Source: Verrucomicrobiota bacterium (GTDB lineage Bacteria; Verrucomicrobiota; Verrucomicrobiia; Limisphaerales; AAA164-E04). Taken from it: a stretch of DNA of 64,000 nucleotides. Position 1 is the stretch's first letter. Each line of letters starts with the position of its first letter. Below, one piece after another: positions 1 through 64,000 of the stretch. Made by a program: the position numbers and the translations under genes. The notes under the pieces were generated by a model. It ran no database searches and was not told the origin of the DNA. It saw only the letters and a program-made list of their open reading frames with translations. The stretch covers positions 3,936,001 through 4,000,000 of the forward strand of contig CP170459.1 in NCBI GenBank assembly GCA_047947115.1, in the 5' to 3' direction.

Positions 1-7
1 GTGTTGA

Positions 8-2701
8 ATGTCTCAAACTCCCAGGATAATCCAGATCATGATTTCGTATGTTTGTCTCAACAGCCGGATCTACAGGTGGTTTGCAGCCTGTCTGATGTTT
101 TTTTCGGCGCTGTCTTTTCCAATGTTTGCAGTGGAATCGGCCGTGAAGGAATCCCGCGCACTCACCTTCGAACGGGATGTGCGTCCCATTTTCAAGGCGA
201 TGTGTTTTCATTGCCATGGCGAGGACGATATCAAGAAAGGTGATTTGGACGTCCGTCTGGTGCGTTTGTTGAAGCAGGGTGGCGAATCAGGGGAGGTCAT
301 CTCACCCGGCGCCCCGGACAAGAGTCTTTTATGGGACCGCATCAGGACGGATGAAATGCCTGATGGTGAAAAGAAGCTGACGCAGAAGGAAAAAAACATC
401 ATCTTTCAGTGGATTCAACAGGGCGCACAAACCGCCCGTCCGGAGCCGGAGAATGTTGAGGACGCGAGGTATACTTTTGAAGAACTCAACCATTGGTCGT
501 TCAAGCCTGTTTCCAGACCGAACATCCCCAGATCAAACCATTCGGCAAGCGAGCATCCAATTGACGCCTTCATTCAGGAAAAACTGGAGCAAAAAGGAGT
601 GGGTTTTTCGGTTGAAGCAGATAAACGCACCTTGATCAGGCGTTTGAGTTACGATTTGAGAGGTTTGCCACCGCTCCCTTCCGAAATAGACGCTTTCCTT
701 GGAGATGAAAGTGCCGAAGCATGGGGGAAGCTGGTTGATCAGTATCTGGCTTCCGCTCAATTTGGTGAACGGTGGGCCCGGTATTGGCTGGACGCCGCTG
801 GCTATGCTGAGAGTGATGGAGGCACATTGAACGATCCGGTTCGCCCATATGCGTGGCGTTTCAGAGATTACGTCGTGCAATCTTTCAATCAAAACAAACC
901 GATCGATGAGTTTTTCATGGAACAATTGGCAGGGGATGAATTGATTGATGGAGAGATTGATATCTTCAATCCCCGGCATGAAGAACTGCTTGCCGCAACC
1001 GGGTTCCTCCAAATGGCCCCTGATGCCACCCGGACAAGCAATACCCTGATGGATCGCAACAACGCGGTGGCGGAGTCATTGAAAGTTGTCAGTTCCGCCA
1101 TGTTGGGTCTTACGGTAGGATGCGCTCAGTGTCATGATCACAAGTACGACCCTATTGGCATTGATGATTACTACCGGTTCAGAGCCTTTTTTGACCCCGC
1201 ATTTCCCTTGGAGAAGTGGCGCACCCATGATGCGAGGTTGGTGGATCTGACTCAACCCGATGTGATGGAGGAAATTGATCGGATTGAAGCCGAAGCCAAA
1301 AAACTGGAAGACGACATCAAAGCTCGACGCGAGCAGGTGGCTTTGGAAATTCAGGAGAAAAAACTGGCGGACGTACCCGAAGAATTCCGTGAATTGCTGA
1401 GAGATGCAGTCCGCCATCCTCAGAAAGAGCGAAACGACCAACAAAAGGAATTACTGGACGTTTATCCCATGGTGAAACCTACCTCCACCATCATCGGACT
1501 TCTGGTCGAATATGACGCACCCTCGTACCGAAAATTTGAAAAGGAATTCGAGAAGGTAGCCGCCATCCGAGCCGCCAAACCAGCCCGGAAAATGATCCTC
1601 GCCACGACCGAACAACCAGGCCAGATACCGGTCAGCAAGGTGTTTTTCCGGGGGAACCCAGAAAGCCCTGATAAAACAGTTCACCCCGGTGAACTGACCG
1701 CGCTCAGAATGAATGGCCTGGAAGCCAACTTCACAGCAGATGACCCGGATCTCAAAACCACCGGACGCCGACTGGCTTTTGCCCGGCATATCACCAGTGG
1801 AGAACATCCACTGACAGCTCGAGTCTTTGTGAATCGCGTCTGGATGCATCTGCTTGGAAGAGGAATCGTCACAACACCTGGAGATTTTGGAATTTCTGGC
1901 GAGCTTCCATCGCACCCTGAACTCCTCGACTGGTTGGCCAGGGATTTTATGGAACACGGATGGGATCAAAAACGATTGATCCGACAAATCCTGATTTCCA
2001 GAACCTATCGGCAGACTTCCGTGCATCGACCCGAGCTGCATCACATTGATCCTGAAAACAGCTTATTTGGCCGGGCCAACATGAAACGCCTGGATGCCGA
2101 ATCGTTACGAGACACCTTGTTGGCGGTGTCGGGACTGATGAGCACCGAACTTGGAGGGGCCAGTCTGCCGGTCACGGAAAATCCCGAAGGAAAGACCGTC
2201 ATCGGTGTGCGGAAAATCAAGGATGGATTGAAAGCCGGTGTGGATGGAGGGCAGAATGGCATGCATAGGAGAAGTATCTACGTGCAGATGCAGCGAAACA
2301 AACCTTTGAATATGTTGGCCACATTTGATTTGCCCATCATGACCCCCAATTGTGAAGTGAGGCGGCACACAACCGTGGCGACCCAGTCTCTGTGGTTGAT
2401 GAACGATGATCAGATGATAGAATGGGCGCAATCATTGGCGACCGTCATTTGTCGGGAAAGTGAGGATCTGGACTGTTGGGTCCGCAGTTTATACGAGCGA
2501 CTTTTTGCGGATGAGCCCACCGCGGTGGAAATGGAACTTTGCCAATCCTTCTTCCATGAACAGGCCGAGCATTTTCAAAAAGATCCGGATGAAACTTGGC
2601 AGAAGGCCCTGAAGGAGCATCCTGACAAAGTTCAGCAACGCGCACTTGCCGCCCTGGGACAAACACTCCTGGCCTCGAATCGATTTTTGTACATCGAATA
2701 A
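8..2701 (+). CDS. PSD1/planctomycete cytochrome c domain protein (PSCyt1 + DUF1549 + DUF1553-like)
   Basis: CxxCH motifs CFHCH and CAQCHDHKYDP; typical motifs HWSFKP, HPIDAFI, GERWARYWLD, ARVFVNRVW, PSHPELLDWLA; true start may be slightly downstream. Confidence 0.9.
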   Translation: MSQTPRIIQIMISYVCLNSRIYRWFAACLMFFSALSFPMFAVESAVKESRALTFERDVRPIFKAMCFHCHGEDDIKKGDLDVRLVRLLKQGGESGEVISPGAPDKSLLWDRIRTDEMPDGEKKLTQKEKNIIFQWIQQGAQTARPEPENVEDARYTFEELNHWSFKPVSRPNIPRSNHSASEHPIDAFIQEKLEQKGVGFSVEADKRTLIRRLSYDLRGLPPLPSEIDAFLGDESAEAWGKLVDQYLASAQFGERWARYWLDAAGYAESDGGTLNDPVRPYAWRFRDYVVQSFNQNKPIDEFFMEQLAGDELIDGEIDIFNPRHEELLAATGFLQMAPDATRTSNTLMDRNNAVAESLKVVSSAMLGLTVGCAQCHDHKYDPIGIDDYYRFRAFFDPAFPLEKWRTHDARLVDLTQPDVMEEIDRIEAEAKKLEDDIKARREQVALEIQEKKLADVPEEFRELLRDAVRHPQKERNDQQKELLDVYPMVKPTSTIIGLLVEYDAPSYRKFEKEFEKVAAIRAAKPARKMILATTEQPGQIPVSKVFFRGNPESPDKTVHPGELTALRMNGLEANFTADDPDLKTTGRRLAFARHITSGEHPLTARVFVNRVWMHLLGRGIVTTPGDFGISGELPSHPELLDWLARDFMEHGWDQKRLIRQILISRTYRQTSVHRPELHHIDPENSLFGRANMKRLDAESLRDTLLAVSGLMSTELGGASLPVTENPEGKTVIGVRKIKDGLKAGVDGGQNGMHRRSIYVQMQRNKPLNMLATFDLPIMTPNCEVRRHTTVATQSLWLMNDDQMIEWAQSLATVICRESEDLDCWVRSLYERLFADEPTAVEMELCQSFFHEQAEHFQKDPDETWQKALKEHPDKVQQRALAALGQTLLASNRFLYIE

Positions 2702-2904
2702 AGCAGACGCCGGATGGAAGGCATCTCCAATGAGTTTCGTCGCCTGGTTCCGGTTTTATTGCAAGCCCCCGGGGGGCGATTTTGCGCGCAGTAAATTTTT
2801 TTCAAATATATGGACCGCGTGCTTGCATTCGATCTTGCTTATAGCCATTCTCCAGCGAGGTGGCGCCTTCTTTTTACACACGCCCCTTATAGATCATATT
2901 GAAC

Positions 2905-4944
2905 ATGAGCAAACCTGACGCAACACCAAAGCTTGATTTGGATTTGGAATCGGCCTTCTTGCCGGCTTGGGCACAAAAATCTGCAGAAGAAAACCCTTAC
3001 TCCAAGTACGAAGGACGAGACAGAGATTTTGATTCTGGTGACAGAAGAGGAAGACAACGCCGAGATGATTTCGGGGGGCCACCCCGTCGACGCGATAAAA
3101 ACAGTCCACAGGGCAGGGGGCGACAGGATGGAGGAGCCCGGCGCGATCAGGGAGATCGCCGTGGGCCTCGTGAAGGCGGTGCCGGCACTGCTCCTGGAAA
3201 TGGGGATCGCACACAGCAGCGCAACCGTCCCCAGGGCGCAAGAGGTCAGGGACGCAATTTTCAGGGTAAAGGAGGACCACGACGTGATCGTCCCCGTCGA
3301 AGCCGTCAGGAAATCCTGGCTTCCTTACCCCAGCTCAAGACTCAAATCATTCCCGAGGCCAAAGGCGTGGCGTTACTGGCCAGACGCATTCGCTTGCAGG
3401 GAAGAGCTTATCCATTGTTTGATATTGCCGGACTGATTCTTCAGAGTCCTGATCGATATCAGATTCGTTTTACCACCCAAAACGCGCCGAAGGACCAGCC
3501 TCAGCAAAAAATCTGGCTATGCAAGATTGACAGCACCGTGTGGCTTGATGAGTCCGAAGCGATCCAGCACATTCTCCAGAAATATCTGGAAAATTACTAT
3601 TCCTCGGAACGGACAGAGGCCGAACCGCCTAAGGGTAACTTCAGTTTTGTTGCTCAGTGTGGCATCTCAGGGATTGTGCTGGGACCCCCAAACTACCACG
3701 GATACCAGACCAAATTGCGGGAGGTTCATGGCGAACGATTTGCCCGGATGGATTTTGAACATTGGAAATCCAAAGTAAAAATCGTTCACGAAGAAGAAGT
3801 CGTTAAAAAATGGCTCGAAGAGCAGAGTTGGACCATCGAGTATGCCGATAAGGCTAACCCCGAAGCGGACAAGATCCACTCTTTGGAGGAAGTCGAATCA
3901 CATTTTCGAGAGCACCACCTTGCTGAAGCTTTGGAATGTGTGAATTCTACTCAGGTTTCAGGCGACCTTCAGAAGCAGGTTTGCAGACCGATTCGCGAAC
4001 TGATCCGATTCCATGTTGAGGATCAGAAGCGCTTTCCGTTGCAATTGGCAACCGAACTGAGCCAACAGTTTACCCGTCAAGGCCTGCAGTTTTTCAAGGT
4101 GAATAAAACCGTCACCCATGTGTCTGTTTCACGTCCACATTACTTGAACCTTGAAGCCACACCGGTATCTGAAACAGTCAAGAAAATCGTTCAGTTCATT
4201 GACGAAACACCAGACTGCACCCGCGCCAAAGTGATGGATGCCCTGGCTCCGGCTCCAGCGAAAGCTGAGACGGACATCAAAGCCACGGAGGAGGCTCCAG
4301 CCGCCATTGAGGTGCCCCCCATAGAGGAAGCGGCTCAAGCCCCCGCAATTTCCGACGGTCCTGAGACCGGTGCAGAGGCGGTTTCAGGCGAAACAGCGGC
4401 AAGTGAAGCAGCTGCCAGTGCCGAACCGGAAGTCAAGGAAAGCGAAGCAGTCAAGACTGAGCCATCCATGACTCCTCAGCAAGCAGCTGTATCGACCGAC
4501 CTTCATTGGCTGATTCACCAGGGTCATGTGATTGAGTTCTCCAACGGTAAAATGGAGACCGCTAAAAAGCCCAAGGAACAGCCTCCCAAGAAAAAGAGCA
4601 AACCCGCTGCTGAAAAGCCTGCCGCGAAAGAAACTGGAGAAGCCCAAGCTTCCACAGCCGAGGCGTCCGGAGCTGACAAAAGCTCTGAACCCACAGCGGA
4701 ATCAGTCGCTGGAGCGGCTCCTGAGCAGGAAGCCAGCGGAAGTCCCGAAACGGTTGAAGATGAGGTGAAAGCATTGTCGGAACCGGTATCCGCTGAAACT
4801 TCCACAGAAGAAGCCAAAACCGAGGAAGCAACACCCGTTGCTGCCGAAGAAGCGGCTGAAGCAGCAACGCCGGAACCGGAAAGCGCCTCCAATGTGGCAG
4901 AGCCTGAAGCTCCGTCCACCGAAGAGAAACCTTCCAATAGCTAG
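2905..4944 (+). CDS. Hypothetical protein with R/G-rich N-terminal and acidic A/E/P-rich C-terminal disordered regions
   Basis: Long ORF with a globular-looking core (GPPNYHGYQ, DLHWLIHQGHVIEF); stop is 2 nt before the purM start. Confidence 0.8.
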   Translation: MSKPDATPKLDLDLESAFLPAWAQKSAEENPYSKYEGRDRDFDSGDRRGRQRRDDFGGPPRRRDKNSPQGRGRQDGGARRDQGDRRGPREGGAGTAPGNGDRTQQRNRPQGARGQGRNFQGKGGPRRDRPRRSRQEILASLPQLKTQIIPEAKGVALLARRIRLQGRAYPLFDIAGLILQSPDRYQIRFTTQNAPKDQPQQKIWLCKIDSTVWLDESEAIQHILQKYLENYYSSERTEAEPPKGNFSFVAQCGISGIVLGPPNYHGYQTKLREVHGERFARMDFEHWKSKVKIVHEEEVVKKWLEEQSWTIEYADKANPEADKIHSLEEVESHFREHHLAEALECVNSTQVSGDLQKQVCRPIRELIRFHVEDQKRFPLQLATELSQQFTRQGLQFFKVNKTVTHVSVSRPHYLNLEATPVSETVKKIVQFIDETPDCTRAKVMDALAPAPAKAETDIKATEEAPAAIEVPPIEEAAQAPAISDGPETGAEAVSGETAASEAAASAEPEVKESEAVKTEPSMTPQQAAVSTDLHWLIHQGHVIEFSNGKMETAKKPKEQPPKKKSKPAAEKPAAKETGEAQASTAEASGADKSSEPTAESVAGAAPEQEASGSPETVEDEVKALSEPVSAETSTEEAKTEEATPVAAEEAAEAATPEPESASNVAEPEAPSTEEKPSNS

Positions 4945-4946
4945 AG

Positions 4947-6002
4947 ATGCCGCCAAAAAGTGCATACGCCAAAGCGGGTGTGGATATTGACCTGGGCAAC
5001 CAGGTCAAGCAGACACTACCGGAATTACTGGCATCCACGCACCGTCGCGAGGTGTTGGGAAAGGTCGGCGGATTTGGTGGTCTCTTTGCCGCAGGATTCA
5101 AGGGGTACAAAAACCCGGTTCTGGTATCCAGTGTCGACGGAGTGGGAACCAAATTGAAAGTCGCTTTCATGACCAAGCGGCACGACACCATCGGCGAGGA
5201 TTTGGTCAATCATTGCGTCAACGACATCCTTGTGTTGGGAGCTGAGCCACTTTTCTTTCTCGACTATGTTGGAGCTGGAGTTTTGAAGCCAAAAGTATTC
5301 GACTCCATCATTCGTGGTTTTGCGCGTGGGTGCAAAGCCAACGGATGTGCGCTCATCGGTGGGGAGACAGCCCAGATGCCCGGTTTCTATCAAGCGGATG
5401 AATATGATGTCAGCGGCACCATTGTCGGCGTGGTAGACAAAGGTTCGATGTTGGACGGCAAGAAAACCAAAGCCGGGGATGTGGTGATAGGGATTGCCTC
5501 CAATGGTCTTCATACCAACGGGTATTCACTGGCTCGCAACATTCTTTTTGATAAAGCCGGTTTGAAACCTTCGTCCAAGTTGGCAGATCTGGGATGCAGG
5601 GTCGGAGATGCCTTGCTGGCCGTCCACCTCAGCTATAACAAAGCGATTCAGCGATTGTTGAAACGGTTCAACGCCAAAGGTAAAACACCTGCCATTCAGG
5701 CTCTTGCACACATTACTGGCGGCGGGTTTCAGGACAATATCCCCAGAAACCTTCCAGCGAAACTGGATGTGCGGATTGAAAGGGGTTCCTGGGAAATTCC
5801 ACCTCTGTTCCAATACTTGCAGAGGGAAGGCAAGGTCAGCGAATCAGAAATGTTCCACGTCTTCAACATGGGAATCGGCATGACCCTGACGGTTCGTGCC
5901 AATCGCGCTGATGAAATTCTCAAGGCCTTGCGCCGAACCGAGCATTCTGCTTGGATCATTGGCGAGGTCGTCAAGGGAACCGGGACGGTCTCCCTGCATT
6001 AA
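4947..6002 (+). CDS. purM: Phosphoribosylformylglycinamidine cyclo-ligase (AIR synthetase)
   Basis: YAKAGVD, GGFGG, DGVGTK, GGETAQMPG, SNGLHTNGYSL, HITGGG, FNMGIG motifs. Confidence 0.97.
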   Translation: MPPKSAYAKAGVDIDLGNQVKQTLPELLASTHRREVLGKVGGFGGLFAAGFKGYKNPVLVSSVDGVGTKLKVAFMTKRHDTIGEDLVNHCVNDILVLGAEPLFFLDYVGAGVLKPKVFDSIIRGFARGCKANGCALIGGETAQMPGFYQADEYDVSGTIVGVVDKGSMLDGKKTKAGDVVIGIASNGLHTNGYSLARNILFDKAGLKPSSKLADLGCRVGDALLAVHLSYNKAIQRLLKRFNAKGKTPAIQALAHITGGGFQDNIPRNLPAKLDVRIERGSWEIPPLFQYLQREGKVSESEMFHVFNMGIGMTLTVRANRADEILKALRRTEHSAWIIGEVVKGTGTVSLH

Positions 6003-6077
6003 GCAGCCCCGGGATGTTCCTGCGCAGCGAACGAACTCGGACAAGGTTCTGTTTTGATGTTCTGAATTCCTTCAATG

Positions 6078-6122
6078 CCGCAGCGGGATGGTAGCGTGTT
6101 TCGCGTTCATCCCACGCTGCGG
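6078..6122. terminator. Stem-loop between convergent genes (possible bidirectional terminator)
   Basis: ccgcagcgggatg ... catcccacgctgcgg imperfect inverted repeat between purM and the convergent 6141-8336 gene. Confidence 0.45.
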
Positions 6123-6140
6123 AGGAAAAATTGAAAGGGT

Positions 6141-8336
6141 CTACTTCAGGAAGCCGTGGTATAATCCCATGTAATAGGGCAATAGGTAAACGGTCCCACT
6201 TGCCAGCACAGTCCCATTACCGCCGTAGTCCAATGTCCACGGATCGGTGTTCCAATGATTGAAGTGACGGTTTTCAATAGGCAGAACTTTTCCGTCGACA
6301 AGATAACCGCGAGCACGTTGATCGCGATCAAGCAAATCAATGGTGTTTGATTCGGGGAGGGGGACCAGGTCAAGACGATGGCTGTTCTGACTCGACCAAT
6401 TGAGCCGGTCCAGCGGGAATCCTTTCAATGTTAAGAGCGAATCCTCCAGCCAATCGGTTCCCGGATCGATGGAGTGACTTCCCCAGGGATCATTCACCTC
6501 ACGTCCCCGGGCATGAGCGGCGTAAGCGAAGTGGAAGAATGGGTTCATTTCCGGTGATTCGTTCAACCAGGCAGCATAGAATGATAACAGGATGCGGTCC
6601 TTCAGAGGGCCGTCCGGGGTGTAACGCAGCAGGTTGTAGTAACACATGAATGCCATCTCATCGTCCGATTGATTGCCTGATCCAATTCCCCGATGGATTT
6701 TGTAAATCAAGGCATTGGTATCGAATGCATGATCGCGTATCAACTCCTTCTGACGATCCAGGTAGCGTGTTTCCCCGGTGATATGCGCCGCCACCGCCAG
6801 ATAGGAAAGCATGCTCAGCGATTTCAAACCACGCTCCGCCCACCAGTTTGGATCATGGTTGACCGCTTCCGGCGAATAAACGCCCCAGCGTGTCACCGTC
6901 CCGGTATGATCGACAAGATTATAGCCGTGAACGATCAAGTGATCGGTCAGATCCCTGACAACATCCCGGACCGCTTCTCTTTGCCCTTCAGTTTCGGCTA
7001 CCAAATCATAGTACAAAGGATAGAAGAAATAATGACCGTCCAGTTCGTCTGAGCTGGTATCGCTTTTCCAGTACCATTGACCATCCTCGCTGATGGGCCA
7101 GCGGGGTTCATAAGCTTTCCAAAGCGAATCGTGTTCATCCCGTGATCGGATGTCCTGTTCCAACCGTCCCTCGTTCGGATCAGGCAATGAAGTCGACAGG
7201 ATGGTACGTGCCACATAGCCCTTGGGTGCCGGGTGGGATCCTGATTGAGTGACGGTTTGAAGGAATTGAAGTGCCTTGAATGCCTGGTGAGCGCGTTGTT
7301 TGGCTTGGGGATTTTCCGTAGCTGCATAATCAAAACACTCACCCGCACCATACATGGCGGTCCATAAACCATCATTGTCACTGTCGTGGTAGTGGATGCC
7401 ACTCTTGTCACCAGGTGACCCCAACGTCACTTCGGAAACATAACCGTAAGGGGTTCGTTTGATGTATTGCTCAATTTCCTTCTCGTACATTTCGGCCTTT
7501 TCAGCGAAGGTCATTGGAACCCGGCGAATCACGCCCACACCTTTTGAAGTTGCCACCCAGACATGACCTGAAGGATCTACGGTCAGATCGTGAACATCGT
7601 CATCAGGCAACCAGCGCTTTCCCTGGCGATAGGCCCATTTGCCGGCCTGCCACCTAATGAGTCCCTTTTTGGTTCCAAACCAGACCTCTCCATCGGGTCC
7701 GGCCGCAAACTGCGTGAAGTCATTGTAAGGCAAGCCATCATTCCCTTCGTAAAACTTCCACCCGTCCCCTGTGAAACATGCCAATCCTGCCAATGTGCCA
7801 AACCAAAGTTGTGATTGCTCATCCACGACCACACCGCGCACATCACTGGCTCCCCAGATCCTTCCCAAGCCGTCTGAAACGTTCCATGGTTCCAGGTGAT
7901 CACCTGATTGAATCAACAATCCATTCGAACTGCCCACCACCCATCTGCCATCTGCCAGTTGTGCTGATTGAGTTGTCTGAGCATCGGTAGTCCTGAGCAA
8001 TTTGTCGGGGATGCTGGAAACTTCAACATCCCGAAGCTCTGTAGTTATTTTTTCCCAGGCATCACCTGTCCATCGACACAACCCGGCATCAGTGATGACC
8101 GTCATTTGACCGTTCTCATTCAAATAAATGGAGTGCACCTCATTGGACGGAAGTCCATGGGTCACGTCATATGACGAAGCAATCTCCTGAGTGAACATAG
8201 CCGCTCCCTGCAAAGACACGGAGACAAGGCAGAGCCAGGCGGGGATCATCCCAAGGCGAATGGAAGGCAGATTCTTGCAACAACGGCGAAACATGAACGA
8301 AGAGCGGAAAGAACGTTGAATAGAATACATGAACAA
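6141..8336 (-). CDS. Secreted protein: N-terminal beta-propeller repeats (two-component-regulator propeller type) plus C-terminal alpha-helical, glycosidase-like domain
   Basis: GLPSNEV/GLPYND/WLPDDDV and WFGT repeats; C-terminal DSDNDGLWT and WKSDTSSDE acidic motifs; signal-peptide-like segment suggests the real start is somewhat downstream. Confidence 0.7.
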   Translation of the reverse strand: MFMYSIQRSFRSSFMFRRCCKNLPSIRLGMIPAWLCLVSVSLQGAAMFTQEIASSYDVTHGLPSNEVHSIYLNENGQMTVITDAGLCRWTGDAWEKITTELRDVEVSSIPDKLLRTTDAQTTQSAQLADGRWVVGSSNGLLIQSGDHLEPWNVSDGLGRIWGASDVRGVVVDEQSQLWFGTLAGLACFTGDGWKFYEGNDGLPYNDFTQFAAGPDGEVWFGTKKGLIRWQAGKWAYRQGKRWLPDDDVHDLTVDPSGHVWVATSKGVGVIRRVPMTFAEKAEMYEKEIEQYIKRTPYGYVSEVTLGSPGDKSGIHYHDSDNDGLWTAMYGAGECFDYAATENPQAKQRAHQAFKALQFLQTVTQSGSHPAPKGYVARTILSTSLPDPNEGRLEQDIRSRDEHDSLWKAYEPRWPISEDGQWYWKSDTSSDELDGHYFFYPLYYDLVAETEGQREAVRDVVRDLTDHLIVHGYNLVDHTGTVTRWGVYSPEAVNHDPNWWAERGLKSLSMLSYLAVAAHITGETRYLDRQKELIRDHAFDTNALIYKIHRGIGSGNQSDDEMAFMCYYNLLRYTPDGPLKDRILLSFYAAWLNESPEMNPFFHFAYAAHARGREVNDPWGSHSIDPGTDWLEDSLLTLKGFPLDRLNWSSQNSHRLDLVPLPESNTIDLLDRDQRARGYLVDGKVLPIENRHFNHWNTDPWTLDYGGNGTVLASGTVYLLPYYMGLYHGFLK

Positions 8337-8373
8337 ACTTTAAGCAGGCATGTTTATTTGTCCATTTGAAAGA

Positions 8374-8448
8374 TGGTGCGCGATACTGGGTTCGAACCAG
8401 TGACCCCCACAGTGTCAATGTGGTGCTCTACCACTGAGCTAACCGCGC
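8374..8448 (-). tRNA. tRNA-Val(GAC)
   Basis: Reverse complement GCGCGGTTAGCTCAGTGGTAGAGCACCACATTGACACTGTGGGGGTCACTGGTTCGAACCCAGTATCGCGCACCA forms a cloverleaf with anticodon GAC, TTCGAA T-loop and encoded CCA. Confidence 0.97.
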
Positions 8449-8562
8449 TTTAATCTTGCGGGTGGGTATTTATTCAGAGTATTTGATCATTTGGCAAGTC
8501 CTTTCCGTTGGAATTTTCATAGCTTTTTTCTAAAAAGTCTGCATGCTTTCTTTTCATTACCT

Positions 8563-9735
8563 ATGGATTCCTGTTCTCAGCGTATTGAAGATCACCCATC
8601 GATTCAACTGGCCAGTCAATTGATTGCCTGTCCGAGTATTTCCCCAGAGGATGCCGGGGCTCAACCCATTCTTCGTAACCGGCTGACAGCATGCGGTTTC
8701 AGAGTGAAGTCTCTTGATGTGGACGGGGTGACAAATACTTGGGCCGAGCATGGTGAGAAGGGCCCGTTGTTTGTGTTTGGTGTGCACGCAGATGTGGTTC
8801 CTTCCGGAGATGTTTCGGATTGGACTTCTCCCCCATTTGAACCGACCATTCGCGATGGCTTCCTTTACGGTCGCGGTGCAGCGGATATGAAAGGTCCTTT
8901 GGCCGCCTCGGTGATCGCTGCGGAAAATTTTATCAAAAAACACCTGGGTAATTCCCCAATGAGGGTGGGGTTTATCATTACGGGTGATGAAGAACCGGTC
9001 AATAATCACGGAACCCAGGATGTGCTGGATTGGCTGGCAAGTGAAGGAAAGACCATTGATTATTGTATCGTTACCGAACCCACATCGGCTTCCACATTCG
9101 GGGATACAGTCAAGGTTGGGCGCCGAGGTTCGATCAATGGTTTCCTAACGATTCATGGAAAACAAGGGCATGCCGCCTATCCTGAGCTGGCATTGAACCC
9201 TGTGCATCGGGGGTTGTGGGTATTGCATACTTTGGCGGAGCGTTTGTGGGATCCGGGTGATGCGCATTTTCCCGCGGCAGGATTCCAAATCACCAACGTC
9301 AAAGCGGGAACAGGAGCGGCCAATGTGATTCCCGGAAAGTTTGAAGTGCAGTTCAATATCCGACACGGCACCGGATTGACGGTGGAAGCCGTTGACAAGC
9401 TCGTCTCCGAGGCATTGTCCCAGGCTGGGTTGAGTTTTGACCTGAAGTGTGCCAGTGATGCACTGCCTTTCATGACCCGGCAGGGAAGGCTTGCTGATAT
9501 TTGTTGTGAGGTCATTCAGGAATACGCCGGCATCCAGCCTGCAAGGGCGACAGGCGGAGGGACTTCGGACGCTCGCTTCATCGCTCCTCATTGTGGTGAG
9601 CTGATTGAATTTGGGCTGGTTGGCGGAACCAGTCATCATGTGGACGAACATGTTTCCGCAGAGGATCTGATTCGCTTGACGGATGTGTATGAGAGAGTTT
9701 TGGATCGCCTTTCAGTCTCCATTGAAGGTGAGTAG
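8563..9735 (+). CDS. dapE: Succinyl-diaminopimelate desuccinylase (M20 family)
   Basis: HADVVP, GRGAADMKG, GDEE, EPT, GRRGS, QGHAAYP, GGTSDARF motifs; ATG at 8563 chosen as start. Confidence 0.85.
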   Translation: MDSCSQRIEDHPSIQLASQLIACPSISPEDAGAQPILRNRLTACGFRVKSLDVDGVTNTWAEHGEKGPLFVFGVHADVVPSGDVSDWTSPPFEPTIRDGFLYGRGAADMKGPLAASVIAAENFIKKHLGNSPMRVGFIITGDEEPVNNHGTQDVLDWLASEGKTIDYCIVTEPTSASTFGDTVKVGRRGSINGFLTIHGKQGHAAYPELALNPVHRGLWVLHTLAERLWDPGDAHFPAAGFQITNVKAGTGAANVIPGKFEVQFNIRHGTGLTVEAVDKLVSEALSQAGLSFDLKCASDALPFMTRQGRLADICCEVIQEYAGIQPARATGGGTSDARFIAPHCGELIEFGLVGGTSHHVDEHVSAEDLIRLTDVYERVLDRLSVSIEGE

Positions 9736-10725
9736 ATCAATCAGGTCCAACGCTGTCTTCGATAGTTGGAATTCCGTTCCCTTGCGGGATAGCAATCGTC
9801 GGCATTTGAAGGGATCATATAAATTCCCATTGACCTGAATGAGTTCTACATCCAGGGGTTCCGATTTGTTCCATACGGTTGGACTCAGTTGGTAAGGCAT
9901 TCCATATCCGTTGAAATGTACGATATATCCCGTTTTGCGTGCATCGTTCACTTCCGGGGCCTGAACAATGAGGGGTTTGTATCGTTTCGTCCAGGGGAAG
10001 GATTTCTTCGGAATGTAAACCGAAAAGTATGACTCTTGTCCCTGGATGTAATCCTTCAGACTGAAGTCTTCTCCTTTTCTGATTTGTTCCATGAAAATCT
10101 GCTCAGGATCCAGGCCGAGAAAGTTCCGGCCGTTCCAGGGACCGTGATCATTGGTTTGGCCTGGAGAGTTAATTTCAAACCATTCGGCGTAACCTTCATT
10201 GATGGCCAGAGTGATTTCAAAGTGAAGGTGGGCACGGAAACGCGCGATGTTTCCCGCATTGGAAGTGCGCCCCATGGTGCCAATGCGGGCTCCGGCTTCC
10301 ACTTTTCTGCCCGGCACCACGCCATCGGCAATCTCGCTCAAGTGCGCATAGATGCTGAATATTTCCAGCCCTTCTATCTGGTGCCCGATGATGATGTAAT
10401 TCCCGAAATTGGACAGTCCGGGTTGTTGGTTGGTATAGCAGACGGTTCCGCCGGCGGTCGCGAAAATGGGATCTGTCGGTTCACCGCTTTTGTCTTGTTG
10501 AGTGAACTTGATGTCGATGCCTTCGTGGAACTGCCAGCCGGATGTGCGGGTGCATCCGTAGCGGCCGGTTTCCCAATGCCCTGACTGGGTGGGGGCGAAA
10601 AACGATTCCGCAGCCGACGTCTGTCCGTCAAACAGGGTCAGGTTCGGTGTAGGCATGCGAAAAGCCGGTTGTGCGCTTATCTTGAGCGCGATATTCAATG
10701 CCATCAAGCAAAGCAATGTCCGCAT
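9712..10725 (-). CDS. M23 family metallopeptidase
   Basis: HEGID, GNYIII, YAHL, HLHFE zinc motifs; N-terminal signal peptide; 3' end overlaps dapE. Confidence 0.9.
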   Translation of the reverse strand: MRTLLCLMALNIALKISAQPAFRMPTPNLTLFDGQTSAAESFFAPTQSGHWETGRYGCTRTSGWQFHEGIDIKFTQQDKSGEPTDPIFATAGGTVCYTNQQPGLSNFGNYIIIGHQIEGLEIFSIYAHLSEIADGVVPGRKVEAGARIGTMGRTSNAGNIARFRAHLHFEITLAINEGYAEWFEINSPGQTNDHGPWNGRNFLGLDPEQIFMEQIRKGEDFSLKDYIQGQESYFSVYIPKKSFPWTKRYKPLIVQAPEVNDARKTGYIVHFNGYGMPYQLSPTVWNKSEPLDVELIQVNGNLYDPFKCRRLLSRKGTEFQLSKTALDLIDLLTFNGD

Positions 10726-10752
10726 AAGAAAAAACAAAAGGTATGACTGGTG

Positions 10753-11268
10753 CTAAAACACGTAGGGTTTGGCCAATTCCTCCGCAACATTGTTGATTCC
10801 TTCAACAATACGGTCTGCTTCTTCCCGGGTGGCATCCGGAGTGAAAACAAAGACGCCATCGTGCACCGTTCGATCAATGGTGGGAGCACCCAGCCATCGG
10901 GAATCATCAAAATTGGAATAAATGGCGATGCGGCGTCCGCGATTTTGAGTGGTGATGGACTGAAACCGTTTGGTACCTATTTCGTTGAACTGTATACGAA
11001 TACTGAATCCCCCGATAGCTTCCACCACACTGGCTTGTGCCACGTATCCCACATCGAGGAAAGCTTCTTTGGAGACGCAGACCTGCACGGGAGCTGCCCG
11101 ATAGATGGGGACGTAGCCGGTTCTGCCTGATTCATCGGGCGGCATTTCCAGATGAAAATTCATCAAGCTATATTTTTTGTCCTTTTTGCTGCCGGTGGAA
11201 CTGCATCCGATCGAAAGCAGCAAAAGTGCCGTGAAAATGATGTTGATTGATTTCCTCAGAGTATTCAT
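10753..11268 (-). CDS. Lipoprotein with stand-alone SecD/SecF periplasmic head-like domain
   Basis: Lipobox-like LSIGC; IQFNEIGTKRFQSITTQNRGRRIAI...APTI resembles the SecDF P1 head; start at MNTLRK (the track's N-terminal extension is spurious). Confidence 0.7.
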   Translation of the reverse strand: MNTLRKSINIIFTALLLLSIGCSSTGSKKDKKYSLMNFHLEMPPDESGRTGYVPIYRAAPVQVCVSKEAFLDVGYVAQASVVEAIGGFSIRIQFNEIGTKRFQSITTQNRGRRIAIYSNFDDSRWLGAPTIDRTVHDGVFVFTPDATREEADRIVEGINNVAEELAKPYVF

Positions 11269-11310
11269 AATCTCGATTTCTTGTTTCGAAACATCAAAAA
11301 CAATAAAACT

Positions 11311-11403
11311 ATGGGACAACAACTTAATAAAGTTCAAAAACGCAAACGCCGCAAGGCATACAACAAACGCAAGAAGGAACAGGCCAAAGAATCGGCCAAG
11401 TAA
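11311..11403 (+). CDS. Small highly basic protein, 30 aa (MGQQLNKVQKRKRRKAYNKRKKEQAKESAK)
   Basis: ATG preceded by an A-rich leader, TAA stop, followed by a hairpin and pyrimidine tract; below the ORF-track length cutoff. Confidence 0.7.
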   Translation: MGQQLNKVQKRKRRKAYNKRKKEQAKESAK

Positions 11404-11423
11404 ATCCAGCTTGTTCGCTTGAT

Positions 11424-11485
11424 CCATTCCGGCTGTGCAGCGCGTTTTGGCGCTGGTCAGCCGGGTGGCCTTTCTTCCTTTTCCC
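11424..11485 (+). terminator. Intrinsic terminator-like hairpin after the small basic ORF
   Basis: ccggctg-tg-cagcgc-gttttg-gcgctg-gt-cagccgg stem followed by a C/T tract. Confidence 0.55.
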
Positions 11486-11534
11486 TTCTTCCTTTTTCCC
11501 TTCTCCCTTATTCCGTTCCCCCTTATTCCGTTCC
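11472..11534. repeat. Short tandem pyrimidine-rich repeats (about 15-bp period)
   Basis: cccttattccgttcc at 11505-11519 and 11520-11534; ttcttcctttt(t)ccc twice just upstream. Confidence 0.7.
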
Positions 11535-12032
11535 CCATTCAAGATCCTTCCGCGTTACAATGCGTTGGATCAACCACTGACTGCGTTCTCCCTTGCGCCA
11601 GTGGAATTCCAGGATACGGACCATCGGGTCCGGAGAATTTCCCGTTTGTGCCGTTACAGTCGCGATGCATGTCATCGTTCCATCCCCGCTTGATTCAAAG
11701 ATGGGATCGGTGATGCGGACTTCCAGTCCCTGAGGTTCCTGTTGTCTGGCCGACAGCACAGCGGTTTTTATTTCATCCCGTCCATTCAGATTCCAGGTTC
11801 CAACATCGGTTCGTATATTTAATTCGGCCTTGGAATCAAACATTTCCTGAATGGAACCCGCCGCGGCCAAATGCGCCAGAGGTGAAGTGGATGGTCCATA
11901 AGAAACCAGAGACTCAAGTCTGGTCAACTTACGTTGAATGCGTGTGGTGTCATCCGGAAACAAGAATTGGAAAAATCTCCACCCCAACCAGAGGACAGCC
12001 AGGCAGACTGCGATACGAGTGATTGTTTTCAA
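11523..12032 (-). CDS. Membrane-anchored hypothetical protein, SnoaL/NTF2-like fold probable
   Basis: N-terminal TM helix, GRDEI motif and C-terminal W-x-I strand; overlaps the lepB stop. Confidence 0.65.
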   Translation of the reverse strand: MKTITRIAVCLAVLWLGWRFFQFLFPDDTTRIQRKLTRLESLVSYGPSTSPLAHLAAAGSIQEMFDSKAELNIRTDVGTWNLNGRDEIKTAVLSARQQEPQGLEVRITDPIFESSGDGTMTCIATVTAQTGNSPDPMVRILEFHWRKGERSQWLIQRIVTRKDLEWGTE

Positions 12033-12571
12033 AACAATATTTTACCGACCAATCTGGACAAATGAACTTTCCCGAACTCACTGATGGCCCTGTTGTCACC
12101 AATGGCCCAATATTCGTCCGGGCCCAGCAGGATTTCACGAGATCGCCAGCCGCCCTCCTGCCGGATGTATGCTTCTTCTTGTAGTTCACCGTTGATGAAC
12201 ACCTTGCCGTTTCGCATGCGGATGCGTTCACCGGGCAGGCCCAGCAGACGTTTCAACACCGTTACTTTTTCTCCGGTGGTCTTGATGACGACGATATCCC
12301 CACGTTGCGGGCGGGACCAGAGGTAGGACATACGATTGGCATAGTTGATCTGCCCGTCACGGTAGGTGGGAAACATGCTGTGTCCGGTGATGCGAATCGG
12401 GAGCAGCACCAGTTTGAACGTTACCACGGTCAAAGTGGCCAGACACACGATCCGGTACCATGTGCGTCCCGGGTAATGGCCTGCAGAACGCTTCCACCAA
12501 GGTTTGGAAGCAGGAGGAGGCACCCATGCGTCTAATTCACTGTCCGGGTTGTTTGGGGTTTCCGTGTTCAT
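12029..12571 (-). CDS. lepB: Signal peptidase I
   Basis: GHSMFPT catalytic Ser, RGDIVV, LKRLLGLPGE catalytic Lys, GDNR. Confidence 0.92.
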   Translation of the reverse strand: MNTETPNNPDSELDAWVPPPASKPWWKRSAGHYPGRTWYRIVCLATLTVVTFKLVLLPIRITGHSMFPTYRDGQINYANRMSYLWSRPQRGDIVVIKTTGEKVTVLKRLLGLPGERIRMRNGKVFINGELQEEAYIRQEGGWRSREILLGPDEYWAIGDNRAISEFGKVHLSRLVGKILF

Positions 12572-12667
12572 TCTGATAATGAGATCGATAAATGACTTCA
12601 ACTGTTCAAACTCCGCAAAACGAAACGGGTTGCGACTGTATTTCCATGCAACACGCAGATGTTGTCA

Positions 12668-13261
12668 TCAAACTTTCTCAGGGTCGTTGTTGGCGGGCAC
12701 GTACCAATGGAGCGCTTTGGGGGTGGATTGACAATGAAACACGCATAATCCGCACCCGACACAAGCGCTCTCATCCAATTCGGGAAAACGTTCGCCCATC
12801 GTGATTGCACGAATATCCGATGGGCAGTACATGACGCAGGTGTCACAATACATATCCTCCGCATTCAGGCATTGTTCCTGATTGAGCCATACTTTGCCGA
12901 TGGGAAGGACTTTGTTGTCGGCGGGCATGGAAAGAGCGTCGGAAGGGCAGGCATGGACGCAGTCCATCGTGCCGCACCAATGACATGGGTCCTGTGAGAG
13001 TTTAAGCACCGGTGTGCCTTCTCCATCACCCGCCAAAGGACCCAGGATATGAATGATGTCGAAAGGACAGGCATCGGCACAGGCGTGGCAGCGAGTGCAG
13101 GTTTCCAGGAAAGCAGTCTCCGAAGGGATAGCTCCAGGCGGCCGGATACGCACTTTTGGGGCGATTGCCTTGCCAATCTCTTTGGATGCTTCCCCCCAGG
13201 CAGATGCCATATCGCGAATGCGCAGCCTGAAAAGGTTTCTTCTGGAAAATTTCTCGCTCAT
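12668..13261 (-). CDS. MauM/NapG/NapF-type polyferredoxin (four 4Fe-4S clusters)
   Basis: RPPGA motif; CTRCHACADACP, CHWC..DCVHACP, C..CDTCVMYCP, CVGCGLCVFHC. Confidence 0.85.
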   Translation of the reverse strand: MSEKFSRRNLFRLRIRDMASAWGEASKEIGKAIAPKVRIRPPGAIPSETAFLETCTRCHACADACPFDIIHILGPLAGDGEGTPVLKLSQDPCHWCGTMDCVHACPSDALSMPADNKVLPIGKVWLNQEQCLNAEDMYCDTCVMYCPSDIRAITMGERFPELDESACVGCGLCVFHCQSTPKALHWYVPANNDPEKV

Positions 13262-13548
13262 GCCCGTTCCGGATCGGGCTGTCACCCGAACCTTGTTTTG
13301 TCAGCATACAGACGTGAAATCCAAAAAATCAAGTCAACGTCCCAACGCGTTGGCACTGATTGAGCAATTGGAGAGCCGCCACCCGATAAGCTTCGCTCAT
13401 GGTGGGAAAGCTCAATGTGTTTTCCTGGAAGAAACTGACTTCATTTCCGTTCAGCAAGGCGACTTCACCTACTAACCTGCGAGCGGGCTTGAATGAAACT
13501 GAGTTGGTAGCGATTTTTAACGAAATGAACTCCTGCGATATGGGGTGC

Positions 13549-13578
13549 TTGCCTTCTTCTGGTGCATACGATTATAGT
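13549..13578 (+). promoter_or_regulatory. Sigma70-like promoter of serS with a very short leader
   Basis: TTGCCT-N18-TATAGT, ATG 8 nt downstream. Confidence 0.5.
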
Positions 13579-13586
13579 TCGCGGAT

Positions 13587-14891
13587 ATGTTGGATATTCG
13601 CTGGATCAGGGAAAATAAGGAAGAAACTGAGAAACGATTGGCGTCCCGTCACGGGGGAGATGAAGCCAAGGTGGATCAGTTGCTCCAACTGGATCAGAAA
13701 CGTCGGGCCTTGCTGACGGAAGTTGAACAATTAAAATCAGATCGAAAGGCGGTTTCCAAGGAAATCGGCGCTTTGATCGGACAGAAGAAGCTGGAAGAAG
13801 CCGAAGCAAAGAAAGCGGCCACAAAGGAAATAGGTGATCGCATTGCGGAGCTTGATCAGCAAGCGAACCAAAGCACCGAGGAGCAGCAGGACATTCTGCT
13901 CACCTTGCCGAACCTCCCGCACGAAACGGTCCCCGCCGGAGTATCGGAAACCGATAATCCGGAAATCCGGCAGTGGGGTGAAAAAGTCTCCCATCCATTC
14001 CCACCCAAAACCCATGTTGAACTTTGCGAACAACTGGGGCTGATTGATTTTGCGCGAGGAGCGAAGCTGGCCGGAAGTGGCTTCCTGTTGTACACCGGAT
14101 GGGGCGCCAGGTTGGAACGGGCCTTGATTCAATTCCTGTTGGATCTGCATACCAAGGAACATGGATACACCGAGGTGTCGCCTCCCTTTGTGGTCAATCC
14201 GGATTGCATGACCGGAGTTGGACAGTTTCCAAAATTTTATGATCAAGCCTATGCGGTTCAGGAAGGACAGGATTCCTCCACATTGGGAAAATTGTATCTG
14301 ATCCCGACCGCTGAAGCCCCCGTCGCCAACATACACCGGGAAGAACTCCTCAGGGAAGACCAGTTGCCCATTTATTATTGTGCATACAGTCCATGTTTTC
14401 GGGCAGAAGCAGGCGCTGCCGGAGTGGGGACGCGCGGGATGATTCGGGTTCATCAGTTCGACAAGGTGGAAATGATTAAAATTGTTCCAGCCGACCAAGG
14501 CTATGCTGAACTGGATGCCATGGTTGGAAATGCAGAGAAAGTGTTACAACTACTGGATCTGCATTATCGCGTTATTTTACTCTGCACGGGGGATATGGGA
14601 TTTGCCAGTGCCAAAACTTTTGACATCGAAGTGTGGGCGCCCGGACAGGGGAGCTTTCTGGAGGTGTCGAGCTGTTCCAACTGCGAAGATTATCAAAGCA
14701 GGCGCATGAATCTTCGATACAAAAACAAGGACGGGAAAAACGTGTTCCCTCACTTGTTGAATGGCAGCGGAACCGCACTCGCACGTTTGTTTGTAGCCTT
14801 GATTGAGACACATCAACAGGAGGATGGATCCATTAGAATACCCAAACCACTCCAGCCATACCTGGGAGCGGATATCATTCCGGCTCCCTGA
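13587..14891 (+). CDS. serS: Serine--tRNA ligase
   Basis: MLDIRWIR start, coiled-coil arm, LIPTAE, FRAEAG, RVHQFDKVE, EVSSCSNC, LNGSG. Confidence 0.98.
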   Translation: MLDIRWIRENKEETEKRLASRHGGDEAKVDQLLQLDQKRRALLTEVEQLKSDRKAVSKEIGALIGQKKLEEAEAKKAATKEIGDRIAELDQQANQSTEEQQDILLTLPNLPHETVPAGVSETDNPEIRQWGEKVSHPFPPKTHVELCEQLGLIDFARGAKLAGSGFLLYTGWGARLERALIQFLLDLHTKEHGYTEVSPPFVVNPDCMTGVGQFPKFYDQAYAVQEGQDSSTLGKLYLIPTAEAPVANIHREELLREDQLPIYYCAYSPCFRAEAGAAGVGTRGMIRVHQFDKVEMIKIVPADQGYAELDAMVGNAEKVLQLLDLHYRVILLCTGDMGFASAKTFDIEVWAPGQGSFLEVSSCSNCEDYQSRRMNLRYKNKDGKNVFPHLLNGSGTALARLFVALIETHQQEDGSIRIPKPLQPYLGADIIPAP

Positions 14892-14946
14892 ACCAGAAAT
14901 CGGTCCAGACTTGTTTCCAAACCCAATCTACTTTTGACCAGATATC

Positions 14947-16404
14947 ATGAGAATCATGCAAGCCAGCGGGGAGTGCTTTCCCTATTCGAAAACGGGAGGA
15001 CTCGCCGATATGGTGGGAGCCCTGTCCAAAGCACTTGCAGCCAAAGGGAATGAAGTTCAGCTGGTGACGCCTCTGTATCGCGGGATTCTCGAGAAGTATC
15101 CGGATATCAGGCCTCTGGAATGGGACCTTGATTTGTCGCTGGGCGATCGGACGGTATCAGGCAGTGTTTATTGCCTGGATCCGGTTAAAAACCTGACCAT
15201 TTATTTCATCGATCAACCTGATTTTTTTCATCGACCGGGTATTTATGGGGAAAAAAGCGAGGATTACTCGGATAACGCAGAGCGGTATATGTTCTTTTCA
15301 AAGGCAGTGGTGAATCTGGCAAGATATCTTCCGGAGCCTCCTGACATCCTTCATGCCCATGACTGGCAGGCCGGGATGGTGCCTGTTTATGTTCAACACG
15401 AACATTTTCGTGGAGGATGGCACCCTGCTCCAAAGACCTGTTTCACCATCCATAACCTGGCCTACCAGGGGAATTTCCCTTCAACGGCCTTTGAATTGGC
15501 GAACTTGCCAGGTGATTACTTTTCTCCCCATGGTGTGGAATTCTATGGGCAACTGAGCTTTCTAAAGTCTGGACTTGTTTTCGCGGATCATCTGACGACC
15601 GTCAGCCCTCGTTATGCAAGGGAAATACTGACGGAAGAATATGCCTGCGGGATGGCTGGTGTAATCCAGGCGCGTGCGAAGCAGTTGACGGGTATTCTGA
15701 ACGGTGTTGATTATGAAGACTGGAATACCACGTCGAATCCTCATCTGGATTATCCCTATGATGCTGCGCATTTGGACGGCAAGGATCGCCAAAAGAAGAA
15801 GTTGTTGAAGCAAATGGGATTGCCATCCAACCGAAAAGCTCCGCTGCTGGGAGTGGTGGGGCGGTTGGTGGATCAGAAGGGTGGGGATTTGTTGTTGCCC
15901 GCTCTGCATGCCACGCTGGATCTGGGATATCAGTTTGTGCTGCTTGGAAGTGGTATGCCACACTATGAAGAAGGGTTTCAGCGTCTCGCCAAGGATTATC
16001 CGAAACAAGTCGCTGTCCAAATAGGGTATGACAATGCCTTGGCACACAAAATAGAGGCTGCCTCTGATTTTTTTCTCATGCCTTCCAAGTTTGAACCTTG
16101 CGGTTTGAACCAATTATACAGCCTTAAATATGGAACTATTCCGGTCGTGCGAGCAGTCGGCGGACTGGATGATTCGGTGGTTGGATTGGAAGAAGATCCT
16201 GCCAGTGCAGATGGTATCAAATTCAGCGAATACGGGGTCACCGCCCTTGAGAGCGCCATCCGCAAGGCGGTTGAAGTTTACCAGGATACTGTTTTGTTCA
16301 ATCAGCTCAGACAAAACGGCATGGCCAAAGATTTTTCCTGGGAACGTACCTCCGAGGAATACATGACTTTTTACCAAGGATTGCTGAATCCACAGCGCCA
16401 GTGA
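14947..16404 (+). CDS. glgA: Glycogen synthase
   Basis: KTGGLAD, HAHDWQ, TIHNLAYQG, GILNG, PSKFEPCGLNQ. Confidence 0.96.
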   Translation: MRIMQASGECFPYSKTGGLADMVGALSKALAAKGNEVQLVTPLYRGILEKYPDIRPLEWDLDLSLGDRTVSGSVYCLDPVKNLTIYFIDQPDFFHRPGIYGEKSEDYSDNAERYMFFSKAVVNLARYLPEPPDILHAHDWQAGMVPVYVQHEHFRGGWHPAPKTCFTIHNLAYQGNFPSTAFELANLPGDYFSPHGVEFYGQLSFLKSGLVFADHLTTVSPRYAREILTEEYACGMAGVIQARAKQLTGILNGVDYEDWNTTSNPHLDYPYDAAHLDGKDRQKKKLLKQMGLPSNRKAPLLGVVGRLVDQKGGDLLLPALHATLDLGYQFVLLGSGMPHYEEGFQRLAKDYPKQVAVQIGYDNALAHKIEAASDFFLMPSKFEPCGLNQLYSLKYGTIPVVRAVGGLDDSVVGLEEDPASADGIKFSEYGVTALESAIRKAVEVYQDTVLFNQLRQNGMAKDFSWERTSEEYMTFYQGLLNPQRQ

Positions 16405-16444
16405 TGGGGCTAATCACACGCAGCGCCAAAGGTTGGGAACAGTC

Positions 16445-17038
16445 CTAGATGTTCTGCTCCTCAACTTGTGCCGGGGCAGGGGGTGGGACCTTGTGATCCA
16501 ATTGGGGAGGGGGTTGCATTCCTGGTAATGGCCCGCCTTCCGGGCCTTGATCGGGGCCTCTTAACGGTGGATGAGGACCGTCCCCTCTGGGGCGTTGGTG
16601 GTTCGGATCCTGACCGCGATTTCCGCGTCCACGTCCTGGGCCGCCAAAACCGCCCCTTCCTCCCTGACGACGCCTTTCCATGATACTTTCAAATTGGTTT
16701 TTTTGTTCGTCGGTAAGCAGCTCCTTGATTTCGCCGTTCACTCGTGAGAACTCTTCGCGAATGGGGTCCTGCATTTCCTTCATCAGAACGTCCATGCGTT
16801 CCTGGCCTGTTTGCAATATCTGCGTGATATTCGTTCGCTGCTGATCAGAAAGATTGAGTTCATTTCCAAAGCGTTGAATAAAATCATGCATCCGAGGCCC
16901 TCGCGGAGAGGAAGGATCCCGCCGGGTTTCCCCATTGCGACGGGGTGATTCGCGCAAATCAGTCAAATAGGTTCCAGTGACAAGTCCGGCAATATAAATG
17001 ACCAGAGTCGCGACGATGATTTTCCAAGAAGTAACCAT
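16445..17038 (-). CDS. Periplasmic Spy/CpxP-like helical protein with G/P-rich tail
   Basis: TM anchor, LNLSDQQ and LTDEQ (LTxxQ-like) motifs; third gene of the ECF cluster. Confidence 0.6.
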   Translation of the reverse strand: MVTSWKIIVATLVIYIAGLVTGTYLTDLRESPRRNGETRRDPSSPRGPRMHDFIQRFGNELNLSDQQRTNITQILQTGQERMDVLMKEMQDPIREEFSRVNGEIKELLTDEQKNQFESIMERRRQGGRGGFGGPGRGRGNRGQDPNHQRPRGDGPHPPLRGPDQGPEGGPLPGMQPPPQLDHKVPPPAPAQVEEQNI

Positions 17039-17039
17039 C

Positions 17040-17351
17040 TTACCAAGTTTCTTCCAATGCTTGAAGCGGTTGCGTCATAGTCAGTTCCAACTCCACGGCC
17101 AGTGAATTTTCAGACGTACTTTCCGCAGAGGTCGACAGGGTCGCCCAGGTGGTGATCAGGAGCATGACGGCAACACAAGGAACGGCGGCTTTCCACAGCC
17201 CCAAGGCCCAGAGCGTGACGTTGTCAACGGGCTTCATCTGACGCAAATGCGCCATGACACGCTTTTCGAAGGCATAGGGGACCTGCTCTTCCTCCGGCAG
17301 CCGACGTGCGGCTCGGATAAGTCGATCATACATGTCTCTTCGTTTTTTCAT
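17040..17351 (-). CDS. Putative anti-sigma factor membrane protein
   Basis: Directly downstream of the ECF sigma; PYAFEKRVMA plus one TM helix. Confidence 0.6.
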   Translation of the reverse strand: MKKRRDMYDRLIRAARRLPEEEQVPYAFEKRVMAHLRQMKPVDNVTLWALGLWKAAVPCVAVMLLITTWATLSTSAESTSENSLAVELELTMTQPLQALEETW

Positions 17352-17405
17352 TTTCTTTCGGGTGTTAGATTTGTTTGAGTTGAAAATAATCCCTCGGTTC
17401 GGTCC

Positions 17406-17984
17406 TTATAAATATTGCTCCTGGTTCATATTCTCCAGTATCTTGCGCATTTCTTTGCGGGCCCTGAAAGCCCTTACTTTCACCAAGGATAAAGACCATC
17501 CGGTCAGTTTTGCAATTTCTTTGACGGATCGACCTTCGATGTCCAACAGTGTGATCACCATCCTGGCGGCCGGACTCAGCTGTTCCATAAGATCGTGTAC
17601 CAGCTGGGCAACGGCTTCCTGATTTTCCCGATCCGGATGCTCGCTTTCTCCAAACACATCCAACAAATCAAATTCATCCTGGGTCACATCCGAGAAATTA
17701 CTGATTTTGTTGCGTTGATGGCTTCGAAGGTAGTCGTAACAGGTGCGAACACTGATTGTCATGATCCAGTGCTCAAACGGTGCCTCACTGCGATATGTAC
17801 TCAGTTTTTTGTATGCCTTGATGAAAATTTCCTGAACGATGTCCTCCACCTCACTGTCTCGGCGGGCATACTTGCGGGCCGTTGCGAATACACGTGCTTG
17901 ATACTTCGCAATCAACTGCTCAAACGCTCCGGTGTCCCCAGCGAGGACTTCCTGAATGATATCCTGCTCTTCCGAGCGATCCAT
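17406..17984 (-). CDS. ECF RNA polymerase sigma factor
   Basis: GDTGAFEQLI, EDIVQEIFIKAY (region 2), SVKEIA...VKVRAFRAR (region 4). Confidence 0.93.
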   Translation of the reverse strand: MDRSEEQDIIQEVLAGDTGAFEQLIAKYQARVFATARKYARRDSEVEDIVQEIFIKAYKKLSTYRSEAPFEHWIMTISVRTCYDYLRSHQRNKISNFSDVTQDEFDLLDVFGESEHPDRENQEAVAQLVHDLMEQLSPAARMVITLLDIEGRSVKEIAKLTGWSLSLVKVRAFRARKEMRKILENMNQEQYL

Positions 17985-18183
17985 GGGGGTATTCTGGATC
18001 AAACCCACAAGGAAGCCTTTCGATAAAAATATGTTCTCAGCAACCAACACACCGCGCCTTTTTCAAAACATTTCGCATCAACATGAAGTCGGTACCCTTT
18101 CCTGGTCATGGCACCCATGTTTCTCCATTCCTTCAACCAGACGAGTGTTCCGGCAAGGTGGTTACACGAAGAGTTCAGAAACT

Positions 18184-21100
18184 TCACCGGCCTTCACCCA
18201 ATGTTTCGTAGTAACTGCGAACCAGATCTGAAAACTGCTGAGGCACTGGATCTCGATCGATGGGAACGACGGCTTCTTTTGATAATCGTTTTGACAGTTC
18301 GTTGTTGATCCGTTTGCGCACCTCGTAGAGAGGTTTTTCGATTTCCATCTGAACCAGATCCCATTTGGGCTCCTTGCCTTCGTTACGCATTTCACGTCGA
18401 ACGGCTTGTGCCCGGTCCCGGATGGATGCGATTTCGTTTTGTAGTTCCGGTACATCCACCATTTCTTCGACTTCGCGCAGTTGATCCGACCATTCACGAA
18501 ATCCATCACCTGTGAGAGGAGCTTGGGGGTTGGATGTGGTGGATCCGCCACCGCTTCCATTACCGTTACCGCCATTCTGGTTCATCCAGGATTGAGCGAG
18601 GGAGCTTTGCCCTTGGCCGTTACCTTCTCTCAAACCTTGTCGCTGAGGTGTAGGTTCGCCACCTTCACCACCACCTTGCCCCTGACCTTGTCCAGCTCCG
18701 GAACCTTGTCCCTGACCGGATTCATTTTGAGCAAGCTGTTCATTTTCACCGGCGTTTTGTCCTTGTCCCTGACCTTGTCCTGGGGTTTGTGAGTCACCTG
18801 AGCCTTGGCCCGGTTGATTGCCTTGCCCTTGAGCGAGCGCCGTTGGATCCTGGTTTTCCTGAGGTTCAGCAGATGATCCCTGACCTTCGCCGGGGGTGGT
18901 TTCTGAACCCTGGCCTTCTCCAGGTTGCCGGCCTGATTGGTTGCCGGTTGCCTGGGCAATTTCCTGATTCAAGTCTTCGGATAGTTCTTCAAGCAGGTTG
19001 CGTGCACGGCGTAATCCCTCGATACCGTCTCCCAGAATACTTTGCGCTGCTCGATCGATACGTTCTTCCAAGGATTCAATTTCGGGGTGAATCCGCTGTT
19101 CCAGCTCTGCCGCCCGGTCCAGCATGTTCAGGCGAGATAACTGCTGTGTCATTTCCAGCATTTCCTCCAACTGTTCCTGATCGGTCATGCGATAGGTTTC
19201 GCTCAACTGCTGGGAGAGCAGGGGTTCGGCGTCCTCAGATTCATCACTCAAACGCCTGATTTCTTCCATGATCCGAGACAATTCCTTCTTCTGTTCTTCA
19301 CTCATGTCCATGGCTTCCTGAGCCTGTGAAGAAGAGCCCAGTGATTGGCGCTGGCTGGTTCCTTGAGCCTGTGAGAGTTGTTGTTGCAATTCGTCCTGAC
19401 GTTCACTCATTTCCCGAGCGCGCTGACGAAGTTCCTTCATGGCATCCGAGAACTGGCTGGAATTACGTTGCCTGAATTCATCCCGCATCTCTTCCAGACC
19501 TTCCTGTGCTCGCGAACCGGCTGCAAGTGCGTCCGAAATTTCCTGTTGCTCAATGGATTCAGCGGCGCGTTGAGCCTGCTCGCGGATCTGATCGAGTTGT
19601 TGCATGGATTCAGCACTTTCAGGGGTCTGGTTTTCGGCCAGTCGCTGGTTCAATTCATCCATGTCTTCCAGCATTCTGCGCTGCTCATCTCTCAAGCGTT
19701 TGAGTTCGCGTTCGATTTCTTCACGCTCTTCTTCGGAATCGGCAGCATTCAGAGCAGTCTGCAACTCCTGCAATCTCTCATTCAGATCCTCCTGTCGCCG
19801 GGCCAGTTCCTTGAGCCGATTCAGATTTTGCAGGGCCTCATTCTGCTGCTCATCCTGCATGCCCTGGGCCTGGCTTTGGGTCTCATAGCGGCTTTGCTCT
19901 TCGGTCAGTTCCAGTTGATTCAGTTGTTGTTGAGAACGTCCACCACCACCGCCTCCGCCACCCCCTCCTTCAGTGACATCGGATTCGTCGGGTTGGGCTT
20001 TGAGGATCAGTTGATATGCCTTTTGTTCTTGCACCAAGGCCGTTGTCAGAGCAGGGATGGAGCGGTCATGTACCGCGTCATAGAGTGAGTCGGCAGCTGC
20101 TTCCATGGCTTCCTTGGCCTCCGTGAGCAATTCAACAGACTTGGGATCGTTCATTCGTTGCATCACGGTTTCCGCCTGAGTGACAGCTTCCTCCTGTGAG
20201 GTTAAAACAACTTCCAGATCCTCTTTGCCTTTTTCGGAAACAGCACTTCCTGACTGAGTTCTCCTAATGTTCCAGGAGGCGCTGATGATTTCTTTTTGGA
20301 GCTCTGCCAATTGCATGGCTGGGTTGCCCTGCTGCTGGCCCTGTTGCTGCTGCTGTTGTTGCTGGCCGTTCGGTTGGCCTTGGCGGAATATTTCTTCAAA
20401 TGGTCGAATCTCCCCGAAAAACATATCCGAATAAGCACGCCTCACTGATCCGTCCGGACCAATATCTTCGGCCCAAAGGTAGTAGGAAATCAGATCCCCG
20501 GGTTCCATGGACAGGTCTTCCAGAAGGAGAAGATGGGCCAGGTTGATTTTTTTCTTGGCGGGAGCTTCGTCACCGAGTTGGAGATCAACTTGCTCCTGAC
20601 CGCTGACTTGATAACCTATTCCGTGGGCTTTCAAGCCAAAATCATCCCATGTTTCACCTTCAAGCGCGACTTCTTCCAGTGCCGAAAATCGCTGGTCTCC
20701 CGCAGGGAATTTGAATTTCAGATTCGGGGGTTGATTGGTCAATACGCGCAACATAATTAGGGAAGGCGTCTTGTTGCTTCTACCATCGGCGTCTTGCAGG
20801 TTTAACTCATATCGCGTGGAATTCACCAGTACCGAAGAAAGGGTGTATACGTTGGAGCGAGTGGTATCCGCGATTAAGGAAATGAGCTCACCGTCTCGGT
20901 CCGTCAAGGTGGCGGAAGTGACCGGTTTGTTCAGATGAAACTCATAATTCAGCTTGGTTCCCTCTATAGCGGATACCCGCAATGTGTCTTTGATGGTCCG
21001 GTCTTCCTCGCCGGTATAATCGGGATAGTTCAGATGGGCATCGGCCTGTTGCAGTGCCGGATATTCGAATACCGAGAGTTTGTATGTTTCGGATTCTTTG

Positions 21101-21867
21101 CCGTCAAACTCCACGTAATAAGCCGTATCTGCATCCACGGACAGCAGGCTAGCCCCAAACAAGGGATCATCCATGCTTTTGTTCATGGTCATTTTTTTCG
21201 TCTGCCCATTGGATGGCATGATCACCAGGTTGACCTGGGTGGGAACTTTATTGCCAAAACGAGCTGTGATGACGACAGCTCCACCTCGCTCCATTTCCTG
21301 ATTGCCGGGTTCGACTTTTAATTCTCCCTTGAAAGCGGTAATGGCTGCACCCTGAGATGCCTTCTCAGGAGCCTGTTTTGTGAGGAGAAATGCGGCAAAT
21401 CCAACAACCAGCAAACTGGCAAACCTGACGATTCCTGTCATGAATACCTGTATATGGATGGGGTGATCCCAAGGTTCCTTGAGGTTGTTTTCCAAGGCTT
21501 CCCGGATGACACGTGTCTGCAGGATATGGTAATCGCCAGATGCCGGGTCAGGTTCCTGATCCAGTGCCGTGATCAAAGCCGCCTGCAATTTGGGATGTTC
21601 CTGCTCAATTTTTCGTGCGACGGAACGTACAGACTCCTTGCTGAGCTGGTGACGAATCCAAATATAAAGCGTGCAGACAACCCAAAGACCAAGGTAAAAG
21701 GGTAAAGCCAGATCATGTTGCCATCCAAAGGAATTTCTGCCCCAGGCATATAAAAGCCCCACGATGCCGAGCACAGTCCAAAGGATTGTTGTCTTTTTTC
21801 TTAACTGTTGCTGCCAATAGCCTTTGACGGCTGGCTCCAACGCGGCATTGATAATGTCGTTCGGCAT
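18184..21867 (-). CDS. Large membrane-anchored coiled-coil protein (DUF4175-like)
   Basis: N-terminal TM helices, Ig-like middle, long Q/E coiled coil, G/Q low-complexity tail, C-terminal DPVP..LVRSYY. Confidence 0.8.
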   Translation of the reverse strand: MPNDIINAALEPAVKGYWQQQLRKKTTILWTVLGIVGLLYAWGRNSFGWQHDLALPFYLGLWVVCTLYIWIRHQLSKESVRSVARKIEQEHPKLQAALITALDQEPDPASGDYHILQTRVIREALENNLKEPWDHPIHIQVFMTGIVRFASLLVVGFAAFLLTKQAPEKASQGAAITAFKGELKVEPGNQEMERGGAVVITARFGNKVPTQVNLVIMPSNGQTKKMTMNKSMDDPLFGASLLSVDADTAYYVEFDGKESETYKLSVFEYPALQQADAHLNYPDYTGEEDRTIKDTLRVSAIEGTKLNYEFHLNKPVTSATLTDRDGELISLIADTTRSNVYTLSSVLVNSTRYELNLQDADGRSNKTPSLIMLRVLTNQPPNLKFKFPAGDQRFSALEEVALEGETWDDFGLKAHGIGYQVSGQEQVDLQLGDEAPAKKKINLAHLLLLEDLSMEPGDLISYYLWAEDIGPDGSVRRAYSDMFFGEIRPFEEIFRQGQPNGQQQQQQQQGQQQGNPAMQLAELQKEIISASWNIRRTQSGSAVSEKGKEDLEVVLTSQEEAVTQAETVMQRMNDPKSVELLTEAKEAMEAAADSLYDAVHDRSIPALTTALVQEQKAYQLILKAQPDESDVTEGGGGGGGGGGRSQQQLNQLELTEEQSRYETQSQAQGMQDEQQNEALQNLNRLKELARRQEDLNERLQELQTALNAADSEEEREEIERELKRLRDEQRRMLEDMDELNQRLAENQTPESAESMQQLDQIREQAQRAAESIEQQEISDALAAGSRAQEGLEEMRDEFRQRNSSQFSDAMKELRQRAREMSERQDELQQQLSQAQGTSQRQSLGSSSQAQEAMDMSEEQKKELSRIMEEIRRLSDESEDAEPLLSQQLSETYRMTDQEQLEEMLEMTQQLSRLNMLDRAAELEQRIHPEIESLEERIDRAAQSILGDGIEGLRRARNLLEELSEDLNQEIAQATGNQSGRQPGEGQGSETTPGEGQGSSAEPQENQDPTALAQGQGNQPGQGSGDSQTPGQGQGQGQNAGENEQLAQNESGQGQGSGAGQGQGQGGGEGGEPTPQRQGLREGNGQGQSSLAQSWMNQNGGNGNGSGGGSTTSNPQAPLTGDGFREWSDQLREVEEMVDVPELQNEIASIRDRAQAVRREMRNEGKEPKWDLVQMEIEKPLYEVRKRINNELSKRLSKEAVVPIDRDPVPQQFSDLVRSYYETLGEGR

Positions 21868-22057
21868 ATACTTGTCCGATTGCAGGTTCGGGTTCCCATT
21901 GCTGATCAGCAATCCACTTATCCATTAAGATCACTTGAAGGGAGTCGCTGACAGGCCATGATGCCCGAACAGTCTACGAAATTTCCTGGAAAATGCCCAT
22001 CTTGTTGATCTTCCTTACTTTTTACATTGAACCATGGAAAAAGCAAACGGTTTAAAA

Positions 22058-23209
22058 TCAAAATGACGACCAGCATTCCTGTGCTGGAGGACGGTAACGA
22101 ACACCAGGAACCCCCTGGATGTCATGCCACGGCATCTCATGCGCCTCCCCGACGGCTTTGCAGGTGATGGCGCCGTTCCTGACATTGATGCCGGATGTCA
22201 GGGAAGGATTGATGCTGCAGGCCCCGGCAAGTCCGTTGTCGGCTATCAATTGTATGTAGGGAAGAATGATGCTGCTCAACGCTTGCGAGGCTGTGCGGGC
22301 GTAAGCTCCCGGCATGTTGGCAACACAGTAGTGTACGACGCCTTCCTCGGTATAGACTGGATCATGATGTGTGGTGGGTTTGGAAGTCTCGGCGCAACCG
22401 CCTTGATCGATGGCAATGTCCACCAACACACTACCTGGACGCATGCGTTCCAGCATGGATCTCCTGATGAGTTTGGGGGCTTTGGCTCCGGGCACCAGCA
22501 CCGCTCCGACAAGCACATCAACTCGAGGCAGCAATTCCAATAAATGGTCTTCACTCGAATAGAGTGTGTGTGCGGCGCTGAGCGTGATATCGAGAAACCG
22601 CATGCGATCGCGATCGATTTCCATGACGGTCACATCTGCCCCCAATCCGGTTGCCATGCGTGCAGCGTTCATGCCAGCGGTACCTCCACCCAGTATCAGG
22701 ACTCTACCGGGGAGCACCCCCGGAACTCCGCCAAGCAGGATGCCGTTTCCACCCTGGTGTTTTGCCAGAAAATAACCACCAACCAAAACGCTCATGCGCC
22801 CGGCTATTTCACTCATGGGCTCGAGCAGGGGAAGGTGGCCTTTTACGGTGAGCGTTTCGTAAGCAATGGCTGTGGCACCTGATTGGATCAAGGCTTCCGT
22901 CAAATGGCGATTGGCTGCCAAGTGCAGATATGTGAAGAGAATCTGATCCTTCCCCAACAACGCGTATTCGCTGGCTTGAGGTTCCTTGACCTTGACGATG
23001 AGGTCGGCATTGCCGAACACATCATCAGCCGTCTCAGTCATTGTCGCTCCAGCATGCAAGTAGTCATCATCCGAATAACCTGAACCAATACCGGCCGATT
23101 TTTGCACCCAGACTTGATGTCCTCGCCTAACCAGCTGAGCGACGGCCCAAGGCAACATAGCAACGCGGAATTCATCGTCCTTGATTTCTTTTGGCAAGCC
23201 AATTTTCAT
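22058..23209 (-). CDS. ald: Alanine dehydrogenase
   Basis: [46 protein letters not shown]. Confidence 0.96.
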
Positions 23210-23245
23210 GGCTTCAAGATGCCTCACCTGAACAGAAAATCAAAG

Positions 23246-24679
23246 TCAGGGTGCTTCGCTCTCAGGAACAACTTCGACGCGGGTTTTCAGGGAGGCAATC
23301 ATGTTTGCACTGAAGCCTTCCTCACCCTGCATGATGCGATGCAGCATGTTTTTCAGTAACTCGGCATAGGGGGGCAATGCCAATCTGGCCTCGGCCCGTT
23401 TGACGCGGTCCTGATATCTCTTCCAGGCTAGCTCTGACATGTTGCGGTAACCTAAAGCCTGGTCTTCGTCTCCCAAGGCAAGGTAGTAAAGGAACTGTCG
23501 GATCAATCCATTCACGATCACGCGCGCTTCATTCATATTGGATTTAGCCAGATTGGCCTCAAATCGAGTCAGGGCAAATTCTTCCAGACTGATTCCTTCG
23601 GGGACGGAGTTTGGAAACAGTTTTTTAAGTTCCTGAAACCATTGGACTGCCTCGTTCAGCCGATAGTGCAGATAGTAATAGTAGGTTGCATTCTGCAGGA
23701 ATTCTGTGTGGGCGCGATCTATGGTGCTGTAATAATTGGGATCCTCCTCCTGCTGACGCATCTTTTTGAACATGGCGTGTGTGTAAGGGGCCAGGTCGAG
23801 ATTCGGGGCATATTCCAAAGTTTGGTCGGCCTCGTTTTCAAGGAGACGTCCCCGTTCAAATGCCAGATTCATCGATTGCCAGATAATACGCCGCAAAAAG
23901 TTCAGCCTTCCTTCTGTCGCATGTTCCAGTCCAAGCCAAGCCCAGTAAATGGCATGCGTTTCAGGAAGTCTCCAGTCGAAGCTGCCAAGATTTTCCTGAA
24001 TGACATTCATTCGTTTGACTTCAAGCCCGAAGGTCTCAAGCAATTCATTTCTTTTGGCGACTACATCCGGATGGGTGGAGGTTTCGATGGCGGGCAAGTC
24101 CGGATTATTCCCGAGGATTTTTCGCATTTCACCCGCCCAGCGTGCCTTGTAATAGAGGTGTTGATCATCCAGATTTCCGCCGATTTTATCCTGAAAAATC
24201 CATGCGAGTTCACGATAAATTTCCGATGATTCCGGATTGATGGGGATGGCTTCGTCTCGGAGCAACTGGATTCCGCTTTCAATCCAGCGCCATCTTTCTT
24301 CCGGTTCTTCAAACTGCTTGGAAATATTGTAGACCATGTTCCAGGACTGAAAGGTCCACACTGAGGAAAAGGTGGGTTGCAGTTTGGTGATCCAGTCTGC
24401 CAGGGACAGCGTTTCGAAGAAGCGACCTTCATCCTGCAAACGGGTGGTGCGTGCCCAGAGTGCGTTGGCGATCAATCCGCGGAAACCTCCCAGAGCAACG
24501 CTCGAAAAAGCCAACATGGGTGGAGCGTTTTCCAAAGGTTCCATTCGGGTCAAGCCCAACTCAGAACGACTCGTGTTCATCTTGTTTTGAACCAGGCCGT
24601 TGGAAACAAGTGCCACAACCATGAGCGTCACCAGGATTGCGCGCGACATGAGCTTCTCTCTGGAAAAGTTGAGCTTCAT
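23246..24679 (-). CDS. Conserved hypothetical protein coupled to ABC-2 permeases
   Basis: LGGFRGL, W.FQSWNMVYNIS, helical TPR-like body; overlaps the upstream permease stop. Confidence 0.75.
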   Translation of the reverse strand: MKLNFSREKLMSRAILVTLMVVALVSNGLVQNKMNTSRSELGLTRMEPLENAPPMLAFSSVALGGFRGLIANALWARTTRLQDEGRFFETLSLADWITKLQPTFSSVWTFQSWNMVYNISKQFEEPEERWRWIESGIQLLRDEAIPINPESSEIYRELAWIFQDKIGGNLDDQHLYYKARWAGEMRKILGNNPDLPAIETSTHPDVVAKRNELLETFGLEVKRMNVIQENLGSFDWRLPETHAIYWAWLGLEHATEGRLNFLRRIIWQSMNLAFERGRLLENEADQTLEYAPNLDLAPYTHAMFKKMRQQEEDPNYYSTIDRAHTEFLQNATYYYYLHYRLNEAVQWFQELKKLFPNSVPEGISLEEFALTRFEANLAKSNMNEARVIVNGLIRQFLYYLALGDEDQALGYRNMSELAWKRYQDRVKRAEARLALPPYAELLKNMLHRIMQGEEGFSANMIASLKTRVEVVPESEAP

Positions 24680-26073
24680 TTATCCAGCTCCTTTCGCTGA
24701 AAAATATAAATACCCCATCCAGCCAGCAACCCGCACAATACCCCCCAGACCAAACCCAGATGAGCCAGCCAGGTTCCAGTGGGAATGCTGCGGCCAGTCA
24801 CCAATCGCTCAACGGCCGCAATGGATTTCAGCGATTCGGTAAAGTGATGAAGCGCCGTAAAAATGGGGACCATCAGCCAGTCCAGATAATTGATTGAATC
24901 GTGTCCGTCGTGCTCATGCACTGCGGAGATGGTGCCTTCGGTCGCAATGGTTTTGAATAACTGGTCTGAACTCGTCACAAGAATCAGTGTTAAAATCATC
25001 ATGGTTGCAACAGGAAGGGACGCAAAGGTGGCCGCCCAGAGTCCCAGTGCCGAAAGCAGCGTCAACCGGGATAGAATCACGACCAGGCTTTTCGCGTAGT
25101 TCATCAGGAATCCTCCGTCAGAATACAGCACCTCCAACCCATCCTCCACACGGAACACCAGACTGCTTTCGGTATAATTGTGGCATTCCACATGAAGCGT
25201 TCCATCCGCATTGATCAGGCCGGCCGGCACGGACCATTCATGTGTCATCATGGGACTGAGATTCATCTGTTTTTCCCAGCGAGTGGGGGAATCTGGATTT
25301 CCTACGATCCAAACGGTCGGGTGCTCATCCGTGTTTTCAAACCATGAGGCATAAAATTTGACCCGCAACTGAACTTGATCCTGAGCGTCTCGCCCCGCGC
25401 CGCTGCCCAGTTTCAAATTCCAGACACGTCGATGGCGCGGCTTGACCAACTGGTTCATCCAGCGTACTTCCTCGCGCAATTTTTCACGGACGTAACCAGG
25501 ATCCATCGCCGCCACATCGGCATTTTGCGAACGTTTGGCGTATAACTGCTCGATTTCAGCTTCCTCATCAGGCGGTGCCTCCTTTACGACTCTTCGGGAA
25601 GTCAGGATGGAAGCATGTAGCCGCTCCTGCTCTTCATTCGACAACCCCTTGGCATGAAGCATTAGAACTCCATAAATACATCCCCCCGCAATAGTCAGTA
25701 AAACGGTGTTCAATGCCAGAATACCGAGCCATTTACCCAGCCAGATTTCCCACCGCGCGATGGGTTTGCTGGCAATCAACACGATGTGATGCTTGATGAA
25801 ATCCTGGTTCAGAATGCCACAGGAAAGCCAGACGGTGGAAACCCCCATGATGATGGAGACAGTCATGAGTGAATAGGTTAATTGAACCTGGGCGAACATC
25901 TCGGCAGTTCCGTTGTGGGTTATCATGTAAGGGATGGTGAATACCGATACTCCCAGCATCAGGATGAGCCAGGGGATCATCCTGAATCGAAACGCGGCCT
26001 TGATGGTATGACTCGCCACCGCCATCAACCGTTGGCGTGTCAGGGCAAATGAGGATGGTTCCAATCCTTTCAT
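24676..26073 (-). CDS. ABC-2 type transporter permease with large extracytoplasmic loop
   Basis: SKPIARWEIWLGKWLG motif; multiple TM helices. Confidence 0.8.
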   Translation of the reverse strand: MKGLEPSSFALTRQRLMAVASHTIKAAFRFRMIPWLILMLGVSVFTIPYMITHNGTAEMFAQVQLTYSLMTVSIIMGVSTVWLSCGILNQDFIKHHIVLIASKPIARWEIWLGKWLGILALNTVLLTIAGGCIYGVLMLHAKGLSNEEQERLHASILTSRRVVKEAPPDEEAEIEQLYAKRSQNADVAAMDPGYVREKLREEVRWMNQLVKPRHRRVWNLKLGSGAGRDAQDQVQLRVKFYASWFENTDEHPTVWIVGNPDSPTRWEKQMNLSPMMTHEWSVPAGLINADGTLHVECHNYTESSLVFRVEDGLEVLYSDGGFLMNYAKSLVVILSRLTLLSALGLWAATFASLPVATMMILTLILVTSSDQLFKTIATEGTISAVHEHDGHDSINYLDWLMVPIFTALHHFTESLKSIAAVERLVTGRSIPTGTWLAHLGLVWGVLCGLLAGWGIYIFQRKELDK

Positions 26074-26080
26074 GACAAAC

Positions 26081-27043
26081 TCAACTCAACTCCCTTTCAT
26101 CAAACAGCCAAATGGCCAGCCCCAAACTGATAACCAGAGAACCCATGACATAAAACATGCATTGAAGGAGATAGGACCAGGGGATGGATTTACCCTCCGC
26201 CAGTGCGTCCGCCATCCAGAACAGCTGCCAATTGGGGATTAAAGCGTACAAAAACTTGGCCCACAGAAGTCCATCTTCAGCGCGTTGACCGAAAAAATGG
26301 TCGGAAACCAACCCCGTCAAAAAGACACCCATGCAGACTACCAGCGTCGGAATCAAAGCCATTCGGGTGCTGCATGTGATGGCGATGCCAGCTAGCGCCC
26401 AAAGGGCCATCAGGAGCAGCCCGACCGCCTTAATCATTCGCCAGTCGATTTGTTCTCCAAACTGATTTTGAAACTGCCAGTTTTTATCCACATAATTGAC
26501 GACGACAAAAGCAATGCTCATACAGACAACTGCGGAAAAAACGGTGGGCCCGACGAAGGGGCGCATCATGAAGAAATTGATTCCGGCTCCGAAGAGTCCA
26601 GCCACCAGCAATGCTCCCCCAAAGATGAAGATGGCGGGGTAGTCCGGTGAGCCATACACATCAAAGGCCATTCGACTGGCAAGCAATGCAGCAAGGCAAC
26701 CAGTGTAGCACTGGACTAACAAAGCGCCGGCCAGTCCCGTGAACTTGGCCAGAACAAATTGAATCCGCCCGACCGGTTTGGACAAAACAGCCAGGGCGGT
26801 GCCGGTTTCCACCTCTTCTCCCACAGAAAAGGACGCGCCAAGGACCGCCACAAACAGGCCGATCAAAAAAAGTGACGCCAACACACCACTTTTTACCATG
26901 GAGGAATCCTCTCCGGTTCCGACATAATACAGGCTTGCCAGAAAAAGCATGAACACACCGGAACCGACCATCAGTACCAGATAAATGGGCTGACGAATCA
27001 ATTCCATGAACGCATTCATGGCTATGGTATTAAAAACTCTCAT
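26081..27043 (-). CDS. ABC-2 type transporter permease
   Basis: EVETGTALAVLSKPVGR..FVLAKF motif; multiple TM helices. Confidence 0.82.
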   Translation of the reverse strand: MRVFNTIAMNAFMELIRQPIYLVLMVGSGVFMLFLASLYYVGTGEDSSMVKSGVLASLFLIGLFVAVLGASFSVGEEVETGTALAVLSKPVGRIQFVLAKFTGLAGALLVQCYTGCLAALLASRMAFDVYGSPDYPAIFIFGGALLVAGLFGAGINFFMMRPFVGPTVFSAVVCMSIAFVVVNYVDKNWQFQNQFGEQIDWRMIKAVGLLLMALWALAGIAITCSTRMALIPTLVVCMGVFLTGLVSDHFFGQRAEDGLLWAKFLYALIPNWQLFWMADALAEGKSIPWSYLLQCMFYVMGSLVISLGLAIWLFDERELS

Positions 27044-27110
27044 AACGTTGCCGACTGTTCGCCGGCTTGATTGACCGATCCACTGTAAATGGGAGTAGGG
27101 GAAGGGAGTT

Positions 27111-28370
27111 TTAATCCGGTAAAGGTTTACCTTTTGTCTCAGGTGCCAGCCAGATGACGATCATCCCTGCCAGATATATAAGCGTGATGACGCTGCCCAT
27201 GCGGGCGTAATCCCCGTCAAATGCGGCGACCAACTGGCCTCCGGCAATGGCTCCCATGGCCGCAAATATACGGCCCGAATTGTAACCCACCCCTTGTCCC
27301 GTCGCCCGGGATCGGGTGGGAAATAATTCAGGTAAATACAAAGGAAACCAACCATAAAATGCAGCCGTGGTCATCCCGGCCAAAAAAACCAGGAATTGGA
27401 AGGTGGTTCCATAGGCGATATCACTCCTGAAAAGGACGCCACACACCACCAAGGAAGACAGGCACAATGTGAAAAAAGCAGGGCGTCGACCAAAACGTCC
27501 CCCAATGAGGGGGCCGGACAGACAGCCAATGATGGCTCCCATGGCGCTTAACATAGTGACATCCGCCTTGGCGGTTGGCATCGATTCTCCGACCAATTGA
27601 TCCACCCAGACCGGAATCCACTGCACCGAACCCCAGGTCCCGATCAAGGCGATGGAAGAAAAGCAGATAGCAAGTAAGGTGTTCTTGATGAGATGTGAGG
27701 AGAAAACTTCTTTGAGTGGCCGGTGGTTTTTTTCCTTGGAAACCGAAGCTTTCCATCGTTCCGATTCGGGGACAAAAATCCGTATGATAAAGACCAGGAT
27801 AGCGGGCAGCACTCCGACCAGCCACATCCATCGCCAGGAATCAACCGTCACTTCTTTGGCTTTTCCAACAGCACCGACCAACAGGAAACCAAAATTGGCA
27901 GCTGCACCAATGATTCCGGCCATCAAGGGGCGAAGACGTTCGGGCCAGCATTCCATCACCAAAGCCACCCCCAAAGACCATTCTCCCCCCATTCCAAGAG
28001 AAGCTAAAAATCTGAACACAGCCAGATGCCAGGGTTCCTGCGCAAAAAATCCCAAGCCGGTGAAAACAGAATAGGTCAGAATACTGAAGGACATCGCCTT
28101 CACACGACCAATTCGATCACCTAGCCAGCCAAATACGAATCCTCCAGCTGCTGCTCCAAGGAGAAAGACGGCCGTGATCCAGCCCATCCATTGACCGACA
28201 AATTGATCCACTCCTTCTGTGGTCCCGTACATATCGGTCAGAGCTGGACGTGCCACGATAGGGAAGAGCCCCATTTCAAATCCGTCGAACATCCACCCTA
28301 AAAAAGCGGCTAATAGGACGACGAAATGGGATTTGCCAACTTTGCCGGTCGTTTTTGATTTGTTGGGCAT
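27111..28370 (-). CDS. MFS transporter
   Basis: GWMFDGFE, GWLGDRIGR, GMGGEW, PELFPT..RATG, PETKG. Confidence 0.92.
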   Translation of the reverse strand: MPNKSKTTGKVGKSHFVVLLAAFLGWMFDGFEMGLFPIVARPALTDMYGTTEGVDQFVGQWMGWITAVFLLGAAAGGFVFGWLGDRIGRVKAMSFSILTYSVFTGLGFFAQEPWHLAVFRFLASLGMGGEWSLGVALVMECWPERLRPLMAGIIGAAANFGFLLVGAVGKAKEVTVDSWRWMWLVGVLPAILVFIIRIFVPESERWKASVSKEKNHRPLKEVFSSHLIKNTLLAICFSSIALIGTWGSVQWIPVWVDQLVGESMPTAKADVTMLSAMGAIIGCLSGPLIGGRFGRRPAFFTLCLSSLVVCGVLFRSDIAYGTTFQFLVFLAGMTTAAFYGWFPLYLPELFPTRSRATGQGVGYNSGRIFAAMGAIAGGQLVAAFDGDYARMGSVITLIYLAGMIVIWLAPETKGKPLPD

Positions 28371-28422
28371 ATTGTTATGTTGCTTCAGTGAGGCTAAAAA
28401 GATGGAGCTTAAATACCATCTT

Positions 28423-29427
28423 TTATTTACCTTCAAAAATATTTCTTCCCAGCACCAGGTGTTCCATCTTTCGATCCGCGACCGATCTCGGCAGCATCCA
28501 AAAACCACAGTCCGGGTGTATCCACTTCACTCGATCCGCTCCGAGCACCTTGATGGCGGATTCCAAACGTTGCGCAACGAGGTCCGGAGTTTCCACCACG
28601 TTGTCTTTGATGTCCACCACACCGATGCCGAGTGCAATTTCAGGTTTCAGTCCCTTGAAAACCTCCAGTTCTTCATAGCCCCGACGTGCAAACTCCAGCA
28701 CCAAATGATCCACGTTCAGTTGATTGAAAAATTCTATCAAGCACTTCCAAAACCCTCTCTGGATGGACTGTCCCCCGTAATTGCCGAAGCAGAGATGCAG
28801 TGCTTTTTCACCTTGAATCGCGTTCAAGACCATGTTGACAGGTTCGTGGGCCCATTTGGCATCTTCCGGATGACCGGGGAGGTTGGCCTCATCTACCTGG
28901 ATCATTGGAGCATCCAGGGCGGCCACCTGGTTTGCCAGAACACGCGCAATGGCATTGGTCAAGGTTTCCAAATCTCCGTAATGCCGATCGATCAATGTCT
29001 TGGCCAGCATGTATGGAGAAGTCAGTGTGAACATGGTTGGATGGGGCGTCAGGCATTTGATGGACTGCCAGGCTTCGGGCAGATTCAGGCTGCCTTCATG
29101 GATGGACCCTGTCACCACTCCGGGAGGACGCGTCCGAAACTGCATGCCTTTTGCTTTTTGATACTGGAGCCATTCCTCGCGACTGATATGTGGACTGATT
29201 CCACCAAGTGGTCGGATGAAGTATTCAATCATTCCGTTGGTCTCAGGGTGATTTACGTCAAACCGTGAAAGTTCGCCATCGGAAATCATGTCAATCCCAG
29301 CCAATTCCTGAACTTTCAACACGGTTAACATGGCGTCCCGCAGATTGGGAGATGTTGGGTAAGCCTGCAGCCATGATGGAACAGGATAACTTCCGACCAC
29401 TTGGGTTTTGATCTGGTAATCACTCAT
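28423..29427 (-). CDS. Short (single-barrel) cobalamin-independent methionine synthase II family protein
   Basis: VVGSYP, SDGE, QVDEA, zinc ligands HLC...E...PDCG; about 334 aa, with no N-terminal folate-binding barrel. Confidence 0.85.
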   Translation of the reverse strand: MSDYQIKTQVVGSYPVPSWLQAYPTSPNLRDAMLTVLKVQELAGIDMISDGELSRFDVNHPETNGMIEYFIRPLGGISPHISREEWLQYQKAKGMQFRTRPPGVVTGSIHEGSLNLPEAWQSIKCLTPHPTMFTLTSPYMLAKTLIDRHYGDLETLTNAIARVLANQVAALDAPMIQVDEANLPGHPEDAKWAHEPVNMVLNAIQGEKALHLCFGNYGGQSIQRGFWKCLIEFFNQLNVDHLVLEFARRGYEELEVFKGLKPEIALGIGVVDIKDNVVETPDLVAQRLESAIKVLGADRVKWIHPDCGFWMLPRSVADRKMEHLVLGRNIFEGK

Positions 29428-29544
29428 AAAACTTTGGACAAGCGGTATCCTGCGGCGACTCTTGTCAAAATCCAAGATTGTTTATGAAATGAGTTGACAA
29501 TACTCCGCGTTATATCAATATATCCTGATCCGTTGATTCAACGG

Positions 29545-29667
29545 TCTCATGAAGAGTGGTTGAGGGAACTGGCCCTTCGACACCACGGCAACCGATTGAA
29601 AGCGACATGCTCCAATGACCAGGTGCCAAATCCAGCTTGAACCGGAGTCGGTTCGGGAAAGATGAGA
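29545..29667 (+). ncRNA. SAM-I (S-box) riboswitch
   Basis: P1 TCTCAT/ATGAGA; AAGAG..GAGGGAACTGGCCC..GGCAACC...GGTGCCAAATCC...AAAGAT match the SAM-I consensus; upstream of a sulfur-carrier operon. Confidence 0.92.
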
Positions 29668-29673
29668 TGAATC

Positions 29674-29746
29674 GTGTTCTGCCCCGGAGTTCTCAAAGCA
29701 TTCTGGATGAAACCGGGGAACACAAATCTCTTCTTATTTCCCTTTT
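29674..29746 (+). terminator. Riboswitch expression-platform hairpin and pyrimidine tract
   Basis: gtgttc..ccccgg ... ccgggg-aacac stem, then a C/T-rich run that can alternatively pair with gggaaagatgaga (3' strand of P1). Confidence 0.55.
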
Positions 29747-29779
29747 CCGACTTCACAGACCCTTTTTAGAATATTTGTT

Positions 29780-31036
29780 ATGACAACAGAGAACGGTTAC
29801 ATGAAGGCGCTTAAATGTCGCGAGTGCGGCAGAGAGTATCCACTCACGGCAAACCACGTTTGCGAGTATGATTTCGGCCCGCTTGAGGTGGCGTATGATT
29901 ATGATCTTATCAGGAAATCATTCAATCGCAAAACCATCGAGTCCCGGGCTCAGAGCATGTGGCGCTACCGTGAGTTGTTGCCTGTTGCCACCGAACCCAC
30001 CGTTGGTCTTCAAGTGGGGCATACGCCTCTGATCAAGGCGGACCGGCTGGCCAAGCGACTGGGAATCCGTGAGCTATGGATCAAGAACGATACCGTCAAC
30101 TACCCGACGCTCTCCTTCAAAGATCGAGTGGTCAGCGTCGCCTTGAGCCGTTCAAAGGAACTTGGATACAAGACGGTCGCATGCGCCTCGACCGGCAACC
30201 TGGCAAATTCTGTGGCTGCCAATGCAGCATCGGCGGGACTGCGGGCTTTTGTGTTTATTCCGGCCGACCTGGAGCAGGGGAAAATTGTCAATTCCCTGGT
30301 GTATGGACCGGAAGTGATCGGTATCAAGGGGCACTACGATGAGGTGAACCGTCTGTGTGCCGAAATCGCCGGAAAATATGGTTGGGCCTTCGTTAACGTC
30401 AACATGCGTCCCTATTATGCCGAGGGGAGCAAGAGCATGGGCTTTGAAATAGCTGAACAGATGGGTTGGAAACTGCCGCAACACACCGTCGTCCCAATGG
30501 CATCCGGCTCACTGCTTACCAAGATCCACAAAAGTTATCAGGAATTCGCAAAGCTCGGCATCGTGGAAAGTTCGGGCTATAAAATCCACGGAGCACAGGC
30601 GAGCGGGTGTTCCCCAATCACTGTCGCGCATAAAGCAGGACTTGATTTTTTCAAACCGGTCAAGCCTGACACCATCGCAAAATCACTGGCAATCGGAACA
30701 CCGGCCGACGGTTTTTATGCACTGAAAGTCATGAAGGAAACCCAAGGGCATGGGGATGATGTCACCGATGACGAAATTCGTGAAGGCATTCGTCTGCTGG
30801 CGGAATATGAAGGCATCTTTGCTGAAACTGCCGGTGGTGTCACCGTTGGCGTGGCTAAAAAACTCATTGCCAATGGACGCATTCCGAAAGATGATTCCGC
30901 CGTTCTTTGCATTACCGGCAACGGATTGAAGACGCTGGATGCCGTGGTTGGACATGTCGGTAATACCAAGGAAATTCGCCCCAGTTTGAGGGAATTTGAA
31001 GCTCTGCTGAGCGCCGAAGAAAAGGCATCCGCATAA
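29780..31036 (+). CDS. thrC: Threonine synthase family PLP enzyme with N-terminal zinc ribbon (possibly a sulfur-carrier-dependent homocysteine synthase)
   Basis: CRECG..C ribbon, PTLSFKDR PLP lysine, ASTGNLA, TIAKSLAIG, ITGNGLK; symbol reflects family only. Confidence 0.85.
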   Translation: MTTENGYMKALKCRECGREYPLTANHVCEYDFGPLEVAYDYDLIRKSFNRKTIESRAQSMWRYRELLPVATEPTVGLQVGHTPLIKADRLAKRLGIRELWIKNDTVNYPTLSFKDRVVSVALSRSKELGYKTVACASTGNLANSVAANAASAGLRAFVFIPADLEQGKIVNSLVYGPEVIGIKGHYDEVNRLCAEIAGKYGWAFVNVNMRPYYAEGSKSMGFEIAEQMGWKLPQHTVVPMASGSLLTKIHKSYQEFAKLGIVESSGYKIHGAQASGCSPITVAHKAGLDFFKPVKPDTIAKSLAIGTPADGFYALKVMKETQGHGDDVTDDEIREGIRLLAEYEGIFAETAGGVTVGVAKKLIANGRIPKDDSAVLCITGNGLKTLDAVVGHVGNTKEIRPSLREFEALLSAEEKASA

Positions 31037-31064
31037 GATTTGAATCAACAGTAAAAAATAAATT

Positions 31065-31340
31065 ATGGCAATTACAGTAAGAATCCCGACACCTCTGCGT
31101 AAGCTAACCAACAACGAGGAATTGGTGGAAATAAACGCCTCCAATGTTGGAGAAGCGATCAATGAGTTGCAGTCCCGTTATCCTGGTATCCAGGAACGGC
31201 TCGTTGATGAATCCGGAGAAATTCGCCGGTTTGTCAATGTCTATGTGAATGAAGAAGATATTCGTTTCCTTCAAAACAAGGAAACAGCGCTGAAGGACAA
31301 TGACGAGATCAGCATCATTCCGGCCATTGCTGGAGGATAG
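31065..31340 (+). CDS. MoaD/ThiS/CysO family ubiquitin-like sulfur carrier
   Basis: VRIPTPLR, FVNVYVNEEDIR, C-terminal PAIAGG di-glycine. Confidence 0.93.
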   Translation: MAITVRIPTPLRKLTNNEELVEINASNVGEAINELQSRYPGIQERLVDESGEIRRFVNVYVNEEDIRFLQNKETALKDNDEISIIPAIAGG

Positions 31341-31367
31341 AAAGCAAACTGGTAAGCTTCGATAGTT

Positions 31368-31715
31368 ATGGCCACTCCAAAAAAAGCGAAAAAGGTTGTT
31401 GCAGCCAAAAAAACTGCCAAGCCTCGCAAGAAATCTTCCAGAAAAATGACATCATCCCCTAAGCCGGGTGGCACGCAGCAAACCCGCTTGTGGCTGATGT
31501 ATCCGCCGAAACTGATCACGCGCCCCATTATTCATGAAATAGGGGCTAAGTATAAAGTCATCCCCAACGTCAGGCAGGCTAGTGTTACCGAAGAAATTGG
31601 TATTGTGTGCCTTGAGTTGGCGGGAGAACGTCAGCAAATCAAGTCGGCAATTAAGTGGATGGAACGATTAGGAATTAGTGTAGAACCTGTGGAAATCAAC
31701 GTCATAGAGAGCTGA
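31368..31715 (+). CDS. Stand-alone NIL-domain protein with Lys-rich N-terminal tail
   Basis: L.YP..LI.RPII.E....Y.V.PNVRQA.V....G...LEL.G pattern of NIL (ACT-like) domains. Confidence 0.8.
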   Translation: MATPKKAKKVVAAKKTAKPRKKSSRKMTSSPKPGGTQQTRLWLMYPPKLITRPIIHEIGAKYKVIPNVRQASVTEEIGIVCLELAGERQQIKSAIKWMERLGISVEPVEINVIES

Positions 31716-31756
31716 AACTGTGGTAATTAAGATCAAAAAAACCCATGTTTCTCGCC

Positions 31757-31785
31757 TTGACCATGCAACTTCTTGGCCTTAATGT
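31757..31785 (+). promoter_or_regulatory. Sigma70-like promoter of the HU/IHF gene
   Basis: TTGACC-N17-TAATGT. Confidence 0.5.
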
Positions 31786-31839
31786 AAATCCGTAGTTTTA
31801 AACTACAGACAACAAAACCAAGCAACCAAGAAGAAACAT

Positions 31840-32133
31840 ATGACAAAACGTGACTTAGTTGTCCGGATAAGCAACGAAACCGGACTGATTCAGCAGGACG
31901 TCCTCGCTGTAGTGCAGCGTACTCTGGATTATATCTCCGAGGCCGTCGCTCGAGGCGAAACAGTGGAATTGCGTAACTTCGGCGTATTTGAAGTCAAAGT
32001 ACGCAAGGCACGAGTAGGCCGCAACCCCAACAAACCTGAAAAAGACGTTCGGATTCCCCCGCGCGCCGTCGTGAAATTCAAGCCCGGCAAAGAAATGAAG
32101 GAAGCTGTTATCAAGCTGACTCCGGAAGGTTAA
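31840..32133 (+). CDS. HU/IHF family DNA-binding protein
   Basis: MTKRDLV, VELRNFGVF, GRNP, VKFKPGK. Confidence 0.95.
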   Translation: MTKRDLVVRISNETGLIQQDVLAVVQRTLDYISEAVARGETVELRNFGVFEVKVRKARVGRNPNKPEKDVRIPPRAVVKFKPGKEMKEAVIKLTPEG

Positions 32134-32261
32134 TACCCAAAACAATCGATCAGTGGATCGGTTGCCCCAAAATCCGTAAAAGAATCATCTTCCGCTTGCC
32201 TGCCAAAGCCGATAAAAAGGCGTGGCATCGCAAGCGGAAATTTTTTGTGCAAATGAAACAA

Positions 32262-33503
32262 ATGGACCGATTACCTGGATTTCGAGATTTTTTCCCCGAC
32301 CCCGTTCCTCATCCCGATCTGGGAAGAATGGAAGAGCGCAATCATATTTTCAACACCTGGCGCCAGGTCACGCGTCGTTATGGCTTCAAGGAGTATGATG
32401 GCCCGCCGCTGGAAACATTGGACCTTTACAAGGCCAAAAGCGGCGATGAAATAGTCCACCAACTGTATCACTTCACCGACAAAGGAAACCGAGAGGTTGC
32501 GATGCGACCGGAGATGACTCCGACCCTCGCACGCATGATTGCCGCTCACCAGCGCGGTTACAAGAAGCCCATGAAGTGGTTTTCCATCCCGCAGTTGTTC
32601 CGGTATGAGAGACAACAGAAAGGGCGTTTACGTGAACATTTTCAATTGAACGCCGATATCATCGGAGAATCTGATCCCTCGGCTGATGCGGAATTGATTG
32701 CCTTGTTGATAGACGTTCTGCGCGCCCTTGGGATGACGCATGAAGACTTTGTCATTCGATTGAGCAGTCGCGATGCCTGGCAGGCTTTTTTCAAGGAGAG
32801 GTGCCATGATGAAGCCAAGGCATACGAATTTTATCAGGCTGTCGACAAGCTGGAGCGGGAAACACCTGAAGCGAGCACTGAAAAATTATCCAAGATCGGC
32901 ATTTCTTATGAGGAGGTGATGCAATTTATCCAGGCAGCTGAACCGACAGGGGATCTGCAAGCCATATTGGATCAAATGAAAGCACGTGGACTCGATGAAT
33001 ACATCAAAATTGACTACGGTGTGATTCGTGGATTGGCCTACTACACTGGTGTGGTGTTTGAAGCATTTGATCGGAAAGGGGAATTCCGCGCTATTGCCGG
33101 CGGTGGGCGATATGATCACCTGATTAAATTGATTTCGGGAGGAAAGGTGGATCAGCCTTCACTTGGGTTTGGTATGGGAGATGTGGTGCTCGCTGATATG
33201 TTGCGCGACAAGGGATTGTTCCCCAAAGCGACACCTGCTGTGGATCTTTATTTCCAGATCAGTGATGAGAGTCTTCGAGAGGAATCCATCACCCTCATCC
33301 AGAAACTGAGAGACATGGGAATTGCGGTTGAATGGCCGCTTGTGCAGGCCGGAGGCAATAAACAATTCAAAGCAGCACTGGAACTGGGGGCTGGTCATGT
33401 GGCGCTTCTGACAGAAGCGGGAACAGTGGAACTCAAAAATCTGGCAACAAGAGAAAACGAACAGCTCCCTGCTGATGCATTCTTAGAGCGATTTCGAGCA
33501 TGA
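32262..33503 (+). CDS. hisS: Histidine--tRNA ligase
   Basis: LPGFRDF, MRPEMTP, FRYERQQKGRLREHFQ, RGLAYYTG, GGGRYD. Confidence 0.96.
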   Translation: MDRLPGFRDFFPDPVPHPDLGRMEERNHIFNTWRQVTRRYGFKEYDGPPLETLDLYKAKSGDEIVHQLYHFTDKGNREVAMRPEMTPTLARMIAAHQRGYKKPMKWFSIPQLFRYERQQKGRLREHFQLNADIIGESDPSADAELIALLIDVLRALGMTHEDFVIRLSSRDAWQAFFKERCHDEAKAYEFYQAVDKLERETPEASTEKLSKIGISYEEVMQFIQAAEPTGDLQAILDQMKARGLDEYIKIDYGVIRGLAYYTGVVFEAFDRKGEFRAIAGGGRYDHLIKLISGGKVDQPSLGFGMGDVVLADMLRDKGLFPKATPAVDLYFQISDESLREESITLIQKLRDMGIAVEWPLVQAGGNKQFKAALELGAGHVALLTEAGTVELKNLATRENEQLPADAFLERFRA

Positions 33504-33722
33504 AAACAGGCCATTTTGCGCCAGAACCACTGAGGATTTCCTGTGAATGGATTTTTGGATAAGTATCTCTTGACGGTGCGCCACCAGTGATTAATCTCCC
33601 AGAAATCCTAAACATGTAATGTTACATGATCGCAACACTACGGTAGTGCGAGCGGGCTTGGGTTGTGTGTATTCAGGACAGATTTAAAATAGTTAACAGT
33701 TTAATTTTCAGGAGATCATTAT

Positions 33723-33935
33723 ATGGCGAGCGGACGAGTAAAGTGGTTTGACAACAAAAAAGGATTCGGATTTATCGTGCAGGATGAATCAGGAGAGGAC
33801 GTATTCGTGCACCATACAGCAATCAGTGGTGATGGATTCAAAACACTGAACGAAGGTGAAGTCGTCAACTTCGAACTCATTCAAGGCGACAAAGGTCTCA
33901 AGGCTCAAAATGTCCAACGTGGACTGATGATGTAA
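33723..33935 (+). CDS. Cold-shock protein
   Basis: [13 protein letters not shown] (RNP1), DVFVHH (RNP2); AGGAG SD upstream. Confidence 0.96.
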
Positions 33936-33967
33936 ATCATTCCCAGAGAGCCCTATTTCTAGCCGCA

Positions 33968-35179
33968 TTGAGGGCCTCCGACGAAAAACTAATTCAGGTA
34001 ACCGAACAGGATCTTTCCTCTCCTGTTCGGTCGCTTTACGTACACGTTCCTTTTTGCTCACATAAATGCGAATATTGCGCCTTCTATTCGGAACTCCTCC
34101 AACCGGATCGGATCAAACGTTACGTGGACGCACTCTGTGTTGAGCTTCGTCAGATTCACCAGCGCCTTCAGCCGCGGACTATTTTCTTTGGAGGAGGGAC
34201 ACCTTCCATTCTAACCCTTGCCCAGTGGGAACAGATCTGTTCCACCATCCATTCCTTTGGTTGGAATGAGATCAAGGAATGGACCGTTGAATGCAATCCA
34301 GCGACCGTTTCTTTTGAAAAAGCGAAGTTGCTGCGCGACGCCGGGGTGAACCGTATTTCCATGGGAGTGCAATCACTGGATTCAAACCTGCTGGATCGAC
34401 TGGGGCGTATTCATTCCAGAGATCAAGTGTTTCGTTCCTATGAAATTCTCCGCAAGGCCGGTTTTGGCAACATCAATTTGGATTTGATGTTTGCCATCCC
34501 TTCACAGTCGATTGGCATGTGGAAAGCGACCCTGGACGAAATCTTTGCAATGGAATCCGATCATGTTTCCTGTTACGAAGTCATTTATGAAGAAGATACC
34601 GCCCTGTTCCATCAACTTCAGGCAGGGGAATTTGATGTGGACGAAGATCTGGCGGATGAAATGTACCAACTACTGGTAAAGAGAGCCGACGATGCCGGAT
34701 TTGAGCAATACGAAATTGCCAATTTTGCGAAGCGACAAAAAGAAGATATCCATGCCGCATACCCCAACAGGGCAGCGCTTCACAATATCAACTATTGGGA
34801 AGGCGGGGATTACTATGGAGCGGGGCCGGCAGCGACGGAATTTATCGGTAACACCCGCAGGAAACACTGGTCGAATACTCAATTATATTCTGATCAGGTT
34901 GAGAAAGGGCTTCGGGGAATGGAAAGCGAAGAGCGTTTGAGTCATGAAGCCAAATGGGGTGAAGCGGCCGCCTTCGCCTTGAGGATGAACACGGGAATAG
35001 TTTTCTCCAGATTTCATGAGCAATTTGGATTCAATCCTCTTGAAAAATGGCGCACGGAAATGGAAACGATTCAGCAGCAAGGTTGGGGGGTGCTGAGTGA
35101 CAACTCTTTTCGGCTGACAGACAAAGGGCTACGGTTTGCGGATAATGCCGGATCGGAATTTGTTTATATCAACGGGTGA
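33968..35179 (+). CDS. hemW: Radical SAM heme chaperone (HemW/HemN-like)
   Basis: LYVHVPFCSHKCEYCAF (CxxxCxxC), GGGTPS, NRISMGVQS, YEIANF, HNINYW. Confidence 0.88.
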   Translation: MRASDEKLIQVTEQDLSSPVRSLYVHVPFCSHKCEYCAFYSELLQPDRIKRYVDALCVELRQIHQRLQPRTIFFGGGTPSILTLAQWEQICSTIHSFGWNEIKEWTVECNPATVSFEKAKLLRDAGVNRISMGVQSLDSNLLDRLGRIHSRDQVFRSYEILRKAGFGNINLDLMFAIPSQSIGMWKATLDEIFAMESDHVSCYEVIYEEDTALFHQLQAGEFDVDEDLADEMYQLLVKRADDAGFEQYEIANFAKRQKEDIHAAYPNRAALHNINYWEGGDYYGAGPAATEFIGNTRRKHWSNTQLYSDQVEKGLRGMESEERLSHEAKWGEAAAFALRMNTGIVFSRFHEQFGFNPLEKWRTEMETIQQQGWGVLSDNSFRLTDKGLRFADNAGSEFVYING

Positions 35180-35407
35180 TGCTGGCATGACACTTGTTAG
35201 GAGATGAGATCATTTTACATTGATCGGTCTCGAATTGAGACATTGCGTCATGGAGATCTCTTGAGCGTGACTCATGTGTGTCATTTTGACGCTTTCAGAT
35301 CTCGGCGCCAAAGCAGAGCAGATGGCGATCATGACAAAAATGTAACTTGAAATTGAATCCTGTATTCGTGAGAGAATCAGTAACAATTCTCATTTGAAGA
35401 AAAAGGC

Positions 35408-36373
35408 ATGATTAAAGTAAGTAATCTTGTAAAGACCTTTGGTCCAAAAGTCGCGGTGAATCGCATCTCGTTCGAAGTCGAGCGGGGCGAGGTCCTCGGA
35501 TTTCTGGGGCCCAATGGCGCGGGTAAATCGACTACCATGCGCATGATCACCGGTTTCATCCCCCTTACTGAAGGGAATATCACCGTTGGGGGACACAGCA
35601 TCGTCGACAATCCTATTCCAGCTAAGCGCTTGATCGGCTATTTGCCGGAAAACGCGCCTGCTTATCCGGACATGACTGTCCGGGGTTTTCTGAGCTTCGC
35701 AGCGGAGATTCGAGGTTTGCGTGGCGCGGAGAAAAACAAGGCCATTGATCGAGTGGTTGAGCTATGTTTCCTGGAATCGGTGGTGCATCAAAGTGTGGAT
35801 ACCTTGTCAAAGGGATATCGCCACCGCACCTGCTTTGCCCAATCCATCATCCATGATCCCGACATCCTGATCCTGGACGAACCGACCGACGGGCTGGATC
35901 CCAATCAAAAGCATGAAGTGCGCGGCATCATCAAGCGTATGGGTGAGAAGAAGGCCATCATCTTTTCCACACACATTCTGGAGGAAGTGGAAGCAGTCTG
36001 TTCGCGCGCGATCATCATTGACCGAGGCAAAATTGTCGCCAACGGCACACCGGCCGAACTGAAAGGACGATCCAAATCAGCTGGCAGGGTGCGATTGAAA
36101 CTTGGGGGACTTTCCGGTTCGGTCGCCAGGGAAAAATTAACCCAGTTGTCTTCCGTTGAACATGTCACGTTGCTCAACGACGACGCAACAGCCGCTACAC
36201 TCGATGTGTCATCCAAATCGCCAAATGGTTCGCTGAATGCACAGATCGCGGATCTCGCACACCAGGAACAATGGCGGATCATCGAACTTTATACTCAGGA
36301 AGGGAAACTGGATGAAGTGTTCCGCACCATCACACTGCCTGACACCAAGATTAAAGAAGGGAGCGCAGCATGA
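35408..36373 (+). CDS. ABC transporter ATP-binding protein (GldA-like)
   Basis: GPNGAGKST, LSKGY, ILDEPTDGLDP, STHIL. Confidence 0.93.
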   Translation: MIKVSNLVKTFGPKVAVNRISFEVERGEVLGFLGPNGAGKSTTMRMITGFIPLTEGNITVGGHSIVDNPIPAKRLIGYLPENAPAYPDMTVRGFLSFAAEIRGLRGAEKNKAIDRVVELCFLESVVHQSVDTLSKGYRHRTCFAQSIIHDPDILILDEPTDGLDPNQKHEVRGIIKRMGEKKAIIFSTHILEEVEAVCSRAIIIDRGKIVANGTPAELKGRSKSAGRVRLKLGGLSGSVAREKLTQLSSVEHVTLLNDDATAATLDVSSKSPNGSLNAQIADLAHQEQWRIIELYTQEGKLDEVFRTITLPDTKIKEGSAA

Positions 36374-37122
36374 ACAATACATGGTCAAATATACAAACCG
36401 TCTGTAAACGAGAATTAACCGGATACTTCGCCTCGCCGGTTGCTTACGTTTTCATCGTGATCTTTTTGGTGCTGATAGGCTTCTTTACTTTCAGCGCCCA
36501 ATTGGGGCAATTGTTCGAACGGCAAGAAGCCTCCTTGGCCGCATTCTTCACCTGGCATCCCTGGATCTATTTGTTCCTGGTGCCGGCCGTGGGAATGCGT
36601 CTCTGGTCGGAAGAACGCCGTCAGGGAACTCTGGAACTTTTATTCACCATGCCGGTGACTCCCTGGCAGGCCATCCTGGGAAAATTCCTGGCCTCCTGGG
36701 CATTTTTGATTCTGGCCTTGTTACTGACCTTTCCGATTATTTTTACGGTCAGCTACCTGGGTTCCCCGGATATCGGCCCCATCATCTGTGGATACGTCGG
36801 CAGCATTTTCCTGGCAGGAGGGTATCTTGCCGTCAGCAGCATGACTTCAGCGATCACTCGCAATCAGGTCATCAGCTTCATCCTGTCAGTGGTCATCTGC
36901 TTATTCCTGATTCTGGCAGGTTATCCACCGGTCACGGACATGCTGATTCAGTGGGCACCTTCATGGCTGGTGGATACGATTTCCGCATTCAGTGTCATGA
37001 CTCACTTCTTCAGTTTTCAACGAGGCGTGCTCGATTCCCGGGATGTGATCTTTTTCCTGTCCCTGATCGGGTTTTGTCTTTTCACCACCAGTGTAATCCT
37101 GCGCAGTTTGCGCACCAATTAA
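36370..37122 (+). CDS. ABC transporter permease (GldF-like)
   Basis: YFASPVAY, MRLWSEERRQGTLELL, about 6 TM helices. Confidence 0.9.
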   Translation: MNNTWSNIQTVCKRELTGYFASPVAYVFIVIFLVLIGFFTFSAQLGQLFERQEASLAAFFTWHPWIYLFLVPAVGMRLWSEERRQGTLELLFTMPVTPWQAILGKFLASWAFLILALLLTFPIIFTVSYLGSPDIGPIICGYVGSIFLAGGYLAVSSMTSAITRNQVISFILSVVICLFLILAGYPPVTDMLIQWAPSWLVDTISAFSVMTHFFSFQRGVLDSRDVIFFLSLIGFCLFTTSVILRSLRTN

Positions 37123-37141
37123 TGGAAAGGAACCATCGATT

Positions 37142-39076
37142 ATGAACAAAAAACAAACCGATCTCTTCCTTTACTCTTCCGTCGGCATCATCGTCATGTT
37201 GGTGATGGTGGTATTGATCAATATCATTTCCGGGCACGTCAAAACACGTCTGGATCTCACCGCGGAAAGACTCTACACATTGTCCGAGGGAACCAAGCAG
37301 ATCCTTGGAGAACTGGACACGGATGTTGAAATCAACTTCTATGCCACACGGGATGACAAGTTGATGCCCGTTCAATTCAAGAACTACATCAGTCACATCG
37401 AAGATTTGCTTGATGAGTATTCCCAGTATTCAAACGGTCATCTCAAGATCACCAAGTTCAATCCCGAACCGGATTCGGATGCGGCAGACCGGGCCGCCAT
37501 GGATGGTGTCACCGGACAAATGATCAGTCTGGGCGAATCCATCTATCTTGGCCTCGCCATTAAGATGCTCGACAAAAACGTGTCGATTCCATTCCTTGAT
37601 CCCAGCAGGGAAAAACTTCTTGAGTATGATCTGACCCGTGCCATCACCCAGGTGACCACCGATGACAAGCCCGTTCTCGGCGTCATGAGCGCCTTGCCGG
37701 TGTTTGGGGCGGCACCCAATCCGATGATGATGCAGATGGGACAAATGCAGCAGCAACCGCCCTGGTTCCTCATCAGCCAGTTGCAGCAGGACTTCGAAGT
37801 CCGCGAATTGGAATTGACTGCTGACAAGATTGATTCGGATTTGGATCTGTTGGTGGTGATTCATCCAAAAGACATCACCGACGCCACTCAATACGCCATT
37901 GATCAGTACTTGATGGGCGGTGGTAAAGTGATTGCTTTCCTGGACCCGCTGGCCATTGTTGACCAAACCCCGAGCCCAAACGGAAACAACATGCTTGGGC
38001 CGCCTCCATCTTCATCGAACATGGAAACCCTGCTCTCTGCATGGGGTTACACGTTTGACACCGGTAAGATTGCCGCCGATCGACAGTTTGCTCGCGAGGT
38101 GTCTTTCCAAAGAGGCGCGCCGCCTCAAATGCAGCCAGGCATCCTGTTCCTGGATGCCAATGGCATCAACACGGACGATGTGGTGACGAGTCAGATCGAT
38201 CAGCTCCTCATTCCATTCGCTGGAACCTTATCAGGCACTCCTGCAGAGGGATTGGAGCAAACGGTTTTGCTGCACACTTCGGAAGAATCTCAGATGGTGG
38301 ATGCCTTTATGGCACGATTGTCCGGGGAACAGATCCTGAAGGAATTCAAAGCCGAAGGTAAAAAGTTGCCGCTTGCGATTCGCTTGGCCGGTCAATTCAA
38401 AACGGCCTTTCCAAATGGAAAACCGGGCGCCGAAGCCACCGCCGAAGATGATCTCGACAAGGAAGACGATGCAGCCACTCCCGAAGGCGAGCAACTGAAG
38501 GACTCCGCCGATGGCGCCACAGTGGTTTTGTTCACCGACGCCGATTTCATCTATGACAACTTCGGGGTCAGTGTCCAAAACTTCCTCGGAGCACGGATGG
38601 CTCAGTTGCTGAACGGAAACTTCCCGTTGGCACAGGGAACCGTCGAGCAGATGGCCGGAGATGCACGCCTGATTTCGGTGCGCGGTCGTGCGACGATGAA
38701 CCGACCGTTCACCCGTATCCGCGATATGGAGATTGAAGCGGCCAAGGCGTATCAGGCTCGTATCAACGATCTGGAAGAACAGAAACGCGAGGCGGAACAG
38801 AAGATCAATGATCTCCAGCGCAGTCGTCAGGATGGACAGGCTCAGAGCCAGCGCTTCGTGCTGACTCCGGAACAACAAACCGAACTGGAGAAGCTGCGTG
38901 AGACCAACAAGCAGGTAACGAAGGATCTCAAGGACATGCGCCGCAATTTGCGCAAGGACATTGACTCGCTCCAGACCCGTTTGAAATGGATCAACATTGC
39001 CGGCATGCCCTTCCTGGTAACAGTCGGGGGCATCTTTATCGCACTTATTAAACGTAAACGAACCGCAGCACGATGA
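37142..39076 (+). CDS. GldG-like ABC auxiliary protein
   Basis: RLDLTAERLYTLSEGT, LEYDLT, IDQYLMGGGK, C-terminal coiled coil and TM helix. Confidence 0.88.
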   Translation: MNKKQTDLFLYSSVGIIVMLVMVVLINIISGHVKTRLDLTAERLYTLSEGTKQILGELDTDVEINFYATRDDKLMPVQFKNYISHIEDLLDEYSQYSNGHLKITKFNPEPDSDAADRAAMDGVTGQMISLGESIYLGLAIKMLDKNVSIPFLDPSREKLLEYDLTRAITQVTTDDKPVLGVMSALPVFGAAPNPMMMQMGQMQQQPPWFLISQLQQDFEVRELELTADKIDSDLDLLVVIHPKDITDATQYAIDQYLMGGGKVIAFLDPLAIVDQTPSPNGNNMLGPPPSSSNMETLLSAWGYTFDTGKIAADRQFAREVSFQRGAPPQMQPGILFLDANGINTDDVVTSQIDQLLIPFAGTLSGTPAEGLEQTVLLHTSEESQMVDAFMARLSGEQILKEFKAEGKKLPLAIRLAGQFKTAFPNGKPGAEATAEDDLDKEDDAATPEGEQLKDSADGATVVLFTDADFIYDNFGVSVQNFLGARMAQLLNGNFPLAQGTVEQMAGDARLISVRGRATMNRPFTRIRDMEIEAAKAYQARINDLEEQKREAEQKINDLQRSRQDGQAQSQRFVLTPEQQTELEKLRETNKQVTKDLKDMRRNLRKDIDSLQTRLKWINIAGMPFLVTVGGIFIALIKRKRTAAR

Positions 39077-40305
39077 ATTCAAAACAACTCAAATTACTCA
39101 TCATTATATTTGTTTGTATCGGGGCGATCGGAGCACTGCTGGTCGTCCAGAACAATCAATCCTGGGATCAGGGTGAACAATCCATCGGAGGCAAAGTCAT
39201 GCCTGATTTTCCGATGAATGATGTCGTCAAGGTATCCGTGGAAAACAAAGACGGAACGGTCACTCTCAGCAAGGTGGAAGACACTTGGCGAGTGGCCGAC
39301 CGGGGAAATTATGCCGCTGATTTCGCCAAGATCAGAGAGCTGTTGTTGTCAGTTGCAGACGTGAAAGTGTTGCGTCCAATGCAGGTAGGAGAAAGTCAAC
39401 TCGGTCGGTTGGAACTGTTGACACTCGATAAAGGCGACAAATCCGGGACCCTGCTCTCATTTTTTGGGGAGAATGACAAAGTGTTGGGAACCTTGCTGCT
39501 CGGAAAGCAGTCCATGAGAAAATCAGAATCCTCCAGTTTTGGTGGAGGGGAATTTCCTGACGGTCGATACCTGATGGCTGATGGAGACCCTACGCGCATC
39601 GCTCAAGTATCCGAAACATTCGGCAGTGTCGAGGTGGAACCGAAGAACTGGTTGGACAAAGCCTTCTTTAAGGTTGAAAAACTCAAATCGGCCCAGGTGG
39701 AACATCCTGACCCATTGAACAGCTGGACTGTCAGTCGCGAGACTGAAACCGGTGACATGGTGCTGGCAGGATTGGAAGACAACCAGGAACTGGATTCAAG
39801 CCGAAGCTACAGCTTGAAAAACATTCTTTCTTCTCCAAGCTTCAATGACGTTGCTGGTCCGGATGCCACGGATGAGGATCTTGGTTTGGATACTCCTATC
39901 AAGGCTTCGCTGGAGACATTTGACGGATTCAAATACGGTATCCAGATTGGCAAAGCCAATGCGGAAGATGAATACCCGGTGCGTCTTCAGGTCAGTGCGG
40001 ATATTCCGACGGAACGTACGCCAGGAGAGGATGAAAAAGAAGAGGACAAGAGCAATCTGGACAAGGAATTCGCCGAAAAAGTCACAACCCGACAGGAAAA
40101 GCTGGCCAAGGAACAAAAGTTTCAGGGGCACACTTTCTGGGTTTCAAAATGGACGGTGGACACCTTGTTGAAACCTCGTTCTGATTATATCAAGAAAGAG
40201 GAGGAAGAAGCAGATGCCGCGGGAGCAGGAGGGGCTGCGAATTCCATTTTACCAGGAGCAGGTCTGGATGCTTTGACAAATCCGTTGAATCTGGATCCTC
40301 AATAG
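39073..40305 (+). CDS. DUF4340-like membrane-anchored protein
   Basis: N-terminal TM helix; usual fourth gene of GldA/F/G-like operons; ATGA overlap with the upstream gene. Confidence 0.75.
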   Translation: MNSKQLKLLIIIFVCIGAIGALLVVQNNQSWDQGEQSIGGKVMPDFPMNDVVKVSVENKDGTVTLSKVEDTWRVADRGNYAADFAKIRELLLSVADVKVLRPMQVGESQLGRLELLTLDKGDKSGTLLSFFGENDKVLGTLLLGKQSMRKSESSSFGGGEFPDGRYLMADGDPTRIAQVSETFGSVEVEPKNWLDKAFFKVEKLKSAQVEHPDPLNSWTVSRETETGDMVLAGLEDNQELDSSRSYSLKNILSSPSFNDVAGPDATDEDLGLDTPIKASLETFDGFKYGIQIGKANAEDEYPVRLQVSADIPTERTPGEDEKEEDKSNLDKEFAEKVTTRQEKLAKEQKFQGHTFWVSKWTVDTLLKPRSDYIKKEEEEADAAGAGGAANSILPGAGLDALTNPLNLDPQ

Positions 40306-40358
40306 TCAATGTTCACTCATTGACTTTTGATTAAACCCTCTTTAAGTTTCCATTTTGA

Positions 40359-41681
<1,323 letters not shown>

Positions 41682-41718
41682 CAAGTGACCTGATCTCGCA
41701 GGATCGAGCCATCCAAAT

Positions 41719-42456
41719 ATGAGTGACCCGTTGGAACAACTCAGTCAGCAGGCAAGGGATGCCATGCCAAGGCATGTGGCCATCATTATGGATGGCAATG
41801 GTCGCTGGGCAAAACAACGGCGTTTTCCACGTACGATTGGACATCGGCGTGGATTGGAATCATTGCGAGAGGTGGTGCGTACTGCCAGTAAGCTGGGAAT
41901 TGAATACCTGACCTTGTTCACGTTTTCAGCGGAAAACTGGAATCGTCCCAAATCAGAAGTCGATACCATCATGCGGTACCTGGCCCGGTTTCTGCGAACG
42001 GAAATCCCGGAATTCAACAGTTACAATGTGCAGCTCGATGCCATCGGGCAAATTGATCGACTGCCTGAAAAGGTTCAAAATCAACTGGCCAAAACCAAGG
42101 AGACTCTGTCAGGAAACGATGGGCTCACCATGGTGCTCGCTTTGAGTTATGGTTCAAGGCAGGAAATCTTGGATGCGACCCGATCCATCGCTGCAAAGGT
42201 GAAATCGGGGGAGTTGAACCCTGATGACATTGACGAAGCGGTTATTGCGAACAACCTTTACACCAAGGATATACCTGACCCTGATCTGTTGATCCGGACC
42301 AGCGGTGAAATGCGTATCAGCAATTTCCTGTTGTGGCAGATATCCTATGCCGAACTGGTTGTCACCGATACGCTCTGGCCGGATTTCCGATCTCCACAGT
42401 TGTTTGCAGCCCTCGAGGATTATGCCAAACGTCATCGTCGTTTTGGAAAAGTGTGA
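41719..42456 (+). CDS. uppS: Undecaprenyl diphosphate synthase
   Basis: HVAIIMDGNGRWA, FSAENWNRP, DLLIRTSGEMRISNFLLWQ. Confidence 0.97.
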   Translation: MSDPLEQLSQQARDAMPRHVAIIMDGNGRWAKQRRFPRTIGHRRGLESLREVVRTASKLGIEYLTLFTFSAENWNRPKSEVDTIMRYLARFLRTEIPEFNSYNVQLDAIGQIDRLPEKVQNQLAKTKETLSGNDGLTMVLALSYGSRQEILDATRSIAAKVKSGELNPDDIDEAVIANNLYTKDIPDPDLLIRTSGEMRISNFLLWQISYAELVVTDTLWPDFRSPQLFAALEDYAKRHRRFGKV

Positions 42457-42473
42457 AATCACCCCGGCCATGC

Positions 42474-43388
42474 ATGACTGACTCTTCTTCCAGTTCCCCA
42501 AAAGCATCTTCAAAAGGACGAACCTTTATTCATCGCTTGTTTAGTACGGTGGTGCTGTGGGCCGTTGTTTTGGGCGCGCTCTTTGCGGGGAGTCCCCTTG
42601 TTTCACTTTTAACTGTCTGGATCGTGTTGAGCGCATTGAGCGCTGCAGCATTTCATGAGTTTGTGAAGATGTTCCGGATTGAGAAGTTGGGTTTTGGCAA
42701 AGCTTACCTCCACACCGCCGGTTTGGTCTACCTGGCTGCAACGCTTTTTTCAGACCGTCTCAGGGTTCCAGATGCCCTGCAGGAAGCCATGCCGCATTTG
42801 CTGTTGGGATTGATTGTGTTTGGATGTTTGTATCTGTTTTTTCATTATCGATATGAATTGCCTCGATTGCTGCCGTTAGGACAGTTGGTTTTTGGTTGGT
42901 TTTATGTCTATTTTCTAGCGGGTTATCTGGTTAGGATTTACAACTTTGAGAGAGATAAAGGGGCCTGGATTTTGATACTGTTCATCGTCTTGACCAAGTT
43001 CAGCGATCTTGGGGCATATGTAACCGGCTCTTTGATTGGAAAGCATAAAATGATTCCAAGGGTTAGTCCCGCCAAGACTTGGGAAGGGTTTTGTGGAGGC
43101 ATTTTGTTTTCAGCTGCTTTCGGGTGGATCGTAGTGAAGCTTTCCGGAGATCATTTGGCAGGTTTTCCGATTTACCACATCCTTCTGCTGGGGGTGGTGT
43201 TGGGCACCTTTGCCGTGGTGGGGGATCTGGTGGAGTCCCTCCTTAAACGAGAAGCGGATGTGAAGGATTCCGGTCAGTTTCTGCCCGGAATCGGTGGGGC
43301 ACTGGATCTGATTGATAGTCTTTTATTCAATGCACCGATCATGTATGCTTACCTTTGTCTGCTTCATGTGTCGCCGGGCACTGTATAA
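42474..43388 (+). CDS. cdsA: Phosphatidate cytidylyltransferase
   Basis: SPAKTWEG, GDLVESLLKREADVKDSG..LPGIGG.LD..DS; uppS-cdsA-dxr gene order. Confidence 0.93.
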   Translation: MTDSSSSSPKASSKGRTFIHRLFSTVVLWAVVLGALFAGSPLVSLLTVWIVLSALSAAAFHEFVKMFRIEKLGFGKAYLHTAGLVYLAATLFSDRLRVPDALQEAMPHLLLGLIVFGCLYLFFHYRYELPRLLPLGQLVFGWFYVYFLAGYLVRIYNFERDKGAWILILFIVLTKFSDLGAYVTGSLIGKHKMIPRVSPAKTWEGFCGGILFSAAFGWIVVKLSGDHLAGFPIYHILLLGVVLGTFAVVGDLVESLLKREADVKDSGQFLPGIGGALDLIDSLLFNAPIMYAYLCLLHVSPGTV

Positions 43389-43414
43389 TCGAAGGGAAGG
43401 ATGATTCGAATGGC

Positions 43415-44575
43415 ATGAAAAACGTTGTTTTATTGGGAAGCACGGGATCCATCGGAACCAGCACGATCAAAGTTGCCCAGGACCTGCCGGATCAAATCCG
43501 ACTGGTGGGGCTGGCGGCCGGCGGCAATGTGGAACTTCTGGCCGAGCAGGCGAACCTCTTCAAGCCGAGGATCGTTTCCATCGCTGACGAACAATTGGTA
43601 CCCACCTTGCAGAACCAATTGAACGGAGATATCGAAATCTGCACAAGCGAAGAGGGCTTGATTCGTTTGGCCACCATGCCGGATGCGGATATCGTTTTGA
43701 TCGCCATCGTCGGCACGGCAGGATTGGAACCAGCATTGGCGGCAATACGCGCTGGAAAGGATATTGCCGTTGCATCCAAGGAGATTCTGGTAATGGCCGG
43801 GGAGATTGTCATGCGCGAGGCAAAACAGCATGGCGTCAAAGTGCTGGCTGTAGATTCCGAACATTCCGCGATCCTTCAATGTCTGGATGGCAAACCAAAT
43901 GATTCCATCCGTTCCATCTGGCTGACTGCTTCAGGCGGTCCGTTCCGGCAAACTCCCGCCGAGAAGTTCAAGGATATCACGGTTGAACAGGCCCTCAAGC
44001 ATCCTTCCTGGGTGATGGGACGTAAAATCACCATTGATTCGGCGACCATGTTTAACAAAGGGCTTGAGATGATCGAGGCTCGTTGGTTGTTTGATGTGGA
44101 GATGGCGCGGGTTAAAGTTGTTGTTCATCCTCAAAGTGTGGTTCATTCATTTGTGGAACATGTGGATGGGTCCATGATCGCCCAGATGTCCACACCTGAT
44201 ATGTGCCTGCCTATACAATATGCACTGACCTATCCGGAACGAGTCGCCAGTGACCGGGTGCAGACCTGTCTGGCATCGATTGGCCAGCTTCATTTTGAAG
44301 AACCTGACCTGGATCGATTCCCGGCCCTCCGACTTGCCGGAAGGGCAGGGGAAACCTGCGGCACCATGCCGGCTGTGTTCAATGCTGCCAATGAGATTGC
44401 GGTGGAGGCCTTTTGTGAACGACGTTTGTCCTTTCTGGGTATCACCGAACTGGTGGAAGCCGTCATGGACAGACATCAAACAGTTACGACACCGTCGCTT
44501 TCACAGATTCTTTCCGCTGATCAATGGGCGCGCGCAGAGGCATTGAAACTTGTCGAAGAGACCGGAGCCGTTTAA
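43415..44575 (+). CDS. dxr: 1-deoxy-D-xylulose-5-phosphate reductoisomerase
   Basis: LLGSTGSIG, VDSEHSA, TASGGPF, HPSWVMGRKITIDSATMFNKGLE. Confidence 0.98.
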   Translation: MKNVVLLGSTGSIGTSTIKVAQDLPDQIRLVGLAAGGNVELLAEQANLFKPRIVSIADEQLVPTLQNQLNGDIEICTSEEGLIRLATMPDADIVLIAIVGTAGLEPALAAIRAGKDIAVASKEILVMAGEIVMREAKQHGVKVLAVDSEHSAILQCLDGKPNDSIRSIWLTASGGPFRQTPAEKFKDITVEQALKHPSWVMGRKITIDSATMFNKGLEMIEARWLFDVEMARVKVVVHPQSVVHSFVEHVDGSMIAQMSTPDMCLPIQYALTYPERVASDRVQTCLASIGQLHFEEPDLDRFPALRLAGRAGETCGTMPAVFNAANEIAVEAFCERRLSFLGITELVEAVMDRHQTVTTPSLSQILSADQWARAEALKLVEETGAV

Positions 44576-44605
44576 ACATATAAAGCATTTACCAAGTTAA
44601 GACTT

Positions 44606-45019
44606 ATGACGATTGAGGAGTTGATAGAGAATTTCGAGTTATTTGACGATTGGGAAGATCGGTATGCTTACCTGATGGATCTTGGAAAAAAGATGCCCAC
44701 CATGGAAGAAACAGATAAAACCGATGAAAATCGGGTCAAAGGATGTCAGGCGACGGTATGGCTGAAGGAAACCGTCGAATCAACAACTCCCCCCACAATC
44801 ACCTTTGTGGCCGACAGCAACTCTCAGATCGTCAAGGGCCTGGTTTCGATGTTACGCATGATGTTCTCCGGGAAAACACCAGAGGAAATCCTCTCAACGG
44901 ACGAACAGAGCGTGTTCAAGAAGCTGCAGTTGGACAGGCATTTGAGCCCTACCCGAAGCACCGGGTTGAACGCGATGGTTCAAAAAATCAAGGCCTTGGC
45001 TGAATCAGCCGGCCATTAA
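44606..45019 (+). CDS. sufE: SufE family sulfur acceptor protein
   Basis: DWEDRYAYL, VKGCQATVW, IVKGL, LSPTRSTGL. Confidence 0.92.
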   Translation: MTIEELIENFELFDDWEDRYAYLMDLGKKMPTMEETDKTDENRVKGCQATVWLKETVESTTPPTITFVADSNSQIVKGLVSMLRMMFSGKTPEEILSTDEQSVFKKLQLDRHLSPTRSTGLNAMVQKIKALAESAGH

Positions 45020-45730
45020 GTTGAAATTCTTGTGCAACACATTTAAGTTCAGATTCTTTCCCGGACAAAGTGTCTGCGCACCTTTGACTTCCTTGTGTCC
45101 GAAAAGCCTCAGATTGGCTTGTATCTGATCACTTGATTTCAGGTGCGACAACAGGCGGTGGAGACTGTCCATTTGTTTGGGTGATGGCCAGTGTTTTTGA
45201 AAATTGCCTACCAGGCAAATTCCAATCGAGTTGGCGTTAAACCAGGCATTGGCGACATGTCCGCCATCTTGTTGCTTTTCCCATCGGGGGCCCACTTCAA
45301 TTTCTCCATCGCCTGACTGCGTACCGTTTCCAATGACAAAGTGATAGGCTAAACCATTTTGCATGCCCCGACGAAGGTGGGTATTGTGAAAGCTCTTCGC
45401 TCCTCCTTGCGGGGTGGCGCTGTGATGCACCACAATATGGACCCATTTGTTCTTAATGATTGGGACACCGTCTATTTCTTGGGCGGCGGCGGCAGGCAAA
45501 GCTGACTTTATGGTCTCACGAATTTTCAAGGACTGGCCTGCCAGGATTCGGTCGGATTTCAACCTGTTGATGCGTTTCAGGTTGCTGACAGAGGTGTCAA
45601 ATTTGTTGGCAATACCGGAAAGCGTGTCCCCGCGGAGAACTTTGTATGTCGTGGGGGCTGCTATGCTGTCGAAAGTCCACATACTCCCGAGCAACAATCC
45701 TGCTTTTTGTATAAATTGACGTCTTTCCAT
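45005..45730 (-). CDS. LysM-domain N-acetylmuramoyl-L-alanine amidase (Amidase_2) with Tat-like signal
   Basis: RRQF signal; YKVLRGDTLSGIA LysM; VHHSA, YHFVIGNG, GICLVG, GH, CPG. Confidence 0.9.
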   Translation of the reverse strand: MERRQFIQKAGLLLGSMWTFDSIAAPTTYKVLRGDTLSGIANKFDTSVSNLKRINRLKSDRILAGQSLKIRETIKSALPAAAAQEIDGVPIIKNKWVHIVVHHSATPQGGAKSFHNTHLRRGMQNGLAYHFVIGNGTQSGDGEIEVGPRWEKQQDGGHVANAWFNANSIGICLVGNFQKHWPSPKQMDSLHRLLSHLKSSDQIQANLRLFGHKEVKGAQTLCPGKNLNLNVLHKNFNLMAG

Positions 45731-46057
45731 TGGATACTTCTAACCCTTAGAGACGCATCTCACCCTTCAAGCCACTTTCACGCGCCTAGTTCAAGATATT
45801 ACAATAATGAAAATGGACGGAAATTTCAAATTTTTATTCACAATGGACTGCATTATGCGGGCTAATGTTTCTACATGACTTTCTCTGGCATAACAGGTTG
45901 ATTGCCTTTTAACTCCCACCATCTTCGCGTGATGACATGGCCTTGAGCGCTCTGCTTTGCTAAATTATGTCACTCCTGACGCGCGGCTGATGAGGGATTG
46001 GCCATTCAAAACATTGCCAAAGAGTTCTCAACTTGTTATCCCTTGACTCGTTCCGTC

Positions 46058-46378
46058 ATGAATCAAAGTAACATTGAACAATCCGCCCTGCATGCGGCGA
46101 AGAAGGCTTATTGGAATGCCAACATCACGGTTGTGCTGATCCTTATGGGCATATGGTTTTTGTTTGGGTGTGTCCTGAGCATTTTTGCGGTGGACCAACT
46201 GAACCGGATGAAAATCGGAGGCTTTCCCCTCGGGTTCTGGATGGCACAGCAGGGGACCACCATTGCCTTCATTTTCGTTATTTTTGCTTACGTGCTTATC
46301 ATGAAACGATTGGATGTGAAATTTCTCAAGGAAGCGGGTATCAAAGAAAAGGATCTGCCACCTCCAGCCGAACATTAA
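46058..46378 (+). CDS. DUF4212 small membrane partner of a solute symporter
   Basis: YW, GFPLGFWMAQQG, two TM helices, directly upstream of the SSS gene. Confidence 0.88.
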   Translation: MNQSNIEQSALHAAKKAYWNANITVVLILMGIWFLFGCVLSIFAVDQLNRMKIGGFPLGFWMAQQGTTIAFIFVIFAYVLIMKRLDVKFLKEAGIKEKDLPPPAEH

Positions 46379-46427
46379 TTCGCAACACACATTCGTTTAA
46401 ACTTCTCAGGACACCTTTTTTCACTTC

Positions 46428-48212
46428 ATGGACATCCAAGCCTGGACTTATCTCATCGTTGGCATTTCCTTTGCCTTGTATATCGGTATTGCGTTCGTTA
46501 CTCGCGTTCGAAGCACCTCGGGGTTTTACGTTGCGGGGCACGGGGTGCCGGCCATTTTCAACGGCATGGCTACCGGAGCGGACTGGATGAGTGCCGCGTC
46601 GTTTATTTCAATGGCGGGTATCATCTCGTTCACTGGATACACCGGTTCGGTTTATTTGATCGGTTGGACTGGTGGATATGTGTTGTTGGCTCTTTTGCTT
46701 GCGCCATATCTGCGCAAGTTCGGGAAATACACGGTGCCTGACTTTGTCGGGGATCGTTACTATTCCTCCGTAGCACGACTGGTGGCGGTGCTTTGTGCGA
46801 TCTTCGTGTCATTTACCTATGTTGCCGGTCAAATGCGCGGAGTCGGGGTGGTGTTTTCCCGTTTTCTGGAAGTGGACATCAATACAGGTGTGATCATCGG
46901 AATGGTTCTGGTGTTCATCTATGCAACCCTGGGAGGCATGAAAGGGATCACCTACACTCAGGTGGCGCAGTATGTGGTTTTGATCATTGCCTATCTGATT
47001 CCCGCCATCGCGATTTCACACGTGATGACCGGCCACTGGATTCCGCAGATTGGATTCGGGGCAAAGATAACCGGAGGTGAAAATGCTGGAATCTACCTGC
47101 TGGAAGCCATCGATCAGATCCATCAGGATTTGGGGTTTCCGGAATACACGGCTTCCTTTGTGCCCGGGCACAAGTCCATGATTGATATGTTCGCGGTCAC
47201 ACTGGCTTTGATGGTGGGCACCGCCGGTCTGCCTCATGTCATTATCCGGTTTTATACGGTTAAAAATGTTCATGCTGCACGTTGGAGCGCCTTTTGGGCA
47301 TTGCTTTTCATCGGCATCCTTTACACCACCGCACCGGCCATTGCGACTTTTGCGCGTGTGAACCTGATCCAAACACTTCATGAGAAAACCTACGAACAAC
47401 GTCCTCAGTGGTTCAAAAGCTGGGAGCGGACGGGGTTGATCGCCTGGGTGGACAAGAATGGAGATGGTAAAATTCAGTATCACAACGGTATCGCTTTTGA
47501 TGGGAAACCCGAGTTGCAAAAAAATGAAGATGGTTCTCCAGTCCTGGGTTCCTTCCAGGAACCCTTGCTGACCAACACCATCAGCGATGGCGCCAACGAA
47601 CTTTATGTGGATCGCGACATCATGGTGCTTGCCAACCCAGAAATCGCAAACCTGCCCGCTTGGGTGGTGGCCTTGGTGGCTGCCGGCGGGCTCGCTGCGG
47701 CCTTGTCAACCGCCGCAGGTTTACTGTTGGTCATTTCTTCTTCCATGTCGCATGATCTTGGGAAATGCATTCTTAATCCCAACATGTCCGAAAAACAGGA
47801 ACTCAGGTGGGCAAGGTTCGCAGCCGGTGGTGCGGTTATCCTGGCTGGTTATTTCGGTATCAATCCGCCCGGTTTTGTGGCTCAGGTGGTTGCTTTCGCC
47901 TTCGGACTGGCTGCCAGCAGTTTTTTCCCGGTGATCATTCTCGGTATCTTCAGCAAGCGCACGACAAAAGAAGGGGCGATTGCGGGGATGCTGACCGGAT
48001 TGGGCTTCACGACTGCCTATATTTATTACTTCAAGTTTCACAATCCCGGCGCCGGTCCTGATCAATGGTGGTTCGGCATCAGCCCGGAAGGTATCGGTTC
48101 ACTGGGGATGGTGATCAATTTTGTGGTAACACTGGTTGTCACCGCAGTGACGCCTGCACCGCCTCAGGAAGTTCAGGATCAGGTTGAAAACTTACGTTAT
48201 CCAAGTGTTTGA
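46428..48212 (+). CDS. Sodium:solute symporter (ActP-like cation/carboxylate symporter)
   Basis: NGMATGADWMSAASF, GTAGLPHV..RFYT, AAALSTAAGLL. Confidence 0.92.
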   Translation: MDIQAWTYLIVGISFALYIGIAFVTRVRSTSGFYVAGHGVPAIFNGMATGADWMSAASFISMAGIISFTGYTGSVYLIGWTGGYVLLALLLAPYLRKFGKYTVPDFVGDRYYSSVARLVAVLCAIFVSFTYVAGQMRGVGVVFSRFLEVDINTGVIIGMVLVFIYATLGGMKGITYTQVAQYVVLIIAYLIPAIAISHVMTGHWIPQIGFGAKITGGENAGIYLLEAIDQIHQDLGFPEYTASFVPGHKSMIDMFAVTLALMVGTAGLPHVIIRFYTVKNVHAARWSAFWALLFIGILYTTAPAIATFARVNLIQTLHEKTYEQRPQWFKSWERTGLIAWVDKNGDGKIQYHNGIAFDGKPELQKNEDGSPVLGSFQEPLLTNTISDGANELYVDRDIMVLANPEIANLPAWVVALVAAGGLAAALSTAAGLLLVISSSMSHDLGKCILNPNMSEKQELRWARFAAGGAVILAGYFGINPPGFVAQVVAFAFGLAASSFFPVIILGIFSKRTTKEGAIAGMLTGLGFTTAYIYYFKFHNPGAGPDQWWFGISPEGIGSLGMVINFVVTLVVTAVTPAPPQEVQDQVENLRYPSV

Positions 48213-48260
48213 TAAAATTTGAGGTTGATTCGGAGTGCTTCCGGGTTACATCAGAAAGTC

Positions 48261-49817
48261 ATGACAGTACTTACCGGTCCTTCCAAACGCCCCACCCGTT
48301 GGTGGCCGTTCATAGGCATTCTATGCTTTGCCTGCGCAGCCCTTGTTTACGTCTGGAATTTTCGTGATGTTCCGCGCCAGGAAAAGAATATCAACTCAGC
48401 CGTCATAGGGATTGCCACTCTGGCGCTTTCTTTGATTTGGTGGACTTTGTTTTCCCGTATCAAATGGCGGGTGCGCATTGCCGGGGTTATCCTGGTGGCG
48501 GCTTGTCTTGTAGTCGGTTCCCAATTGTTTGAAATTACGGGCGTTTCCGGTGACCTGGTGCCCATCATTGGCCTTAAATCCAGTTCGGGATCCAGCGCTT
48601 CACTGCCTTCAAATCCACCCGTACAGATCAAGCCGGACGATATGCCTCCTCTCGATCTGATCGAAAGGCCGTTTACACAATTCCTCGGAAGCGATCGGAA
48701 CACTCAAATCAAAGGGCTAAATGCGAGTCCTGATCATATCCAAAAAATCCCCAAAGAAATCTGGAGACAACCTATCGGCGATGCCTGGTCGGGGTTTGTC
48801 GCCATGGAAGGTTTTGTTTACACGCAGGAGCAGACCGTAGATCAGGAATCGGTGACATGCTACGCGGTCCATAATGGCAAGTTGATTTGGCGTTATGATT
48901 ATCCGGCTGCTTATGAATCGGTCATCGCAGGGTCCGGACCTCGCTCCACGCCGGCTTTGACCGAAAACCGAATCATCGCTGTTGGAAGCACCGGGCAGTT
49001 GACTTGTCTGGATCGTTCCTCTGGGGAATTGATCTGGTCTCATTCGGTTGTGGAAGACAACAGCGCAAAAGTTCCTGAATGGGGCTTCAGTCCTTCCCCG
49101 TTGATCTGGCAGGAGAAGGTCATCGTGCCTTCCGGCATGCAGGGTCAGGATGGTTTGCGTGTGTATGCATTGGATACAGGTGAACTGGAGAGATCCTATC
49201 CCCAAGTGCCATCCAGTTACAGCTCACCGATTGTCACAACGATTGCCGACCATGAAATAATCCTTTATTTCCACGATCGAGGCCTGGCGGCGTTCGCGAC
49301 CGATACGGACCAGAAAATCTGGGATCATCCCTGGGGAACGAGTCACCCCGATGTCGCGCTTCCTGTTGTGCTTTCAAATAACCGGGTGTTTATCTCCAGC
49401 GGTTACGGAGTCGGGTGCGCTTTGCTGGAAATTCAATCGACTGAGACAGGAAATTGGACCATTGAAGAGCGTTGGAAAACCATGGGGATGAAAGCCAAGT
49501 TCACCAATGTCGTGGAACGGGATGGATATATTTACGGACTGGATGACGGGATCATGGCGTGTGTCAATCTGGAAACCGGGGAACGCCAATGGAAGCAAGG
49601 ACGATATGGCCATGGCCAAATACTGACTCTGGACAATGCCATCCTGCTCCTCACCGAACGAGGCGACATCGTCTGGCTGGAAATCAATCCAACACAAGCC
49701 AAAGAACTGAACCGCTGGCACGCCATCGATGGCAAAACCTGGAATCCACCGTGCCTGGCCTGGCCATACCTGTTGGTGCGAAACAACCAGGAAGCGGTTT
49801 GTTTCCAATTTGAATGA
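48261..49817 (+). CDS. Membrane-anchored PQQ-type beta-propeller protein
   Basis: N-terminal TM helices; QFLG.DR, GPRSTP, YSSP, TWNPP, LLVRN motifs. Confidence 0.85.
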   Translation: MTVLTGPSKRPTRWWPFIGILCFACAALVYVWNFRDVPRQEKNINSAVIGIATLALSLIWWTLFSRIKWRVRIAGVILVAACLVVGSQLFEITGVSGDLVPIIGLKSSSGSSASLPSNPPVQIKPDDMPPLDLIERPFTQFLGSDRNTQIKGLNASPDHIQKIPKEIWRQPIGDAWSGFVAMEGFVYTQEQTVDQESVTCYAVHNGKLIWRYDYPAAYESVIAGSGPRSTPALTENRIIAVGSTGQLTCLDRSSGELIWSHSVVEDNSAKVPEWGFSPSPLIWQEKVIVPSGMQGQDGLRVYALDTGELERSYPQVPSSYSSPIVTTIADHEIILYFHDRGLAAFATDTDQKIWDHPWGTSHPDVALPVVLSNNRVFISSGYGVGCALLEIQSTETGNWTIEERWKTMGMKAKFTNVVERDGYIYGLDDGIMACVNLETGERQWKQGRYGHGQILTLDNAILLLTERGDIVWLEINPTQAKELNRWHAIDGKTWNPPCLAWPYLLVRNNQEAVCFQFE

Positions 49818-49867
49818 ATCTGAAAGGGCTTATTCATTATTTAGTTCATGGAGGGTTGATCCCGCAT

Positions 49868-50346
49868 CCGCGCATGCGCGTCAGGATAAAGAAACCAAGC
49901 TATAGTCCCTGCGGTTCCCAATAGGTAGCTAATGTTCATCTTACATTTTCTTCCTGCATTCTTTGTTACCCACTGCTTCGCGTCTTTGCGCCTCCTCGCC
50001 TTTGCGATAAAAACAGGCAATCATTGTGAAAGCTTCGTGACCTATAAAAAGGTTCCGAGGAAATCTCGCTAGCGTATAAAAGGATCGTACTGAATTTGAT
50101 TCCCAATTGATGAATCCGTCCCCCTCAATCCGGATGAGCGCCAAGACGCAAAGATCGCCAGGAGCGCAAAGATTTCTGTGAATCACGCTCTTCAGGAAAA
50201 CCATATCAGAAGTGTATTCGCAACTGATCACGCATTCACTTTAACCATATCTTCGTGACCTTGGTTCGTTGTAAAATGAAAAACTTACCTTTTGGTTTAA
50301 AACGAGCTGCACAACTGCATGCCATTATCCTGACGCGCATGCGCGG
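49868..50346. repeat. Non-coding element bounded by perfect 22-bp inverted repeats with an inner imperfect inverted pair
   Basis: ccgcgcatgcgcgtcaggataa (49868-49889) and its reverse complement (50325-50346); inner ctttgcg-type pair at 49983-50006 and 50147-50172. Confidence 0.8.
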
Positions 50347-50426
50347 GACGGGTGCATTTCAATTCCTTCTAAGAATTTAATTGTGAGCCGAGAGCCATAG
50401 AAATCCTTGATTTTCTGCTCCTTCAA

Positions 50427-50592
50427 GGAATCAAGTGAGATGCGCCCAATGCGGGACTCACCCCAAACTTTCCCCTTGAAAACGTTTTTAAACAAAAGAA
50501 ATGGAACGCGGGGAGAGAGTCATTCATCGAATGACTGTGGTGTTTCCATTGTAGCTTGAAAAGGGTTTAAATGCACGAAAGTTTGAAGTGGG
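50427..50592 (-). repeat. Diverged, inverted copy of the 161-bp repeat family
   Basis: taaacaaaa..tggaacgcggg, atcgaatgactg.gg.gtttcca..gtagcttgaaa and tgaagtggg align to the reverse complement of the 63653-63812 unit. Confidence 0.75.
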
Positions 50593-50695
50593 CGCAAAGC
50601 CGAATTTGGATGTCTATTTTTGAACTGCACCCATCCTGCGACAACTGGGGTATTGCCTGTTGATTCTTACGGGATAATCGGGTTAAAATTTGCTT

Positions 50696-50947
50696 GTGAC
50701 GGTAACTTTTCCTGACAGTATCGCTGAGGAAATTCACCTTACTCCTGAAACTGTATTGCTTGACGTCGCCATTGGGATTTACAAGCGCGAGCAGTGGTCG
50801 ATGGGGCGTTGCGGGCGAATTGTCGGAATGACTCGAGCACAATTTCAGGAGGAATTGGAAAAAAGAGAAATTCCAATTAACTACGGTGCAACTGACTTCG
50901 ATCAGGATATAACAACCATGGAATCGTTGTGTACTGACCTGACATGA
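50696..50947 (+). CDS. UPF0175 family protein (HTH, antitoxin-like)
   Basis: AI..Y.....SMGR...I.GMTR..F...L..R.IP pattern; GTG start 6 nt after TAAAAT. Confidence 0.8.
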   Translation: MTVTFPDSIAEEIHLTPETVLLDVAIGIYKREQWSMGRCGRIVGMTRAQFQEELEKREIPINYGATDFDQDITTMESLCTDLT

Positions 50948-52419
50948 TACTCACCAGGTGGCGTCAATGGATGGCTCGAATAGGGCCGGGAGCGATTGTG
51001 GCGTCGCTGACCATCGGGTCCGGTGAGTTGGTCTTTTCTTCGCGAGCCGGGTCCCTCTTCGGATACCACATTCTTTTCGTATTTCTGTTGATTTGTCTTT
51101 TGAAATGGGTGCTGATTTATACCACCGGACGACAGATCATCATCACCGGGCAACACCCTCTGGAAAGTTGGAACCAATTACCGGGACCTGCCGGGTGGTT
51201 GCCGATGACTTTTCTCATGCTGGCTGTTCCGTGCTTTCCTATCTGGATCGCATTCCATGCTTCCACGGTGGGAACTTTGCTGGCCCACTTAACAGACACC
51301 TCCGGAGCCCTGGTCTATGTGTGGGCTTCAGGAGTCCTTGGATCGGTCGTGTTTTTGTCATTGCTGGGGAACTATCAAAAACTGGAACGTTTCCAGATGA
51401 TCATTGTCGGTTTGATGCTGGTGATGATTCTTTTCGCTGTCTTCCTACTCAAGCCCGATTGGTTTGATGTAGCGAAAGGGATGATGTGGCCGGGAACGTA
51501 TCAGTATCCGGACTGGATCGATCGATTTCCCTCCTTCGAAGATCGCCCTGTGTGGGTGGAGTTGACCACTTATGTTGGCATCGTTGGGGGTTCCAGTTAT
51601 GACTACCTTTGCTATGTGGCTTTCATTCGTGAAAAAGGGTGGGGGAATGCGGCGGTCGGTTGTGAAGTGGTGGCGGCGGAGCATGTGAACGGGAACGATA
51701 TCAAGAGAAACCCTCGCGTGGAGGAAGGCCTACGGAATCTAAGATGGGACAGCGTGATCAGTTTTGCCTGTGTGTTTTTGTTCAGTGTGGTCTTTGTGAT
51801 ATGCGGGCACCTGGTTCTGGCTCCTCAGCAAATGACGCCGACAGGTGGCGATTTATTGACCGTGCAGGCAGTTTTTGTCTCCGATGCCTATCCGGGATTG
51901 AGAGTTTTATATTTTGCGGGCGCTTTTTTGGCCATGTACGGAACCCTCTACGGCACATTGGAAGTGGGGCCCACCATTGTGAAGGAAATGGCTCAAGCCC
52001 TGCGGTGGGAAAAACTTATCAACCACCCGAAAGAATGGAGACAGCGATCATTGATCGTATTTTCAACAGGAGCTTTCCTGGTGATCCTGGCCTTGTTCAC
52101 GCAGCAAATCTTCAGCCCGGACAAAAAGTCCATACAATTCGTCTGGATTCTCACTCCCGCCAATCTTTTCACCGGTGTGATGGGATGTGGTTTGATCCTG
52201 ATTTCCACTCTGTGGGTGGCTTTTGTTTCTTCGAAAAAGAACCCGGGGTTCCTGGCAAAAGCCTGGATACCGATGATGCTGCTTGGTGCCGTTTTCTTTA
52301 TCGGTCTTGGCCTGAAAGGATATTGGGACCACAGCGGGTTAAGTTCACTGATGATCCTCGCAAGCTCCATCATTGTCGGCGTGGTCTGCGCGAAGTTGAA
52401 CAACCGCAGACTCGGCTGA
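50944..52419 (+). CDS. Nramp-like (YcsG/MntH-related) transporter
   Basis: IGPGAIVASLTIGSGE, GSLFGY, about 11 TM helices. Confidence 0.8.
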   Translation: MILTRWRQWMARIGPGAIVASLTIGSGELVFSSRAGSLFGYHILFVFLLICLLKWVLIYTTGRQIIITGQHPLESWNQLPGPAGWLPMTFLMLAVPCFPIWIAFHASTVGTLLAHLTDTSGALVYVWASGVLGSVVFLSLLGNYQKLERFQMIIVGLMLVMILFAVFLLKPDWFDVAKGMMWPGTYQYPDWIDRFPSFEDRPVWVELTTYVGIVGGSSYDYLCYVAFIREKGWGNAAVGCEVVAAEHVNGNDIKRNPRVEEGLRNLRWDSVISFACVFLFSVVFVICGHLVLAPQQMTPTGGDLLTVQAVFVSDAYPGLRVLYFAGAFLAMYGTLYGTLEVGPTIVKEMAQALRWEKLINHPKEWRQRSLIVFSTGAFLVILALFTQQIFSPDKKSIQFVWILTPANLFTGVMGCGLILISTLWVAFVSSKKNPGFLAKAWIPMMLLGAVFFIGLGLKGYWDHSGLSSLMILASSIIVGVVCAKLNNRRLG

Positions 52420-52425
52420 ATGATC

Positions 52426-52815
52426 TTAGACAGATTCCAAAATCATGTTTCCATAGGCTGTCGTGTCGCCCGTGCGAATCAATCCGATGGCGTGAGGTAC
52501 CCGTTTTTTGAATTCAATGTGCGGCTCAAAGGTGCGCTGAATGCCCCGGCATGCGGTTTCGAATTCACGGAGTTTATCGTCAGGATTGGTGCTCTTGAAT
52601 TCCTCTGCCATGAAGATCTCACCGCATTTCCAATTCGGCAATATTGCGTCGAGAACCTGAGTGATGGTGGGAATTCCACGCACCAGGGTCAGGTCGACTG
52701 TCTCAATCATATTCCAAAAAGGAAAGGCCGCGTCTGCAATGACAAGCGTGTTGGTGTGACGGATCCTTGAAATCAGGGAGAGCAAGTTTGGATTGATGAT
52801 TCCTTCAATAAGCAT
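52426..52815 (-). CDS. RbsD/FucU family sugar mutarotase/pyranase
   Basis: HTNTLVIADAAFP, VDL.L..GIP, IRTGDTTAYGN. Confidence 0.9.
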   Translation of the reverse strand: MLIEGIINPNLLSLISRIRHTNTLVIADAAFPFWNMIETVDLTLVRGIPTITQVLDAILPNWKCGEIFMAEEFKSTNPDDKLREFETACRGIQRTFEPHIEFKKRVPHAIGLIRTGDTTAYGNMILESV

Positions 52816-52863
52816 GTCGGGAGCCTAAATGAGCTCTTATGATATGGCAATCCCTGTTAATGC

Positions 52864-54603
52864 TCACCCTCCTTGTTTTTCCAAAGCAGGCCGCACTGGA
52901 ATGCGTATTTGAATGGTCGTTCCCTGCTGTTTTTTTGAATCGATACGTATGATGCCGCAGTGGGATTCCACGATTTTTTTGACCACCATCAACCCCAAAC
53001 CCGTGCCTTGCGGTTTTTTGGACTGTAATAGTCCGGTTGAGGTTAATACCTGCTTTTCATCCAGACCATGACCGGAATCCTTGAATTGTACGCACACCTG
53101 GTCACCTTGCTCGTTCGTCGAAAGTGAAGTGGACAGTTGAAGCTCCCCGCCGTCAGGCATGGCTTCAATCGCATTCAACGTCAAATTCAACAAGACCTGC
53201 TCAAGTTGTCCCGCATCGGCAGTGATGAAGGGCAGAGAAGTCGCCAGTTGCATCTGAAAATCAATACGATGCTGCTTCATCTTGTGACGAGTGAGCAGAT
53301 AGAGGTTTTGAGCCAATTGATTGATATCCACCTTGCCAGTCTTGGGTTCGGATTGTCGGGCGAAATCCAGAACGCGCTCCACGATGTCATTCAACTGATC
53401 CATCTTTCTTCCCAACAGCTCGGCGTCTTCATGTCGTGGATCATCTTCCGGAAACTGCAGATTGAGCGCATGGTAAACCATTTTCATGACGGTCAATGGA
53501 TTCCGGATCTCATGAGCGACCTCGGCCGCCAGCAGCCCCAGCGCGGATAGTTTCTCACGACCGCGCATGGTTTCTTCCATCTGGCGAATCTCCTTGTTCA
53601 ATTTCGCGCGCTGAATCGCGGTGGCCGAAGTGTTGCTGAAAGCCTTTAGAATCAATATTTCTTCATCTGAAAAATTGTGTGGCTTGCCAGTGTAAACGCT
53701 CAAGACACCGATCGGACTGTCTCCCAGCATCAAGGGAACACTGAGCATACTGACCAGCCCCTCGGCTCTGGCGATTTCCGTGCTTTGATACATGCTGGAT
53801 CGGCGCACGTTCTTTAATTGGATCGCCTGTTTCCTTCGAACAACACTGCCCGCAAAACTTTCATCGATATGGAGTCGCGGTTTGGATTTATAAATTTCTC
53901 CTGCACCATAGGATGCCATCAGTTCCAGCCATTCACCCGCCGCATCCAGCAACAAAACCGAACACATTCGGGCCTGCATCAACTTGGATGCCTCACGTGT
54001 CACCGCATCCAGGGCTTCCTCCAAATCGAACACATTCTGAATGGTTTCGTTGATGGTTGCCAGTGATTCAAACATGCGGGCCTTATAACGTATTTGTTCG
54101 TAAAGCCAGGTGTTGCTGATGACCTTGGCCGCCTGCAGCGCCAGATCACTGAGCATTTCCTGATCATTCAACCCAAATGCACCCGGCTTTGTGGAATCCA
54201 CATTCAACACTCCTCTGATCTGATCGTTGACATCAAACGGCACCGCCAGTTCAGATCGAACCTCTTCCCATAAAGCTGTGTATCGAGCGTCCTGATCGAC
54301 TTCATTGACAAGGGCAGGGGAGTCATGCTTGGCCACCCACCCTGTGATCCCCTTTCCGATCGGCAGTTCGTAGTCCTTGGCGACGTCCTCCGGAATACCG
54401 ATGGCAGCCTGAAGTTCCAGCATGGCCGTGGTCGGGTTGACCAACGATATGCTGGCAGAATTGGCTTTGGTCAGATCTTTGGCCTGTTTCAGGATGATTT
54501 CGAGCGCCTGTTTGGGATCCAGCGATTCATGGATTTCATTGCTGACCTGATAAAGGAGCCGCAAGCGCTCATAATCCGCCCTGAGTTTTTCATATGCTCC
54601 CAT
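52864..54603 (-). CDS. Cytoplasmic sensor histidine kinase with two GAF domains
   Basis: GAF motifs (GITGWVA, ELAVP, GVLNVDS), AHEIRNPL H-box, NLTLNA, DSGHG, GTGLGL. Confidence 0.92.
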   Translation of the reverse strand: MGAYEKLRADYERLRLLYQVSNEIHESLDPKQALEIILKQAKDLTKANSASISLVNPTTAMLELQAAIGIPEDVAKDYELPIGKGITGWVAKHDSPALVNEVDQDARYTALWEEVRSELAVPFDVNDQIRGVLNVDSTKPGAFGLNDQEMLSDLALQAAKVISNTWLYEQIRYKARMFESLATINETIQNVFDLEEALDAVTREASKLMQARMCSVLLLDAAGEWLELMASYGAGEIYKSKPRLHIDESFAGSVVRRKQAIQLKNVRRSSMYQSTEIARAEGLVSMLSVPLMLGDSPIGVLSVYTGKPHNFSDEEILILKAFSNTSATAIQRAKLNKEIRQMEETMRGREKLSALGLLAAEVAHEIRNPLTVMKMVYHALNLQFPEDDPRHEDAELLGRKMDQLNDIVERVLDFARQSEPKTGKVDINQLAQNLYLLTRHKMKQHRIDFQMQLATSLPFITADAGQLEQVLLNLTLNAIEAMPDGGELQLSTSLSTNEQGDQVCVQFKDSGHGLDEKQVLTSTGLLQSKKPQGTGLGLMVVKKIVESHCGIIRIDSKKQQGTTIQIRIPVRPALEKQGG

Positions 54604-54704
54604 TTGTTCACCCATATGATGGATAAGTAGCACATTAATGAGACCGGGCATAGAGCATAATCTTTGACGGCCCTTGCTTCTTGCAGTGACCAGCAACACG
54701 ACTT

Positions 54705-55178
54705 ATGTTGCCGCCGGTAGCAAGAATGAACGATCAAGAAAATTCGACACCCGAAATGGATGACGCGATGTTTGCCTACAGTCAGGCGGACTACCAGGAA
54801 AGCATCCGTTTACTGAAACAAATCCTTGAAGCCCAACCAGAACATTTTGAAGCATTAACAGCGTTGAGCATGGCCTATTGCCGTCTGGAACGATTTGAGG
54901 AAGCCACTCGATTAGGTCATCAGGCCGAGTCCATGCGTCCCAATGATCCGCTGGTGCACACCAATCTTTCCTTGTTTTACGTGAAGCAAGGCAACAAGGA
55001 AAAAGCGGAACACCACGGGTTACAGGCAAAGATAGCTTCCTGGAAAACCGAAATGAATCCATCCGCCAACCATGCCGAATCAGACAGTGATTCCAACATA
55101 CCCATGCAACAGCCAAAGATGGAAACCTATAAGACTCCATCGAAATTTCCGGATATGCCGTGGAAAAACAAGTCATGA
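54705..55178 (+). CDS. Tetratricopeptide repeat protein
   Basis: TPR-like helices (PEHFEALTALSMAY, PNDPLVHTNLSLFY). Confidence 0.8.
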   Translation: MLPPVARMNDQENSTPEMDDAMFAYSQADYQESIRLLKQILEAQPEHFEALTALSMAYCRLERFEEATRLGHQAESMRPNDPLVHTNLSLFYVKQGNKEKAEHHGLQAKIASWKTEMNPSANHAESDSDSNIPMQQPKMETYKTPSKFPDMPWKNKS

Positions 55179-55197
55179 CAAATGACCCGCCTGTCAT

Positions 55198-55443
55198 TTA
55201 TTCGACCAATTGATGGCTGTCATCAGCCGTCAGGTCGAGTTCGTACACTTCACTCAACATTTTGATCTTCTTGATGGTTTTGGCGGAAAATGGCTGTTTT
55301 CCTTCAAAGCAGTGCAAAGTCATGCCTTCAATTAAATCTCCCAGGGATAAGTCGAGATGCTCAGCAAGAGCTTTTAAAATTTTTAAAATACGTTTCTCGA
55401 TACGAATTCCAGTTTGCACGTGTTGTACGTTTTTTGATTCCAT
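55198..55443 (-). CDS. Small hypothetical protein, ribbon-helix-helix-like
   Basis: VQTGIRIEKRILKILKALAE..DLSLGDLIE strand-helix-helix pattern. Confidence 0.7.
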   Translation of the reverse strand: MESKNVQHVQTGIRIEKRILKILKALAEHLDLSLGDLIEGMTLHCFEGKQPFSAKTIKKIKMLSEVYELDLTADDSHQLVE

Positions 55444-55567
55444 AACAAGGTATCCAAATGTGGATTTTGAAATGTATCAAGGTAAAAGGGTATTCAGATA
55501 GGCCAATTCAGGAATTTAAATTAAACATAACAAATATTGTGCGAAGAAAATCGGGGTCATTTAAATT

Positions 55568-55966
55568 CTAAGACACAGGTTTGATTCCTATTTCTTCAAG
55601 CTTCTTGCTGTATTCTTCACTGACGACGCTCAGTTCATAAAAACTAGCATCAACACATTCGATCGTTAGGATCGGTTTGGCGAAGCAATACTCACTAAAT
55701 CCAGTAAATTCTCCATCCATTACTTGATAATCATCGCAAGAAACAAATCGTTGAAATTCTGAATTTGAGATTACGAACCCCATTTCTAAATCATCTGACA
55801 GTTGTTCCAATGTCTGAACGGACAAACCAAAAGGAGACGGATAACGCAGGTTTATTCTTTTTATCGACCACAAGTCTGCCCAAATTGGAGGTAGTTCAGC
55901 CAACAAACTCCTGAATCCAATGAGAGCCCCGGGTGGTAATTGTTTGGCAATATGGTATTTGCTCAT
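55568..55966 (-). CDS. Hypothetical protein in AT-rich islet (immunity-protein-like)
   Basis: 132-aa acidic ORF starting MSKYH; function inferred only from context. Confidence 0.55.
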   Translation of the reverse strand: MSKYHIAKQLPPGALIGFRSLLAELPPIWADLWSIKRINLRYPSPFGLSVQTLEQLSDDLEMGFVISNSEFQRFVSCDDYQVMDGEFTGFSEYCFAKPILTIECVDASFYELSVVSEEYSKKLEEIGIKPVS

Positions 55967-56051
55967 ATCAAGGAAATGGAATTGCAGGCTCAATTCGAGA
56001 TTACGGAAAAAATAGGCAAAAGGCCGGCACTTGAAATAAGCATGATGCAAA

Positions 56052-56403
56052 TTATAGATTTTGAACAGCGTCATTAGCAATCAAACTGTATGCCTTCTTT
56101 GAAGCGTGCACAACTGATCGCCACTCATCAGTCTGTATGTAAAACGAATCTTCTTCATCCATCCCATATTTCTCGAAGACGATGTCCAAATTTCTAACAA
56201 CATCACGAACTGCAGCTGCCTCGCGTTTATTGAACAGATAAAAACCGATGGCTTTTTCAGGAGCTTCTCCCAAGACCGTATCATCAAAGATGAAATGGAT
56301 GACAAAATCCAAACAGTCAAATTTGATTTTATTTTTAGGATTGTATTGGCTCCACTTTTGTAGCAAGGGGCAAATACCTTGGGAATATGGTGCTTTTTGC
56401 CAT
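56052..56403 (-). pseudogene. SCO4402-like/CdiI-type immunity protein, 5' end frameshifted or deleted
   Basis: DFVIHFIFDD...PEKAIG..L...EA...W..VV..S..A motif; the likely ATG at 56403 (MAKSTIFP) is out of frame with the body. Confidence 0.55.
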
Positions 56404-56864
56404 TTTATCTTCCCTTATGGGATGCTAGTGTTCCCTAATGCGTTCAAGACAACTCAAAAATAGCGATAACGTAATCATAACTAGATTTGCTGCAATAATT
56501 AACACGTAATGAGAGATGCTTATCTCTTCAAGAAATATGGGCACACCCCCCGTTGTATAATGCGTAAAAAACGGAAACTGGATGTCATTTTATTTCGGGA
56601 ATTTTTCTTCCCTGATGAAAATGTCGCTTTTTGGAAACGAATGTCGCATATTCGTTACTACTAAAAGCCTAAATGCGCATTTAGTATGACTACATATTGG
56701 AATCAGGTGGGAAAATGAAAAAGATGCCTAGGACTTTGTTTATGGAACGGCAACACTTGATAGCTTTGATTCAGTCCAAAGAAAATTACAGATGGATAAT
56801 CGAGGAGATGGTATTCCCCTACCCCGCCCGTTCAATTAAACGTAACGCGGTCTTGTGCGAAGAT

Positions 56865-57923
56865 TCATGCATGAATCTGAATAGTCCCGGTCCTTAAATC
56901 GGTGAAATGGCCGATTTCTTTTGCGGACACTCCTGCTTGTGCAAGTTTATTAAGTAATGCCGTTGAGTTTTCTGGCGCAACGGCGAATAACAAGCCTCCA
57001 GAGGTTTGGGCATCGGCCAGGATCAGTTGGTCTAATTCCGGGATGAATGGATCAAATTGGACGGATGATGACACTGCCTTGAGGTTTCGGTGGGTCCCTC
57101 CGGGGATGTAGTCTTCTTTGGCCAGTTCGTGGACGCCGTCCAGTATGGGGACGCATGACAGGTTCAGTTGGACTCCGACTCCCTCCAGCATTTCTCGAAG
57201 ATGACCCAGCAACCCGAATCCTGTCACATCGGTGCAGGCGTGGACGCCGATACTCTGCGCGGCTTCGGCTGCTTTGCGGTTGAGGGTGGCCATAGTGTCG
57301 ATGGCCTGTTTTTCGATGGTTGCGTCTTTGAATCCACTCCTCAGCGCTGTGGTGATGATGCCGACTCCGATAGGTTTGGTGAGGATGAGTTTGTCGCCTG
57401 GTTGGGCGCCGACGTTGGTCCAGTAACGTTTGGGGTGAACAAAACCGGTGACGCAGAGGCCGTATTTGGGTTCGTTGTCGTCGATGCTGTGGCCGCCAAC
57501 GATGGAAATGCCGGCTTCGGCGGCTTTATCGGCGCCTCCACGGAGGATGTCGCCCAGCACTGATAAAGGAAGTGCGTCGTTCTTCCGCGGGAAACCGACG
57601 ATGTTGAGCGCCATGGTGGGTTTGCCTCCCATGGCATAAACGTCGCTGAGTGAATTCGCCGCGGCGATGGCGCCGAACAGGTACGGATCGTCGACCACCG
57701 GCGTGAAGAAATCGACGGTCTGTATGATCGCAAGTTCGTCTGACACACGATAAACAGCGGCATCGTCCGCCGTTCGCGTGCCGACCAGCACGTTGGGATC
57801 AGTGATTGCTGGCAAACCGCCCAGAACCTGAGCGAGGTCCTCCGGACCTAATTTGGCCGCTCAACCCGCGCAATGCGATAGCTGAGTCAATCTGATTGGA
57901 TTGTTTGTCTCTACGGATTCCAT
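56865..57923 (-). CDS. selD: Selenide, water dikinase (selenophosphate synthetase), selenocysteine-containing
   Basis: MESVETNNPIRLTQLSHCAG-UGA-AAKLGP in frame with DDAAV, TVDFFTP, NSLSDVYAMGG, GGHS, DVTGFGLLGH, QTSGGLL; UGA at 57861-57863 is codon 21. Confidence 0.95.
57829..57863 (-). promoter_or_regulatory. Bacterial SECIS-like stem-loop
   Basis: UGAGCG-gccaaauu-AGGUCC-GGA-GGACCU-CGCUCA; G-first apical loop 17 nt after the UGA. Confidence 0.75.
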
Positions 57924-58035
57924 ATAAATCGGGCGTATCCTACCACTGGCTGACTCGGATGAAAAGCTATCACTGCTCATACAAACCAAATCACCAGTTT
58001 ACGAATCACCTGATGCGTGGCATGATAAGACACCA

Positions 58036-58881
58036 ATGGAAGTCCAGTTTGAAACCATGCCTGTCGTTTTGACGGATGAGGAACTTGCTGATTTGAGGCG
58101 GGCTCGACTGATGTTGGAGCAGCCCAGCATGGCGTCCCGGCTGACCAAACTGGTTGGACGGCCGATTGAAGGAGCCTTCAAGGCCCTGCCCTTTGGCTGG
58201 AACCGAGCGATTCATGCCGCATCAGGATCGGCGCTTTCCAAGGCCACCCGTGTTGCCACCTGGACCATGTTGAACCGCCAGGGAAAACCATCTTCGGACG
58301 GATTTCATCAATGTGTATCGATGGTTTCGGGTGGGTTGGGCGGGTCATTGGGACTGGCCACATTGATCTGGGAACTCCCTTTCTCCACCACTCTGATGCT
58401 GCGTTCCATTGCAGATATTGCCCGCAGCGAAGGCCATTCCTTGCGGGATCCTGCCACCCGCATGGCCTGCCTTGAAGTATTCGCATTTGAAGGTAAGCGT
58501 CGAGGTCAGGAAGAACCCGACAAACATTACTGGGCCGTCCGGTTGGCGTTGGCCAAAGCAGTATCCGAAGCGACGGCTCATGCGGCTTCGGCCAGAGTGG
58601 TCAGCAAGTCGGTCCCGGCGCTTACCCGGTTGATCAGTGCCATTGCGTCACGGTTTGGAGTGATGGTTTCGCAGCAGGTTGCCGCCAAAATGGTACCCAT
58701 CGTGGGGGCGGCCAGCGGCATGACCATCAATCTGATCTTTATTCACCATTTTCAAACAGTGGCTCGTGGGCATTTCATCGTCAAGCGACTGGAGAAAAAA
58801 TACGGGATGGAGACCATTAGAGATTTATATCAATCGGTGGCTTTGCCTTACAAACCTGGGAAAATCGAGAGTCGAAGGTGA
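58036..58881 (+). CDS. EcsC family protein
   Basis: ELPFSTTLMLRSIADIARSEG, ACLEVFA, VPIVGA..G..IN..F. Confidence 0.88.
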   Translation: MEVQFETMPVVLTDEELADLRRARLMLEQPSMASRLTKLVGRPIEGAFKALPFGWNRAIHAASGSALSKATRVATWTMLNRQGKPSSDGFHQCVSMVSGGLGGSLGLATLIWELPFSTTLMLRSIADIARSEGHSLRDPATRMACLEVFAFEGKRRGQEEPDKHYWAVRLALAKAVSEATAHAASARVVSKSVPALTRLISAIASRFGVMVSQQVAAKMVPIVGAASGMTINLIFIHHFQTVARGHFIVKRLEKKYGMETIRDLYQSVALPYKPGKIESRR

Positions 58882-58885
58882 GTCT

Positions 58886-60244
58886 TCAGTTTGTTTTGGG
58901 TAAAAAGAATGTCCAAAGCGATCCGCATAGACTCATGAGGCCGAACAGAAGTACGAACCACGATGCCGGATATTTGCCTCCCAGCGAAATCAATAAACCA
59001 GCCAGGATGAGGAAGCATCCCACCAAAGTGTTGCTGATAGCGACATAGTCGGTGCGTTTATTGCCTTCAGCCAGGTTGAGCAAATAGGTTTTCCGGCCGA
59101 CCCGAACACCCGCATGTGCCACGTGTAATACCATGAAAAGAAGGGGGTAGATCCAACGCACCAGGTGATTTCCCTGAGATATGCCCCGGGTGGCCAGAAT
59201 GGAAAAGCAGACCAAGGCTGCCAATCCTGAGGCACAGCTTAAGACACGTCGACTGGATTGATCCGCCATGCGTCCCCAGACCCATCCGCTGATGGCCGCA
59301 CCTACGGCTCCCGCCATCATGAAACTTCCCAGTTGTGACATGACAAGCCCGGTGGATTGCTGGGAAATGAGCACCAGATATGGCGCCGCCAAAGCAGAGC
59401 CGGTCATGAGGCTGCGGGTGATCAGGAAATTACGGAAAGGAACATCCTTACTCAAGAGATCCCAGGTGTGGGAGGTTTGTGCCATTGCGCTTTTTGCCCG
59501 TTCAGTTTTTCCGGCTTTTTCTCGAATGCCCTGATAGCTCACAATAGCTCCCCACCACAACAGGATGGCCAGGGCGAACGGCACCAACAACCAACCTTTT
59601 GCTTCCTCACGCATCAAAAATCCAATGCCACATAAGGCGAGCAAGATCGTTATTACGCCCGAACCGGTAGTCGCCCATCCATTCACCCTGCCCCGCTGAG
59701 ATTTTGAAACGGTTTTGCCCAGGATATCCTTGCCGGTAATGGAGCACACCGCTCGGCCAAGCGAAAACACAGCCAACGCAGTCAATATGAGCCAGCCACT
59801 GGCTGCACCTTCAAAAAAGCAGGCGGAAAGCCCCATCGCTATGATGGAAAAACTTTGGATCAATGCGCCGAAAATCCAGGCAGGTTTCCGGTAAGGAAGC
59901 GATCGAATGTAACCTGCCAGAGCAAATTGGGGCAGCATGGAAAGTGATTCGCGAACAGGAACCAGTAAACCGATCAGGTATACCGGGGCGCCCACTGCTC
60001 CCATGACCCAGGGTAATACCGTCTTGGTATTGACAAACTGGTCGCCTGTTTTGGTCAACAACATGGCCACCAATTGCCGTTTGATGTTGGAAGATCCATA
60101 GGGATCATCCATTGATTGGGGCTGTCCGGTCGTTTTTGGATGGGTTGATGGAGGCATGCGCACAGATTGTCTACCTGGAAAAGGTAACAACCCGGCGATG
60201 GGGATGGCAATCCTGCATGCGACCATCAGTATGGCACAGGTCAA
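58886..60244 (-). CDS. MFS transporter
   Basis: LVPVRESLSMLPQ, WGRMADQSSR, GVRVGRKTY; about 12 TM helices; real start probably downstream of the track start. Confidence 0.85.
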   Translation of the reverse strand: MTCAILMVACRIAIPIAGLLPFPGRQSVRMPPSTHPKTTGQPQSMDDPYGSSNIKRQLVAMLLTKTGDQFVNTKTVLPWVMGAVGAPVYLIGLLVPVRESLSMLPQFALAGYIRSLPYRKPAWIFGALIQSFSIIAMGLSACFFEGAASGWLILTALAVFSLGRAVCSITGKDILGKTVSKSQRGRVNGWATTGSGVITILLALCGIGFLMREEAKGWLLVPFALAILLWWGAIVSYQGIREKAGKTERAKSAMAQTSHTWDLLSKDVPFRNFLITRSLMTGSALAAPYLVLISQQSTGLVMSQLGSFMMAGAVGAAISGWVWGRMADQSSRRVLSCASGLAALVCFSILATRGISQGNHLVRWIYPLLFMVLHVAHAGVRVGRKTYLLNLAEGNKRTDYVAISNTLVGCFLILAGLLISLGGKYPASWFVLLFGLMSLCGSLWTFFLPKTN

Positions 60245-60281
60245 AAAATAGAATCAGTATGGTAGGGGCTCCGTTTTCCCA

Positions 60282-60434
60282 CCATTTCAAACCATAGAGC
60301 ATTCGAACCATTTTAAGCAGCAATGGAAACGCCCCAGTCATTCGAATACCCCCAGCTTCCCAAGTTCCGCGTCTTTTTGCTTATGAAAGATGTGAGGAAA
60401 AAGTATGGGATCGGGGATGGAACCCGACCCTCCG
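60282..60434 (+). repeat. Diverged single copy of the 161-bp repeat family
   Basis: atggaaacgcc.cagtcattcga and aagtatgggatcgggg.tgg.acccgaccctccg are shared with the 63331-63812 units. Confidence 0.85.
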
Positions 60435-60446
60435 TATTTATCCCAA

Positions 60447-61196
60447 TTACATATACAATCCGCCGTTGACCGAAATAACCTGGCCGGTGATGTAGGAAGC
60501 TGCCGGACTGGCCAGGAATGCCACCGCTGAAGCAACTTCTTCGGCAGTGCCCATCCTTCCCGCAGGTGTGAGACTGTTGACGTAATCAATGACCTTTTGG
60601 GGAATGTCCCTGGTCATGTCCGTTTCAATAAATCCCGGCGCCACGGCATTAACCGTCACTCCTTTTCGGGCGGTTTCGATGGCCAATGACTTGGTGAAAG
60701 AGATCAAGCCACCTTTGCTGGCAGAATAATTGGTTTGTCCGAAGTTGCCTTTCAACCCAACTATGGATGAGATATTAACGATGCGTCCCCATCCCGCATC
60801 CAGCATGCCAGGTAAAGCAGCCTGGGTGACATCAAATGTACTGGACAGATTGACATCAATCACCTCATCCCACTGCTCTTTGGTCATTTTCAGGAATGAT
60901 TTGTCGCGGGTAATCCCTGCGTTGTTTATCAAAACCGCAATAGGGCCCAAGTCGCCTGAAATTTTCTCCACCACACCCCGAATATTGAACGAATCCGAAA
61001 CATTTCCCTGATAAAGAGTGGCCTTACCCCCTGCCCCTTCAATGAAGGTTTTCACGGCGTTTGCCTCTGCCTCGGAGCGATTGTAGTTAATGGCGACGTG
61101 ACCACCGGCTTGTGCCAGTGCAATGGCGATGGCGCGACCGATACCCCGGCCGGCGCCTGTCACCAGACAGACTTTGTTTTTGAGTATGGCGGACAT
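60447..61196 (-). CDS. fabG: 3-oxoacyl-ACP reductase / acetoacetyl-CoA reductase (classical SDR)
   Basis: TGAGRGIG, NNAGITRD, GQTNYSASK, VAPGFIETDM; FabG versus PhbB cannot be resolved by eye. Confidence 0.8.
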   Translation of the reverse strand: MSAILKNKVCLVTGAGRGIGRAIAIALAQAGGHVAINYNRSEAEANAVKTFIEGAGGKATLYQGNVSDSFNIRGVVEKISGDLGPIAVLINNAGITRDKSFLKMTKEQWDEVIDVNLSSTFDVTQAALPGMLDAGWGRIVNISSIVGLKGNFGQTNYSASKGGLISFTKSLAIETARKGVTVNAVAPGFIETDMTRDIPQKVIDYVNSLTPAGRMGTAEEVASAVAFLASPAASYITGQVISVNGGLYM

Positions 61197-61240
61197 AATA
61201 TTCCTTTTTGTGAAGGATTGAACGGGTGCTCCACCATACG

Positions 61241-61550
61241 TCAGGCAGAGCTGCTTGATCGGGCCACTCCAGGTCCCATAAATATCATCCACACGCGCAT
61301 GCCCCGAACCCATAGGATGTGCTTTTCAGTGATGCCCTTTCCCCCAAAAACACCATCCATGGTCTGACTTTCATACCACCACCGTATTCTCCTGGAATCC
61401 GGTTTGCTCGAGCGCATCCAATACTCACTCGACCTGGCTATCCACAAAACCCATACTAACAAGATAGGACCCAGGCAGTGCTTTCCATTGATTGGCTTTT
61501 GTTAACCATTCCCGGCGCCGTTCTGGTAGGTGATTGAGAGCAGTTGCCAT
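61241..61550 (-). pseudogene. Decayed sulfatase gene fragment
   Basis: YLVSMGFVDSQVE*VLDALEQTGFQENTVVV*KSDHGW, then after a frameshift GGKGITEKHILW..GMRV.MIFMGPGV, matching the sulfatase D.QVGR.LDAL....NT.VV..SDHG..LGEK...K..LW....RVP.I..GPG region. Confidence 0.75.
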
Positions 61551-61702
61551 GAAAACCATAACGATAAAGAAGGTGTCTTAAAGCATCTCCAGACCGGCCA
61601 ATTTGAATCAAGAGCATCGAAACCACAAGAACCACGCTTGAGCATTTCATCCGCATAGCCTAATACGTGGGGGGAGAACAGAGACAACAATTCTTAAACA
61701 CG

Positions 61703-61993
61703 ATGCTTAGGACACAGTTAATGAATTATCTGGTTGGGGATGGGATGAGCCTGAATCAGCTCAGTCGCTTGACCCGCAAAACGGTCAAGGAACTCGAAAG
61801 CGATCTGAATCACCTCGAAAAGAGCCTGAAGCACAAAGGGGCCAAGTTAGGTATCGATCCGGCTTTATGCCGCAAGTGCGGTTTCGAATTTCCCACCACG
61901 AAACTTCACAAACCTTCCCGTTGTCCGGAGTGCAAAGCCACCTGGATTCAGGAACCAAAGATTTTTGTGAAGGACAAAGTGGAATTGGATTAG
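61703..61993 (+). CDS. HTH plus zinc-ribbon transcriptional regulator (COG3357-like)
   Basis: DLNHLEKSL, PALCRKCGFEF, PSRCPECKATWIQEP. Confidence 0.85.
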   Translation: MLRTQLMNYLVGDGMSLNQLSRLTRKTVKELESDLNHLEKSLKHKGAKLGIDPALCRKCGFEFPTTKLHKPSRCPECKATWIQEPKIFVKDKVELD

Positions 61994-62336
61994 GACGGAA
62001 TTCAGTGATTACGCAAATAACAATCATCGCAACGAAACCCAACATCGCATTCCAATGCCTGTAGCTTTCAAAAACGGCGACAACTCTCTGGAGTGCGGTG
62101 AGTATCACCGCTCTGGATACCGCCCGATAAAGCAGCAGCACATGATTTCATCACGAAGCTCACTAAGTCCATCAATGGATAACCAAAATCACGTTGGATA
62201 AAAAAAGATGCTACTGAACATGAAGAGAACCAACAGTCGCAGGGACGGTATCAAGAGCTGTGTCGAGCCTCAGCACTCCAAATTTACACTTTGGGGGTAT
62301 CCATGCTGCCAAAACAAATGATCAGCTTATTCATAG

Positions 62337-63335
62337 ATGAACGCACATAAGGGACATCAGACATCCAGTTCAGATAGCTCCGAGATTATCACAGTCATTC
62401 CTGTATACAATGGAGAAAACTACTTGCAGGCCACTCTGGAGTCCATTGCGCGACAGACGAGACGGCCGGACCGACTTTTGATCATCGACGATGGATCAAC
62501 GGATGGAACAGAGGATCTGGTGCGCGCCTTTAAGGACATCCCATGCGAATGGCATCCCAACCCGCAGAATCTGGGATTATTTCCGAATCTGAACAAAGCA
62601 CTCGAGAAGGCAAATGAAGCTGAGTTTTTTCATCTGTTGCTGGCGGATGATTTGGTCGTGCCTGAATTCATTGAGACTTCCTGTCAGGCTCTTAAGGATG
62701 CCTCTCCCCTTTCATTTTCCTGGTCGGATATTCAATGGATAGATGCCGAAGGCAGGCATGCCAAAGGAACAGTCGTTGATTCAGGACGACCAGGTGCGCC
62801 ATTCAGTCAGCGAACATTTTTGACACAGGAGTCGGAGCTGCAGACGGTCAGTGTGGGATCGGTGATGATTCGAACCGGACGGCAACCCTTGCCGTGCCGT
62901 TTCCGAACCGATCTGCCTCAGGTGGCTGATTGTGTGTTCTATGGTGAGTTGGCCAGTCATGCGAAAAGTTTAATTCACATTCCCCGCCCCTTGTGTCACA
63001 TCCGCACTCATGCGACCAACATGACCAGCAAGAACATTCAAAACCTCAAAGCTTGGGTGACGGATGAATGGATTGCCATGCAGGAAACCGCTCGGCGGAT
63101 TCAGGAAGGAGCCCTTCAACGATGGTTGCGGCACCAAAAACTGAGATGTCTCTTTGCGGCCAGATCCAAAGTCAAGGAACAATGGATGGAACGGAATCAA
63201 CCCGAATACGCACAACAAATACGCAAAGCAACCCGCTCTGCCTTGCCTTTGCCACATTTTTTATTGGGTCGTATGTCTGTCGCTCTACGTGACATGATCA
63301 AAGGCCGCAACGTGGATGGACAAGGTCCGTCTTGA
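62337..63335 (+). CDS. Family 2 glycosyltransferase
   Basis: VIPVYNGE, DDGSTDGT, NLG...N.N, ADD. Confidence 0.92.
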   Translation: MNAHKGHQTSSSDSSEIITVIPVYNGENYLQATLESIARQTRRPDRLLIIDDGSTDGTEDLVRAFKDIPCEWHPNPQNLGLFPNLNKALEKANEAEFFHLLLADDLVVPEFIETSCQALKDASPLSFSWSDIQWIDAEGRHAKGTVVDSGRPGAPFSQRTFLTQESELQTVSVGSVMIRTGRQPLPCRFRTDLPQVADCVFYGELASHAKSLIHIPRPLCHIRTHATNMTSKNIQNLKAWVTDEWIAMQETARRIQEGALQRWLRHQKLRCLFAARSKVKEQWMERNQPEYAQQIRKATRSALPLPHFLLGRMSVALRDMIKGRNVDGQGPS

Positions 63336-63812
63336 TTCCACTTCAGACCTTGGTACGTCTCAAATAGATTTCACGCTGCCATGGAAACGCCGCAGTCGAT
63401 CGATTGCATCCGGCTTCCCGCGTTCCACGTTTTTGGTTTATGGAAGGTGTTAGGATGAAGTATGGGATCGGGGTGGCACCCGACCCTCCGACTTGATTCC
63501 ACTTCAGACCTTGGTACGTCTCAAATAGATTTCACGCTGCCATGGAAACGCCGCAGTCGATCGATTGCATCCGGCTTCCCGCGTTCCACGTTTTTGGTTT
63601 ATGGAAGGTGTTAGGATGAAGTATGGGATCGGGGTGGCACCCGACCCTTCGACTTGATCCCACTTCAGACCTTGGTGCGTCCCAAATAGATTTCAAGCTA
63701 CCTTGGAAACGCCGCAGTCATTCGATTGCACCGGGCTTCCCACGGTCCACGTTTTTTGTTTATGGAGGGTGTTAGGATGAAGTATGGGATCGGGGTGAAA
63801 CCCAACCCTCCG
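63331..63812 (+). repeat. Three tandem 161-bp repeats, each ending in a GC-rich hairpin
   Basis: Units start at 63331, 63492 and 63653; units 1 and 2 differ at one base; unit 3 has roughly 17 substitutions by eye and no indels. Confidence 0.97.
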
Positions 63813-63816
63813 GTTA

Positions 63817-64000
63817 TCATCCTACCCGAAATGAGATGCGCTGGATCATATCCTTGCCGAAGCAATGCTGCAGTCTTTCCAGGATTTCTTCCCGTCGGTA
63901 TCTGACTATTTCGCTCAGCCACGTGCTGTGGTCCACATTCACGAAGAGTGTCCCCTTGCGGATGCCGACGGGTTGGGCGTGTGCGGTCAGTGTGGGATCG
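63817..64000 (-). CDS. DUF721/DciA family protein, C-terminal part (runs off the window edge)
   Basis: ...HAQPVGIRKGTLFVNVDHSTWLSEIVRYRREEILERLQHCFGKDMIQRISFRVG*; not in the ORF track. Confidence 0.8.
   Translation of the reverse strand, partial: DPTLTAHAQPVGIRKGTLFVNVDHSTWLSEIVRYRREEILERLQHCFGKDMIQRISFRVG

Follow-up and report, generated by a model that had tools for sequence, protein, structure and literature searches.

REP elements as described so far carry, by definition, a GT[AG]G tag, which in E. coli is contacted by the His101 region (PMC6006769), and REPINs and BIMEs are known to form tandem arrays whose copy number varies between strains (PMC3116915, PMC3333891). REP dimers have further been reported within longer palindromes and terminal inverted repeats (TIRs), as in Anabaena GTAG-15, Halothiobacillus CGTC-1 and the TIRtrons (Di Nocera 2013, PMC3733652); for the first two of these, the text consulted mentions no unlinked target palindromes. 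GGAG has no occurrence in the main text of PMC6006769 or PMC3733652, the REPtron list of the latter and Table S1 of the former may nevertheless include GGAG-footed repeats, and a literature search covering mostly open-access papers returned no paper on a GGAG tag or on a REPIN inside a duplication-making MITE. Here we analyse a three-unit repeat array in a 64,000-nt stretch of a Verrucomicrobiota genome (the window) and conclude, with a probability of about 0.82, that it is a GGAG-tagged REPIN, likely spread originally by a RAYT transposase and likely amplified at this locus by local duplication. The family to which its units belong has the short tagged hairpins, the two inverted REPs separated by a spacer of fixed length and the high, mainly intergenic copy number of REPs and REPINs, and the repeat flanks a RAYT gene in one congener (G007), not in this genome or in a second congener (G001). 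Because the tag is GGAG, the family is a variant rather than a canonical GTAG member.

The array spans positions 63331-63813 as three head-to-tail 161-bp units (TRF period 161, 3.0 copies, score 841), a periodicity far beyond chance, between convergent genes for a GT2 glycosyltransferase (PF00535) and a DciA-like protein (PF05258), as the first-pass annotation of this DNA had described (Table 1). Its TTCAGA-N17-TAGATT hexamers, three 25-codon ORFs and GGAG-headed hairpin on the minus strand are likewise all in the sequence; what it overlooked is a second, left hairpin within the last GT2 codons, where the element starts (63314); the stop codon of GT2 is furnished by the 3' arm of this hairpin. 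As units 2 and 3 lack the 5' arm of this left hairpin, the period is here 161 bp (175 minus 14); in other arrays of the family each unit consists of the entire core and a linker of 12-22 bp, with periods of about 186-197. Units 1 and 2 are identical at 160 of 161 positions, with a single difference, and unit 3 departs from unit 1 at 18. The CTCCG found at the tandem junction is also present in the left loop of most family copies and constitutes a microhomology. Elsewhere in the window lie the cumulative GC-skew maximum of the genome (at about 52846, contig position 3988846), which likely marks the replication terminus, a SAM riboswitch (RF00162, 29544-29668) and a tRNA (8377-8448).

Table 1. 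Features of the array and its relatives, in window coordinates.
Feature	Position	Strand	Remarks
GT2 glycosyltransferase gene	62337..63335	+	PF00535; last codons and TGA stop (63333-63335) within left hairpin
Left REP of unit 1	63314..63339	+	tag GGAT and bulged hairpin; tag of G001 ortholog is GGAG
Unit 1, complete 176-bp REP doublet (REPIN-like)	63314..63489	+	left REP, ~125-bp spacer, right REP (from family alignment)
Spacer of unit 1	63340..63463	+	conserved patches CCCACTTC, ATGGAAACGC, CTTCCCGCGTTCCA, GAAGTATGGG; contains non-conserved 25-codon ORF 63381-63458
Right REP of unit 1	63464..63489	-	GGAG tag (63489-63486) and hairpin, with compensatory changes across the family
Tandem junction	63486..63495	+	right-end CTCCG fused to 3' arm of left hairpin (CTTG); CT dinucleotide at join
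Unit 2	63492..63650	+	5'-truncated, lacking left tag and 5' hairpin arm; right tag GAAG
Unit 3	63653..63811	+	5'-truncated; more diverged than unit 2
dciA, 3' part	63817..64000	-	PF05258; convergent; stop 5 bp from right end of unit 3
Dispersed relative	60232..60433	+	left TIR remnant; damaged left hairpin
Dispersed, decayed relative	50350..50632	-	both TIRs; 283 bp

Iterated nhmmer searches of the 6.08-Mb genome returned 115 matches, or 112 once opposite-strand self matches had been removed, which fall into 80 loci, 73 single and seven with tandem arrays of 2-12 units. The dispersed relatives seen at first pass thus exist, but they are not limited to two, being part of a genome-wide family of about 80 loci. 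Alignment of 85 near-full-length matches, cut to 55 (one per locus), delineates a 175-bp core that starts with GGAG and ends with CTCC, measures 174-177 bp in 33 of the 55 loci, and retains the GGAG tag at its left end in 37 and at its right end in 44. Mean pairwise identity among copies is 62%. The consensus is self-complementary at its ends and not in its middle, with a score of 94 against 31±14 (maximum 72) in 300 shuffles for the whole and 14 against 9.7±9.3 for the inner 85 bp. The top covarying column pairs of the 55-locus alignment make up the stem of the right hairpin, and in a 32-sequence alignment 86.7% of cells pair compared to 79.5% after shuffling, with 52 compensatory (both-side-change) cells versus 17, counts of a kind that relatedness inflates. 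Orientation relative to replication is unbiased (44/80, p 0.43), and a search of a plasmid collection gave two weak 27-bp matches and nothing else. Among 40 relatives a single-unit search detects the element in G001 and G007; by profile it is found in six of seven congeners, whereas 14 other genomes from the family have no match and two of 19 further genomes have weak ones.

The connection to RAYT transposases comes from G007, where the RAYT gene P0001, first seen as a weak Y1 match, scores 89.4 bits against NF047646 (cut-off 80). Within 3 kb of it lie, in coordinate order, three element copies upstream (one partial) and four in tandem downstream, homologous to the family across the spacer as well, and it is this clustering around a RAYT, in a genome with 36 matches to the element in total, that makes the element likely a REPIN. 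The profile of the P0001 clade matches PDB 4ER8 (E 1.6e-12), the clade contains the WQ...[DE]x..R tag-reading region, and GGAG hairpins flank its members widely. A RAYT profile built from six such RAYTs recovers three genes here, while G001 (88% complete) and five other congeners (75-93% complete) yield no match. All three are flanked by GTAG repeats and one has an internal stop; no GGAG-flanked RAYT emerged from this profile search in either this genome or G001. Pfam Y1_Tnp matches five genes here, none of them flanked by the element, and misses two RAYT homologs that tblastn recovers. The RAYT/TnpA(REP) gene that the first-pass annotation had proposed looking for is therefore found amid element copies in G007, and is represented in this genome only by GTAG-flanked RAYT-like genes, so that the link runs through one congener. 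Here the family appears to be an orphan, without a cognate RAYT. Among its three tentative classes for the repeat, the first-pass annotation had included a non-autonomous mobile element of the GGAG REP type, and it is this option that the tagged hairpins, the stem covariation and the RAYT neighbourhood in G007 support.

Several tyrosine transposase loci of this genome merit separate description. The RAYT at contig positions 5390600-5391700 looks intact, escapes Pfam Y1_Tnp, has GTAG REP doublets on its flanks that belong to the commonest hairpin family in the genome, and nests inside the GGAG RAYT clade, an apparent reversal. At 1507700-1508900, a RAYT with an internal stop is flanked by long GTAG doublets, the spacers of which weakly resemble that of the GGAG family (E about 0.003-0.007) and hint at shared ancestry. 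Long Y1 transposases at 774604-777927 and 1064601-1067936 are bounded by GGGGWSAS-type inverted repeats (TIRYT-like), the first being followed by a duplicated 3' half.

A second transposon shell, with inverted repeats, likely carried some copies in a more recent round of spread and gives a ~232-bp form of the element. Both TIRs bound 21 of the 91 full-length copies listed from this genome and G001, and the window array is without them. Among the best 30 of 118 matches in G001, 19 have both flanks orthologous in this genome, where 13 carry the element and six sites are empty; the empty ones correspond to 5/5 copies with both TIRs, 1/6 with one TIR and 0/8 with none, and this last count offers no example of the bare element being moved by a RAYT. 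For the five copies in G001 that have both TIRs, the flanking 9-bp direct repeats agree at 9/9, 9/9, 8/9, 8/9 and 2/9 positions, and the target occurs once in this genome, overlapping exactly over 9 bp in two cases, approximately in two and unalignably in one; the 11 TIR pairs of this genome show repeats of 9/9 in two cases, 6-7/9 in four and 5/9 or less in five. These data suggest a MITE-style spread of the ~232-bp form where no GGAG-flanked RAYT is found. Such a second route can be scored by the duplications and empty sites it leaves behind, and it bears on how REPINs spread and persist after RAYT loss. A clade of 26 cores (support 100) includes 25 that bear TIRs under a loose pattern; since two of the TIR-bearing copies form a weak group with the copy in the window (support 87-88), the latter may itself have arrived as a MITE and then lost the shell.

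Elements of 46-1883 bp between this TIR pair, many of them with a 9-bp duplication, occur in further genomes from the order, with no cargo, other cargo or a different REP doublet, and as the shell occurs elsewhere empty or otherwise filled, shell and core are separable (25 of 401 genomes matched the TIR-pair search, many of the matches being coding coincidences). One of the TIR-bounded elements holds a putatively IS110-like gene. No autonomous IS with the same TIRs was found among the multi-copy IS families of this genome. ISKra4, with GGG ends and a 9-bp duplication, was considered as autonomous partner and rejected (0/5 genomes), matches to the TIR pattern in two viral contigs and four phylum-wide proved to be unrelated sequence, and a further IS family search for the partner added nothing. 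Many other IS families are active in this genome, including 11 copies of a 1532-bp IS (e.g. contig 662038-663583) with a 465-aa frame, a weak PF00872 match and 8-bp duplications. The assembly of G001 is broken repeatedly, at contig ends, by a variant that is recent and multi-copy and combines this TIR with a different GGAG hairpin module.

Could the whole family have been a MITE from the start, the ends of its TIR-less copies having decayed and the proximity to a RAYT in G007 being incidental? The 9-bp duplications, the six empty sites, which correspond in five cases to copies with both TIRs and in the sixth to a copy with one, the TIR-like match in 47 of 73 copies from this genome and G001 (by the loose pattern), and the lack of a cognate RAYT in this genome fit such an origin. 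We nevertheless consider it improbable, as G007 combines its element matches with no match to the TIR pattern, the RAYT has seven of these copies around it, GGAG hairpins accompany the clade of that RAYT widely, and the shell is separable from the core.

With the element taken as a GGAG REPIN, the history of the locus may be outlined as follows. By analogy with E. coli TnpA_REP, the RAYT would bind the single-stranded hairpin via its tag and cut at CT. Before the lineages of this genome and G001 separated, one copy would have inserted between GT2 and dciA and would have taken over the GT2 stop codon; the array is old, as it lacks TIRs and is common to G001. In four of five other congeners searched, dciA is followed downstream by unrelated sequence that contains neither GT2 nor the element, and so gives no clean counterpart of an empty site. 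A later duplication would then have fused right end and left loop through the CTCCG that they share, giving rise to the 161-bp period, the join being made either by slipped-strand or unequal recombination at the microhomology or by RAYT strand transfer at CT; we favour the former, because no GGAG-flanked RAYT is present. Most of the recent new insertions of the family would derive from the ~232-bp form in its TIR shell, mobilized by a putative DDE-type transposase with 9-bp duplications.

A different view is that the element, whatever its origin, is a structured RNA or a DNA cis-element selected for a host function, such as mRNA-end protection or a nucleoid-protein site, and BIMEs do play such roles in E. 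coli (PMC3333891). Orthologous copies in this genome and G001 are 86.6% identical, compared to 80.7% for other intergenic DNA, 84.8% for coding sequence and 61% for four-fold sites, a level of conservation higher than a purely selfish relic requires, though the G001 loci compared are the 30 best-scoring of 118 and the apparent conservation is inflated by that choice. The spacer has conserved patches, 73 of the 80 loci lie outside long ORFs as delimited by a crude ORF caller, and an internal stem is 85% paired but with only three compensatory cells. Orientation is unbiased relative to flanking genes (15 copies on the same and 13 on the opposite strand between co-directional genes); the folding of units against shuffles is unremarkable (z -0.57 and -1.23) and does not establish one long hairpin, and Rfam has no match at 63331-63812, with four other copies likewise giving nothing at E<=1. 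Selection for a host function as the explanation of the family is accordingly quite improbable in our estimation. Of the structured-RNA option raised at first pass, what holds is the good conservation of orthologous copies in place; fold scores, Rfam and orientation lend it little support. A host role is possible as a secondary one, compatible with REPIN origin.

The headline of the first-pass annotation was that the units look like mini-genes, for which it drew a comparison with the tandem Ibs/Sib and LDR loci without regarding coding as established; on this reading every unit would encode a 25-residue, type I toxin-like peptide, and the hairpin would serve as terminator or antisense element. 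All three units do contain the ORF and the hexamers, 38 of 55 loci retain the ATG, and among the three plus frames of the ORF stretch dN/dS is lowest in the ORF frame (0.66 against 0.75 and 0.98, calculated with no transition correction). The family alignment nonetheless largely refutes this reading, which we regard as very unlikely: the ORF closes at 25 codons in one of the 55 loci, frame-breaking length changes affect the ORF stretch in 34, the ORF frame contains 41 stops in 1416 codons, and other frames reach dN/dS values of 0.67-0.72 over the spacer. Such an ORF is not beyond chance, as an ATG ORF that closes after 25 or more codons turns up in 16.6% of 2000 shuffles of one unit. The promoter and terminator are not conserved either: a -10 hexamer (at least 4/6 of TATAAT) is present in two of 55 loci, the TTCAGA taken for a -35 box is part of a sub-terminal inverted repeat, a promoter scan found no sigma-70-like site, with promoter and terminator scans at chance level, and the hairpin has no T-tract. 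The supposed conservation of a METPQ peptide reduces to a conserved DNA patch, ATGGAAACGC, without three-base periodicity. A family alignment was one of the tests by which the first pass had proposed to judge the repeat, and it shows indels and stops in the ORF stretch and covariation in the hairpin stems. Annotating the short ORFs of the array as genes would be an annotation error.

Tandem arrays are conserved within a locus, and at this site copy number varies between one-copy and tandem alleles. Environmental contigs from runs X9, X16 and X15, with loose ends at 63655, carry the one-copy allele, made up of the GT2 end, an intact GGAG left hairpin and unit 3, and an 86-nt contig bridges the tandem junction (unit end to unit-3 start) in three of four runs (X1, X3, X8), one run possibly relating to the source sample. 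Since no contig among those listed from the environmental runs bridges the junction of units 1 and 2, unit 2 may be strain-private or an assembly duplication; the count of three units is that of the assembly, in which at most unit 2 may be doubtful. The near-identity of the units affects contig placement and accounts for the lack of contig cover at 63491-63595. Position 63317 is T in the window and G, giving a GGAG left tag, in contigs of all four runs of one set, with C in one run of another set; at 63649 contigs read C, unlike the window, and 62290 is a one-base homopolymer indel relative to contigs. These three window letters are either strain-private changes or consensus errors. In G001 both contigs break inside the element at the orthologous locus, with the left GGAG intact, and orthologous sites of two other arrays hold 7 versus 1 and 4 versus 1 copies in this genome and G001, respectively, a contrast to which short-read collapse may contribute. 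Metatranscriptome contigs cover the array locus, as sequences that carry neither strand nor level. That the tandem arrangement is an assembly artefact of one copy has a negligible chance of being right, for although units 1 and 2 are nearly identical, their junction is unbridged by any listed contig and the window differs from all covering contigs at 62290 (the indel) and 63649, unit 3 diverges at its 18 positions, the 86-nt contig spans the tandem junction and the G001 contigs break within the element.

The tag itself may be read by a small part of the RAYT protein. Across 91 RAYT loci scanned, 34 were called GGAG-flanked, 30 GTAG-flanked and 27 left uncalled because bulged hairpins escape the automatic tag caller, which also made two weak GTAG calls at non-His loci. 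The residue aligned with E. coli His101 is Thr (20), Arg (11), Lys (1), His (1) or a gap (1) at GGAG-called loci, and His (27), Arg (1), Cys (1) or Asn (1) at GTAG-called ones, with a comparable division in a separate tally. As a quick tree of the RAYTs needs two tag changes, this correlation amounts to about two independent events and not to 60. The second change is the telling one, since in a nested clade, judged by eye, His and GTAG occur with the same hairpin that sister clades carry with GGAG. Together, the GGAG and GTAG clades and the reversal on an unchanged hairpin afford a direct point-mutation test at the His101 position and bear on the open question of how RAYTs read their tag.

These observations can be assembled into a broader account, to which we give even odds. 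The REPIN would have changed vehicles: a GGAG doublet bred by a Y1 RAYT would have been captured by a lineage-wide MITE shell with GGGCGCAGTTCA ends and 9-bp duplications, the same shell that carries a different REP doublet in another family, and would have kept spreading by DDE-type transposition after the RAYT was lost. The RAYT code forms the other half of this account, in which the residue at the His101 position, with a neighbour, would read tag position 2, one nested clade reverting to His and GTAG on the same hairpin.

Set beside the REPINs of Pseudomonas fluorescens SBW25 (Bertels and Rainey 2011, PMC3116915), the family shares two inverted tagged hairpins at a fixed spacing, dispersed singles together with tandem near-identical units, and a largest cluster that adjoins a RAYT, here in G007; it differs in its GGAG rather than GTAG tag, a longer spacer of ~125 bp whose middle is not self-complementary, copies that are on average only 62% identical, and the lack of a cognate RAYT among the genes found in this genome. 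Like E. coli BIME-2 with TnpA_REP (Ton-Hoang 2012, PMC3333891; Messing 2012, PMC3479197), it has tandem copies conserved in a locus but variable in number, and a RAYT clade that matches 4ER8 and contains the WQ...[DE]x..R region, whereas the aligned counterpart of His101 is Thr or Arg in most GGAG-flanked RAYTs and half of the left hairpin is missing from units 2 and 3. As in Anabaena GTAG-15 and Halothiobacillus CGTC-1 (PMC3733652), the REP doublet regularly lies within an outer inverted repeat, which is here, unlike there, associated with 9-bp target duplications, empty orthologous sites and other or no cargo. The TIRs differ from those of TIRYTs in that they do not match the GGGGWSAS consensus exactly and no tyrosine transposase was found between them. 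The ~232-bp form resembles the bacterial MITEs ERIC, NEMIS, RUP and Nezha (PMC3733652) in falling within 70-300 bp and in having TIRs, no coding capacity and a target duplication; it departs from them in that a REP doublet belonging to a RAYT system makes up its interior, TIRs are absent from the window array, and none of the IS families searched proved to be the autonomous partner. In itself the window array is nothing out of the ordinary, a mobile repeat amplified locally; the family to which it belongs matters modestly for two open REPIN questions, namely spread and persistence without a RAYT, and the reading of the tag.
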